The translations under genes and the position numbers were made by a program. A stretch of 40,713 bases of DNA from a bacterium (lineage in GTDB: Bacteria; Sysuimicrobiota; Sysuimicrobiia; Sysuimicrobiales; Humicultoraceae). Positions 1-40,713 of the stretch are shown in pieces (within the stretch, counting starts at the first letter, position 1; each line of letters starts with the position of its first letter). The notes beneath the pieces were generated by a model. The model was not told where the DNA came from, did not search any database, and was given only the letters and a program-made list of their open reading frames with translations. The stretch is taken from the NCBI GenBank assembly GCA_041497675.1, contig JBGQGY010000018.1:1-40713 (forward strand). Reading direction: 5' to 3'.

Positions 1-137
1 ACGGGCTCGACGCCAATGACCGTGAGATCTTCCTCGCGGAATATGCGCGGCGTCTGCGCGTAGCATACCCGGCCAGAGCCGACGGAAGCACCATCTATCC
101 ATTCCGCCGCCTGTTCATCGTCGCAACGGTCAAATAG
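1..137 (+). CDS. tam: trans-aconitate 2-methyltransferase, C-terminal fragment (gene starts before the window)
   Basis: Frame from base 3 reads [44 protein letters not shown], with TAG at 135-137. The YP...G...PFRRLFIVA ending is typical of Tam. Not in the ORF track. Confidence 0.8.
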
Positions 138-164
138 TGTGCCATTCCCTGGGAGGGAACCGCG

Positions 165-536
165 ATGAGGAGAACGCACCTGAGCCTGTATTATCTGGTC
201 GGCTACTTGATCCCCGCCGGGATCGCGCTGATCGCCGCGCCCCAACTGGCCCTGAAACTGCTCCTCTCCAATGGCGCCTACGGCGATGTGTTGCCACGAT
301 TGCTGGGAGTGGTCCTGCTGGCGCTCGGCATCTTTGTGCTGCAGACCATTCGCCTGCGCCTGGACGCCCTCTATAGCACGACGCTGTTCGCGCGCGCCGT
401 GATCCTCGCATGCTTGCTCGGTCTGTATGTCTACGCCCGTGATCCGCTGTTTCTGGTCCTCCTCGCGGTCGTCGGGTTCGGTTTCGTGCTGACTGGAACG
501 AGTTATCTACTGGATCGGCGAACCAGCCACCGCTAG
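165..536 (+). CDS. small integral membrane protein (about 4 TM helices), function unknown
   Basis: 123 aa with four hydrophobic stretches; GGGAGGG RBS upstream of the ATG. Confidence 0.75.
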   Translation: MRRTHLSLYYLVGYLIPAGIALIAAPQLALKLLLSNGAYGDVLPRLLGVVLLALGIFVLQTIRLRLDALYSTTLFARAVILACLLGLYVYARDPLFLVLLAVVGFGFVLTGTSYLLDRRTSHR

Positions 537-578
537 CCGAGGCGGGATGCTGCGTGTCGTCATCGAATATGCCGAGTT

Positions 579-1676
579 ATGAAGGCCGCCGTCTGCTACG
601 AATACGGCAGACCGCTCGTCATTGAAGACGTCACGCTCGATCCGCCACAGGCGGGCGAGGTGAGAGTTCAGATCGCCGCAACCGGCATCTGCCACAGCGA
701 CCTGCACCTGATATCGGGTGAATGGGGTGGCCAGACACCCGTCGTTGCCGGCCACGAATCATCTGGAGTCGTGTTGGAGCTCGGACCCGGCGTCACACGG
801 TTCAAGCCGACCGATCGCGTGCTCGTCACCCTGATTCGCTCTTGCGGGCGCTGTTTCTACTGTCTCGCCGGCCACCCGCAGCGGTGCGAGACGATCTGGC
901 CGCTCGACCGCGAGAGCCGCCTCCACAACAGGGATGGTGTCGCGCTGCGCCACGGTCTGCGTACCGCCTCGTTTGCCGAAGAAGTCGTCGTCGACGAGTC
1001 GCAGCTTGTTCGGTTGCCCGACGATGTCCCCATGGACGTGGCGGCGCTGCTGGCCTGCGGCGTGATCACGGGGGCCGGCGCGGTCCTCAATACTGCCCAG
1101 GTCAAGGCCGGAAGCAGCGTCGTCGTGATCGGCACCGGGGGTGTCGGGCTCAACTCGGTGCAGGCGGCCCGGCTGGCAGGCGCGCACCCGATCATCGCCG
1201 TTGACGTGTTGGACGGCAAGCTCGCGCTGGCGCAGAAGTTTGGCGCCACCCACGGTCTCAACGCAACCACGCAGGATGCTGTCGCCCTCGTCAAGGAACT
1301 GACGGCCGGTCGCGGGGCGGATTACGTCTTTGTCACGGTCGGTCACGCCAAGGCCGCGGAGCAGGGCTTTGCCATGTTGCGCTCGCGTGGGCTCATGGTC
1401 ATCGTCGGGATTCCCGAATTGGGTGCGACGGCCGCTCTTTCGGTCATGGGCTTCGTGCAAGAGCGGATGGTCACCGGTAGCACAATGGGCTCGACGCGCC
1501 TTGATGTTGATGTGCCACGCCTGATCGCTCTCTACCGGAACAAGCAACTCATGCTCGACGAACTGATCACGGCGCGCCTGCCGCTCGAGCGCATCAACGA
1601 CGCTATTCAAGACACGCACGGTGGCACCGCGGTGAGGAACGTCATCCTCTTCGCGAAGGCTGGGCGAGCTCGATGA
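579..1676 (+). CDS. Zn-dependent alcohol dehydrogenase (class III/formaldehyde dehydrogenase-like MDR)
   Basis: CHSD and GHE catalytic-Zn motifs, CGRCFYC...C structural Zn site, LACGVITG, GTGGVG Rossmann motif. Confidence 0.93.
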   Translation: MKAAVCYEYGRPLVIEDVTLDPPQAGEVRVQIAATGICHSDLHLISGEWGGQTPVVAGHESSGVVLELGPGVTRFKPTDRVLVTLIRSCGRCFYCLAGHPQRCETIWPLDRESRLHNRDGVALRHGLRTASFAEEVVVDESQLVRLPDDVPMDVAALLACGVITGAGAVLNTAQVKAGSSVVVIGTGGVGLNSVQAARLAGAHPIIAVDVLDGKLALAQKFGATHGLNATTQDAVALVKELTAGRGADYVFVTVGHAKAAEQGFAMLRSRGLMVIVGIPELGATAALSVMGFVQERMVTGSTMGSTRLDVDVPRLIALYRNKQLMLDELITARLPLERINDAIQDTHGGTAVRNVILFAKAGRAR

Positions 1677-2689
1677 TGCTCCCGCAGACTATGCGCGCGC
1701 TTGAGCTGCGGGCTTATGACGGTCGCCCCGAGAGCCTGGCGTTGATCCAGAAACCTGTGCCTCATCCTGGCCCCGGCGAAGTGCTGGTCCAGATCGCCGC
1801 TTCGCCCATCAACCCTTCTGACGTCGCTTCGATGCGCGGATTCTATTCGGCGCGCAAGCCGTTGCCGGTCGTACCGGGCCTCGAAGCCAGTGGTGTCATC
1901 GTCGCCGCAGGGCCAGGCCTCTTCCCGCGCCTTCTGCTGGGAAGACGCGTCGCGTGCTACGCGGGAGCAGGCGACGGCGCGTGGGCTGAGTACATGGCGA
2001 CACCGGCGATGCACTGCATGCCGCTGCCCAAAACCGTCACTCTGGACCAGGGATCGATGGCCATCGTAAATCCTCTCACGGCATGGTGTCTCCTGGAGAT
2101 CGCACGCCGAGGGAAGCATATCACCGTGGTGCACACGGCCGCGGCAAGCGCGCTTGGCAAAATGATCGCCCGACTCGCCCAAAGACGCCGTGTCGAAGTC
2201 ATCCACATCGTGCGAAAACCGGCGCAGGTCGAGATCCTGCGAACGCTAGGCGCCCATGCTGACATGGTCCTTGACAGCAGTGCGCCGGATTTTGAAGGGC
2301 GATTGGCCGATGTCTGTCGCCGCCGGCGGGCCACGTTAGCTTTTGACGCCGTCGCGGGTGACATGACCGGACGGTTGCTCGACGCGATGCCGGCACACAG
2401 CAAAGTCATCGTCTATGGCGGGCTCTCACAGAACGAGTGCCGTGTGGACGCGAGACGCTTGATCTTCGAAGGCAAGCGAGTCGAGGGATTTTGGTTAGCG
2501 CACCCCGCCCCGCTCTCCAGGATCGATTTCTTCCGCGCAATCGCTGCGGTCCGATCACGACTCCACGACGAGTACAAGACAGACGTGCGCCGGCGCGTGC
2601 CCTTGGAGGCCGCCACTCCCGGTTTGGAGGACTACCTCGCGCACATGAGCGAAGGTAAAGTGCTACTTGTGCCTTCCGCAGCGTCATGA
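1673..2689 (+). CDS. Zn-independent MDR-family oxidoreductase (quinone/enoyl reductase-like)
   Basis: SPINPSD, PGLEASG, VNPLTA, TAAASALG, VYGGLS motifs; ATGA overlap with the upstream ADH. Confidence 0.88.
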   Translation: MMLPQTMRALELRAYDGRPESLALIQKPVPHPGPGEVLVQIAASPINPSDVASMRGFYSARKPLPVVPGLEASGVIVAAGPGLFPRLLLGRRVACYAGAGDGAWAEYMATPAMHCMPLPKTVTLDQGSMAIVNPLTAWCLLEIARRGKHITVVHTAAASALGKMIARLAQRRRVEVIHIVRKPAQVEILRTLGAHADMVLDSSAPDFEGRLADVCRRRRATLAFDAVAGDMTGRLLDAMPAHSKVIVYGGLSQNECRVDARRLIFEGKRVEGFWLAHPAPLSRIDFFRAIAAVRSRLHDEYKTDVRRRVPLEAATPGLEDYLAHMSEGKVLLVPSAAS

Positions 2690-2803
2690 AACTTCTGGAG
2701 TTCACGCCACGCGTGTAATTTTCACCGGACCTCCCCGAACCCTCCGGACGGTCTACAGCAGGTTTACGTGGGGCACAAAACTGGTGCAGGACCGCCTGCC
2801 TCG

Positions 2804-5224
2804 ATGGGGCCGGTTGTTAGCGGAGGACTCGCGATCCCTACACCGCTGCAAGTCCTGATCGTCGATGATCGCCAGGCCGACGCCGAGCTCATGCTCCGCG
2901 AGCTCAGGCAGGCGGGCTTTGATCCGCGGTGGCATCGGGTGGAGACGGAGAACGAATTTCTCACGCATCTCGAATACCGGCCAGATGTCATTCTGGCAGA
3001 CCACAATCTTTCACAATTCGATGGCCTGCGCGCCCTGGAACTCTTGCGGAAACGGGGCGTTGACATCCCTTTCATCTTGGTCTCTGGCTCGGTTGGAGAA
3101 GACCTCGCGGTATCCGCGGTCAAAGGTGGGGCCGCGGACTACCTGCTGAAGGATCGCATGGCACGCCTGGGGGCGGCGGTTACCCACGCGCTGGAGGAGC
3201 GGCGTCTCCGCAATGACGAGGGAGAGATCATCCGGCTTCTCCGGGTCAGCGAGAAGCGCTTCAGGGCGCTCATCGAGAATTCCCTCGACGGAATCATGCT
3301 GCTCGCGGAGGACGGAACCATCCTGTACGAGAGCCCCGCCGGCGGTCGCATCCTCGGGTACTCTCCCAGCGAGAGAATCGGGAGGCCGAGCTCTCTCCTG
3401 GAGGGTCGGGTCCATCCGGACGACAGAGATCGTTTGGCGACACTGTTCACCCGTCTGGTCGAATCACCTGGGATGAGCTTTACGTCCGTGCATCGCATTC
3501 GACACCTGGACGGATCGTATCGGTGGATCGAGGCCGTATGGAAGAATCTCTTGTCTGAACCCAGCGTCGGGGCGATCGTCAGCAACTATCGGGACATCAC
3601 CGAGCGCAAGGAAAACGAAGAAGAGATCCTGCGGCTGAACGCCGACCTCGAGCGCCGCGTCGCCGAGCGAACGGAGGAACTGCGCCAGGCCAAGGGCTTC
3701 CTGGAAACTCTGGTCGCCATGAGCCCGTCCATGATTTTCAGGATCCGAATGGCCGACAACGTGGTGACGTATGTCAGCCCAAACATAGAACGGCTCTTGG
3801 GCATTCTCCCTGAAGATGCCATTGGCATCCCGGACTTCTGGACCAGTCGCATCCACCCCGACGACCGTGCCCCGATGCTGGCGCTTATTGCTGGGGCGCT
3901 TGAGCAGCACAAACCGATGATCGATTCCGAGTGCCGTGTTCTACACAAAGACGGCAGCTACCGCTGGCTCTACTCGGTCATCCGGTTCGACGCAGACGGA
4001 CCGGATGCCCCGCACGCCTTCCACGGCTACGTGCAGGACATCACAGCGCGTAAGGCGATTGAGGAAGAAGTGCGAAGCGCGCGCGGGGAGGCCGAACGCG
4101 CCAGCCAGGCAAAGAGCGAGTTCCTCTCCAGGATGAGCCATGAGCTCAGGACCCCGCTAAATGCCATCCTGGGATTCGCCCAGCTTCTCGAGATGGACAC
4201 CCTCGACCCGGGGCAGCAGGAGTCTGTGGACCACATCCTCAAGGGTGGCAGGCACCTCCTCGAGCTCATCAACGAAGTCTTGGATATCTCGCGGATCGAG
4301 TCCGGGCGGATGACGCTTTCCCTCGAACCGGTGCTTCTGAAAGAAATTCTGGACGAAACCGCGAGCTTGATGCGGCCGCTCGCCGCTGATCGGAAGATCA
4401 AGGTGGCGTCCGCGCCGGAGGCCCGGTGGCACGTCATGGCGGACCGCAACCGGCTCAGACAGGTGTTGTTGAACCTGCTCTCCAACGCGGTGAAGTACAA
4501 CCGGGAGGGCGGTCTTGTCACCGTCTCCTGTGAGTCCCCGGCCGACGGGCGGGTGCGCATCAATGTCAGGGACACCGGGCCCGGGATCCCTCAGGAAAAG
4601 ATGGCCCGTCTGTTTGTGCCCTTCGACCGGCTGGGGGCCGGGCACTCAGCCACGGAGGGTACGGGGATCGGCCTCGCATTGTCCAAGGGTCTTGTCCATC
4701 TCATGGGCGGGGAAATCGGCGTCGAGAGCACGGTCGACAAGGGAAGCATCTTTTGGGTCAGCCTCCAACTGGCAGAAGACCCGGCGATGGCTGTCCAATT
4801 GGTTCCCGACGCGCCGTCGGCCGTCGCCGCTGCCACCATCCCGCAGCAGTCTCGAACCGTGCTGTATATCGAAGATAATCTGTCGAACCTCCAGTTGCTG
4901 CAGCGCATCCTCGCGACCCGCCCGGGCATCAAACTGGTCGAAGCGATGCAGGGTCGCCTGGGTCTTGACCTTGCGCGCGAACATCATCCCGATCTCATCC
5001 TGCTCGACCTCCACCTGCCGGACCTCAGCGGTGAAGAAGCGCTGCTGAGACTGCAGGCCGAGCCAGAAACCAGTCAGATCCCCGTCGTCGTGATCAGCGC
5101 CGACGCGACTCGGGATCGGGCCGCCCGGCTGCTGGCCAGCGGCGCCCGCGCCTACGTGACCAAGCCGCTCGACGTCCGGGAGTTTCTCGGTATTCTCGAC
5201 GATCTGCTGGGAAGGAAACGCTGA
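2804..5224 (+). CDS. cytoplasmic hybrid sensor histidine kinase (REC-PAS-PAS-HisKA-HATPase-REC)
   Basis: N-terminal receiver (LIVDD, ILAD), two PAS/PAC domains (HPDD, DITERK/DITARK), H-box FLSRMSHELRTPLNAI, NLLSNAVKY, DTGPGI, GTGIGL, C-terminal receiver (IEDN, LLDLHLPD, TKP). Start uncertain (2768 GTG or 2804 ATG). Confidence 0.95.
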   Translation: MGPVVSGGLAIPTPLQVLIVDDRQADAELMLRELRQAGFDPRWHRVETENEFLTHLEYRPDVILADHNLSQFDGLRALELLRKRGVDIPFILVSGSVGEDLAVSAVKGGAADYLLKDRMARLGAAVTHALEERRLRNDEGEIIRLLRVSEKRFRALIENSLDGIMLLAEDGTILYESPAGGRILGYSPSERIGRPSSLLEGRVHPDDRDRLATLFTRLVESPGMSFTSVHRIRHLDGSYRWIEAVWKNLLSEPSVGAIVSNYRDITERKENEEEILRLNADLERRVAERTEELRQAKGFLETLVAMSPSMIFRIRMADNVVTYVSPNIERLLGILPEDAIGIPDFWTSRIHPDDRAPMLALIAGALEQHKPMIDSECRVLHKDGSYRWLYSVIRFDADGPDAPHAFHGYVQDITARKAIEEEVRSARGEAERASQAKSEFLSRMSHELRTPLNAILGFAQLLEMDTLDPGQQESVDHILKGGRHLLELINEVLDISRIESGRMTLSLEPVLLKEILDETASLMRPLAADRKIKVASAPEARWHVMADRNRLRQVLLNLLSNAVKYNREGGLVTVSCESPADGRVRINVRDTGPGIPQEKMARLFVPFDRLGAGHSATEGTGIGLALSKGLVHLMGGEIGVESTVDKGSIFWVSLQLAEDPAMAVQLVPDAPSAVAAATIPQQSRTVLYIEDNLSNLQLLQRILATRPGIKLVEAMQGRLGLDLAREHHPDLILLDLHLPDLSGEEALLRLQAEPETSQIPVVVISADATRDRAARLLASGARAYVTKPLDVREFLGILDDLLGRKR

Positions 5225-5227
5225 GCC

Positions 5228-6337
5228 ATGCAGGGCGACGACCTGAAGCGCGCCTGCATCCTGATCGTTGATGACGAGCCGGTCAATGTCCGGCTGCTCG
5301 AACGCATCCTTCAGCAGGCCGGTTACGTGAATCTCGTGCCCTCACTCGACCCGACCATGGTGGCGGCACTCTATGCGGAACACCAGCCCGACCTGATCCT
5401 CCTCGACCTCCACATGCCTCGCATGGACGGGTTTGCGGTCATGGAGCATCTCGCCCCACGCATCCCAGAGGGGACCTACCTTCCGATTCTCGTCCTCACC
5501 GCAGACGTCACCCAACAGGCGAAGGAACGGGCCCTCGCCGGCGGCGCGAAGGACTTTCTGACGAAACCCTTTGATGCCACGGAAGTCGTGCTGCGGATCG
5601 AGAATCTGTTGGAGACTCGACGGCTGCACCTGCGTCTTCACGAACACAACCTGACGCTGGAAGAGAAGGTTCACGACCGCACGCAAGAACTCGAAGCGAC
5701 GAAGCTCGAAATCCTCGAGCGCCTGGCACGGGCGGCGGAGTTTCGCGACGACGAGACGGGGCAGCATACGCGGAGGGTCGGCGAGGCGGCCGGCGTTCTG
5801 GCGACGGTCGTAGGTCTGGATGCGACGCAAGTGGAACTGGTCCGCCGCGCCGCGCCTTTGCATGACGTGGGGAAGATCGGCATCCCCGACGGCATTCTGC
5901 TCAAACCGGGTAGCCTCACTCCTGAAGAGTTCGAGATCATGAAGACCCACACGACGATCGGGGCGGAGATCCTCTCCGGCAGCCGCTTCCCCCTGATGGG
6001 GCTGGCGGCGCACATCGCCCTCTGTCATCACGAGCGCATGGACGGGACCGGCTATCCACGGGGACTTCGCGGGGAGGAGATCCCGTTGCCCAGCCGGATC
6101 GTGTCGGTGGCGGATGCGTTCGACACCATCACGCACGACCGCCCCTACCGCAAGGCCCTCTCCACTACCAAAGCCTGGGAGATCCTGTGGGCAGGCGCGG
6201 GCACGCAATGGGACAAGTCCGTGATCGACGCCCTGGCCTCCCTTGGGCCCGATGGGCTCAAGGAGGCGATCCACGAACCGCGCGCCCGCCGCTCGGCGCG
6301 CCGGGTCCAGTCTCCGGCCTATTCTGATCGCCGGTAA
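5228..6337 (+). CDS. REC-HD-GYP response regulator (RpfG-like cyclic di-GMP phosphodiesterase)
   Basis: Receiver (IVDDE, LDLHMPRMDG, KPF), then LHDVGKIGIP, HHERMDGTGYP and RPYRK; starts 3 nt after the kinase stop. Confidence 0.94.
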   Translation: MQGDDLKRACILIVDDEPVNVRLLERILQQAGYVNLVPSLDPTMVAALYAEHQPDLILLDLHMPRMDGFAVMEHLAPRIPEGTYLPILVLTADVTQQAKERALAGGAKDFLTKPFDATEVVLRIENLLETRRLHLRLHEHNLTLEEKVHDRTQELEATKLEILERLARAAEFRDDETGQHTRRVGEAAGVLATVVGLDATQVELVRRAAPLHDVGKIGIPDGILLKPGSLTPEEFEIMKTHTTIGAEILSGSRFPLMGLAAHIALCHHERMDGTGYPRGLRGEEIPLPSRIVSVADAFDTITHDRPYRKALSTTKAWEILWAGAGTQWDKSVIDALASLGPDGLKEAIHEPRARRSARRVQSPAYSDRR

Positions 6338-6960
6338 TCGGCCGACCCGCGTACCCACATCATGGCGCCGGCCAGCGCCGCCTCGTAATCGTGGGTGGTC
6401 GTCCCGTACGGCTGGTGGAGCGGGCCGAACGTCACCGACACGCGCGCCAGGCGGATCATGCGCGCACCCATCGGAAAGACGCGATCTGACCCCACGATCG
6501 CGGCCGGCACAAACGCCACGCGCGCGTGCGCGGCCACGACCGCGGCGCCGCGTTGCGGGGGCGCCGGCTCGGGGCTGATCCGGCCCTCGGGAAAGATCAC
6601 CACCTTCCGGCCGTCCTGCAGCGCGCGCACCGAGTCCTTGATCGCGGAGAGATCGGCTTCGCCGCGGTGAACCGGGATGCACCCGTAGGTTCGCATGACC
6701 CAGCCGACAAACGGTATCTTGAGGTACTCGGCAGCACCGACCATCAGCACCCGCTCGGGCACCGCCGCAGCCATGAACAACGGGTCGAGCGCGCTCAGGT
6801 GGTTGGCGACGATGACCACCGGGCCCGTCGGATACCGATCCAACCCCTCGACGCGAAAGCGGAAGAGCAGTTTGAGCAGCGGCACGACAATGATGCGGGC
6901 CAGGCGGTACAACGGGGTTTCTCGCGGCCAGTCGCGCCGCCCGACGCTAGCTCTCCCCAT
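6319..6960 (-). CDS. plsC: 1-acyl-sn-glycerol-3-phosphate acyltransferase (lysophospholipid acyltransferase family)
   Basis: NHLSALD (NHxxxxD) and IFPEG motifs. Confidence 0.88.
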   Translation of the reverse strand: MGRASVGRRDWPRETPLYRLARIIVVPLLKLLFRFRVEGLDRYPTGPVVIVANHLSALDPLFMAAAVPERVLMVGAAEYLKIPFVGWVMRTYGCIPVHRGEADLSAIKDSVRALQDGRKVVIFPEGRISPEPAPPQRGAAVVAAHARVAFVPAAIVGSDRVFPMGARMIRLARVSVTFGPLHQPYGTTTHDYEAALAGAMMWVRGSADYRRSE

Positions 6961-7897
6961 GCCCGCCAGCGGACGGCTCGCGTCGCGACCGAATCGCGGT
7001 GCGCCCGGCGCGGACGGCGTGCCGGCCCACGTGCAATGTCCGCCGCATCGCCCATCCCAAGGGACCGAACACCGTTTGCACGATCCCCGAGAGTCCGGAC
7101 ATCACCACGCGAATCCACCGCAGGTGGCGGCCGAGGGCCTGCAGCCAGGGGAGCCGGGCGTACATGATGGTCACCACGATGATGCTGAAGGAAATGACAA
7201 ATTTCAGACCGTGGGAGATGTGCACGCCCAGCAGTTCCTCAGCAAACAACTCCAGCCCGATGGCCATGACCAGCAGATAGGCGGCCTCTTCCAGGATGGG
7301 TTCGCGCTCGATCAGTCTGGTGAAGACGCCCGCGGCAAACCGCATGGTCAGGATGCCGAGGAACACCCCCGTCAGCACCACCCACATCACGCGCGAGAGG
7401 GCGACGGCGGCGACCACGTTGTCCAGGCTGAAAGCCAGGTCGGCCAACTCGACGTTGAGGACGACCAGCCAAAAGGAGCGTGCGCCCGCCGGGACGGGTT
7501 CGGCGCCAATCCCTTCCTCTTCTCTGGCTTCGGCCGCGAAATGCGAGAACGCGAGGTAGATGAGATAGAACCCGCCGAGCAGCAGCAGCCACTGGTTGCG
7601 GACCACGTGTTCGGCGACAAAGAGCATGGCCCCGCGGCCGACATACGCGCCGACCAGCCCGGCCCGCAGCGCCGCGCCCTGCTGCGCGCCCAGAAGCCGA
7701 TGGGCCGGCTGTTGGAGGAAGCGCAGCGCGCCCGGCCACGGGATGGGGTCGTGTCGCGGCAGCTGTGAGACCATCGCCCCCAGCACCGCCGCGTTGTCGA
7801 TCGAGAGGATGCCCTCCAGATAGATCAGCTGGAGGACGATGATCGAGGCGGCCCAGACACCACCCCAGGACACGTGGGTCATCCAGTCAAACGGCAC
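6947..7897 (-). CDS. TerC family integral membrane protein
   Basis: LEGILSIDNAAV and ELADLAFSLDNVVAAVA motifs; multiple TM helices. Start could be the ATG at 7882. Confidence 0.9.
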   Translation of the reverse strand: MPFDWMTHVSWGGVWAASIIVLQLIYLEGILSIDNAAVLGAMVSQLPRHDPIPWPGALRFLQQPAHRLLGAQQGAALRAGLVGAYVGRGAMLFVAEHVVRNQWLLLLGGFYLIYLAFSHFAAEAREEEGIGAEPVPAGARSFWLVVLNVELADLAFSLDNVVAAVALSRVMWVVLTGVFLGILTMRFAAGVFTRLIEREPILEEAAYLLVMAIGLELFAEELLGVHISHGLKFVISFSIIVVTIMYARLPWLQALGRHLRWIRVVMSGLSGIVQTVFGPLGWAMRRTLHVGRHAVRAGRTAIRSRREPSAGGHGES

Positions 7898-7982
7898 GTC
7901 GGGTCACCGCAGAGGTTTTCGCAAACACCCCATCATCATATCGTGACCGAGGCCGGACGGTTAGACCCGGGCCGGCGTCCCT

Positions 7983-9008
7983 CTACGAGGGCGGTTTGTC
8001 GTTGACGATATCGCTTTCAAACGGAATTACGCCTGGGATGATCCACTTCTGCCACATCTGGTCGATCTTGTGCTGGAAGTACTCGAGATCGTCGTCGGTG
8101 AAGTGCGCGAAGCGGCCCTGCCGCAGCAGATACTCGCGCACGGGCTTGCGCCGACTCCGCTTCTCGGCGATGCCTCTGGTGCGGCCGTAGAGTTTCAAGT
8201 GATGGTTCTCGACCTCGTAGAGCGGCCAGATACCGCACTCGACCGCCAGCTCGCCGAGCTCGTGCGACTGGATCGGGTCGTAGTCCCACCCTTTCGGGCA
8301 GGGGTCGAGCGAGTGGATGTACGTCGGACCGCCGATCGTGAGCGCCTTGCGCACCCGGTTCATCATCTCCACGGCGTACGACGCGCAGACGGTGGCCACG
8401 TACTTGCACTCCGGGTGCCCGGCCGCCAGCATGCCGGCGACGTTCTTCTTCCACCGGTTATGGAGGATGCGCTTCACCTTGCCCGGCGGGCTGAACGTGG
8501 TGTGCGCGCCCCATGGGGTCATGCCCGAGAGCTGGATGTCCGTGTTGGCATACGACTCGTTGTCGTACATGAGGATGAGGAAATTGTAGCCGGTCTGCGT
8601 GAGCGCCGCCGAGATCGCCGACAGGCCCATGTCGGCGCCGCCGCCGTCACCGCAGAAGGCGATGACGTTGATCGCCTCGGATGGGATCTTCCCCTTTCGC
8701 ATCAGCACTTTGAGGGCGGCCGCGGTGCCAAGCCCCGCAGAGCCGCTGCTCCCCAACTGCGTGTGCATCCACGGGACGACCCACGACGTGCTGTAGTAGG
8801 TGGTATTCGCCACGTACATGCAGCCGGTGCTGCCGAGCACGATGGTCCGCGGGCCGGCGGCCTTGACCATCAGCTTCATCACGAGCGCCGACTCGCAGCC
8901 CTGACACGTGCGGTGCCCGGACGTGAAATACTCCTCGAGGGGGACCTTCTTGACCCCTTTAAATGGATCGAGGACTGGAACGGGATAGGTCTCGATCGCG
9001 TCTGCCAT
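7983..9008 (-). CDS. 2-oxoacid:ferredoxin oxidoreductase beta (TPP-binding) subunit, oxalate oxidoreductase-like
   Basis: GHRTCQGC, TGCMYVANT, GDGG...YDNESYANT TPP motif, PCPKGW; ATG at 9008 chosen over GTG at 9017. Confidence 0.93.
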   Translation of the reverse strand: MADAIETYPVPVLDPFKGVKKVPLEEYFTSGHRTCQGCESALVMKLMVKAAGPRTIVLGSTGCMYVANTTYYSTSWVVPWMHTQLGSSGSAGLGTAAALKVLMRKGKIPSEAINVIAFCGDGGGADMGLSAISAALTQTGYNFLILMYDNESYANTDIQLSGMTPWGAHTTFSPPGKVKRILHNRWKKNVAGMLAAGHPECKYVATVCASYAVEMMNRVRKALTIGGPTYIHSLDPCPKGWDYDPIQSHELGELAVECGIWPLYEVENHHLKLYGRTRGIAEKRSRRKPVREYLLRQGRFAHFTDDDLEYFQHKIDQMWQKWIIPGVIPFESDIVNDKPPS

Positions 9009-9023
9009 TGTCCCCACGCCCCC

Positions 9024-10247
9024 CTACTCTCGCAGCCCGATCCAATACGTGTCGGTGAGCCGCTCGCCCGATGCCGCGCGGAACGTCATCTCGGTCATCT
9101 CGCGTACGGCCGGCACAGTCACCTCGCGGCCGCCCAGGCCGCAGATGAACGAGACGACCGGCGGTCGCTTCTCCGCACCGTAGAGCGTGGTGCGGACTTC
9201 GTTGGCCACCACCCCGCTGTTGTACGGCGACCCAAACGAGTAGTCGCGGTCGATCACGCCGACGGCCTTGAACCGGCCGAGGGTCTTCTGCAACGCCTCG
9301 GCGGGGAACGGCCGGAACCAACGCAACCGCACGAACCCGACCTTCTTTCCTTCTTTACGCATCTTGCGGATGGCCACCTTCACGGGCATCGACATGGTCC
9401 CCATCCCAAAGAGCACGATGTCCGCGTCGTCGGTCTCGTACTCTTCGAAGAACGGGTTGCCGTACTTGCGCCCGAAGATCCGCTCGAGGTCAGCGTACGC
9501 CTCCTGGATGACCCCCGGCGCGCGGCGTATGGCGGCATCGTTCTGCTTGCGGATCTCCATGACCCAGTCCTCGTTGGCCTGCGGCGCGATGGTGATCGGG
9601 TTGTCGGGATGCAGGCGCAAATCGCCGCGGTCGTACGCCGGCAGGAACTCGCGCACCCGTTCCTGGGCCGGAATCTTGACCATCGACTGGGAATGTGTCA
9701 AAAACGCGCCGTCACAGCCGATGGCGCATGGCAGAAGGATGCGACGGTCCTCGGCGATACGCCAGGCCAGCAGTGCGGTGTCGAGGGCTTCCTGCGCCGT
9801 ATCGACCCAGACCAGCATCCAGCCCAGATCGCGCACCGCGAGCGCGTCGTTGTGCTCGACGCCAAACGCCCCGGGGTCGTCCAGGGCCCGGTTGCCGACC
9901 ATGGCCACCATCGGGATGCGCAGCGCAGGCGTCACCGTCAGCGCCTCAAACGCGTACATCCAGCCGACACCGCTGGAGCCCACAAAGACGCGCGCGCCCA
10001 CCGCCGAGGCGTGCTTGACGATCTCGAACTGTGAGTGCTCGCTCTCGGCCACGATATACTCGCAGTCTATCTCACCGTTGCTCAGCAGTTTCGCGACATA
10101 CTGCATCACCGTGTCGTACGGCCGGATCGGGTACGCGGTGATGACGTCGACGTCGGCGAGCTTGCAGGCGACCGCGATCGCTTCGCTGCCGCTGATCAGC
10201 TCTTCTTTGTCGGCCAGCGCGACTTCGGGTTCTCGAATCGTCGCCAT
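9024..10247 (-). CDS. 2-oxoacid:ferredoxin oxidoreductase alpha subunit, oxalate oxidoreductase-like
   Basis: YPIRP motif (YPITP in PFOR), ESEH, SSGVG, NRAL, RWFRPFP, GLGGRE. Confidence 0.93.
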   Translation of the reverse strand: MATIREPEVALADKEELISGSEAIAVACKLADVDVITAYPIRPYDTVMQYVAKLLSNGEIDCEYIVAESEHSQFEIVKHASAVGARVFVGSSGVGWMYAFEALTVTPALRIPMVAMVGNRALDDPGAFGVEHNDALAVRDLGWMLVWVDTAQEALDTALLAWRIAEDRRILLPCAIGCDGAFLTHSQSMVKIPAQERVREFLPAYDRGDLRLHPDNPITIAPQANEDWVMEIRKQNDAAIRRAPGVIQEAYADLERIFGRKYGNPFFEEYETDDADIVLFGMGTMSMPVKVAIRKMRKEGKKVGFVRLRWFRPFPAEALQKTLGRFKAVGVIDRDYSFGSPYNSGVVANEVRTTLYGAEKRPPVVSFICGLGGREVTVPAVREMTEMTFRAASGERLTDTYWIGLRE

Positions 10248-11477
10248 TTAGGAGCCTCCCGCACTTGCTTCGGTGGTGTCTTCGCCGCCGACCTTCTCGT
10301 CCCCACTCTTGGTCATCCCCACGGCGGCCATCGTCTTGATCTGCTCCTGGTAGAGCCCGCGGAGGCGGAACCCATGCGACCGCTCGGGCCGGTGCTGAAT
10401 CTTCTCGGCCATCCAGGTCGTATAGCCGGTCTTGTCGGCCTTCCACATTTCCCATTGGCCCTTGTTGTCGGCAAACTCGCTCTCGTTCACCATCACCACG
10501 CAGTCGTCTACGGGGCACACCGCCTCGCAGACGCCGCACCCACAGCACGATTCCATACGCGCGTCGTAGAGCCCATCGGGGGTCACGTCGAAGCACGAGT
10601 CCGGGCAGGCCAGCCAGCACAGCGTGCACTTGACGCACGTGTCGAAATTCACCACGGGGCGCATCGTCCGGGTGCTGAACTTCTTGAAGTAGGGGTTGAC
10701 CGCCGGCCGGTACCCACCGGTCTTCCCGGTTTCCGGATCGACAAAGGCGCCGCCCATCGGGATATTGTCGATCGTGACGCCCTCGCGCATCTCCCTCCAC
10801 CCGGGCAGCGTGAACTCATACGGCACCTCGGCATTCCCGGCGCCCGGCGGGACGACGACCGACTCGACCCGCTCGTAGGCCTTGCGGGCCGAGAGCATCT
10901 TCAGCTCGTCCTTCCACTCTTCGAGGATCGCCTGCTCGATGGCCTTGAGGCTGAGCATCTCGGGCACCAACCGCGCGATCGTACCCAGGATCCGCATGTC
11001 GGTGTGGTCGTCCTTGTAGACCCACAGACCGGAAAACGACGGGATGCCCCGGACGATCGCGAGCTCGTACGGCACGTCCTTCGTGTGGATCATCTTCAAG
11101 AGGTCGTCGAACCCCAGCATCGAGCTGACGATCAACTTCCCCCCCGGATTGAGGAGCCGGTTGATCGGCTGCAGGCCGTACCAGGCCCAGGACTCGACGC
11201 CCTTGCTCAGGGTGTCGTCGACGGAGACGGTGATGTCGACGTGCTTGGGTTCGTACTGCGCCATGCTCTCTTCGAGGGTCTGTTCGTCAGGCGCGATAAT
11301 GGCGAAATTCTTGGCGGGGATGCCGTTGCGCTCGGGTGAGTCACCGTACCGGCCGAACGAGATGCCGGTCTTGCCCTCCTTCGCGGCCGCTAACACCAGA
11401 CCCCGGCTGATGTGCTTGGCCAGGGTTTTCTGAAAGATGCCGCGATAGACGATCTCCACCGCGTAACTGCGGTCCAT
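10248..11477 (-). CDS. fused gamma/delta (2[4Fe-4S] ferredoxin) subunit of the 2-oxoacid:ferredoxin oxidoreductase
   Basis: N-terminal gamma-like region (YGDSPERNGIP), then CVKCTLCWLACP and CCGCGVCEAVCP ferredoxin motifs; GGAGG RBS; abuts the alpha gene. Confidence 0.88.
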   Translation of the reverse strand: MDRSYAVEIVYRGIFQKTLAKHISRGLVLAAAKEGKTGISFGRYGDSPERNGIPAKNFAIIAPDEQTLEESMAQYEPKHVDITVSVDDTLSKGVESWAWYGLQPINRLLNPGGKLIVSSMLGFDDLLKMIHTKDVPYELAIVRGIPSFSGLWVYKDDHTDMRILGTIARLVPEMLSLKAIEQAILEEWKDELKMLSARKAYERVESVVVPPGAGNAEVPYEFTLPGWREMREGVTIDNIPMGGAFVDPETGKTGGYRPAVNPYFKKFSTRTMRPVVNFDTCVKCTLCWLACPDSCFDVTPDGLYDARMESCCGCGVCEAVCPVDDCVVMVNESEFADNKGQWEMWKADKTGYTTWMAEKIQHRPERSHGFRLRGLYQEQIKTMAAVGMTKSGDEKVGGEDTTEASAGGS

Positions 11478-11482
11478 ATTCG

Positions 11483-12220
11483 CTATCCTCCTCTGGTTGC
11501 GCCCGTGTGCGCAGGCTGCCGCTCGGGCAGTAGCATCTCTTCGATCTGCTCCAGGTGGCTCAGCATGGCGCGCGACGCGGCGTCACCGTCGCGTCGCCGG
11601 ATCGCTTCGAGGATCTGTCGGTGCCCACGCAGCGAACGCTGCGGCCGGCCCCGGACCTGCAACGACCGCTCGCGGCCCTCACGTAAGAGGTCCATCAGGA
11701 CGTCAATAACCTTCAAGACAACCTGGTTTCGCGACGCGCGGGCAATCATGTCGTGAAAGGCGCTGTCTTCGTCGATAGCCAGCCCGCCGGCCTCGAGCCG
11801 CGCGGTCTGCCGGGTGAGAATCGACTCCATCTGGCGGATCTCGTCGGGGGTAGCGTGCCGCGCCGCTTCGTGCGCCATAGCCGGTTCGATCATCTTGCGG
11901 ACGGCGATCAGGTCGGCCAGCAGATCTTTTCGCGTGAGGAGCGCCGAAGCAATGGGCGCGACTAACACCTCAGTTGAGAGCTCGCGGACCACGGTGCCTT
12001 CGCCCTGGCGGGGTTCGAGCAGTCCGGTCATTTGGAGCGTGCGGATGGCGTCGCGCACGGAGGTACGGCTGACCCCAAGCGCTACGGCCAGCTCACGCTC
12101 CGGCGGCAGCTTGTCGCCGGGCTTCAGGCGGCCGTCGGCGATGAGTCGACGGATGCGCGCCGCGACTTCCTCATAGACCTTGCTGCGGCGCACGGGCTCT
12201 AAGGCTAATTCTTGAGTCAT
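11483..12220 (-). CDS. FadR/GntR family transcriptional regulator (PdhR/LldR/GlcC-like)
   Basis: wHTH LKPGDKLPPERELAVALGVSRTSVRDA...QGEGT plus FCD domain (FH..IA.ASRN, H..I..AI..RD, HL). Start moved to ATG 12220 because the promoter and operator lie just upstream. Confidence 0.93.
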   Translation of the reverse strand: MTQELALEPVRRSKVYEEVAARIRRLIADGRLKPGDKLPPERELAVALGVSRTSVRDAIRTLQMTGLLEPRQGEGTVVRELSTEVLVAPIASALLTRKDLLADLIAVRKMIEPAMAHEAARHATPDEIRQMESILTRQTARLEAGGLAIDEDSAFHDMIARASRNQVVLKVIDVLMDLLREGRERSLQVRGRPQRSLRGHRQILEAIRRRDGDAASRAMLSHLEQIEEMLLPERQPAHTGATRGG

Positions 12221-12229
12221 GGCCTCAAG

Positions 12230-12250
12230 ATTGGTCCAATGGTCCGACAT
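12230..12250. promoter_or_regulatory. probable FadR-family operator (tandem TGGTCC half-sites; imperfect TGGTC-N-GACA)
   Basis: ATTGGTCCAATGGTCCGACAT lies between the predicted promoter and the regulator start; resembles the TGGT-N-ACCA boxes of FadR-subfamily regulators. Confidence 0.55.
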
Positions 12251-12264
12251 CTGCCGGTAGGGCC

Positions 12265-12293
12265 ATTATTGCGCCGGCGGACGGGGGTGTCAA
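12265..12293 (-). promoter_or_regulatory. sigma70-type promoter of the FadR/oxidoreductase operon
   Basis: Minus strand TTGACA (12293-12288), 17-nt spacer, AATAAT (12270-12265). Confidence 0.7.
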
Positions 12294-12352
12294 CAAACCT
12301 GGGACCGACCAGCGACCAGGAAACGGGGCGGGCGGGGCCCAATGTGACATAT

Positions 12353-12814
12353 GTGGAGCGACGACTTGTGCCGGGTCTGGTGTTGATCATCGTCGGTGGG
12401 ATCCTGCTGCTGGCGAGACAACAGGTGCTGAGCGGGGATCTGACGGTGCTGCTCATCGGCGCCTTATTGCTCGCCGTTTACACCGCCAGCGGAGCCCCCG
12501 GGTTGTTGGTCCCCGGCGCCATCCTCACGGGACTCGGCGCGGGTATCGCGCTTCGGGAACGGCTTGGTCCGGAGAGCGCGACGGTCCCGTTGGGGCTGGG
12601 TTTGGGCTTCGTACTGATCTATGTCATCGACCGAGCCCGCGGCGGGCCAAAGGGCGGCTGGTGGCCCCTCATCCCCGGTGGAATCCTGGTCGCGGTCGGA
12701 CTGATGCAGGCGGCGAGGGCCGACGGACCCCTGAAGGCGCTGGCGTCGTGGTGGCCGATCGCGCTGATTCTCCTGGGGATCTGGCTGATTGCCCGGCCAA
12801 GAGCAGCGGCCTGA
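12353..12814 (+). CDS. multi-pass membrane protein (LiaF/LiaI-TM-like), function unknown
   Basis: Hydrophobic Gly-rich helices, WWPLIPG and WWPIALILLGIWLI segments. The start is my estimate (GTG 12353); the ORF-track extension overlaps the divergent promoter. Confidence 0.7.
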   Translation: MERRLVPGLVLIIVGGILLLARQQVLSGDLTVLLIGALLLAVYTASGAPGLLVPGAILTGLGAGIALRERLGPESATVPLGLGLGFVLIYVIDRARGGPKGGWWPLIPGGILVAVGLMQAARADGPLKALASWWPIALILLGIWLIARPRAAA

Positions 12815-12818
12815 CCGC

Positions 12819-13541
12819 TCAGGACAACGGCTTCAGGCCGACGTAGAGCCCGCGACCCATTAACCCCTCGGGATCGAACGTCGCCTCCAGACCGGCGTCT
12901 CGGAAGGCGGCCAGGTACTCCTCCACTGTGAAAACCGCCAGGTCGTGACGTTCGGTGAAGTGTTCGACGCCGCCGGCTGTGGCAACCAGATAGTGGAAGT
13001 GTAGGGTCACGACCCGGCCGTCGACCCCGCTTACGTTCACTCGCGCGACCTTCAGATCCGGGCGGTCGACCAGCACAGCGCCGACATGGTCGGGGATGAC
13101 CTCCTCGGGTCTGATGAACGGCTCGGCGATCAGCACCCCGCCGGGATGAAGATGGCGCGCCATAGTATGCACCGCCTGGTGCAGCATCGCGACGGTGTGT
13201 GCGTAGGCGATCGCGGAGAAGAGACAGACCACCGCATCGAACCGGCGGCCCAGGTCAAACGACGTCATGTCCGCCTGGTGGAGCACCAGGTCCGGATGTT
13301 TCTTGCACGCAATGGCCAGCATCTCTGGGCTGAGATCGAGGCCCTCGACGGCGTAGTGCTCGCGCAGGTAGGCGAGATGCCCGCCCGTCCCACAGGCGAT
13401 GTCGAGCAACGCGCGCCCCCGGGTGCGTTTGTGTTGTTGGATCAGTTCGTGGACGTGCTGAGACTCGCGGGCGTAGTCCTTGCCCGCGGCCTCGTAGATC
13501 AAGTCGTAATAGGCGGCTGATCGCGCGTAGTCCCCGTGCAT
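12819..13541 (-). CDS. class I SAM-dependent methyltransferase (DesVI/TylM1 N-methyltransferase-like)
   Basis: YDLIY...GKDY, LDIACGTG, DLSPEML, ADMTSFDLGRRFDAVVCLFSAI, GRGLYVG; ATG at 13541 lies 4 nt after the upstream stop. Confidence 0.88.
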   Translation of the reverse strand: MHGDYARSAAYYDLIYEAAGKDYARESQHVHELIQQHKRTRGRALLDIACGTGGHLAYLREHYAVEGLDLSPEMLAIACKKHPDLVLHQADMTSFDLGRRFDAVVCLFSAIAYAHTVAMLHQAVHTMARHLHPGGVLIAEPFIRPEEVIPDHVGAVLVDRPDLKVARVNVSGVDGRVVTLHFHYLVATAGGVEHFTERHDLAVFTVEEYLAAFRDAGLEATFDPEGLMGRGLYVGLKPLS

Positions 13542-13545
13542 GCGG

Positions 13546-14877
13546 TCAACACGCGACCGAGAACAGATGCCACTCGCCGGACACGCCTTTGAGCCCGTGG
13601 ACTCCTCGATCTTCGAATTGGATACCTGACCCGGCCACGAGATCTTTGACCGTGCTGGAGACCAGGACTTCACTCGCGCCGGCGTAAGCCGCGACACGCG
13701 CGCCGATATGGACGGCGATCCCGCCGACTCTACCACCCATCACCTCGCACTCGCCCGTGTGCAGCCCGATGCGGACCTCGATCCCAAGCGCCCGGACGGC
13801 AGCGACGATCTGGCACCCGCAGCGGACGGCCCGGGCAGGCCCATCGAATGTCGCAAGAAACCCGTCGCCGGCCGTGTCGATTTCGCGCCCGAGGAACCGA
13901 ACGAGTTCCCGGCGCACCACCGCATAGTAGCCATCCAGCACATCTCGCCACCGCCGGTCGCCGAGTTGAGACGCGCGCTCCGTCGACCCGACGATATCGA
14001 TAAACATGACTGTCGCGAGGACGCGATCCGGTTCGGGCCCACGTCGCACCCCGGTCAGGAACTCCTCGATCTCATCGAGCATTGTGTCTTGATCACCGAC
14101 CCACGGCAGGTGGTCATCTCCGGGAAGTTCTACATACTTGGCGCCGGGGATCTGCCGGGCCATGTATCGCGCATGCTCGGCACTCAAGGTGCGGTCACCC
14201 GTGCGATGGACAATGAGCGCGGGTACACGGATCGTCGGGAGGACGTGCCGTACGTCAATAGCGGCGTTCATCCGCGTGAGGGCGAGCGCAGCGCCGGGAC
14301 TGGTGCTCATTCGTAGATACCTGGCCCACCAATCTTTGAAGCGCTCGTCGTGTACCATGCTGGGTGCGCGACCCGCCAGCCCGACGGGGCCGCCCCATCC
14401 GTCGCGGATCTCCTGCATGAATTGCTCATGCACGTTCTCAGTCGGCGCGAATGTGTAGTCGGGCGCCCAGAGCCTCCTCGCGTAAGCGCCAACCATGATC
14501 AAGGCCGTCGTCCGCTCGGGGTAGGTGGCCGCAAAGAGCGCGCACATCGGCCCGCCCTCGGAGATGCCGATGAGCGCGGCCCGCGGCGACCCCACGGCGT
14601 CCATCACCGCGCGGACGTCGTCCATCCGCTGCTCCAGCGTTGGCAACTCGGTCTCGGGAACGCGATCGGACAATCCGGTGCCCCGCTTATCGAAGAGGAT
14701 GAGGCGGGTAAACGAGGCGAGGCGGTTGAGAAATCGCGCAAACGAGGGCTCTTCCCAGAAATAGTCCAGGTTGGAAACCCAGCCCATGACGAAGACCAGG
14801 TCGAGTGGGCCGTTCCCGACCACCTGGTAGGCGATGTTGACGCCGCCGCTCTTCGCATACTTCGTCTCGGGCTGCAT
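13546..14877 (-). CDS. alpha/beta-hydrolase-class III nucleotide cyclase fusion (LipJ/Rv1900c-like)
   Basis: FDKRGTGLSDR, GISEGG nucleophile elbow, DDHLPW; then VMFIDIVGST, AGDGFLA, RIGLHTGE, VHIGARV, VLVS. Confidence 0.92.
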   Translation of the reverse strand: MQPETKYAKSGGVNIAYQVVGNGPLDLVFVMGWVSNLDYFWEEPSFARFLNRLASFTRLILFDKRGTGLSDRVPETELPTLEQRMDDVRAVMDAVGSPRAALIGISEGGPMCALFAATYPERTTALIMVGAYARRLWAPDYTFAPTENVHEQFMQEIRDGWGGPVGLAGRAPSMVHDERFKDWWARYLRMSTSPGAALALTRMNAAIDVRHVLPTIRVPALIVHRTGDRTLSAEHARYMARQIPGAKYVELPGDDHLPWVGDQDTMLDEIEEFLTGVRRGPEPDRVLATVMFIDIVGSTERASQLGDRRWRDVLDGYYAVVRRELVRFLGREIDTAGDGFLATFDGPARAVRCGCQIVAAVRALGIEVRIGLHTGECEVMGGRVGGIAVHIGARVAAYAGASEVLVSSTVKDLVAGSGIQFEDRGVHGLKGVSGEWHLFSVAC

Positions 14878-14929
14878 TGCCGCGGTTCTTCCCCGTGCCG
14901 GTACAAACTCCTGGATGGGCCAGGATCTC

Positions 14930-14970
14930 AAAAAACGACTCAGGGCGGGTGTGTACCCCCGCCCCGAGCG
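14930..14970 (-). terminator. Rho-independent terminator after the repeat-peptide gene
   Basis: Minus strand CTCGGGGCGGG-GGTACACA-CCCGCCCTGAG stem (11 bp, one G-U) followed by TCG-TTTTTT. Confidence 0.8.
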
Positions 14971-14989
14971 ATCTGTCTATCCCCCGTCG

Positions 14990-15205
14990 TTACGCCGACC
15001 GCACGTCAGCCGGCAGCGCCTCATCCGTGATCTCCGCCGACCGCACGTCAGCCGGCAGCGCTTCGTCCGTGATCTCCGCCGACCGCACATCGGCCGGCAT
15101 CAACTGGTCCTCGTTGGCGATGGACAGCCCGCCGGTCGGAACCGGCAGCCACGCCGCGTGCACGAGCAACCCCACCAGGGCAACCAGTGCGATCTTCTTA
15201 TTCAT
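14990..15205 (-). CDS. 71-aa secreted peptide with three (L/M)PADVRSA repeats; putative signalling or RiPP-type precursor
   Basis: MNKKIALVALVGLLVHAA signal-like N-terminus, GGAGG RBS 8 nt upstream, downstream terminator, synonymous differences between repeat copies. Confidence 0.8.
   Translation of the reverse strand: MNKKIALVALVGLLVHAAWLPVPTGGLSIANEDQLMPADVRSAEITDEALPADVRSAEITDEALPADVRSA
14993..15100. repeat. 42-bp tandem repeat, about 2.6 copies, within the peptide gene
   Basis: Units start at 14993, 15035 and 15077 (cgccgaccgcac...). Units 1 and 2 differ at 2 positions. Confidence 0.95.
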
Positions 15206-15310
15206 CGTAGTCGCCTCCGCCTTCGGTTTTGTGTTTCCCTGCGCTCCGAACACCCGTTGTTCATCTGACTGTCACTGTACGCGGGTCTCCGGAGGGCCAC
15301 GATGGCGGGC

Positions 15311-15329
15311 TTCACAAGAGGGTTGTGAA
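15311..15329. promoter_or_regulatory. perfect inverted repeat TTCACAA-N5-TTGTGAA, possible operator
   Basis: 7-5-7 dyad in the divergent intergenic region between the peptide gene and the dioxygenase-like gene. Confidence 0.45.
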
Positions 15330-15390
15330 ATCGGTTACCATGATCAGACAGGTTACGATCAGAGCCAGATTGTCGAGCGGAGGCTTGGTG

Positions 15391-16017
15391 ATGGAGAAAC
15401 TCGAACACCTCGGCAGGAACCGCCGCGTCGCTTTGGTGGCGGGGCTCGTGTTGGGCGGGGCGCTGGCATTACCACTAACCGGTTCGCAGCTTCAGGTCGC
15501 GGCGGCACAACGGCAGGTGAGTCCGCCGCCGCCGACCTGCACGGCCAGTACTCGAACCACTCCGTCTCAAACGGACGGGCCGTACTACAAAGCCAACTCG
15601 CCGCAGCGGACCTCGCTGATGGAACCAAGCGTGACAGGGACGAAGCTGGTCGTCACCGGGTACGTTCTAGGCCGGGACTGCAAGCCGGTCGCGCGTGCCT
15701 GGCTCGACTTCTGGCAGGCGGACGATCGGGGCGAATACGATAACGCCGGCTTCAAGATGCGGGGGCATCAGTTTGCGGACGCCGCCGGGATCTACTATCT
15801 GGAAACCGTCCTGCCGGGGCTCTACCCCGGACGCACGAGACACATCCACGTCAAGGTGCGGGCACCCAACGGGCCGACGCTCACCAGCCAGATCTACTTC
15901 CCGGGCGAAGCGCGCAACCAGACCGACGGGATCTTCAATCAAAGTCTCATCGTGACGATGCAGGATGTCGCCGGAGGGAAGGTCGGCTTCTTCACCTTCG
16001 TCATCGACACACGATAG
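15391..16017 (+). CDS. exported intradiol ring-cleavage dioxygenase-family protein
   Basis: TDGPYY, LDFWQADDRGEYD, PGLYPGRTRHIHVKV (Tyr, Tyr, His, His iron ligands), TSQIYF; basic plus hydrophobic N-terminus; GGAGG RBS. Confidence 0.88.
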   Translation: MEKLEHLGRNRRVALVAGLVLGGALALPLTGSQLQVAAAQRQVSPPPPTCTASTRTTPSQTDGPYYKANSPQRTSLMEPSVTGTKLVVTGYVLGRDCKPVARAWLDFWQADDRGEYDNAGFKMRGHQFADAAGIYYLETVLPGLYPGRTRHIHVKVRAPNGPTLTSQIYFPGEARNQTDGIFNQSLIVTMQDVAGGKVGFFTFVIDTR

Positions 16018-16032
16018 CCGCGATCGGCATGA

Positions 16033-17313
16033 CTAGCGGCGACCGACGAGCAGCGGCAGGATGTCGATCCCTCGAAGGTGACCCAGCGCGCCACGCGCGG
16101 CCTCGGCTTCGGTGAATCGACCGGCGTGATCGGCCGGTGTCCCGGCGCCGGCGACCAGCAACGGCACCGGGTCGGCTGAGTGACCGCGTAGTTCGCAGGG
16201 TGTGGCGTGATCCGCGGTCACCGCGATGAGCGTCGTGGGGAGATCGAGCGCCAGGAGCAGGGTGCCGAAGAAGTATTCGTCGATCTCTTGGATCACGCGG
16301 CGCTTCGCCTCGGCGTCGCCGTCGTGCCCGGGCTCATCGGGCCCCTTCAAGTGCAGATACAGACCATCGTACTGCGGCAGCACCTCGACCGCGCGCCGCG
16401 CCCATCCCCGGTAGATCTCCGCGCGCGTGGCCGAGGCGCTGTGCGGCACTTCGACGACGCCCATGCCCAGGTACCGGGCGATGCCGCGCTCGACAGGCAT
16501 CTCGACGAAGCACCCCAACGTGACCCCGAAGCGCTCGCGCATCGACGGCACCTGCGGGATGTGGTCACCCGCGTCACGGACGAGGATCAGGTTGCCCGGC
16601 GGCTTGCCGGCGGCCTTGCGGGCGGCGTTCACGGGATGAGCATCGAGGATCGCGCGGCTCCTGTCGGTGAACTCGTTGATCAGCGCCGCGGCGGTCCGCG
16701 CGCCCGGTGAGTCGTCGAGCGGCGCGCACTCGACGACTTCCTCTTTGAACGTGGGCAGCGCCACCCCGAGCCCGCCGACCCGCGCGTACGCCGGATCAGT
16801 GTTGGACACCTGGCCGCTCAGACGTCCCTGCGTGGGATAGAAGACGACCGCACAACGGTATCCGATCGACGACGCGACGACGACCCGCGCGGGTGAGGTC
16901 TCCAGTCGGATCTGCTGCGTGACCGCATCGGCAAGCGCGCGGGCTTCTTCAGACAGCAGATTGCGGCCGACGCGACGATCGAGGATCTTCTTGCCATCAC
17001 CACCGGTGGCGAAGTTGCCACGCAGAGCCAGATCGCCGTCTTTGAACTCGATCCCGGCGCCCAATGCCTCAAGCGGCCCGCGGCCGGCGTGGTAGATCGT
17101 GGGGTCGTAGCCAAGGATCGCCGTGACAGCGACGTCGGACTCGGGCGCGATGCCCTCGCCAACGGTGGTGACCAGCGCCTGCTGACCCGCCGCCGCAAGC
17201 CGATCGAGGTGCGGCGTACGCGCCGCGGCGAGAGGCGTCCGTCCGCCCAGGGCTGCGACCGGCCGGTCGCCGAGACCATCAAGGATGACGTAGAGAATCT
17301 TCGCGCGACTCAT
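16033..17313 (-). CDS. apgM: cofactor-independent phosphoglycerate mutase, ApgM/archaeal type (alkaline phosphatase superfamily)
   Basis: ILDGLGDRP, TPL..A.TP.LD, PESDVA (phospho-Ser), GRGPLEA, ALRGNF, HLKGPDEPGHDG, TADHATP, HSADPVP; ATGA overlap with the GNAT stop. Confidence 0.9.
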   Translation of the reverse strand: MSRAKILYVILDGLGDRPVAALGGRTPLAAARTPHLDRLAAAGQQALVTTVGEGIAPESDVAVTAILGYDPTIYHAGRGPLEALGAGIEFKDGDLALRGNFATGGDGKKILDRRVGRNLLSEEARALADAVTQQIRLETSPARVVVASSIGYRCAVVFYPTQGRLSGQVSNTDPAYARVGGLGVALPTFKEEVVECAPLDDSPGARTAAALINEFTDRSRAILDAHPVNAARKAAGKPPGNLILVRDAGDHIPQVPSMRERFGVTLGCFVEMPVERGIARYLGMGVVEVPHSASATRAEIYRGWARRAVEVLPQYDGLYLHLKGPDEPGHDGDAEAKRRVIQEIDEYFFGTLLLALDLPTTLIAVTADHATPCELRGHSADPVPLLVAGAGTPADHAGRFTEAEAARGALGHLRGIDILPLLVGRR

Positions 17314-17798
17314 GCGCCCTCCGTCAGATTGAGACGATACCCCTTGATGGTGACGTCCTTCCCAGGATGGAAGTCGAGATCGGGAGCGCGGACAAAACCC
17401 ATCCGTTCGTACATACGCATCGCCACGGCCATGATCTCGTGGGTGTGCAGCGTGAGCACCGCCGCCCCGGACTGCCGCGCCCGCCGGACGCATTCGCGCA
17501 TCAGCGCCGCCCCGACGCCCTGACCGCGCGCGGCCGGCGCGACGGCCAGCAGGCGCAGTTCGGGCCATGCCAACGTGCCCGCAGGGTACAACAACACGGT
17601 ACCCACAATGGCGCCGTGCTGCTCGGCCACAATCTGTTCCGCCGGCTTCACATCCCCGAGGGTGGTCAGAATATTGCGCCGGTAGCCCTCCCAATGCGTC
17701 TGCATCACGGCCGCATACTGTTGATAGGCCGACAACGTCACGTCCCTGATGATCTCACGATCACCGTCACGCGCATCGCGGACGATCACATCCTTCAT
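17310..17798 (-). CDS. GNAT family N-acetyltransferase
   Basis: LAVAPAARGQGVGAALM (motif A), LHT, A..MYERMGF; ATG at 17798 overlaps the upstream stop (ATGA). Confidence 0.9.
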   Translation of the reverse strand: MKDVIVRDARDGDREIIRDVTLSAYQQYAAVMQTHWEGYRRNILTTLGDVKPAEQIVAEQHGAIVGTVLLYPAGTLAWPELRLLAVAPAARGQGVGAALMRECVRRARQSGAAVLTLHTHEIMAVAMRMYERMGFVRAPDLDFHPGKDVTIKGYRLNLTEGA

Positions 17799-18544
17799 CG
17801 GCGCGCCGGTTGTGTGCGCGCGGCTCCCTGCCGGCTCCGCGCGTCCAACGCGGCCTTGAGATACGCGACAATGAGGGGATGCGCCACGCCGGGGCGGGAT
17901 GTCAGCTGGGGCAAGAACAACGTCGCAACGAAGAAGGGATGGCCGCGTAACTCGACGATTCGGATCTCCCCGTCGGCGCCACGCCCGGTCGCCACCATCG
18001 ACGCTCCCAAGATCCGCTCGCGGAATGTCGGGTTGAGCCCAAAGTTGCAATGATAACTCTCCCGCGCCTCGCGGGTCCCGTACGCCACGTGCGCCAAAGA
18101 ACCCGGCGCGATCTGGATGGTCTCGGACTGTCCCACCAGCGAACATGCCAACTGCGTGATCACCAACTCGGCCGCATGAGGAGAGGTCTCTTCGTGTTCA
18201 GCGTCGCGGATCCCCAGGACGTTCCTCGCATACTCTACCAGAGCATGCTGAAAGCCCCCTCAGGTTCCGACAAACGGCCGGCCCCGCTCGCGGGCAAAGC
18301 GAATCCCATTGAGCGCACCGTTCATACTCTTGTAGGGGCTGCCCGGCGATGCCCAGATCCCGTCCGCGTCGTCCAGCCGCCGTTCCGCCGCAGGACCCTC
18401 GAGATCTTCTGTCGGGATCCACGCGATGTCGACGGTGTGATCCAGCGCGGCAGCGGCGTGTGAGAGGGCATCATTTGTCGGCACGTGCGTCGGTGACGCC
18501 GGATTGAAATCACCAATGATCGCGATACGCACGTGTTCCTGCAT
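17795..18544 (-). CDS. stand-alone CTP-synthase glutaminase-like (class I GATase fold) protein with in-frame UGA at the nucleophile; candidate selenoprotein, 249 aa, Sec95
   Basis: One frame from ATG 18544 (GGAGG RBS) to TGA 17795: IAIIGDF, DGIWASPGSPY, IRFARE..RPFVGT-[TGA 18262-18260]-GGFQHALVEYARNVLG, HPFFVATLF. SECIS-like hairpin follows the TGA. Confidence 0.82.
18228..18248 (-). promoter_or_regulatory. putative bacterial SECIS element
   Basis: mRNA GCAUGCUCU-GGU-AGAGUAUGC, a 9-bp stem (one G-U) starting 11 nt after the UGA, with a G-first apical loop 20 nt from the UGA. Confidence 0.72.
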
Positions 18545-18607
18545 CGTGCCAGCCTCCGGGGTGTACGTTGGTCCCCGATCTCTTCGCTGTTTGGCCTGTG
18601 GGTTCTT

Positions 18608-18979
18608 CTACGCGGGTGCGTAGCGCACGCCCGGGACCCCTTGGAAGTCCACATCCTGAGTCCAGAGCAGTGCGTCGTGTGTCCTCGCAGTGGCCAGCAT
18701 GATACTGTCGGCCATTGGAAGCCTCAAGTCGGCGGCCAACTTCGCGGCGTTCAAGGCGATAGATGTGGTGAGATCGACCACAACGCCCTGCTGCATGACG
18801 GCTACCGCCCTCAACGCCTGGCTCTCGTCGCGCTGCTGGAGGACTCGCTTGAAGACTTCGTACAGACCGATGGTAGGTACGATGAGGACGCCGGGCTTTT
18901 CGATCGCGGGCGCAAAAAACGCGGCGTTCTTGCCGTTCGCAAAATACTCCAACCACCCCGATGAGTCGACGACATTCAT
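18608..18979 (-). CDS. vapC: type II toxin-antitoxin PIN-domain toxin (VapC family)
   Basis: VVDSSGWLEY, PTIGLYEV, LPMADSIMLATA, LWTQDVDF acidic PIN residues; 123 aa. Confidence 0.92.
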   Translation of the reverse strand: MNVVDSSGWLEYFANGKNAAFFAPAIEKPGVLIVPTIGLYEVFKRVLQQRDESQALRAVAVMQQGVVVDLTTSIALNAAKLAADLRLPMADSIMLATARTHDALLWTQDVDFQGVPGVRYAPA

Positions 18980-19182
18980 ACCCGGTCGGGTTCCCGCTCG
19001 ACGGTTGTGTCGATACCCTTGAGAAAGCCCCGCGCGCGTTTGATCGGCGTGAGTGGGATCAGTTCAATACGACCGTCGTACGGGATGACCTGGACCTTCT
19101 GCCCCGGTCGGATCCCCAGCGCCCGCCGGACCCGAGCCGGAATCACCACCTGGTACTTGGGTGAGACAGTAGCGGTCTCCAT
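18976..19182 (-). CDS. AbrB/MazE/SpoVT-family antitoxin
   Basis: VSPKYQVVIPARVRRALGIRPG swapped-hairpin motif; ATGA overlap with the toxin. Confidence 0.92.
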   Translation of the reverse strand: METATVSPKYQVVIPARVRRALGIRPGQKVQVIPYDGRIELIPLTPIKRARGFLKGIDTTVEREPDRV

Positions 19183-19222
19183 ACGATTCTCCGATCGATC
19201 ACCATATTGTCATACCTCATTC

Positions 19223-19251
19223 ATCATAGCGAAATCTCCCGCCAGATTCAA
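19223..19251 (-). promoter_or_regulatory. sigma70-type promoter of the toxin-antitoxin operon
   Basis: Minus strand TTGAAT (19251-19246), 17-nt spacer, TATGAT (19228-19223); AATCT-N6-AGATT dyad overlapping the spacer and -35. Confidence 0.6.
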
Positions 19252-19280
19252 CAGCCCGGGATAGGCCGGGCCGTGCCGAT

Positions 19281-20261
19281 CTACTGAATCCGAAACACTT
19301 TGATGAGGTGCGGAGTGTCCACCGTGACATGTGGTGCGATCGCATGATACGCCCACAGGTGCACCCAGGCGTTGCCCGTTTTCCACGTCAGGTACGACTT
19401 CACCAATCCGGGTCCGCCAAATTGCAGGAAGACGAAGATGACGGACAACACGGCATGCCGTAGTGAATCGTACACCGTCCAGTACTCGAACACGTGCAGC
19501 CCCGCATAGGTCAGCGCTCCATAGACGATCGCCGATTGCGCCGATCCGGTCACCTTCACGTACCTGGGGAACAGCAGCGCGTAGGCGAACACCATGACCG
19601 GAATCCCTGTTCCCAACAACTCCACAACCGCCGTCAGAGGAACTCCGATGAGCAGCTGTCGCCTGCTGAGGGCGAAAATACCGGGAAAGGCAACCAGTTC
19701 TCCAAGGGACTCAACGACCAGAACCACCAAAATGAGGATGACGTCGTTCCTGACATTATCTGACGTCAGGCACATCGCCCGGTGATCGTATCCCCGCTTG
19801 CGGAAGATCGCGTACGGAATCACCGCGAAGAACATGAAATTGTAGGATGCCCAAATGAACACGTCTCTCGGGGCGATCTCCCGGGTGGGTCCAAAGATGG
19901 CCCCGTGCAGGTGCAGCCCGATGCCGTTCAGGTTGCCGAGCACCAACACCAGGGCCCCATAGACCAACAGCCAGAGCATCTCTTGCTTCGCGATCTCCTT
20001 CTCCGGGGTGCGCGCCGCGAAATCGACCGGCTCTCGCCTGCGGGTGACGTTGAACGCTACCGCAATGACAAACAAGGCGAACACGAACTGCATGAGTTGG
20101 GTCACGATGTTGGCAATTGGTGCGGCGGTGCGAATCGCCGGGCGATTGAAGGGCAGACTTGGGCTCCCCAACACGACGACAAGAATGACGGAAACAAGCA
20201 GGGCGAGGATGAACCCTTGGACCGCCCGATTTCGAAGGAACGACCAGAAACCAACGGACAT
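19281..20261 (-). CDS. polytopic membrane protein, distantly CPBP/Abi-like
   Basis: About 8 hydrophobic segments; C-terminal YAGLH and TGNAWVHLWAYH resemble CPBP His motifs, but there is no EExxxR. Start estimated at ATG 20261. Confidence 0.65.
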   Translation of the reverse strand: MSVGFWSFLRNRAVQGFILALLVSVILVVVLGSPSLPFNRPAIRTAAPIANIVTQLMQFVFALFVIAVAFNVTRRREPVDFAARTPEKEIAKQEMLWLLVYGALVLVLGNLNGIGLHLHGAIFGPTREIAPRDVFIWASYNFMFFAVIPYAIFRKRGYDHRAMCLTSDNVRNDVILILVVLVVESLGELVAFPGIFALSRRQLLIGVPLTAVVELLGTGIPVMVFAYALLFPRYVKVTGSAQSAIVYGALTYAGLHVFEYWTVYDSLRHAVLSVIFVFLQFGGPGLVKSYLTWKTGNAWVHLWAYHAIAPHVTVDTPHLIKVFRIQ

Positions 20262-20274
20262 GATAGCCGGTGGG

Positions 20275-21153
20275 CTACGGTGGCGGGGAACCGAGCGCCG
20301 CGACAAGATCCGCACTGAGCGTGCCGGCGTACACCTCTGACGCCGGGCCGGTCATGCGGATGCTCCAATCCTCTCCGACCGTAATACGCAGGTCGCCGCC
20401 GGGTGCCGAGATCGTCACCGTGCGGTCGGTCAGACCCCGGCGCACTGACGCCGCGGCCACCGCGCTCGCACTGGTACCCGACGCCATCGTCTCCCCGGCG
20501 CCCCGCTCCCAGATCAGGATCTGCAGGTGGTCGCGCGCGACCACCTGCGCAAATTGGACGTTGGTCCGTTTGGGAAATGCCGGGTGCGTTTCGAGCAGCG
20601 GCCCCAAACGGTACAAATCCACGCCACGGAGGTCTGGCACGAAGACAACACAATGGGGATTCCCCACGGAGACCGCCGTGATCTTCAACCGTGTACCGCC
20701 GGCATCGAGGTCTTCATCCACGACCTCACGGGGAGCGCCGGTCACCGGGATGTCGCGACTGTGAAACGTGGCCTTGCCGACGTCGAGCGTCATCTGGTCG
20801 ATGCGGCCGCCGGCAAGATGCAACTGGACGTGCGCGATCCCGCCGGGCGTATCGATGCTGAACGCGGGCTGCTTCGTGTACCCGTGGTCGTAAAGAAACT
20901 TGGCGAAGATGCGCAGACCGTTGCCGCTCTTCTCGGCCTCGCTGCCGTCGGGATTGAAGATGCGCAGGCCAAAGTCGGCGCGGGACGAGGGCACGAGCGC
21001 CAGGATCCCATCCGAGCCCGCCCCCAGGTGGCGGTGGCAGATGCGGCGGACCGCCTCAGGCGTCAGCGCGAAGGTCAGCGCCGATGGATCCACAACCAGG
21101 TAGTCGTTGCCGAGCGCGTGGGATTTGACGATCCAGTTCGCGCGCGCGTCCAT
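20275..21153 (-). CDS. dapF: diaminopimelate epimerase homologue, Ser/Ser active-site variant
   Basis: KSHALGNDY, RHLGAGSDG, RIFNPDGSEAEKSGNGLR, SVGNPHCV, HPAFPKRTNVQF, WERGAGETMASGTS, PGG, MTGPA. Confidence 0.88.
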   Translation of the reverse strand: MDARANWIVKSHALGNDYLVVDPSALTFALTPEAVRRICHRHLGAGSDGILALVPSSRADFGLRIFNPDGSEAEKSGNGLRIFAKFLYDHGYTKQPAFSIDTPGGIAHVQLHLAGGRIDQMTLDVGKATFHSRDIPVTGAPREVVDEDLDAGGTRLKITAVSVGNPHCVVFVPDLRGVDLYRLGPLLETHPAFPKRTNVQFAQVVARDHLQILIWERGAGETMASGTSASAVAAASVRRGLTDRTVTISAPGGDLRITVGEDWSIRMTGPASEVYAGTLSADLVAALGSPPP

Positions 21154-22127
21154 CAGGCGATCTGGGCTCCCTGCGGGGAGCGCCCCGCGCGACGCAGGGC
21201 ACACGCGATCAGACGCTCGATGACCGCGGAGAACTCGATCCCCGCCGCCGCCGCAGCTTTCGGAAACAGCGACCCCTCCGTGAGCCCCGGGATGGTGTTC
21301 ACTTCGAGCACCGCCACGTCGGTCTCGCGGACGAAGAGATCGACACGCGCAAAGTCCGTGCATCCCAACACGCGATAGGCCCGCAGCGCCGCGGTCTGCG
21401 CGCGCCAGACTCCCGCGGGCGCCAGCCGCGCGGGGCAAATCTCATCCGAAGCGCCGGGTGTGTACTTGGCTTCGTAGTCGAAGAACTCGCGCTTGGTGAC
21501 GATCTCGACCAGCGGCAGGGCGGCGGGCCCGCCGACGTCCGGGTCGTCGAGGATTGCGCACGTAAGCTCGGTACCGGTGAGATACTCCTCAATCAGGATG
21601 ACGTCGTCCAACCCAAACGCCGCGTCGATCGCCGGGCCCAGACGCTCTTCATCCCTGACGATGCTGACCCCGATGCTGCTGCCCTGCGCATTGGGTTTCA
21701 CGACACAGGGAAACCCAAGCGCCTGGCGGACCTCACCGGCGAGCGTCGACTCGCGCCCCGCAAACTCTCGCCGATCGATCGACACGTAGGCCGGTGTGGG
21801 AATCCCGTTGAAGCCGAACAACTGCCGGGAGTTGCGCTTATCCATGGCCAGCGCGCTGGCCAGGACCCCCGAACCCGTGTAGGGTACACCGGCAAATTCC
21901 AGCAGGCCCTGGATCGAGCCGTCCTCCCCAAAGGGCCCGTGCATGGCGATGAATGCCAGGTCGAGCCCGGGCGGCGGCGTCCAGGCGCCATAGAGCGGCA
22001 CGTCCAGCGGAATCGCCTCGTACCGCGAGGGGCTCATCGCCGACAACACCCGCCGGCCGCTGGCGAGTGAGATCTCGCGCTCCGCCGACCTGCCGCCCAT
22101 CAGCACGCCGACGCGAAGCCGGTTCAT
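21153..22127 (-). CDS. ddl: D-alanine--D-alanine ligase (ATP-grasp)
   Basis: GGRSAEREISLASG, HGPFGEDGSIQG, PYTGSGVLASALAMDK, VKP...GSSIG, FFDYEAKY, EVNTIPG. Confidence 0.95.
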   Translation of the reverse strand: MNRLRVGVLMGGRSAEREISLASGRRVLSAMSPSRYEAIPLDVPLYGAWTPPPGLDLAFIAMHGPFGEDGSIQGLLEFAGVPYTGSGVLASALAMDKRNSRQLFGFNGIPTPAYVSIDRREFAGRESTLAGEVRQALGFPCVVKPNAQGSSIGVSIVRDEERLGPAIDAAFGLDDVILIEEYLTGTELTCAILDDPDVGGPAALPLVEIVTKREFFDYEAKYTPGASDEICPARLAPAGVWRAQTAALRAYRVLGCTDFARVDLFVRETDVAVLEVNTIPGLTEGSLFPKAAAAAGIEFSAVIERLIACALRRAGRSPQGAQIA

Positions 22128-23083
22128 GCGGACGCCCTCATCTGCCGCACCTTCATCTGTCGCACCCTCCAGGCCGCGATGCGCTCGTGGAGCAACGCCA
22201 CGGCGCCGTCGCTCAAGACACTCGCAAACGGAATCACGCGCACCCCCGAGGGGATCGCGTCGCGTATCCGGTCGAGCACGCGGGGAGCGGCGAGGACGAC
22301 CTCGGCCTGGCCCAGCACCTGCCGCAGCGCGGCCGCGTCATCCAGCGTGGCCGTCTGCAGCCGCGGTGTGCGAAGCCCGACCGCCTCGAGCGATCGGGCT
22401 TTGCTGCGCACGCCCTCGGCGGTGGCGCACACCAGCGCCACGCGGCTCGTCCGCCGGAGCCGTGAGACCTCTTCCAGGGTCTGAAACTCGGGCAGCGCCA
22501 TCAGCCCGACGACCTCGATGCCACCGCTGCGCCGCCGCACGTCCTCGGCGTGGAAGAACGTGGTCACCAGCAGGTCCACATCAACGGAGGACGGCGGGAG
22601 AGCGTCCAGCAGGATCGTGGTCACCGGGACATCGACGGCCGCCTTCACCAGCCGCGCAAAGTACGCGAGATCGACCAGGTTGCACTCGACGAACCCGAGG
22701 CGCGGCCGCTGCAGGCCTCGCCGGCGGCCGGCACGCACGGCGATCATCGCCATGAGGTCGCCGGGGTCGATGCCGAGTCGCGAAGCTGAGGTAAGCAGCC
22801 GGTCGATCTGCCCGGCCAGCGCCTGGGATGCGCGCGGCGACGGTGGGGTCCAGACGACCAGCGTGCCCCGTCCGGGGCGACCGTCGACCACGCCTTCAGC
22901 CTCGAGCTCGGAGTAGGCCCGCGCCACGGTGTTGCGGTTCACCCGGAGGAACCCGGCCAGCGTGCGCACCGGGGGGAGCCGCGTGCCGGTCGGAAGCCGG
23001 CCGGCCAGGATCAGGTGACGAATCTGTGCCTTCAGCTGAGCGGTCAGCGAGGTGGGGCCGCGGCGGTCCAGGGCAAGACGCAT
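22124..23083 (-). CDS. GntR family regulator with an extended C-terminal effector domain
   Basis: RLPPVRTLAGFLRVNRNTVARAYSELE...GRGT wHTH plus about 240 aa of C-terminal region; ATGA overlap with ddl. Confidence 0.88.
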   Translation of the reverse strand: MRLALDRRGPTSLTAQLKAQIRHLILAGRLPTGTRLPPVRTLAGFLRVNRNTVARAYSELEAEGVVDGRPGRGTLVVWTPPSPRASQALAGQIDRLLTSASRLGIDPGDLMAMIAVRAGRRRGLQRPRLGFVECNLVDLAYFARLVKAAVDVPVTTILLDALPPSSVDVDLLVTTFFHAEDVRRRSGGIEVVGLMALPEFQTLEEVSRLRRTSRVALVCATAEGVRSKARSLEAVGLRTPRLQTATLDDAAALRQVLGQAEVVLAAPRVLDRIRDAIPSGVRVIPFASVLSDGAVALLHERIAAWRVRQMKVRQMRASA

Positions 23084-23089
23084 CGGCTA

Positions 23090-23112
23090 TTGTCCTACTC
23101 TCACTAGGACAA
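23090..23112. promoter_or_regulatory. probable GntR operator, TTGTCCTA-N7-TAGGACAA
   Basis: Perfect 8-7-8 inverted repeat 6 nt upstream of the GntR start, covering the predicted transcription start. Confidence 0.75.
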
Positions 23113-23140
23113 GTATGCCCAAGAGGCGTCCCGGCGTCAA
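23112..23140 (-). promoter_or_regulatory. sigma70-type promoter of gntR-ddl-dapF
   Basis: Minus strand TTGACG (23140-23135), 17-nt spacer, CATACT (23117-23112). Confidence 0.62.
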
Positions 23141-23982
23141 CTCACCTCGGCCAGACCGTCTTGGATAATCGCCTTTCCCGCCGGGTTGAGTACCGTGAAG
23201 CGGTAGGTCCGGCCGTCGGGCCGGGGTGGGGCAAAGATCCGCGTCGTGATCCGCTGCCCCGGCAGCACCGGGCGCGAGAAGTGCACGGCCAGCCGCCGCA
23301 GCCTGGTCGAGTCGCCCTGGCACGCGTGGGCGACCACGGCGCAGCTTGCGATGGCCATCGTACACAGGCCGTGGACGATGATACCGGGAAACCCGAGCGA
23401 CCGCGCGTAGTCGGCATCGAGATGAATACGGGAGTGATCACCGGAGGCCGCCGCGTACCGAAACGTCTGGTCTTCGGCGATCGCGGACGCGACGCTGACG
23501 ATGGGTTCGGCACCTCGGAGTTCAGCCGGCATCCGGTGGTCGGGTGGCGTTTCGCCGACCGCCGGGGCGCCGGTCACGCCCCGGAGAAACAGCGTGCAGT
23601 ACCCATCGTTCACGAAATCCCCGGCGACGTCGCGTGTCTGCAACTTCAAGTTCACCCCGGTCCCCGAGCGCGCCGGGCTCAACCCGATGACCGCCGCGCG
23701 GGCGTACAGCGTCATCCCCGGGACGATCGGCCGCAACAGGCAGATGTCCTGACTGCTGTGGACGCTCCCGGGCCGCGCCTCGCCCGGCACGAAGGCCTCG
23801 ATGAGGGCGAAGAGGGGCGGGAGCAACGGGACAGACGCAAACCCGGGCGGGGCGATCGTGCCCGCCGTATGGAGCGGGTTGTCGTCGTTGGTCGCCGCCG
23901 CGTAGGCTTTGACTCGCTCCGCCTCGACGTGGTGTTCGAACTCGTCGGACCAGCGGCCGATCCGGCTGATGTCGAAGGACAC
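23137..23982 (-). CDS. MaoC-like double hot-dog (R)-enoyl-CoA hydratase 2
   Basis: YAAATND.NPLH, YAAASGDHSRIHLD...A...GFPGIIVHGLCT hydratase-2 motif, FSRPVLPG. Start is GTG 23982 or 23997. Confidence 0.88.
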   Translation of the reverse strand: MSFDISRIGRWSDEFEHHVEAERVKAYAAATNDDNPLHTAGTIAPPGFASVPLLPPLFALIEAFVPGEARPGSVHSSQDICLLRPIVPGMTLYARAAVIGLSPARSGTGVNLKLQTRDVAGDFVNDGYCTLFLRGVTGAPAVGETPPDHRMPAELRGAEPIVSVASAIAEDQTFRYAAASGDHSRIHLDADYARSLGFPGIIVHGLCTMAIASCAVVAHACQGDSTRLRRLAVHFSRPVLPGQRITTRIFAPPRPDGRTYRFTVLNPAGKAIIQDGLAEVS

Positions 23983-23986
23983 GGGG

Positions 23987-24898
23987 CTACCTGTCACCGA
24001 GCAGATCGTCCAGTTCCATCGGCCTGACGAGTCGGCCCGGCAGTTCGCGGTCAAGGGCCTCCAGGGTCCACCGGCCGCGGGTCTCCAACCGCGACACGAT
24101 GGACGAGATGGCGAACACGAAGAGCCGATTGCCGCCGATGTGAAACACCTGTGACGTCGCCGGGCAGTCGGCCTGCGCCAACCAGGCGATCAGGGGCGAG
24201 ACGTTGGCCGGGTCGAGGGGATCAAACACATCCGGCGGCGGGGGTCGCAGACCCGCTTTGGCGCCCGGGACAGCCAGAGCGAGCCGTGTGCGGGCCGAGG
24301 GGGAGACGGCGTTCGAGCGCACACCGTAGCGGCCGTACTCCATCGCCACGACGCGAGACAGCGCGACGACCGCGAGCTTCGCGGAGGAATAGTTCGTCTG
24401 GCCAAAGTTGCCCACCAAACCAGCGAGCGAACTCGTGTGGATCACCGACGCCTTCACCTGGTGGCCGGCCTTTGCGCGGTCGCGCCAATAGGCGACGGCG
24501 TGGCGCGTGGGCATAGCGTGCCCTTTGAGGTGGACGCGGATGACCGCGTCCCACTCCTCTTCGCTCATGTTGGCCAGCGTTCGATCGCGCAGGATGCCGG
24601 CATTGTTGACCAGGACGTGCAGGTCGCCGAAGGTCTTGACGGCCAGATCGACCATCGCGGCTGCCTGGTGCCAGTCCGCGACGTCATGCCCGCTGACGAC
24701 CGCCTGACCCCCGGCAACGCGGATCTCACCCACCACCTGCTGCGCGGGCGTGGGATCCTGACCGACGCCGTGGACGTCGCCGCCCAGATCGTTGACCACG
24801 ACGCTCGCGCCTTCGGCGGCCAACAGCACTGCGTGCGCCCGTCCCAACCCGCGCCCGGCGCCCGTCACGATCGCCACCCGGCCGTCAAGCCTGCCCAT
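23987..24898 (-). CDS. SDR oxidoreductase, (R)-3-hydroxyacyl-CoA dehydrogenase/MFE-2-like
   Basis: TGAGRGLG, VVVNDLGG, NNAGILRDR, VHLKGH, GNFGQTNYSSAK (YxxxK). Confidence 0.92.
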   Translation of the reverse strand: MGRLDGRVAIVTGAGRGLGRAHAVLLAAEGASVVVNDLGGDVHGVGQDPTPAQQVVGEIRVAGGQAVVSGHDVADWHQAAAMVDLAVKTFGDLHVLVNNAGILRDRTLANMSEEEWDAVIRVHLKGHAMPTRHAVAYWRDRAKAGHQVKASVIHTSSLAGLVGNFGQTNYSSAKLAVVALSRVVAMEYGRYGVRSNAVSPSARTRLALAVPGAKAGLRPPPPDVFDPLDPANVSPLIAWLAQADCPATSQVFHIGGNRLFVFAISSIVSRLETRGRWTLEALDRELPGRLVRPMELDDLLGDR

Positions 24899-25038
24899 CA
24901 GTCGCAATCTGCATGTGCACCGTCGTACCTGGAGCGTTCGATGGCCTGCTCGGGTCTCCTCCGCAGGGACTCGCCCACCTACAGCGAACGTCGCACTGAG
25001 CGGTTCCTGTACACTTCATCGCTCGGCGGGGTGGGAAG

Positions 25039-27816
25039 ATGGCGTCTCTGCCAGGCGGGACGGTCACCTTCCTTTTCACCGACATCGAAGGATCGACGCG
25101 GCTGCTGGGCCACCTCGGCGACGCACGCGGATCGGCCATTGCCGTCCAGCACCGGCAGTTGCTGCGCGCCCGAATCGCCGCCGGCCAGGGTCTCGAGTAC
25201 CAAAATCAGGGTGACGGCTTTCTGATCGTCTTCGAAAGCGCCCGCGCCGCCTTGCTCACCGCCATCGACATCCAGCGCGCCATTGCCGCACACCCGTGGC
25301 CGCCTGACGTACAACTTCGCGTACGGATGGGGCTGCACACGGCCGAAGTGGTTGTCGCCGGGAACGAATATTACGGTCTGGGCATTCACAAAGCCGCCCG
25401 GATCTGCGCGGCGGGCTGGGGCGAGCAGATCCTGGTGTCTGAAACCGCCGTCTCGGTGTTGGAAAACAACCTGCCGGACGGTGTCACCCTCCGCGATCTC
25501 GGAGCCTACCAACTCAAAGATCTCGAACGGCCCGAGCGGCTGTTTCAAGTGCTACACGCGGATCTGCGCGAGCACTTTCCGAGGCCGAGAACGCTGGACA
25601 GCCTGCCCAACAACCTCCCAAGACAGCTGACGAGTTTCATCGGGCGCGAGCGTGAAATGGCCGAGGTGAAACGCTTGCTCCTCTCTTCCGATCGGCGGCT
25701 GCTGACATTGATCGGTTCGGGTGGCTGCGGGAAAACCCGGCTGGCGACGCAGGTGGCCGCAGAGGTGGCCGATGCGTTTGAAGACGGCGCCTGGCTGGTG
25801 GAACTGGCCCCGCTGTCGGAGCCGTCGCTCATCGCCGAGGCGGTCGCCGACGCCTTGAACGTCCATGAGCAATACGGCCGCCCGATTCGCGCCACGCTCT
25901 TGGCCGAACTCCAGTCGCGGGAACTGCTTCTTGTCATGGACAACTGCGAGCATCTGGTGGCCGACTGCGCCCGGCTGGTCGAGGATCTGCTGCGCCACTG
26001 CGCGCGTCTGAAGATCATCGCGACGAGCCGCGAACCGCTGGGCATTGGGGGCGAGCAACTCTGGCGGGTGCCCTCGCTCTCACTCCCCGAGGTCGATCAC
26101 GCGCCCCTCGAGACGGTGCGGGCGACCGAAGCGGCGCATCTCTTTGTCGACCGCGCACTGGCGGCCAATCCGACATTCCACCTGACCGAATGGAACGCTC
26201 CGACGGTGGCCCGCATCTGCCGCCGGCTCGACGGCATCCCGTTGGCCATTGAACTGGCGGCGGCGCGGGTCAAAGCGCTGTCGGCCGAGCAAATTGCCGC
26301 GCGGCTGGACAATCGGTTCCGTCTGCTCACCGGGGGCGGCCGCACCGCCCTCGCCCGACAGCAGACGCTGCAGGCCCTCATGGACTGGAGCTACGACCTG
26401 TTGGAGCCACCTGAACGCACGCTGCTCGGACGGTTGTCGGTCTTCGCGGGCGGCCTGACCCTGGAGGCGGTGGAAGCCGTCTGCGCCGGTGAGGGCGTCG
26501 ACGGGACCGACCTCCTCGATCTCGTCACGTCGCTGGTAAACAAGTCACTGGTGATGGCCGCGATCAACGAAGGGGCGACGGCAGAGGCACGATATTGGCT
26601 GCTGGAGACGGTCCGACAATACGGGGCGGACAAACTCCGAGGGCAGGGCTCAGAGGTGATCTGGCACGACCGGCACCGCGACCACTTCCTCGCGCTCGCC
26701 GAACGCGCGGAGCCGGAACTGCACGGGCCCGATCAGGCCGCGTGGCTGGCCCGGCTGGAGACCGAACTGGATAACCTGCGCGCGGCGATGGAGTGGTGCA
26801 AGCGATCCGCGCACACGCAGGGATGGCTGCGTTTCGCCGGCGCCCTCTGGTGGTTCTGGGACATGCGTGGGTCTCTGCACGAAGGGCGCGAATGGCTCGA
26901 AGGCGCGCTGGCCGCCGACGACAGCGGCACGCCCGCGCGCGCCAAGGCCCTCTATGGGGCCGCGGCCCTGGCCTGGCACCAGGGCAACCTCGAACGAGCG
27001 GTCGTGCTAGCCAATGAAGCCGTGGCGCTCTGCCGCGCACTGGGGGACCAACACGGGATCGCCTATGCCCTGGGCATCCTCGGCCTCGTGCCGCTCCTGC
27101 AAGGCGAATACGAGCGCGCGGCGCAGATATTCGAAGAGAGCCTGACCATCTGGCGCGACAAGGGACAACCCTGGGAGCAGGCTGCCGTGCTGACGCTGCT
27201 TGGCCAGACTGCATACTCGCAGGCGGATTTCCGTCGGGCGGTCGCGCTGTGCGAGGAAGCGCTTACGCTGGCCCGTCGCGCGGGTGACCGGTGGGGGATC
27301 GCCTGGGCGTTGACGCATCTGGCCAACGCGGTGACCGGGCTCGGGCAGGAGGGACGCGCCGCCGAACTGATCGAGGAGAGCATCGAGCTCTCGCGCGCGA
27401 TGAAGAACAGACCCCTGCTGGCGTGGTCGCTGCACACCTTGAGCCGGATCGTCATGAAGCAGGCCGACCTGGAGCGCGCAAAGACGCTGCTCCGTGAATC
27501 ACTGACACTGAGATGGGAGCAAGGCGAAACCTGGGGCATCGCCGAGTGCCTTGAAGGGTTTGCCTATCTCGCGGTGGCGGAACACGATCATAGACGCGGC
27601 GTCTGCCTGTTTGGAACCGCAGCCGGTCTCCGCCAGGCCATCGGATTTCCGTTGGCGATCGCGGACAGGCGCATGTGGGAGGGCACGCTCATCGCCTGCC
27701 GGCAGGCGATCGGCGACGATGCCCACGCGGCGGCCTGGGCGGACGGTCAGCGCATGACGCTCAACGAGGTTGTGTCTGTGGCCCTCGAACGTCAAATCCA
27801 ACGCACCATCTTATGA
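25039..27816 (+). CDS. class III cyclase-like domain + STAND (NB-ARC-like) ATPase + TPR repeats
   Basis: TFLFTDIEGST, GDGF, RMGLHT; FIGRERE, Walker A GSGGCGKT, Walker B LLVMDNCEH, TSRE, LDGIPLAIELAAAR; C-terminal helical repeats. Confidence 0.93.
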   Translation: MASLPGGTVTFLFTDIEGSTRLLGHLGDARGSAIAVQHRQLLRARIAAGQGLEYQNQGDGFLIVFESARAALLTAIDIQRAIAAHPWPPDVQLRVRMGLHTAEVVVAGNEYYGLGIHKAARICAAGWGEQILVSETAVSVLENNLPDGVTLRDLGAYQLKDLERPERLFQVLHADLREHFPRPRTLDSLPNNLPRQLTSFIGREREMAEVKRLLLSSDRRLLTLIGSGGCGKTRLATQVAAEVADAFEDGAWLVELAPLSEPSLIAEAVADALNVHEQYGRPIRATLLAELQSRELLLVMDNCEHLVADCARLVEDLLRHCARLKIIATSREPLGIGGEQLWRVPSLSLPEVDHAPLETVRATEAAHLFVDRALAANPTFHLTEWNAPTVARICRRLDGIPLAIELAAARVKALSAEQIAARLDNRFRLLTGGGRTALARQQTLQALMDWSYDLLEPPERTLLGRLSVFAGGLTLEAVEAVCAGEGVDGTDLLDLVTSLVNKSLVMAAINEGATAEARYWLLETVRQYGADKLRGQGSEVIWHDRHRDHFLALAERAEPELHGPDQAAWLARLETELDNLRAAMEWCKRSAHTQGWLRFAGALWWFWDMRGSLHEGREWLEGALAADDSGTPARAKALYGAAALAWHQGNLERAVVLANEAVALCRALGDQHGIAYALGILGLVPLLQGEYERAAQIFEESLTIWRDKGQPWEQAAVLTLLGQTAYSQADFRRAVALCEEALTLARRAGDRWGIAWALTHLANAVTGLGQEGRAAELIEESIELSRAMKNRPLLAWSLHTLSRIVMKQADLERAKTLLRESLTLRWEQGETWGIAECLEGFAYLAVAEHDHRRGVCLFGTAAGLRQAIGFPLAIADRRMWEGTLIACRQAIGDDAHAAAWADGQRMTLNEVVSVALERQIQRTIL

Positions 27817-28497
27817 GATCCCTTCGCCGAGTCGCGTGGGGTCGCGGATGACCATCCTCTTGCCCCGCACTTCGATCACCCCCTGGGCGCGCAGCGAGGC
27901 CAGCGCACGGTTGACCCGCTCGCGGGTGGCGCCGACCATCGTGGCCAACTCGCCCTGCGTGACCTCAGCGTTGATCAGGACACCTCCGGCTTCCTTGAGG
28001 CCATAGCGGCGCGCGAGATCCACCAGGACGTGTCTGACCCGCGCATGGACATCGAGGAACGCGAGCGTTTCGGCGTGGTGCATGAGCTTGCGCAGTCGGG
28101 CACTTAACAACTCCAACAGGGCGCTGGCCATCTCCGGGGACCGTGACAGTTGGGTCTGAAAGTCGGGACGCGCCAGCGTAAACGTCACGCAGTCTTCCTC
28201 GGCGAACGCGCTGGCCGACCTCGGCAGACCATCAAGCAGCGCCATTTCGCCGAAAAAATCGCCGCGACCAAGTGTATCGACCGTGAACTCTTGTCCATCT
28301 TCGGCCGAGCGAAACATCCTGACGCGCCCCGACTCAATGACATAGAGGGCATCGCCGGCCTGATCCTGATGGAAGATGATAGTTTCCTTGCGGAAGGTGC
28401 GTCGACGTAGGTGCGCGGCGAGACCCGCCAGCGCGTCCTCGTTCAGATCCGCGAACAGTGAAACCCGCCGCAGCAAGCTCACGGGATCTGGGGCCAC
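27811..28497 (-). CDS. Crp/Fnr family transcriptional regulator
   Basis: cNMP-binding GEMALLDGLPRSASA and HTH TQGELATMVGATRERVNRAL. Confidence 0.94.
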   Translation of the reverse strand: MAPDPVSLLRRVSLFADLNEDALAGLAAHLRRRTFRKETIIFHQDQAGDALYVIESGRVRMFRSAEDGQEFTVDTLGRGDFFGEMALLDGLPRSASAFAEEDCVTFTLARPDFQTQLSRSPEMASALLELLSARLRKLMHHAETLAFLDVHARVRHVLVDLARRYGLKEAGGVLINAEVTQGELATMVGATRERVNRALASLRAQGVIEVRGKRMVIRDPTRLGEGIS

Positions 28498-28521
28498 GGT
28501 GGAATCCCTTCTGGCCTATCG

Positions 28522-28527
28522 TATAAT
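28522..28527 (+). promoter_or_regulatory. -10 box, probable leaderless promoter of the HAD gene
   Basis: Perfect TATAAT 7 nt upstream of GTG 28535; no Shine-Dalgarno. Confidence 0.6.
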
Positions 28528-28534
28528 CCCCTGC

Positions 28535-29266
28535 GTGACCCATTCTCCGCTCACCGCGGTGATCTTCGATCTCGGCGGCACGTTGGTCTATCCGACGACG
28601 ACGTCACGCGACAACGCCCTGCACCTGCAGGCGTGGCTTGAGGCGCGAGGGCTGCCGCGTGACCTCGACGCGGCTATTCGGGATGCCCGCCGCTGGATGT
28701 GGGAGATGACTCAGGCGACCGGCCGGCAATATACGATCCAGGAAGCCATCCGCCGGGCATTCGAGCAGGTGAACCTGCCGGCACCGGAACAGACCTTCGT
28801 CGAAGAAGCGGAGCGCGTCTTTTTCCACCCGGAGTTGACGGGGTATCGTCCCTTTCCGGGGGCCCTGCGTCTCTTGCGGCGCCTGGCCGCAACGCGTGTG
28901 CGGGCGGGCTGCATTTCCAACGCATCATCCCACTGGCTGATCGAACGGATCGTGGATCAACTGGGCTTCCAACCCTACCTGGACGTGGTGGTGTCGTCAG
29001 CAGGGTACGGGCGAGTCAAACCCGACCCCGGCATCTTTCGCGCCGTGCTCAACCGTTGGAACGTCCCGCCCGCGCGGGCGGCGATGGTCGGGGACACCCT
29101 GGAGGCTGATATCGCGGGCGGCCGCGGGCTGGGGATGAGGACGCTGTATGTCACTATGGCGCCCAACCCCGACAATGTTCACCACAGTCATATCATTGCG
29201 GATGCTGAGGCCGCCTCACTGGCCTCGGCCGAGCGTATTCTGCTGGGTTGGATGATGCGGGACTAA
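28535..29266 (+). CDS. HAD-superfamily hydrolase
   Basis: FDLGGTL (motif I), ISN, KPDPGIF, MVGDTLEADIAGGRGLGM. Confidence 0.9.
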   Translation: MTHSPLTAVIFDLGGTLVYPTTTSRDNALHLQAWLEARGLPRDLDAAIRDARRWMWEMTQATGRQYTIQEAIRRAFEQVNLPAPEQTFVEEAERVFFHPELTGYRPFPGALRLLRRLAATRVRAGCISNASSHWLIERIVDQLGFQPYLDVVVSSAGYGRVKPDPGIFRAVLNRWNVPPARAAMVGDTLEADIAGGRGLGMRTLYVTMAPNPDNVHHSHIIADAEAASLASAERILLGWMMRD

Positions 29267-29333
29267 ACGACGCCTGATTTGGACATTAGTATATGGTGGG
29301 AGCCGAAGGGGACTACATCTCAAGGAGGGTCGC

Positions 29334-30026
29334 ATGCGTAGTGTGACCGTAATCCTGGCAGTCATTGCCCTCGTCGCCGCCTCTAGCTTGCCGGCCGCAG
29401 CGCAGAACTTTCAGACCACCGTACAGATTCGGTATTGGGGAGCCGGCATCAATTTCGGCAACCCTTCTCCGCCGACCGCCACCAACTCCGGCAGCGGGTG
29501 GGGCGGCACGCTGCGCCTCGATGAGACCGCGCGACCGTGGTCGTTCAGCGCCCGGTACGACTCGATCAGCGCGACGATCTCGGCCTGGCCGTGGGACAGC
29601 GCCTCAGTCTGGGACGCGAACGTCCACTATCGGTTCGGTCCCAACTCCAACACGTACTTGGGCGTCTTTGCCGGATATGGCGGGGTAAGGGTCAGCTCGA
29701 TGCCGACACCGGGGCAAAACGGCTCCGCAGCGGGCTTCCGGATCGGGGCGGAGTTTCTCAATCGCCAGCCGAGCGGTCTCTACTTCGCCGGCGACATGGC
29801 GTACGGTCCATCCTGGTCCTCGAGTTTCCCAGGCTTTCCGGCATTAGCGGCCGGCAACACCTGGGATAGCCGGGTCGCCGTAGGCTACGAGTTCATGGGC
29901 GGCTGGGGGGTTGAGGTCGGCTACCGGCAGTTCCGGTGGCAGATTCCCACCAGCCCCGGATGCACGACGCCCGGGTGTGAGTACCGCTTTGACGGCATCA
30001 CCGCTGCGCTGACCTTCCGGCGCTAG
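29334..30026 (+). CDS. exported protein, probable outer-membrane beta-barrel
   Basis: Signal peptide ending AAA-Q, alternating aromatic/Gly amphipathic strands (GWGVEVGYRQF, FDGITAALTF); AGGAGG RBS. Confidence 0.7.
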   Translation: MRSVTVILAVIALVAASSLPAAAQNFQTTVQIRYWGAGINFGNPSPPTATNSGSGWGGTLRLDETARPWSFSARYDSISATISAWPWDSASVWDANVHYRFGPNSNTYLGVFAGYGGVRVSSMPTPGQNGSAAGFRIGAEFLNRQPSGLYFAGDMAYGPSWSSSFPGFPALAAGNTWDSRVAVGYEFMGGWGVEVGYRQFRWQIPTSPGCTTPGCEYRFDGITAALTFRR

Positions 30027-30031
30027 TTCGG

Positions 30032-30502
30032 TCACGCGCGACCGGCGTCACCGGAGGCGGCGCCTGCGGCATCGATGAGATGTTGTAGCGCCGCTTCCGT
30101 CTTTCCCAGCAGATCGTCGCGAACGAGCAGGTGATCATAGTGAAAGGAAGACAGCACGCCCACGGGCACGCCGGCGTCAGCCAGCGCGCGTGTCACTGCG
30201 GCCAGGTATCCAATGACCTGCCAGTCGAGGCGCACCTCGAGCGTGATGAGCCGGTACCCCGCCTCCACCTCTGCGTCTCGAAAGGCGCTGCGCACCCTAG
30301 TCCACTCGTCAGTGGCCACCACCACCGTCAGTTCATCCGCGCCGATCTGTACGAAGAACGGTGCGTGCAGATCGCCCAACGTCTTGCGAACGGTGGACTC
30401 GAACCGGACGGGCACGGACGCGATCACAAACGTCCGGGGATCGACGCGGACTCGTGTCTGTGCGAGCAGGTGCGCCAGGTCCGTGGACGATGAAGAGGAC
30501 AC
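30032..30502 (-). CDS. ACT-domain protein (CASTOR/ACT_7-like)
   Basis: DELTVVV, YRLITLEV.LDW..IGYLAAVTRALADAGVPV..LSSFHYDHLLV. Start estimated at GTG 30502. Confidence 0.8.
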   Translation of the reverse strand: MSSSSSTDLAHLLAQTRVRVDPRTFVIASVPVRFESTVRKTLGDLHAPFFVQIGADELTVVVATDEWTRVRSAFRDAEVEAGYRLITLEVRLDWQVIGYLAAVTRALADAGVPVGVLSSFHYDHLLVRDDLLGKTEAALQHLIDAAGAASGDAGRA

Positions 30503-30528
30503 GTCGGTCGCATGCCGATCGCGAGAGC

Positions 30529-31707
30529 TCAGCAACCGGCGCTTAGGGCCTGATCGAAGTCGGCGATCAGATCGTCGATATCCTCGATGCCGACCGAGAC
30601 ACGAATCAGACCGTCGGTGATGCCCGCGCGCTCGCGGTGCTCCTTCGGAATATCTACGCTCGTGGTTGACGCCGGGTGCGTGACGAGCGTTTCCGTGCCA
30701 CCGAGGCTGACCGCCATCTGGCCGACGCGCAGCGACTCGACACACCGGACGCCGGCCTCATATCCTCCCCTGACTTCAAACGACAACATGCCCCCGAAAC
30801 CCCGCATCTGGCGCTGTGCGATGGCGTACCCGGGATCGGACTGCAGCCCCGGATAGTTGACGCGCGCGACACGCGGGTCCGCCGCCAGAAACTCGGCCAT
30901 CCGCCGTGCGTTGTGATTGTGGCGCTCGACACGCAGGCCCAACGTCTTGAGCCCGCGCAGCAGCAGCCAGGCGGCGAACGGATCGAGCACCGGGCCATAG
31001 ATCCGCAGAAAGTGCCTGGCCCGCGCGACCAGATCGGCGCGGCCGGCAATCACGCCCGCCGAGACGTCCGCGTGACCGCCAAGGTACTTGGTCGCGCTGT
31101 GCGCCACCAGGTCGACCCCGAGCGCGCAGGGTCTCGTGTTGTACGGCGAGGCAAAGGTGCTGTCGGCGATCGTGACCGCGCCCAGACGGCGGGCGAGCGT
31201 CACGACGGCGGCGATGTCGGTGACCTGGATCAGTGGGTTGTTCGGCGTCTCGATGTAGAGGAGCCGGGTGCCGGGCCGCGCCGCGCGTTCATAGGCGGCG
31301 ATGTCGATGGAATCGATGAGCGTGACCTCCACGCCTTGCTTCGGTAGGATCTCGTGGAAGATCTGGAACGTGGCTTGATAGACGGCGCGGGGCGAGACGA
31401 CGTGCGTGCCGGGGTCGGCGACCGCCAGAATGGCCATGGCCATCGCCCCCATCCCGGAGGCGGTGGCGAGGGCATCGTCGGCCTCTTCGAGCAGCGCCAT
31501 GCGCTCCTCGAACAGCCGCGTGGTCGGGTTGCCCCACCGCGTGTAGTACCAACCGGTGCCGCCGTCCTTGCCGAGCAGGGCGCCGTCGGCGACCGAGTCA
31601 TACGAGAACGTCGACGTCTGGTAGATCGGGTGGCTGATCGACTTGAGCGGATCCCGCACGGTGCCGCCGTGAATCGCGCGGGTATGAAAACCTCGCGTAT
31701 CCTTCAT
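30529..31707 (-). CDS. PLP-dependent trans-sulfuration enzyme (methionine gamma-lyase / cystathionine gamma-synthase/lyase family)
   Basis: PIYQTSTF, YTRWGNPT, SGMGA, ETPNNP, HSATKYLGGHAD (PLP Lys), SLGG.ETL..HP, RVSVGIED. Confidence 0.95.
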   Translation of the reverse strand: MKDTRGFHTRAIHGGTVRDPLKSISHPIYQTSTFSYDSVADGALLGKDGGTGWYYTRWGNPTTRLFEERMALLEEADDALATASGMGAMAMAILAVADPGTHVVSPRAVYQATFQIFHEILPKQGVEVTLIDSIDIAAYERAARPGTRLLYIETPNNPLIQVTDIAAVVTLARRLGAVTIADSTFASPYNTRPCALGVDLVAHSATKYLGGHADVSAGVIAGRADLVARARHFLRIYGPVLDPFAAWLLLRGLKTLGLRVERHNHNARRMAEFLAADPRVARVNYPGLQSDPGYAIAQRQMRGFGGMLSFEVRGGYEAGVRCVESLRVGQMAVSLGGTETLVTHPASTTSVDIPKEHRERAGITDGLIRVSVGIEDIDDLIADFDQALSAGC

Positions 31708-31839
31708 CGTTCATCCTCCGAAAGCGTAGACGATATCCCCGTCGCTCCTCGTATCCTACTCTGGGAGTATCGCCAGTTCATAGGGCTTGGCATCATTTCC
31801 ATCGAAACCAGGACCAGACCGTGAGAGGGAGTGACGCCG

Positions 31840-32562
31840 ATGCGCTGGCTGACTGCGTTCAGTGTCCTTTTGGTATTCCTCCTCAACACGGATGCTCCCG
31901 CCCAGATCCGTTCAAACACCGTCGACCACTTAGGATTCAACGTCACGGCGGCACCTTTGGATGTTCTGCTGCTGCGCCAGGCGATTACATCCGCGATCGA
32001 TCGTCGGGCGCTCTATGAAGCGACCAAAGCCAGGCTGCCCGCTGCGACCCCCGCCTCAGGGCCTGCCGGCGGGTGGTTTCCTCCCTCGCTTCCCCAGCAC
32101 GACCCGGAGGTGCGGAGTCATCCCTACGACGTAGCCGTCGCCAAGAGCCTGCTGGGTCAGGCGGGATTTCCGGAGGGGCAAGGGCTCACAGAACTCGAGG
32201 TGCTCTACAATCAGGGCGCACCCGTTGGCGCCTTTCGCGCCGCCGAGGGTGCGATGATCAGAGCGCAACTGGCGTCGATAGGTATTCGGGTGAAGCTTCC
32301 TGGCCAGGGGCGCCAGGGACAGTTCCAGGCGTTCCTGTTGGGGCGCGTTGTGCTGCCAAACGACGATTTCTTGAGCCGGACCTTCCTCCCGGGCGGGCCG
32401 ACCAACGCCTTCGGCTACAGGAGTCCGGAGGTCGCGGTGCTGATCGCGAGTGCTCTGAAAGAAACAGACGTTACAAAACGGATCGCCATGTTGCGAGAGG
32501 CGGAACGCCTGGTTCTGAGCGACGCCCCCGTGGTGCCGCTGATGTATTTGTACGCGCCGTGA
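31840..32562 (+). CDS. short exported protein matching only the C-terminal part of family 5 (peptide/nickel) ABC substrate-binding proteins
   Basis: Signal-like N-terminus, then LRQAITSAIDR, YDVAVAKSLLGQAGFPEG, QLASIGIRVKL, N..GYRSPEV, AERLVLSDAPVVPL. Start is GTG 31831 or ATG 31840. Confidence 0.75.
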   Translation: MRWLTAFSVLLVFLLNTDAPAQIRSNTVDHLGFNVTAAPLDVLLLRQAITSAIDRRALYEATKARLPAATPASGPAGGWFPPSLPQHDPEVRSHPYDVAVAKSLLGQAGFPEGQGLTELEVLYNQGAPVGAFRAAEGAMIRAQLASIGIRVKLPGQGRQGQFQAFLLGRVVLPNDDFLSRTFLPGGPTNAFGYRSPEVAVLIASALKETDVTKRIAMLREAERLVLSDAPVVPLMYLYAP

Positions 32563-32612
32563 TCACGTGGACGGTCGTCCCGGCCGGCTCAACTCGGCCA
32601 ACGAAGCCTTTG

Positions 32613-33515
32613 TTAAAGAGATCGCGCCGTTGGCCTGATCTCCGCGATCACAATCCCTAGTAAGATCAGCACCGCGCCAAGTGCCTGACGGGCGGTCAGC
32701 GCTTCGCCGAGCATAGCGTAGGCCAGCAGCGCAGCGGCGACGGGCTCGAAGGTGAACATCAAGCCGGTGTGTGACGGCGTCGTGAATCGCTGGGCCCATG
32801 ATTGGACGAGCAGCGCGCCGGCAGATGCCGTGACGGCCATGAAGGCGATGGCGGCCCAGATTCCAAGACCCGCCGACGCGATCGCCGCGCCCGGGTGCTC
32901 GGTCAGCGCGCCGATGGCGCCGAGCACCGCGACCGGGATCGCCTGCGCGACCGCGAACACACGGTGGTCGAGCGCCGGAGCCAACCGTCCCACCAGCACG
33001 ATGTGGACGGCAAAGCAGACGGCGCACGCCAGGACGAGCAGATCTCCCATCCGCACCGCCATTGGTCCTTCCAGCGCGAGGAGCCCGAGGCCGACCGTCG
33101 CGGCGGCAATGCCGGCCAACACCAGCGGCCGCGGCACGCGGCGCAGCCATAGGCCGGAGATGACAGGAACCATAATGACCGACGTGCCGGTGATGAATCC
33201 GGCCTGTGAGGCCGTGGTCACTCGCAGCCCGAGCACCTGGAACGCGTAGCCGAAGAAAAACACCACGCCGACGGCCAGCGCCTGCGTCCAGAGCGGGCCC
33301 AGGGACATCGAAGCCGCGGCTGATTCCCCGCGCGGCTTCGATGAGAGCAGTAGCAGCGCAATACTGGCCAGGGAAAACCGCATCGTCAAGTAGGTGAATG
33401 GAGGCAAAGCGGTGAGAACAATTTTCCCCAGCGGAAACGTTAACCCCCAGGCCGCTGCCACCGCCAGTAGCGCGGCATCGGCCGCGAGGCGACGGGTGTT
33501 CTGGGGAGCACCCAT
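32613..33515 (-). CDS. DMT/EamA family transporter
   Basis: AWGLTF, RF.LA, FQ..GL..TTASQAGFITG, GDLLVL.CA, Q.WAQ, FEPV. Alternative starts at 33524 and 33527. Confidence 0.92.
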   Translation of the reverse strand: MGAPQNTRRLAADAALLAVAAAWGLTFPLGKIVLTALPPFTYLTMRFSLASIALLLLSSKPRGESAAASMSLGPLWTQALAVGVVFFFGYAFQVLGLRVTTASQAGFITGTSVIMVPVISGLWLRRVPRPLVLAGIAAATVGLGLLALEGPMAVRMGDLLVLACAVCFAVHIVLVGRLAPALDHRVFAVAQAIPVAVLGAIGALTEHPGAAIASAGLGIWAAIAFMAVTASAGALLVQSWAQRFTTPSHTGLMFTFEPVAAALLAYAMLGEALTARQALGAVLILLGIVIAEIRPTARSL

Positions 33516-33563
33516 GGCGCCCATCATAGCAGGGCGCGCGAAGGCACGGAGGAAGTAGTTGAC

Positions 33564-35366
33564 GTGACGGTCTCGACCGACGGGTGGATCACGCTCGGCA
33601 TCTTGCTCGCCGCGCTGGCGGCGTTTGCATGGGGCCGCCTGCGGGCCGACGTGATCGCGCTCTCAACGGTTCTGGCGGTGGGACTGACCGGCGTCGCGAC
33701 ACCCAACGCCGCCTTCGCCGGTTTCGGCGATCCCACCGTCGTCACCATTGCGACCCTCTTCGTCCTCAGCGCGGGGCTCGAACGCACCGGCATCGCCTAC
33801 CGGCTGGCACGATGGCTGATGCGCACCGTAGGCATGGGCGAAGTGGTGCTCATCGTCACGTTTATGGTGCTGGCCGGCATCCTGTCCAGCGTGATGTATC
33901 ACATGGCGGCGATGGCGATGCTGCTGCCGGTCGCCCTGGCCATCTGCCGCGAGACCGGTCTGAGTTCGTCGCGGCTGCTCATGCCGCTGGCGATCGGTGC
34001 GCGGTTGGGTGGCGGGCTCACGCTCATCGGCAAGCCCTCAAACTTGATCGTGAGCGGGCTGCTGGTCAAAGCCGGGCACGCGCCGCTCTCGTTCTTCGCG
34101 TTCTTCCCGGTGGGCATCGCCATGCTGGTCGTCGGCGTGATCTTCATGGCCACCTACGGCCGGAAGCTGCTGCCGAACAGGGTGACCGGACGATCCGCGT
34201 CATCGGGGCTGGCGTGGCGGGACCTCCACGAGACATACCAGTTGCCGGAGCGCTTGTTCCGTCTCCGTGTTGACGCCGGCTCGGCCCTAATCGATCAAAC
34301 GTTGGAGCAGGCGTCGTTGGGCGAGGCCTTTGGAATCACCGTGCTCGCCGTGGCGCGTGGCAGGCAACGGATTCACGCCCCGTCGCGCCGCGAAGTGATC
34401 CGCTTGGGGGACATGTTACTTGTGGAGGCGCGCCCCGAGGCGCTCGATCGCCTGGGCCCCAAGGGGTCGGTCAGGATCGAGCCGGAGCCCGGCGCCGAGG
34501 ATGGCTTCTTTACCGAAGATGAGGCGGGGCTCGCGGAAGTCGTGCTCGCGCCCCGCTCGGAGCTGGCCGGCAAGAGCCTGCGCGAACTGGGTTTTCGCGC
34601 GCGCTACTCGCTGAACGTCGTCGCCATCTGGCGCGACGGCCGGTCGCACCGCACGGGATTGGCCGACGTGCCGCTGCAGTTTGGTGACGCACTGCTGGTG
34701 CAGGGTCCACGCGAGCGGATTCGCGAGCTTGGACAGGAACCGGACTTCATCCCGTTAAGCGAGCCTGGGGTGATGCGCACGTCGCGGATGGTCTTCGCCC
34801 TGATCGCCGCGGCGGCGCTCATCATACTCGGGGCCACCGGGATCACACCGATCAGCCTGGCGGCGCTGCTGGCCGCCGGCATCGTGGTGATCGGTGGCTG
34901 CGTCACGGCAGAAGAAGCCTTCAGGGCGGTGGACTGGCCCACGGTGATCGTGACGGGGGGCCTGCTCCCGCTGGGTCTGGCGCTGCAGACCACGGGCGCG
35001 GCCGCGGCGATCGCCGGCGGCCTAGTGTCGCTTGCCGGCCACGGGCCGCTCGCGGCTCTCGTGTTGATCTTCCTGGCGCAGTTCGCGATCGGACAGGTCG
35101 TGCCGGCGGTACCTGCCACGATCCTGATGGGGCCGATCGCGCTCGGCACGGCGACCGCGCTGGGCGCCAACCCCGTACCGTTCATGATCACGGTGGCCTC
35201 CGCGACCTCAGCGACGCTCCTGACCCCGCTGTCCCATCCGATCAGCCTGATGGTCATGGGGCCGGGTGGTTACCGGTTCACCGACTACACGCGGGTCGGC
35301 GCGCCGCTGGCCGCGTTGCTGACGGTGACGCTGCTGGGTATCGTCACGTTGCTCTGGCCGCTCTGA
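33564..35366 (+). CDS. SLC13/CitMHS-type permease with two TrkA-C (RCK_C) domains
   Basis: AFAGFGDP, GLERTG, GG.LTLIG.PSNL, two TrkA_C repeats, VDWP, MVMGPGGYRFTDY.RVGAPL. Confidence 0.92.
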   Translation: MTVSTDGWITLGILLAALAAFAWGRLRADVIALSTVLAVGLTGVATPNAAFAGFGDPTVVTIATLFVLSAGLERTGIAYRLARWLMRTVGMGEVVLIVTFMVLAGILSSVMYHMAAMAMLLPVALAICRETGLSSSRLLMPLAIGARLGGGLTLIGKPSNLIVSGLLVKAGHAPLSFFAFFPVGIAMLVVGVIFMATYGRKLLPNRVTGRSASSGLAWRDLHETYQLPERLFRLRVDAGSALIDQTLEQASLGEAFGITVLAVARGRQRIHAPSRREVIRLGDMLLVEARPEALDRLGPKGSVRIEPEPGAEDGFFTEDEAGLAEVVLAPRSELAGKSLRELGFRARYSLNVVAIWRDGRSHRTGLADVPLQFGDALLVQGPRERIRELGQEPDFIPLSEPGVMRTSRMVFALIAAAALIILGATGITPISLAALLAAGIVVIGGCVTAEEAFRAVDWPTVIVTGGLLPLGLALQTTGAAAAIAGGLVSLAGHGPLAALVLIFLAQFAIGQVVPAVPATILMGPIALGTATALGANPVPFMITVASATSATLLTPLSHPISLMVMGPGGYRFTDYTRVGAPLAALLTVTLLGIVTLLWPL

Positions 35367-35407
35367 CGCAGGGCTCGCCCGCGCGCCCAGAGAAGAACAG
35401 CAGACCC

Positions 35408-36295
35408 ATGCGGCTGGGCGCGCACGTGTCGATCAGCGGCTCGCTCGATCTGGCGGTGGATCGCGCACAAGCGTTGGGCTGCGAGTGCCTGCAGATCTTC
35501 TATGGATCGCCGCGCCAGTGGCGGCTGATCTCCTATAGCGATGAGGTCATTGCGCGGTTCGTGCGGAAACGCCGCGCGGTCCACCTCGATCCCCTGGTTG
35601 CGCACGGCGCCTATCTGGTCAACCTGGCTACGCCGAATCGCGAGTATCGGCGCAGGTCGGTCGCGTCGTTGCTCGCCACTACCCGCGGCGTCGAGCGGCT
35701 CGCGGGTCTTGGTGCCGTCACGCATTTGGGCAGCCGCATGGGCGCGTCCAGACGGGACGCGCTCCGGAGGATCGCCGGGTCAGTGCGAGATATCCTGGCG
35801 CAGACCGACCGGGTGATGGTGCTGTTGGAGAACAGCGCGGGAGCCGGAGGCCTCTTAGGGGCGGCCTTTGAGGATTTTGGCGACATCGTCGACCTGCTCG
35901 GCGGCGAGCCCCGCGTCGGCGTCTGCTTGGATACCGCACACCTCTTCGCAGCCGGTTGGGATCTGCGGCAGCGCGAGGGCGTCGACGCGATGGTCGATGC
36001 GTTCGACCGCGCCGCCGGATGGGAACGGGTCCGGGTGCTGCACCTCAACGACTCGAAAGAGTCGCTCGGCTCGCACCTCGACCGGCACGAAAACATCGGG
36101 GAAGGATATCTGGGTATCGACGGCTTCCGAGCAATCGTGACCCACCCGCTCCTCCGGACGCTGCCCGGGATCATCGAGACGCCGGGGTTCGATCAGCAAG
36201 GACCCGACCGCAAGAACCTGGCGCGGCTGAGGCGGTTGCGCGGTGACCGCGTCCGGCCCGCGCGTCGAGCCGCGGCTCGCAGAGGTGTGTCGTGA
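35408..36295 (+). CDS. nfo: deoxyribonuclease IV (AP endonuclease IV)
   Basis: GAHVSISG, QIF..SPRQW, H.AYLVNL, LLENSAG, CLDTAHLF, HLNDSK, DRHENIGEG, IETP. Confidence 0.95.
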   Translation: MRLGAHVSISGSLDLAVDRAQALGCECLQIFYGSPRQWRLISYSDEVIARFVRKRRAVHLDPLVAHGAYLVNLATPNREYRRRSVASLLATTRGVERLAGLGAVTHLGSRMGASRRDALRRIAGSVRDILAQTDRVMVLLENSAGAGGLLGAAFEDFGDIVDLLGGEPRVGVCLDTAHLFAAGWDLRQREGVDAMVDAFDRAAGWERVRVLHLNDSKESLGSHLDRHENIGEGYLGIDGFRAIVTHPLLRTLPGIIETPGFDQQGPDRKNLARLRRLRGDRVRPARRAAARRGVS

Positions 36296-37146
36296 CCGAC
36301 CGGTACATCGAGGTCATGGGCGCGCGGCTGCGGTACCGCAGCGAGGGCCGGGGCCCCAACGTGTTGTTGGTCCACGGTCTGGGCGCGTCGCTGGAAACCT
36401 GGAACTGGACGATCCCGGCGCTCCGCGATTCGTACGCGACGGTCGCAGTGGACTTTCCCGGGTTTGGACAGTCGGAGGCGCTCGACTTAGCCCTGACACC
36501 CGAAGGCGCCGCCCGGGTCGTGTTGGCCTTCATGGATGCGCTGGACCTGCGCACCACAGCCATCATCGGTTCGTCGCTTGGGGGCGCGATCGCCACCCTG
36601 GCCGCCGGCACGGTCCCTGAGCGATTCACCGCGGTGGTGCTCGCGGACCCCGGCGGCTTCGATACCGGGTTGAGCCCGCTGTTACGCCTGCAAACGATCC
36701 GGGGACTCGGAGAGGCCATCACGTCGCTAGCGAAGTTTGCGCCGCGCCGGACGCTCAGCTTGACGTTCCACAACCCGCGCCGCATCCCCGACGAGTTGGT
36801 CGACGTGACGCGCAAGAATGCGCAGCGCGCGGTGACGGGCCGCACGTACCTGCGCGCGCTCCGGATCGCCGCAACACTGAATGGTGTGAGGCTCGAGCAA
36901 GTCTACAGCGTGCGCCGGGCGGCCGCCAAGATCACTGCGCCGACGCTGGTCGTCTGGGGAGACAAAGACCGGGTCATCCCCCCCGATCAAGGGAAGGTCG
37001 CGGTAGAGACGATTCCCGGCGCCCGGCTGCTGGTGATTCGCGGGGTCGGACACCTGCCGCTCGTCGAGGATGCCGAGGCCTTCAATGGGGCCGTCTTGGC
37101 GTTTCTCTCGCAGGCCCTTCATCCGGCGCCGACGGTCGTCGGGTAA
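36292..37146 (+). CDS. alpha/beta-fold hydrolase
   Basis: LVHGLG, DFPGFGQS, GSSLGG, WGDKDRVIP, GHLP; GTGA overlap with nfo. Confidence 0.92.
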   Translation: MTDRYIEVMGARLRYRSEGRGPNVLLVHGLGASLETWNWTIPALRDSYATVAVDFPGFGQSEALDLALTPEGAARVVLAFMDALDLRTTAIIGSSLGGAIATLAAGTVPERFTAVVLADPGGFDTGLSPLLRLQTIRGLGEAITSLAKFAPRRTLSLTFHNPRRIPDELVDVTRKNAQRAVTGRTYLRALRIAATLNGVRLEQVYSVRRAAAKITAPTLVVWGDKDRVIPPDQGKVAVETIPGARLLVIRGVGHLPLVEDAEAFNGAVLAFLSQALHPAPTVVG

Positions 37147-37388
37147 TGGCCGAGATCGCCTGCGCGTACCACGGCGACCGAGCCGCGCTCGCCTACTGCT
37201 CGGGATGCGGCAAGCCCCTGTGTAACGAGTGCGTCGTGCGAATGACGGCGGGCAACTACTGCGAGTCATGCGCGAATACCCCCGATCACCGGCCGGTGGT
37301 GCGGGTGGCGGGACGTTCGCGGCTATTGTTGTGGATCGGTCTGGCGGTGCTGGCTCTCGGAGGATACATCATCACGCGTCTGCGTTGA
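37146..37388 (+). CDS. small B-box-type zinc-finger protein with a C-terminal TM helix
   Basis: CAYH...CSGCGKPLCNEC...YCESC plus a hydrophobic C-terminus; TAATG overlap with the upstream gene. Confidence 0.8.
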   Translation: MAEIACAYHGDRAALAYCSGCGKPLCNECVVRMTAGNYCESCANTPDHRPVVRVAGRSRLLLWIGLAVLALGGYIITRLR

Positions 37389-37398
37389 GGAGACGACC

Positions 37399-37893
37399 AT
37401 GGCGGCTCAACTCGGCAAGAGGGACAGAGCACTCCGGGACTACCTGGTGTGGGTGATCCGCGAAGGCAACGCGCACGTGCCGTTCGACCGCGCGGTCGCC
37501 AGGATGCCGGCGCGGCTGCGGGGGAAGATTCCTGCGGGGCTCCCGTACTCGGCCTGGATGCTGCTCGAGCACATGCGCATCTGCCAATGGGATATCCTGG
37601 ATTTTTCTCGCAACCCCGGGTACCGGCAAATGAAGTGGCCGGACGCGTACTGGCCGAGGACGGAGGCCCCACCGAGCGCCGCCGCGTGGACGAGGAGCAT
37701 CGCCGCCTTCAAGCGTGACCGGCGGGCGATGGAGCGGCTGGTGGCGAACCCCAAGACCGATCTCTACGCGACGATTCCGTGGGGGCAGGGGCAGACGATC
37801 CTCAGAGAGGCCCTGCTGCTGGCCGACCACAATGCCTATCACGTCGGCCAGTTGATCGTCGTGCGGCGCGTGGTCGGCGCCTGGAAAAATTAG
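37399..37893 (+). CDS. DinB family protein
   Basis: GNAH, PYSAW.LLEHMRICQWDILDF, YWP, LREALLLADHNAYHVGQ; GAGGAG RBS. Confidence 0.88.
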   Translation: MAAQLGKRDRALRDYLVWVIREGNAHVPFDRAVARMPARLRGKIPAGLPYSAWMLLEHMRICQWDILDFSRNPGYRQMKWPDAYWPRTEAPPSAAAWTRSIAAFKRDRRAMERLVANPKTDLYATIPWGQGQTILREALLLADHNAYHVGQLIVVRRVVGAWKN

Positions 37894-39530
37894 CGGATCA
37901 GTTCATGAGGTGTGACGTACCCATCTTGCAGGTCGCGCCGGATCAGCGCGGCGGCACGCGCGGCGGGATCGCCGAATCCACTCCCTCCCGCCGTCTCGAC
38001 CGTAATGACGTCGTCGGGCCCGCGCAACGTCACGAGTTGTGAAATCCCTGACTGATCGCTGACCTGCGCGCCCTGGACGTCGAGACCGACCCCGCGCCCC
38101 TCGCGGCCGCCCTGCAGACCCACCATGGGCGTGGCCTGACCGTGCGGCACGACCTGCATCAGCACCGGGAGTCCGTCGTCGTAGAGTTTGCGGAATCGCA
38201 TCCGCTGGCCGAGCCCGCCGCGGTGCATTCCCGCGCCACCGGAGTCCGTGATCAGCTCCTTGCGTTCCACCAGCAGCGGGGTGCGCTGTTCGAACATCTC
38301 GACGGGCACGTTGCCCGCCGACGTCGGGTACATCAAAGCCGGATTCCCATCGCACGGCGCGGCGCCGCCCTGTCCACCGCCGCCCATGATGTGGTCATTG
38401 AAGAACCGGCCCTGCGCGTCGCGGCCGTAGGCGCTGGCCGAGACCGGCAGCCCCGTGAACGCCTGCACGCGGTCGGGCAGCACGGGCGCCAGCGCGCGGA
38501 AGATCGCCGGTCCGCAGAACCAGCCGGTCATGGTGCGCTGGTTGACGGCCGCGGGATACGAACAGTTGAGAATGCTGCCCTCGGGCGCCCGCACGTGCAG
38601 CGGCCGGAAGCACCCCGCATTGGACGGCACGTCGGGCGTGAGGATGGACTTGAGCGCATAGACCGTGTGCGCGGCCATGTAACTGTACGTACAGTTCAGC
38701 CCGCCCATCGGCTGCTGCAGGGGCGCGCCCTCCCAATCGACGGTCATCTCATCGGCTTCGACGACGACGGCGCACGGCAGCGTGATCGGTTCGCCCAGGC
38801 TCTGGATCTGCACCTGGCTCCGGTAGATGCCGTCGGGCACCGCTCGGATGGCGTCGCGCATTGCGGCCTCGGTCCGGCGCTGCACTTCATCGGCCAGCGG
38901 CTCGAGGCTGGTCATGCCGTATTCGTCCATGAACTCGAGCAGGCGCCGCACGCCGACCTGGTTACTGCCGACCTGCGCCAGAATGTCGCCCCAGACCATC
39001 TGCGGGTTGCGGACATTCGCGCGGATCATGGCCGCCAGGTCGTCGTGGAGCCGTCCGGCCTCGTACAGCTTGAGCGGCGGGAGTTGGAGACCTTCCTCGT
39101 AGATCTCGCGCGCGTGCGCCGAATCCTTCGTCCCGCCAATGTCGGAGAGGTGCGCGATGGATCCGACCAGGCCGGCCAGTACGCCCCGACGATAAACCGG
39201 CGTGACGACGGCCAAATCGAACAGGTGCCCCGCGCAGACCCACGGATCGTTCGTGATGAGCACGTCGCCGTCGGCCAGCGTCTCCGGCGGAAACGCCTTG
39301 AACAGCGCCTCCACGGCTCTGGGCAGGGTGAGGTTGAACACCGGCATCGAGCGCGGCGAGTGCGCGATCGACTGCGCCCGCGCGTCGAGCAACTCACAAC
39401 CGAAATCCTGTGCCTCGCCGATGATGGTGGAGAACGCCGTCCGCCAGATCGTCACCCAACACTCTTCGCTGATGTTGATGAGGCGGCTCCACATGATCTC
39501 GAGCGAGATCGGATCGAACACCGGTGTCAC
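37890..39530 (-). CDS. hydantoinase B / 5-oxoprolinase family subunit
   Basis: DPISLEI, RTAFSTII.E..D, NDPW...GHLFD, HLSDIGG, EEGL.LPP, DSGGAG.HRGG, GGSGFGDP; GTGA overlap with the upstream gene. Confidence 0.93.
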   Translation of the reverse strand: MTPVFDPISLEIMWSRLINISEECWVTIWRTAFSTIIGEAQDFGCELLDARAQSIAHSPRSMPVFNLTLPRAVEALFKAFPPETLADGDVLITNDPWVCAGHLFDLAVVTPVYRRGVLAGLVGSIAHLSDIGGTKDSAHAREIYEEGLQLPPLKLYEAGRLHDDLAAMIRANVRNPQMVWGDILAQVGSNQVGVRRLLEFMDEYGMTSLEPLADEVQRRTEAAMRDAIRAVPDGIYRSQVQIQSLGEPITLPCAVVVEADEMTVDWEGAPLQQPMGGLNCTYSYMAAHTVYALKSILTPDVPSNAGCFRPLHVRAPEGSILNCSYPAAVNQRTMTGWFCGPAIFRALAPVLPDRVQAFTGLPVSASAYGRDAQGRFFNDHIMGGGGQGGAAPCDGNPALMYPTSAGNVPVEMFEQRTPLLVERKELITDSGGAGMHRGGLGQRMRFRKLYDDGLPVLMQVVPHGQATPMVGLQGGREGRGVGLDVQGAQVSDQSGISQLVTLRGPDDVITVETAGGSGFGDPAARAAALIRRDLQDGYVTPHELIR

Positions 39531-40713
39531 TCCCCCTCGCCGGGGGCCGCGGCACTCGTCCGCATGGCCGCCGGTACAGCGCCCCGCGCATCGACCTGAA
39601 TCACGAGGTTCCGCTGTTGATCCACCGTCAGGCGGTCGCCGGGCCACAGCACCGTTGTGGCCTCGGCTTCCTCAAGAATCGCCGGCCCCTGCAGGGTGCT
39701 CCCTTCGGGCACCAGGTATCGCTCGTATACGGGCGCTTCCACAAACCCGGCGTCTGGAACAAACATAAGGCGCGACGGTTTCTGCGCGGCCGCCAGCGAC
39801 GGCTGAGTGGCGAGGCTGCCGCGCACGTCCACGTCCGGCGCGGGGCCCGCGACCAGCACCCGCCAGTTCAGGGCCTGGATCGGATAGTCGGGCAGCGTGC
39901 CCCCGAAGAGCCTGCCGTATTCGGACGCGAATCGCGCACGGATGACCCCCGCGGCATCGCGGTCGAGCGGCCGCGGCACCGGGACCTCAATGTCGTGGAA
40001 CTGACCCGCGTAGCGCATCTCCACGCGGCGGTCGCACCGGGCACGCCCAGGGTCGCCACCGGCCGCCGCTACCATCGCGCGGCCCTGCTCTTCCATTTCA
40101 GTGAACAGGCGCTCGACGGCGCCCCAATCCAGGTCGTCCAGCGCACCCGTCATCGAATGTCCAAAATCGAAGCCCAGGGGCGCCGCCAGCAGGCCGACCG
40201 CGGAAGCCAATCCGGAGGCGGGCGGGATCAGCACTTCCCGCACGCCGAGCAGGCGCGCGACGCGGGCCGCGGTCGCCGGCCCGGCGCCCCCGAATCCCAT
40301 CAGCGCGAACCGCCGAGGGTCCTGCCCGCGCTCGATCAGGTACAGTCGCGCGGCCTGCGCCATGTTCTCGCAGACGATCGAATAGATCCCCCAGGCCGTT
40401 CGCACGGCGTCAAGCCCGAGGGAGGCGCCCGCGCGCGCGAGCGCGGCTCGCGCGGCCGCGACATCCAACCGCATCGTGCCGCCGAGAAACGCGTTGGGAT
40501 CGAAGTAGCCCAGCGCCACACACGCGTCGGTGACCGTCGCCTCACCACCGCCAAAACCGTAGCAGGCCGGGCCGGGGTCGGCTCCGGCGCTGTGCGGCCC
40601 CACCCGCAGCAGTCCCATCGCATCGACCGACGCGATCGACCCACCGCCGGCGCCGATTTCGATCATGTCCACCACCGGCGCGACGACCGGCAACCCCGAG
40701 CCCTTCTTGAACC
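39527..40713 (-). CDS. hydantoinase A / 5-oxoprolinase family subunit, C-terminal part (gene starts beyond the window)
   Basis: IEIGAGGGSIA, VGPHSAGADPGPACYG, TVTDA, FGGAGP, MRYAGQ, GPAILEE..ATT; frame is open to the window edge. Confidence 0.94.
   Translation of the reverse strand, partial: FKKGSGLPVVAPVVDMIEIGAGGGSIASVDAMGLLRVGPHSAGADPGPACYGFGGGEATVTDACVALGYFDPNAFLGGTMRLDVAAARAALARAGASLGLDAVRTAWGIYSIVCENMAQAARLYLIERGQDPRRFALMGFGGAGPATAARVARLLGVREVLIPPASGLASAVGLLAAPLGFDFGHSMTGALDDLDWGAVERLFTEMEEQGRAMVAAAGGDPGRARCDRRVEMRYAGQFHDIEVPVPRPLDRDAAGVIRARFASEYGRLFGGTLPDYPIQALNWRVLVAGPAPDVDVRGSLATQPSLAAAQKPSRLMFVPDAGFVEAPVYERYLVPEGSTLQGPAILEEAEATTVLWPGDRLTVDQQRNLVIQVDARGAVPAAMRTSAAAPGEGE

Follow-up and report, generated by a model that had tools for sequence, protein, structure and literature searches.

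Does a TGA codon in the middle of an open reading frame end the gene, betray its decay, or stand for selenocysteine (Sec)? This question is raised by a locus on the minus strand of the window, by which we mean the whole stretch of 40,713 nucleotides that was analysed. Two pieces of the ORF track, 18260..18544 (94 aa) and 17795..18166 (123 aa, with an internal TTG start), lie there in one frame. The sequence-only reading of this DNA had described them as parted by a TGA alone and as giving 249 aa with no other lesion, and direct reading agrees: U95 is the sole odd codon of the 249-residue read-through product. As the pieces share a frame that can be read through the TGA without any other lesion, we treat them as one gene, with an ATG as start codon (18544-18542, minus strand) and likewise a TGA as terminator (17797-17795). 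The features of the locus are listed here.

18553..18557, minus strand: Shine-Dalgarno-like GGAGG, 8 nt before the ATG, from direct sequence reading
17795..18544, minus strand: putative selenoprotein gene, complete CDS of 249 codons plus stop; stand-alone protein of class I glutamine amidotransferase (GATase) fold, family NF004836
18260..18262, minus strand: in-frame UGA, codon 95, very probably read as Sec; nucleophile elbow, motif G-T-U-G-G-F-Q-H
18228..18248, minus strand: SECIS-type upper stem-loop, 9-bp stem 18248-18240/18236-18228 with loop GGU at 18239-18237 (MFE structure)
17310..17798, minus strand: GNAT acetyltransferase gene, 162 aa (PF00583, E 1.6e-16)

The gene very probably encodes a Sec-containing protein related to the glutaminase half of CTP synthase. 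The best explanation of the locus as a whole, to which we assign a probability of roughly 0.88, is a member of family NF004836 in which UGA-95 is recoded to Sec via the hairpin, yielding a 249-aa protein of GATase fold with a candidate covalent chemistry. The locus displays what is expected of a bacterial selenoprotein gene, namely a UGA aligned with Cys, a SECIS hairpin, and TGA-containing orthologues conserved on both sides of the codon. Sec had been proposed from the sequence before, and the proposal is borne out by the family match, the predominance of Cys in the corresponding column, the recurrence of the TGA in other species, the hairpin, and purifying selection downstream.

Family, fold and lost triad of the read-through protein

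The read-through protein matches the NCBIfam model NF004836 with 331.7 bits against a cut-off of 260 (E 1.5e-99), with residues 5-232 covering positions 1-227 of the 228 in the profile. It also carries the Sec or Cys of the GxUxG motif (residues 93-97) and shares the stand-alone architecture without a synthetase domain. In Pfam, PF00117 is the sole domain, scoring 31.1 bits vs a gathering score of 22.8. The CTP synthase models NF003792 and TIGR00337 stay below their curated cut-offs (138.7 vs 308 and 136.5 vs 462.75, respectively) and match with the C-terminal part of their profiles only. Among the sequences of solved structures, 25 distinct ones are found at E <= 1e-5; all are CTP synthases aligned across the TGA, the best being 3nva (E 4e-31, residues 4-232). 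The window protein furthermore retains, on both sides of the TGA, every column that is invariant in a 109-sequence family alignment. Alignment of both NF004836 and the solved CTP synthases across the TGA, together with retention of the invariant columns, indicates that the intact read-through gene is more than a product of chance.

An AlphaFold2 model based on 109 family sequences reached a mean pLDDT of 96.0 and a pTM of 0.93. Upon fold comparison against the PDB, the best 50 ranks were all occupied by glutaminase domains of CTP synthases, with query TM scores of 0.68-0.89 (0.83-0.89 in 48 of the 50, and 0.86-0.89 in the top ten) and identities of 24-30%. In the predicted model, residue 95 sits between a strand (91-94) and a helix (96-108), which is the position of the nucleophile elbow. 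Consistently, U95 is aligned to the Cys that acts as nucleophile in the G-x-C-x-G-x-Q motif of solved CTP synthases (Cys391 in the chain numbering of 1vco). Across 121 family sequences, this column holds Cys in 113 (P0001 counted as Cys), Trp in five and Leu in one, while no motif was found in the remaining two.

The catalytic triad of E. coli CTP synthase consists of Cys379, His515 and Glu517 (PMC9138612). Here, the H-P-E of 3nva and 1vco aligns with L211-P212-Q213, and the triad His at the HPE position is found in none of the 121 family sequences, which display VPQ (62), LPQ (41), IPQ (7), QPE (4), QPQ (1) or VPP (1), with no motif found in 5. Of the features of a class I triad GATase, the fold with PF00117 and the nucleophile position (Sec95) are present, and the catalytic His and Glu are absent. 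Having no synthetase domain and having lost the triad His and Glu, the protein, as judged from its sequence, is not a CTP synthase and does not qualify as a canonical glutaminase of the triad type. The sequence-only reading had placed the UGA at the catalytic Cys of a glutaminase; this holds by position, as the codon aligns with the nucleophile Cys, but not for glutaminase catalysis, since the family is devoid of the triad His and Glu. Many sources nevertheless label relatives of the protein as 'CTP synthase', which members of this family cannot be.

Comparison with the PyrG glutaminase domain (3nva, 1vco, 2vkt, 1s1m) makes the differences clearer. The fold, the elbow G-x-C-x-G-x-Q and the surrounding helices are alike, whereas the window protein is devoid of the N-terminal synthetase domain and has LPQ in place of HPE. 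Moreover, where CTP synthase has the segment R-H-R-H-R-Y-E, the window protein has S-Y-H-C-N-F-G in the alignment, which includes the invariant Cys166. Arg468 and Arg470, located at the GTP cleft of CTP synthase (PMC9138612), fall in this R-H-R-H-R-Y-E segment according to the numbering mapped in the present analysis. Invariant residues of the 109 family sequences comprise Q99, His100, Glu119, Cys166 and His222, while His117 and Cys134 are conserved in at least 90%; Glu119 is also present in CTP synthases. The SPGSPY segment of the family corresponds in the alignment to VPG/LPG of CTP synthase, which we take to be the oxyanion region.

TGA alleles in other genomes

An allele with TGA in this column and conservation on both sides was named in the sequence-only reading as the observation to look for in other genomes. 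Scanning 185,579 species genomes with a degenerate pattern for G-T-TGA-G-G-F-Q-H yielded at least 119 loci. Among the matches listed, 117 of the 119 are true homologues, with a BLASTP alignment to the window protein that spans the TGA at 38-66% identity; the other two, L057 and L077, are chance pattern matches. The highest identity, 66%, extends over only part of the protein, and the window's own genome is not among these loci. The number of 117 is a minimum, since the pattern demanded Gly after Sec, where the published protein of this family, described below, has Ser. The TGA allele is thereby present at no fewer than 117 loci in other species and is not confined to this assembly.

These loci, at least 117 in number, are distributed over at least 13 named phyla and 11 unassigned records among the matches listed, with Actinomycetota (26), Chloroflexota (18), Acidobacteriota (17) and Rokuibacteriota (16) followed by others. 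The family is widespread, mostly in uncultured lineages, and the phyla with TGA alleles are mostly known only from metagenome-assembled genomes. No Armatimonadota genome occurs among the matches listed, which hold at least 117 Sec-type loci. The D-Ala-D-Ala ligase (Ddl) encoded in the window displays 70-78% identity to proteins that NCBI names as belonging to Armatimonadota MAGs, which hints at the lineage of the window.

Relaxed selection behind the TGA had been put forward as an outcome that would speak against Sec. The opposite was observed when TGA alleles at 80-97% nucleotide identity were compared in pairs. Over the 100 codons past the TGA, the 93 pairs (49 loci) have a median dN/dS of 0.22 and do not exceed 0.45, indicating that the downstream half is translated and constrained. 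The 85 codons before the TGA give a median of 0.32 (83 close pairs).

These results bear directly on the possibility that the TGA arose by nonsense mutation or through faulty assembly, and that a Cys-type member has here become a pseudogene. A single-base change is enough to turn TGC or TGT into TGA. Frameshifts elsewhere in the gene were indeed detected in 4 of the 78 fully flanked true homologue loci among the matches listed (L025, L034, L039 and L069); these could be due to decay or assembly error, and some copies may thus be decaying or mis-assembled. Against such an origin stand the recurrence of TGA at this codon in 117 of the 119 matches listed, all from other species and with homology on both sides, as well as the constraint on the downstream half and the retention of all invariant columns past the TGA in the window copy. 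We consider decay or mis-assembly of the window gene highly improbable, and the hairpin described in the next section adds a further argument against it.

In a FastTree phylogeny, Sec and Cys forms interleave, with at least eight changes, four of which are forced by well-supported branches. The tree comprises 184 rows, of which 76 are Sec-labelled (the window protein, 70 loci and five 'W' proteins) and 108 are Cys-type proteins. Left out were the 39 short loci L081-L119, four proteins longer than 300 aa, the proteins P0007, P0074 and P0114, and the eight flanked loci whose genes are truncated or of odd length (L003, L006, L014, L025, L034, L039, L061 and L069).

A SECIS-type hairpin and the decoding of UGA-95

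The hairpin begins 11 nt past UGA-95 and places its loop 20 nt from the UGA; a lower helix, at about 18264-18212, is predicted to reach the UGA itself. Bacterial SECIS elements are described as having a loop of 3-9 nt, a stem of 4-16 bp, a G in the first two loop positions, a spacing of 16-37 nt and an MFE <= -7.5 (PMC13188914). The window hairpin, with -10.8 kcal/mol for the bare structure, falls within all of these bounds, and like the bacterial consensus given there it lies inside the coding region, here with the 3-nt loop G-G-U. A scan of the window against Rfam at gathering thresholds returned 0 matches; the hairpin thus falls outside the curated RNA families.

Since the protein sequence is conserved in this region, we chose synonymous codon shuffles within each gene as the null for RNA structure. 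The 36 nt past the UGA in the window fold at -13.4 kcal/mol, compared with -7.9 +/- 2.1 after shuffling, and only 0.5% of shuffles are as good. For 118 TGA alleles, the same region averages -10.1 kcal/mol vs -7.0 shuffled; the fold is below its own shuffled mean in 110 of the 118, and the 5% level is reached in 21. In contrast, the deviation from shuffles stays between -0.8 and +0.6 in seven control regions of equal size within these genes. Cys-type loci display no excess structure in any of the six that were usable out of eight plasmid members (fraction of shuffles as good, 0.12-0.92), a small control. With dinucleotide shuffles of the 71-nt fold as reference, the gain is only modest (z -1.8, 9 of 200 as good). 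The codons that form the hairpin end in A or T (CAT, GCT, GTA, TAT) despite a GC3 of 0.75 for the gene. Such a hairpin, stabler than 99.5% of codon shuffles, is hard to reconcile with a pseudogene.

Covariation points in the same direction. In 50 sequences sharing the register of the window, five of the nine pairs change on both sides, and the covariation of 0.145 compares with 0.099 +/- 0.008 in shuffles, none of 500 reaching 0.145. Of the cells in this set, 87.3% are paired, vs 12-59% when the partners are slid by 1-3 columns; this percentage is inflated, as the 50 sequences, which are mutually related, were picked by longest stem in register.

A strict SECIS test, with a perfect contiguous stem at <= -7.5, is passed by 25 of the 118 TGA alleles vs 8.6% of shuffles, whereas geometry alone is satisfied by 69 of the 118. 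The strict stem test excludes an internal mismatch, which the Rokubacteria-type hairpin needs. Many 8-bp stems narrowly miss the test, at -7.4 or -7.0. Within the family, the hairpin occurs in at least three registers, and the register tracks clades.

The hairpin is also of importance for the question whether the UGA simply terminates translation, so that the cell makes an N-terminal fragment of 94 aa, perhaps alongside a C-terminal piece from a new start at the TTG at 18166. In favour of termination, more ORFs of the window end in TGA than in any other stop codon (21 of the 36 greedily chosen), and to our knowledge Sec insertion is never fully efficient. A restart at the TTG, however, loses residues 96-126 and with them the invariant Q99, H100 and E119, and in the predicted model the protein is a single-domain fold whose central sheet spans the break. 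Termination moreover leaves unexplained both the hairpin and the recurrence of TGA only at the Cys column. Consequently, we regard this outcome as exceedingly improbable.

Decoding of the UGA as Trp, Gly, Cys or another amino acid, through a reassigned code or near-cognate read-through, is scarcely credible: five database relatives (P0002, P0004, P0006, P0010 and P0033) do carry W at this column, but these most likely stem from gene calling with a TGA=Trp table (P0002 extends past the usual end of the family and terminates in W), the column is Cys in nearly all others, and genes of the window, including this one, end in TGA. Global reassignment of UGA, which the sequence-only reading had already held unlikely, can be discarded on the same stop-codon usage, as reading TGA as sense fuses neighbouring genes.

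Sec thus remains by far the preferred reading of UGA-95. The anatomy of the locus suggests that SelB and Sec-tRNA(Sec) would be recruited by the hairpin, whereupon the UGA would be read as Sec rather than as a stop. The resulting product would be a stand-alone protein of 249 aa with the fold of a CTP synthase glutaminase and Sec95 in its nucleophile elbow. Within the 40.7-kb window, domain scanning of 97 ORFs revealed no selA, selB or selD, and a tRNA scan (0 genes) no tRNA-Sec. A second selenoprotein candidate in the window (31354-31824 plus 31831-32562, SBP_bac_5) was rejected: what precedes its TGA is noise from the antisense strand, and the true gene, which has a signal peptide of its own, begins only behind that TGA.

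Candidate chemistry, gene neighbourhood and earlier reports

What the selenolate might do in a site stripped of its triad is a separate question. The selenol pKa is much lower than that of a thiol. A selenol ionised without a base would explain the recurrent exchange of Cys for Sec in a site that has no triad His. We see about even chances that the chemistry is covalent catalysis on an amide or a small molecule of the gamma-glutamyl type, and treat this as a candidate activity. The attack by thiolate or selenolate would then dispense with the usual His-Glu relay and might be assisted by His100, which is invariant and specific to the family, by the near-invariant His117, or by Glu119.

Alternatively, the GATase scaffold might carry a redox or metal-binding site that includes Sec95, perhaps with Cys166 and Cys134. 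The loss of the triad His and Glu would fit such a site, as would two further Cys and several His, all conserved within the family but not shared with CTP synthases at the aligned positions. DinB_2 is a thiol-dependent family, and one homologue, P0054, is fused to a DinB_2 domain. Selenoproteins are, in addition, tied chiefly to antioxidant defence (PMC13188914). On the other hand, the elbow G-x-U-x-G-x-Q and the SPGSPY segment are retained, and no recurrent redox partner is seen in the neighbourhoods of 78 loci among the matches listed. A redox or metal site is therefore possible but rather doubtful. Only tentatively would we describe the family as other than a glutaminase, be it a triad-less 'selenol hydrolase or transferase' of GATase fold, in which a selenolate or thiolate replaces the His-Glu relay, or a Sec/Cys redox site with Cys134 and Cys166.

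No consistent pattern emerges from the gene neighbourhoods, which do not decide between covalent and redox chemistry. In the window, the start codon of the GNAT gene shares bases with the stop codon of the putative selenoprotein gene (ATGA), and the two are probably co-translated. A Pfam scan of 141 nearest-neighbour ORFs, from 78 other Sec-type loci among the matches listed, detected no GNAT, and the GNAT neighbour is context, not a conserved partner. Fusions of GATase and GNAT occur in three of the best 120 homologues. Among the matches listed, the Pfam domains that repeat in nearest neighbours do so only in a lineage-specific manner (Metallophos 6, BPD_transp_2 5, Bac_luciferase 4), and the commonest neighbour cluster is found in only 10 of 79 loci.

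The sequence-only reading could not tell whether the family had been reported before. The family is already known and NCBI-curated, and the gene described here is one more member. A 'glutamine amidotransferase (COG0504, PyrG)' from Desulfosediminicola ganghwensis IMCC35004 was listed as a new predicted selenoprotein by deep-Sep (Xiao & Zhang 2025, PMC12013277), along with TGA-containing and Cys-containing homologues in other organisms, and a table in a 2026 review gives NF004836 with a GxUxG motif (PMC13188914). Both accounts of the family are predictions. The lost triad is not mentioned in the main text of the former ('triad' and 'nucleophil', 0 occurrences) nor in the accessible text of the latter. 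The Desulfosediminicola protein and the window protein are both stand-alone, similar in size, and have Sec in a common G-T-U-x-G-F-Q-H motif (PMC12013277); the former has QPQ at the triad position, likewise without His. They differ in the residue after Sec, which is Ser in the Desulfosediminicola protein and Gly in the window protein, and apparently also in the lineage of origin, since the Ddl of the window is closest to Armatimonadota MAG proteins.

To what is known of the family, the present analysis adds modestly: the triad is lost, TGA alleles are broadly distributed, and the SECIS hairpin occurs in several registers. A Sec at the elbow of a GATase fold without the His-Glu relay offers a natural test of the role of selenium in non-redox or unconventional catalysis. 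For annotation, the consequence is more immediate: gene callers split the gene or translate the TGA as Trp, as in the five 'W' entries among the best 120 database proteins.

Cys-type members of the family are also carried on plasmids of Methylobacter, Streptomyces, Klebsiella and Enterobacter (H1-H16). They share 41-47% identity with the window protein over 84-97% of its length and display the motif G-T-C-G-G-F-Q-H, with TGC or TGT where the window has TGA. In the databases, these plasmid proteins are annotated as 'CTP synthase' or 'hypothetical protein'.

Genes flanking the selenoprotein gene

The immediate surroundings of the selenoprotein gene in the window comprise the following genes.

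Genes flanking the selenoprotein gene in the window
19182-18979, minus strand: MazE/AbrB-type antitoxin gene, directly upstream of the selenoprotein gene together with the PIN toxin gene, same strand
18979-18611, minus strand: PIN-domain (VapC-like) toxin gene, between the antitoxin gene and the selenoprotein gene, adjoining the latter
17310-17798: GNAT gene, whose start overlaps the stop of the selenoprotein gene (ATGA)
16033-17694: cofactor-independent phosphoglycerate-mutase-like gene, two genes downstream of the selenoprotein gene

Fusions of the GATase and GNAT domains are present in 3 of the 120 homologues listed (P0020, P0076 and P0117). Despite these three fusions and the overlap in the window, no GNAT occurs among the 141 ORFs that lie closest to the family gene at 78 further Sec-type loci.

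Elsewhere in the window, the plus-strand ORF at 31831-32562 was rejected as part of a second selenoprotein gene. It encodes a short protein with its own signal peptide, whose match to the SBP_bac_5 profile is confined to the central part (positions 197-345 of 368).

Neighbours of relatives in other genomes

On a plasmid of Streptomyces sp. NBC_01708 (L125), gpmI follows aroA and is the second gene upstream of the Cys-type family member. The occurrence of a phosphoglycerate-mutase-type gene near both this member and the window gene may be a coincidence. DUF488 genes adjoin the Cys-type members on the Klebsiella and Enterobacter plasmids (L122 and L123), and at L122 a DUF523 gene also lies beside the family member. 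DUF523 is another family given as a new predicted selenoprotein in the deep-Sep paper (Xiao & Zhang 2025, PMC12013277). The Sec-type family gene of an Ardenticatenaceae MAG directly follows, in the same orientation, a gene for a complete, bona fide CTP synthase of 558 aa with both CTP_synth_N and GATase domains (L001:1051-2724).

Three further, scattered associations point to low-molecular-weight-thiol metabolism: BshC is encoded next to one Sec-type gene (L050:1084-2721), a PIG-L deacetylase-family gene neighbours another (L013:3333-4061), and the family member P0054 is fused to DinB_2. As each of these links was seen once, they offer only a weak lead towards the function.

Unusual alleles

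In the allele of an Acidimicrobiales MAG (L006), Gly replaces the otherwise near-invariant Glu104, downstream of the TGA. The altered bases still pair in the hairpin that follows the TGA (CATGTCCT / AGGGCATG). The RNA structure seems to have been kept here at the expense of a conserved residue. P0007, a close homologue, carries Leu at the Sec/Cys column (G-T-L-G-G-F-Q-H). Four TGA alleles (L025, L034, L039 and L069) additionally contain a frameshift inside the gene, visible as tblastn matches in two frames, which could reflect either decay or errors in MAG assembly.

Follow-up and report, generated by a model that had tools for sequence, protein, structure and literature searches.

Predicted selenocysteine at the nucleophile elbow of a stand-alone glutaminase-fold protein, family NF004836, that lacks the catalytic histidine

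The window (the whole stretch of bacterial DNA that was analysed, 40,713 nucleotides) carries on its reverse strand a gene of 249 codons whose only internal stop is an in-frame TGA at codon 95 (Table 1). The list of open reading frames gives this gene as two pieces, 18260-18544 and 17795-18166. Translation from 18544 to 17795 placed both in one shared frame, separated by the TGA alone (...RPFVGT*GGFQHALVEYARNVLG...), as the original prediction had described. Neither half of the gene matched a Pfam family when searched alone, in line with the expectation that gene callers would split it, and a correct annotation of such a gene is the practical gain of this analysis. The gene's terminal TGA and the start codon of the following gene, which encodes a GNAT acetyltransferase, share bases in the sequence ATGA (17798-17795); from this arrangement the GNAT gene is probably translationally coupled to the selenoprotein gene, and a functional link between the two is only putative. 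A scan for promoters and terminators returned nothing informative at the selenoprotein gene.

Table 1. Positions of the read-through gene, its sequence features and the adjoining GNAT gene in the window
Feature	Position	Strand	Evidence
Shine-Dalgarno-like GGAGG, 8 nt 5' of the ATG	18553..18557	-	sequence
Read-through gene, NF004836 protein, 249 aa	17795..18544	-	translation, profile score, predicted fold
In-frame TGA, codon 95, predicted selenocysteine in the nucleophile elbow GTUGGFQ	18260..18262	-	sequence, alignment, contigs
Bacterial SECIS-like hairpin, 9-bp stem, 3-nt GGU loop, codons 99-106	18228..18248	-	folding, codon analysis
Cys134, family-specific, 238/240 homologues	18143..18145	-	conservation
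Cys166, replacing the His of the CTP-synthase RHRYE motif, 240/240 homologues	18047..18049	-	conservation
Leu211-Pro212-Gln213, replacing the catalytic His-x-Glu	17906..17914	-	alignment, conservation
GNAT acetyltransferase, ATG overlapping the terminal TGA of the selenoprotein gene	17310..17798	-	sequence, Pfam

The surrounding reverse-strand genes were also inspected. The stretch 16033-17798 holds the GNAT gene and a second gene whose product exceeded the TIGR00306 cut-off, a cofactor-independent phosphoglycerate mutase of the apgM type; ATGA overlaps link both in a chain to the selenoprotein gene. Because of this chain, translation of the GNAT and the mutase may hinge on whether the UGA is read through, and thereby on how much selenium is available. 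At 18608-19182, immediately upstream of the selenoprotein gene, an AbrB/MazE-type antitoxin gene (Pfam MazE_antitoxin, 43.6 bits) is followed by a PIN/VapC toxin gene, and this pair is an ordinary type II toxin-antitoxin. A short ORF at 14877-15250 contains three near-identical repeats (PADVRSAEITDEAL).

The read-through protein scored 331.7 bits against the NF004836 profile (cut-off 260), covered model positions 1-227 of 228 and contained the GxUxG motif with one Sec as GT-TGA-GG at codons 93-97. It also matched Pfam GATase (31.1 bits, cut-off 22.8). A CTP synthase identity was rejected: the 249 codons between the PIN gene and the GNAT gene encode a stand-alone protein without a synthase domain, and the score against TIGR00337 (PyrG), 136.5 bits with only model positions 288-526 matched, is far below the cut-off of 462.75. 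The genome's true PyrG is an intact, full-length and separate gene on contig C21, and its glutaminase domain is 36% identical to the read-through protein. An AlphaFold model of the latter (pLDDT 96) found its best fold match in the glutaminase domain of human CTPS2 (Z 32.3, rmsd 1.9, 233 residues). The next nearest folds after CTP synthase were gamma-glutamyl hydrolases and other class I amidotransferases. Foldseek likewise matched CTP synthase glutaminase domains, with a TM of about 0.87. The modelled protein has the class I glutamine amidotransferase fold with a nucleophile elbow. The original description of a protein resembling the CTP synthase glutaminase domain was thus borne out, as was its placing of the UGA at the catalytic cysteine, for in alignments codon 95 falls on the nucleophile Cys both of the genome's own PyrG (GICYGMQ) and of the solved CTP synthases. 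Homologue searches returned 4469 and 7753 matches among 8000 candidates, which may include other glutaminase-domain proteins, and an ESM Atlas search with a Cys homologue (P0003) as query returned only clusters named as CTP synthase or as NF004836. The NF004836 family has thousands of homologues and is routinely mislabelled as CTP synthase.

We consider it very likely, on computational prediction, that the UGA is recoded as selenocysteine in a member of NF004836. The original prediction had named four findings that would speak against selenocysteine, namely a TGA confined to this assembly, a genome without the Sec genes, relaxed selection downstream of the TGA and a global reassignment of UGA, and the claim survived all four. 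The genome (98.6% complete) has selA, selB, selC and selD. Profile searches scored selA at 536.6, selB at 361.5 and selD at 393.6 bits, all over cut-off; selA adjoins selB on contig C24, and tRNA-Sec(TCA) is on the same contig. The selD gene (G000:C39:15011-15934, L005) has an in-frame TGA of its own where the catalytic residue is encoded (CAG*ASK), with a predicted hairpin after it, and is itself predicted to encode a selenoprotein.

The gene family was over cut-off in three of the 41 genomes searched in the same order, the window's genome included (one of the 41, G010, is unpublished and had PyrG only), and all three carry the TGA. A wider genome scan gave 22 further loci, and the codon was readable in 21 of them (8 TGA and 13 Cys; L058, with no alignment across the column, was left out of the tally). 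The proposed tabulation of Cys against TGA at codon 95 therefore stands at 11 TGA and 13 Cys in 24 readable loci, with Chloroflexota and Thermodesulfobacteriota among the other TGA carriers. TGA alleles co-occurred with Sec genes as expected. The 10 other TGA genomes all had at least one of selA and selB over cut-off (each gene in 8, both in 6), against 7 of the 13 Cys genomes (both genes in these 7, neither in 6); these counts come mostly from MAGs of unknown completeness, include close relatives that are not independent of each other, and draw on one unpublished Cys genome (G055/L051). Conservation was as high downstream of the TGA as upstream, with amino-acid identities between TGA alleles of 49-60% and 47-59%, respectively. 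Downstream pN was 0.27-0.34 against a pS of 0.67-1.0 (0.023 against 0.184 in the closest pair), and purifying selection acts on this part of the gene. In the databases, the column was occupied by Cys in 234 of 240 homologues and by Trp in 5 of 120 (P0002, P0004, P0006, P0010 and P0033); the Trp entries probably come from TGA alleles to which gene callers applied code 4. One Cys allele, from a Verrucomicrobiota MAG (L052, ~4620), has a stop at column 211 and is probably a pseudogene or an assembly error.

The stem of the hairpin that follows the UGA starts eleven bases after it and the loop 20 nt after it. The published bSECIS model describes a loop of 3-9 nt with G in its first two nucleotides, a stem of 4-16 bp, a spacing of 16-37 nt and an MFE of -7.5 or lower (PMC13188914), and the hairpin agrees with all four as given there (GGU loop, 9 bp, 20 nt, -12.2 kcal/mol). 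Its stem uses codons that are rare in the genome (GCT 6%, GTA 5%), and equally stable folding was reached in only 7 of 5000 synonymous recodings. Where seven TGA alleles were compared at codons 100-105 and had the same residue, the codon was also the same, in 103 of 103 comparisons; outside these codons the same alleles had 961 of 2442 identical (39%), and codon identity among Cys alleles was 137 of 304 (45%). The seven-allele set excludes L043 and L057, near kin of L042, as well as L009 and L010, two TGA alleles with a different type of hairpin (-7.5 and -11.8). Eight to nine of the stem pairs form in 9 of the 11 TGA alleles versus 1 of the 13 Cys alleles. Two results weigh against the hairpin: compared with dinucleotide shuffles, the wider region after the UGA gave a weak signal (z -0.9, -1.2 and +0.6; z -2.2 for a 51-nt piece), and the stem showed no compensatory covariation because it is nearly invariant. 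The hairpin is under selection. From established SelB biology, SelB bound to it would deliver Sec-tRNA to codon 95, and the product would be a stand-alone protein of 249 aa that has the fold of the CTP-synthase glutaminase and carries Sec in its nucleophile elbow.

Two other explanations of the stop codon were weighed against recoding. A nonsense mutation that left a pseudogene would need one base change (TGC to TGA), and a patchy, dispensable gene is suggested by its presence in only 3 of the 41 genomes of the order. However, contigs from four of four further sequencing runs bridged codon 95 with no other letter at 18260-18262, a check that used contigs and not raw reads and excluded two possible source runs, and an assembly error at these positions was rejected. 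The same TGA also stands in 10 other genomes, those of Chloroflexota and Thermodesulfobacteriota among them, and both the purifying selection downstream and the constrained SECIS argue against decay. We regard the pseudogene or assembly-error explanation as largely refuted and highly improbable. A genome-wide reading of UGA as Trp or Gly (code 4 or 25) could draw on the W found in five of 120 database homologues, but it is refuted by stop-codon usage: TGA is the commonest stop and ends 848 of 1688 long ORFs. In addition, RF2 is present and over cut-off, the sole tRNA with a TCA anticodon was called as tRNA-Sec, and tRNA-Trp reads CCA, so that the chance of reassignment is negligible. A related strain differed at 10 sites, 6 of them non-synonymous and none at an invariant residue. 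A search for signs of expression found no usable RNA run, the only two listed sharing 0.06-0.07 of the words.

The history of the Sec and Cys alleles was followed on a tree of 69 rows (24 loci, 44 of the first 120 proteins, and PyrG) with the test column masked. The window gene falls in a supported clade of 22 rows, 14 of them TGA or W; the 16 rows counted as TGA on the whole tree include the five database proteins with W, which were assumed to be TGA. The Sec/Cys label needs 7 changes on this tree, 5 of them forced by starred branches, and Sec and Cys have therefore interchanged repeatedly; a single origin of Sec is not supported. All 11 TGA alleles are within the F[LV]PQ branch. FLPQ was considered as a mark of Sec alleles and rejected, since the motif F[VLI]PQ runs through the entire branch, in Cys alleles too. 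L009 (G032) and L010 (G038) come from the same order as the window's genome, and stand apart from the window gene's clade, on another branch and with their different hairpin, which suggests that the gene, or Sec, was acquired separately there.

The class I glutaminase triad is Cys-His-Glu, represented in E. coli by Cys 379, His 515 and Glu 517 (PMC9138612). The read-through protein does not have this triad, with Leu211 and Gln213 in the places of His and Glu. We compared it with 240 homologues: the 120 top matches to the window protein, plus the 120 top matches to a protein from the family's other branch. His was absent from the triad column in all 240 (V, L, I or Q instead) versus present in 28 of 28 PyrG controls, and the Glu column held Q in 115 of the 120 in the window protein's branch and E in all 120 of the other. 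Sec is no simple compensation for the lost His, because the Cys forms also do without it. Three other histidines, His20, His100 and His117, were conserved in 239, 237 and 236 of the 240 homologues, and Gln99, Glu104 and Glu119 are common to the family and the 28 PyrG controls. In class I amidotransferases, the RHRYE strand and the equivalent of Glu119 line the substrate pocket, and so Cys166 should lie near residue 95. We take the RHRYE motif to be the site that holds Arg 468 and Arg 470 of the E. coli enzyme. These two arginines contact GTP (PMC9138612).

With these replacements, the active site looks rebuilt. The notion of a Sec nucleophile in an amidase, which the original prediction had put forward as unusual, is correct as to the fold; amidase chemistry itself is not established for a protein whose catalytic His is missing here and in all 240 homologues. 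Together with the near-invariant Cys134, Cys166 and three histidines, this absence makes a "selenium amidase" doubtful.

Gene context was rejected as a clue to function, since it is not conserved and indicates no substrate. No neighbour family was shared across the 24 loci, except among three closely related Anaerolineae and in one close pair; the 31 neighbour genes chosen belonged to unrelated Pfam families only, and annotated records from Klebsiella, Methylobacter and Streptomyces had unrelated surroundings. GNAT genes are neighbours at the window locus, L038 and L042, and three of the best 120 homologues are fused to GNAT, each with a different Pfam set. Fusions and neighbours together make a weak functional lead. 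The fused homologues P0020, P0076, P0117 and P0054 carry three different GNAT domains and one DinB_2 domain. In a Chloroflexi MAG, a TGA allele lies between hisG-hisD and an aminotransferase gene (L039:2038-5880), in what looks like a histidine biosynthesis cluster; the other loci lack this arrangement.

The protein is not a CTP synthase and, from its residues, probably not a canonical glutaminase. A canonical glutaminase that stands alone and supplies a separate synthase with ammonia would fit the name "glutamine amidotransferase (COG0504, PyrG)" that appears in print (PMC12013277) and the Pfam GATase match. It is nevertheless unlikely, given the triad His in 0 of 240 homologues, the lack of a conserved partner gene across the 24 loci and the intact full-length PyrG that the genome already has. 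An amide or thioester hydrolase, or a gamma-glutamyl transferase, in which Sec is inserted, the role of the triad His passes to His20, His100 or His117 and the extra cysteines serve a structural purpose, is possible but on balance doubtful. The fold, the nucleophile elbow and the Gln99, Glu104 and Glu119 shared with all 28 PyrG controls fit such an enzyme, as do the gamma-glutamyl hydrolases and class I amidotransferases among the nearest folds beyond CTP synthase, and GNATs, as fused domains in 3 of 120 homologues or as adjoining genes in the window and L042, could hint at acyl chemistry. However, the three fused GNATs differ in their Pfam sets and GNAT genes are very common, the triad Glu, too, is gone from the branch (F[LV]PQ) to which all 11 TGA alleles belong, and two near-invariant cysteines are left unexplained.

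We lean, at slightly under an even chance, towards a thiol/selenol site in which Sec95 and Cys166 and/or Cys134 would cycle redox states or bind a metal, acting on a small amino-acid-like or electrophilic substrate. The wider proposal, that in NF004836 a glutaminase scaffold has been turned into an enzyme of thiol/selenol redox chemistry or metal binding, in which Cys and Sec have switched repeatedly inside the branch now devoid of the triad Glu, with two SECIS types, is a tentative one that falls noticeably short of even. Some other function has a small chance. Should residue 95 (Sec or Cys), Cys166 and Cys134 make up a redox or metal site, a textbook fold would have acquired new chemistry and the use of selenium would be explained; the family would then again conform to the rule that most selenoproteins are redox proteins. 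If the site has indeed been rebuilt, the Sec alleles would be markers of an active site of a kind new to the class I amidotransferase fold.

The suggestion that the family might be unreported did not hold, for NCBIfam and two papers already include it as a predicted selenoprotein. A review tabulates NF004836 as a selenoprotein with the motif GxUxG and one Sec, citing deep-Sep (PMC13188914). The deep-Sep paper lists "glutamine amidotransferase (COG0504, PyrG)" among its new selenoproteins and gives both TGA and Cys homologues and a SECIS-like structure for it; the support presented there is computational prediction, and the published Sec example is from Desulfosediminicola ganghwensis (PMC12013277). 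The window gene is thus a predicted selenoprotein of an already catalogued family, its Sec prediction is not new, and as a selenoprotein discovery it matters little. What this analysis adds is the lack of the catalytic His in NF004836 and the fixed extra cysteines. The passages on the family in the two papers do not mention either (PMC13188914; PMC12013277). A literature search that covered only the smaller part of subscription journals returned neither point, nor any work on the family's activity, a glutaminase assay or the missing His.

Comparison with known systems places the protein as follows. SelD of the same genome is unrelated to it and serves only as an in-genome control for UGA recoding; like codon 95, its in-frame TGA is at a catalytic position and precedes a predicted hairpin. 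The PyrG glutaminase domain (TIGR00337; PDB 2vkt, 1vco and 1s1m) is similar in fold, nucleophile position, Gln99, Glu104 and Glu119. In contrast to PyrG, the protein has no synthase domain and has Sec instead of Cys, Leu-Pro-Gln in place of His-x-Glu, HCNFG in place of RHRYE and PGSPY in place of the PGFG oxyanion/lid loop. As far as the published accounts describe it, the NF004836 selenoprotein agrees with the window protein in its full-length match, one Sec in GTUGG, stand-alone form, hairpin right after the UGA and many Cys homologues; the source genome is a different one, and at the family level the two do not differ.
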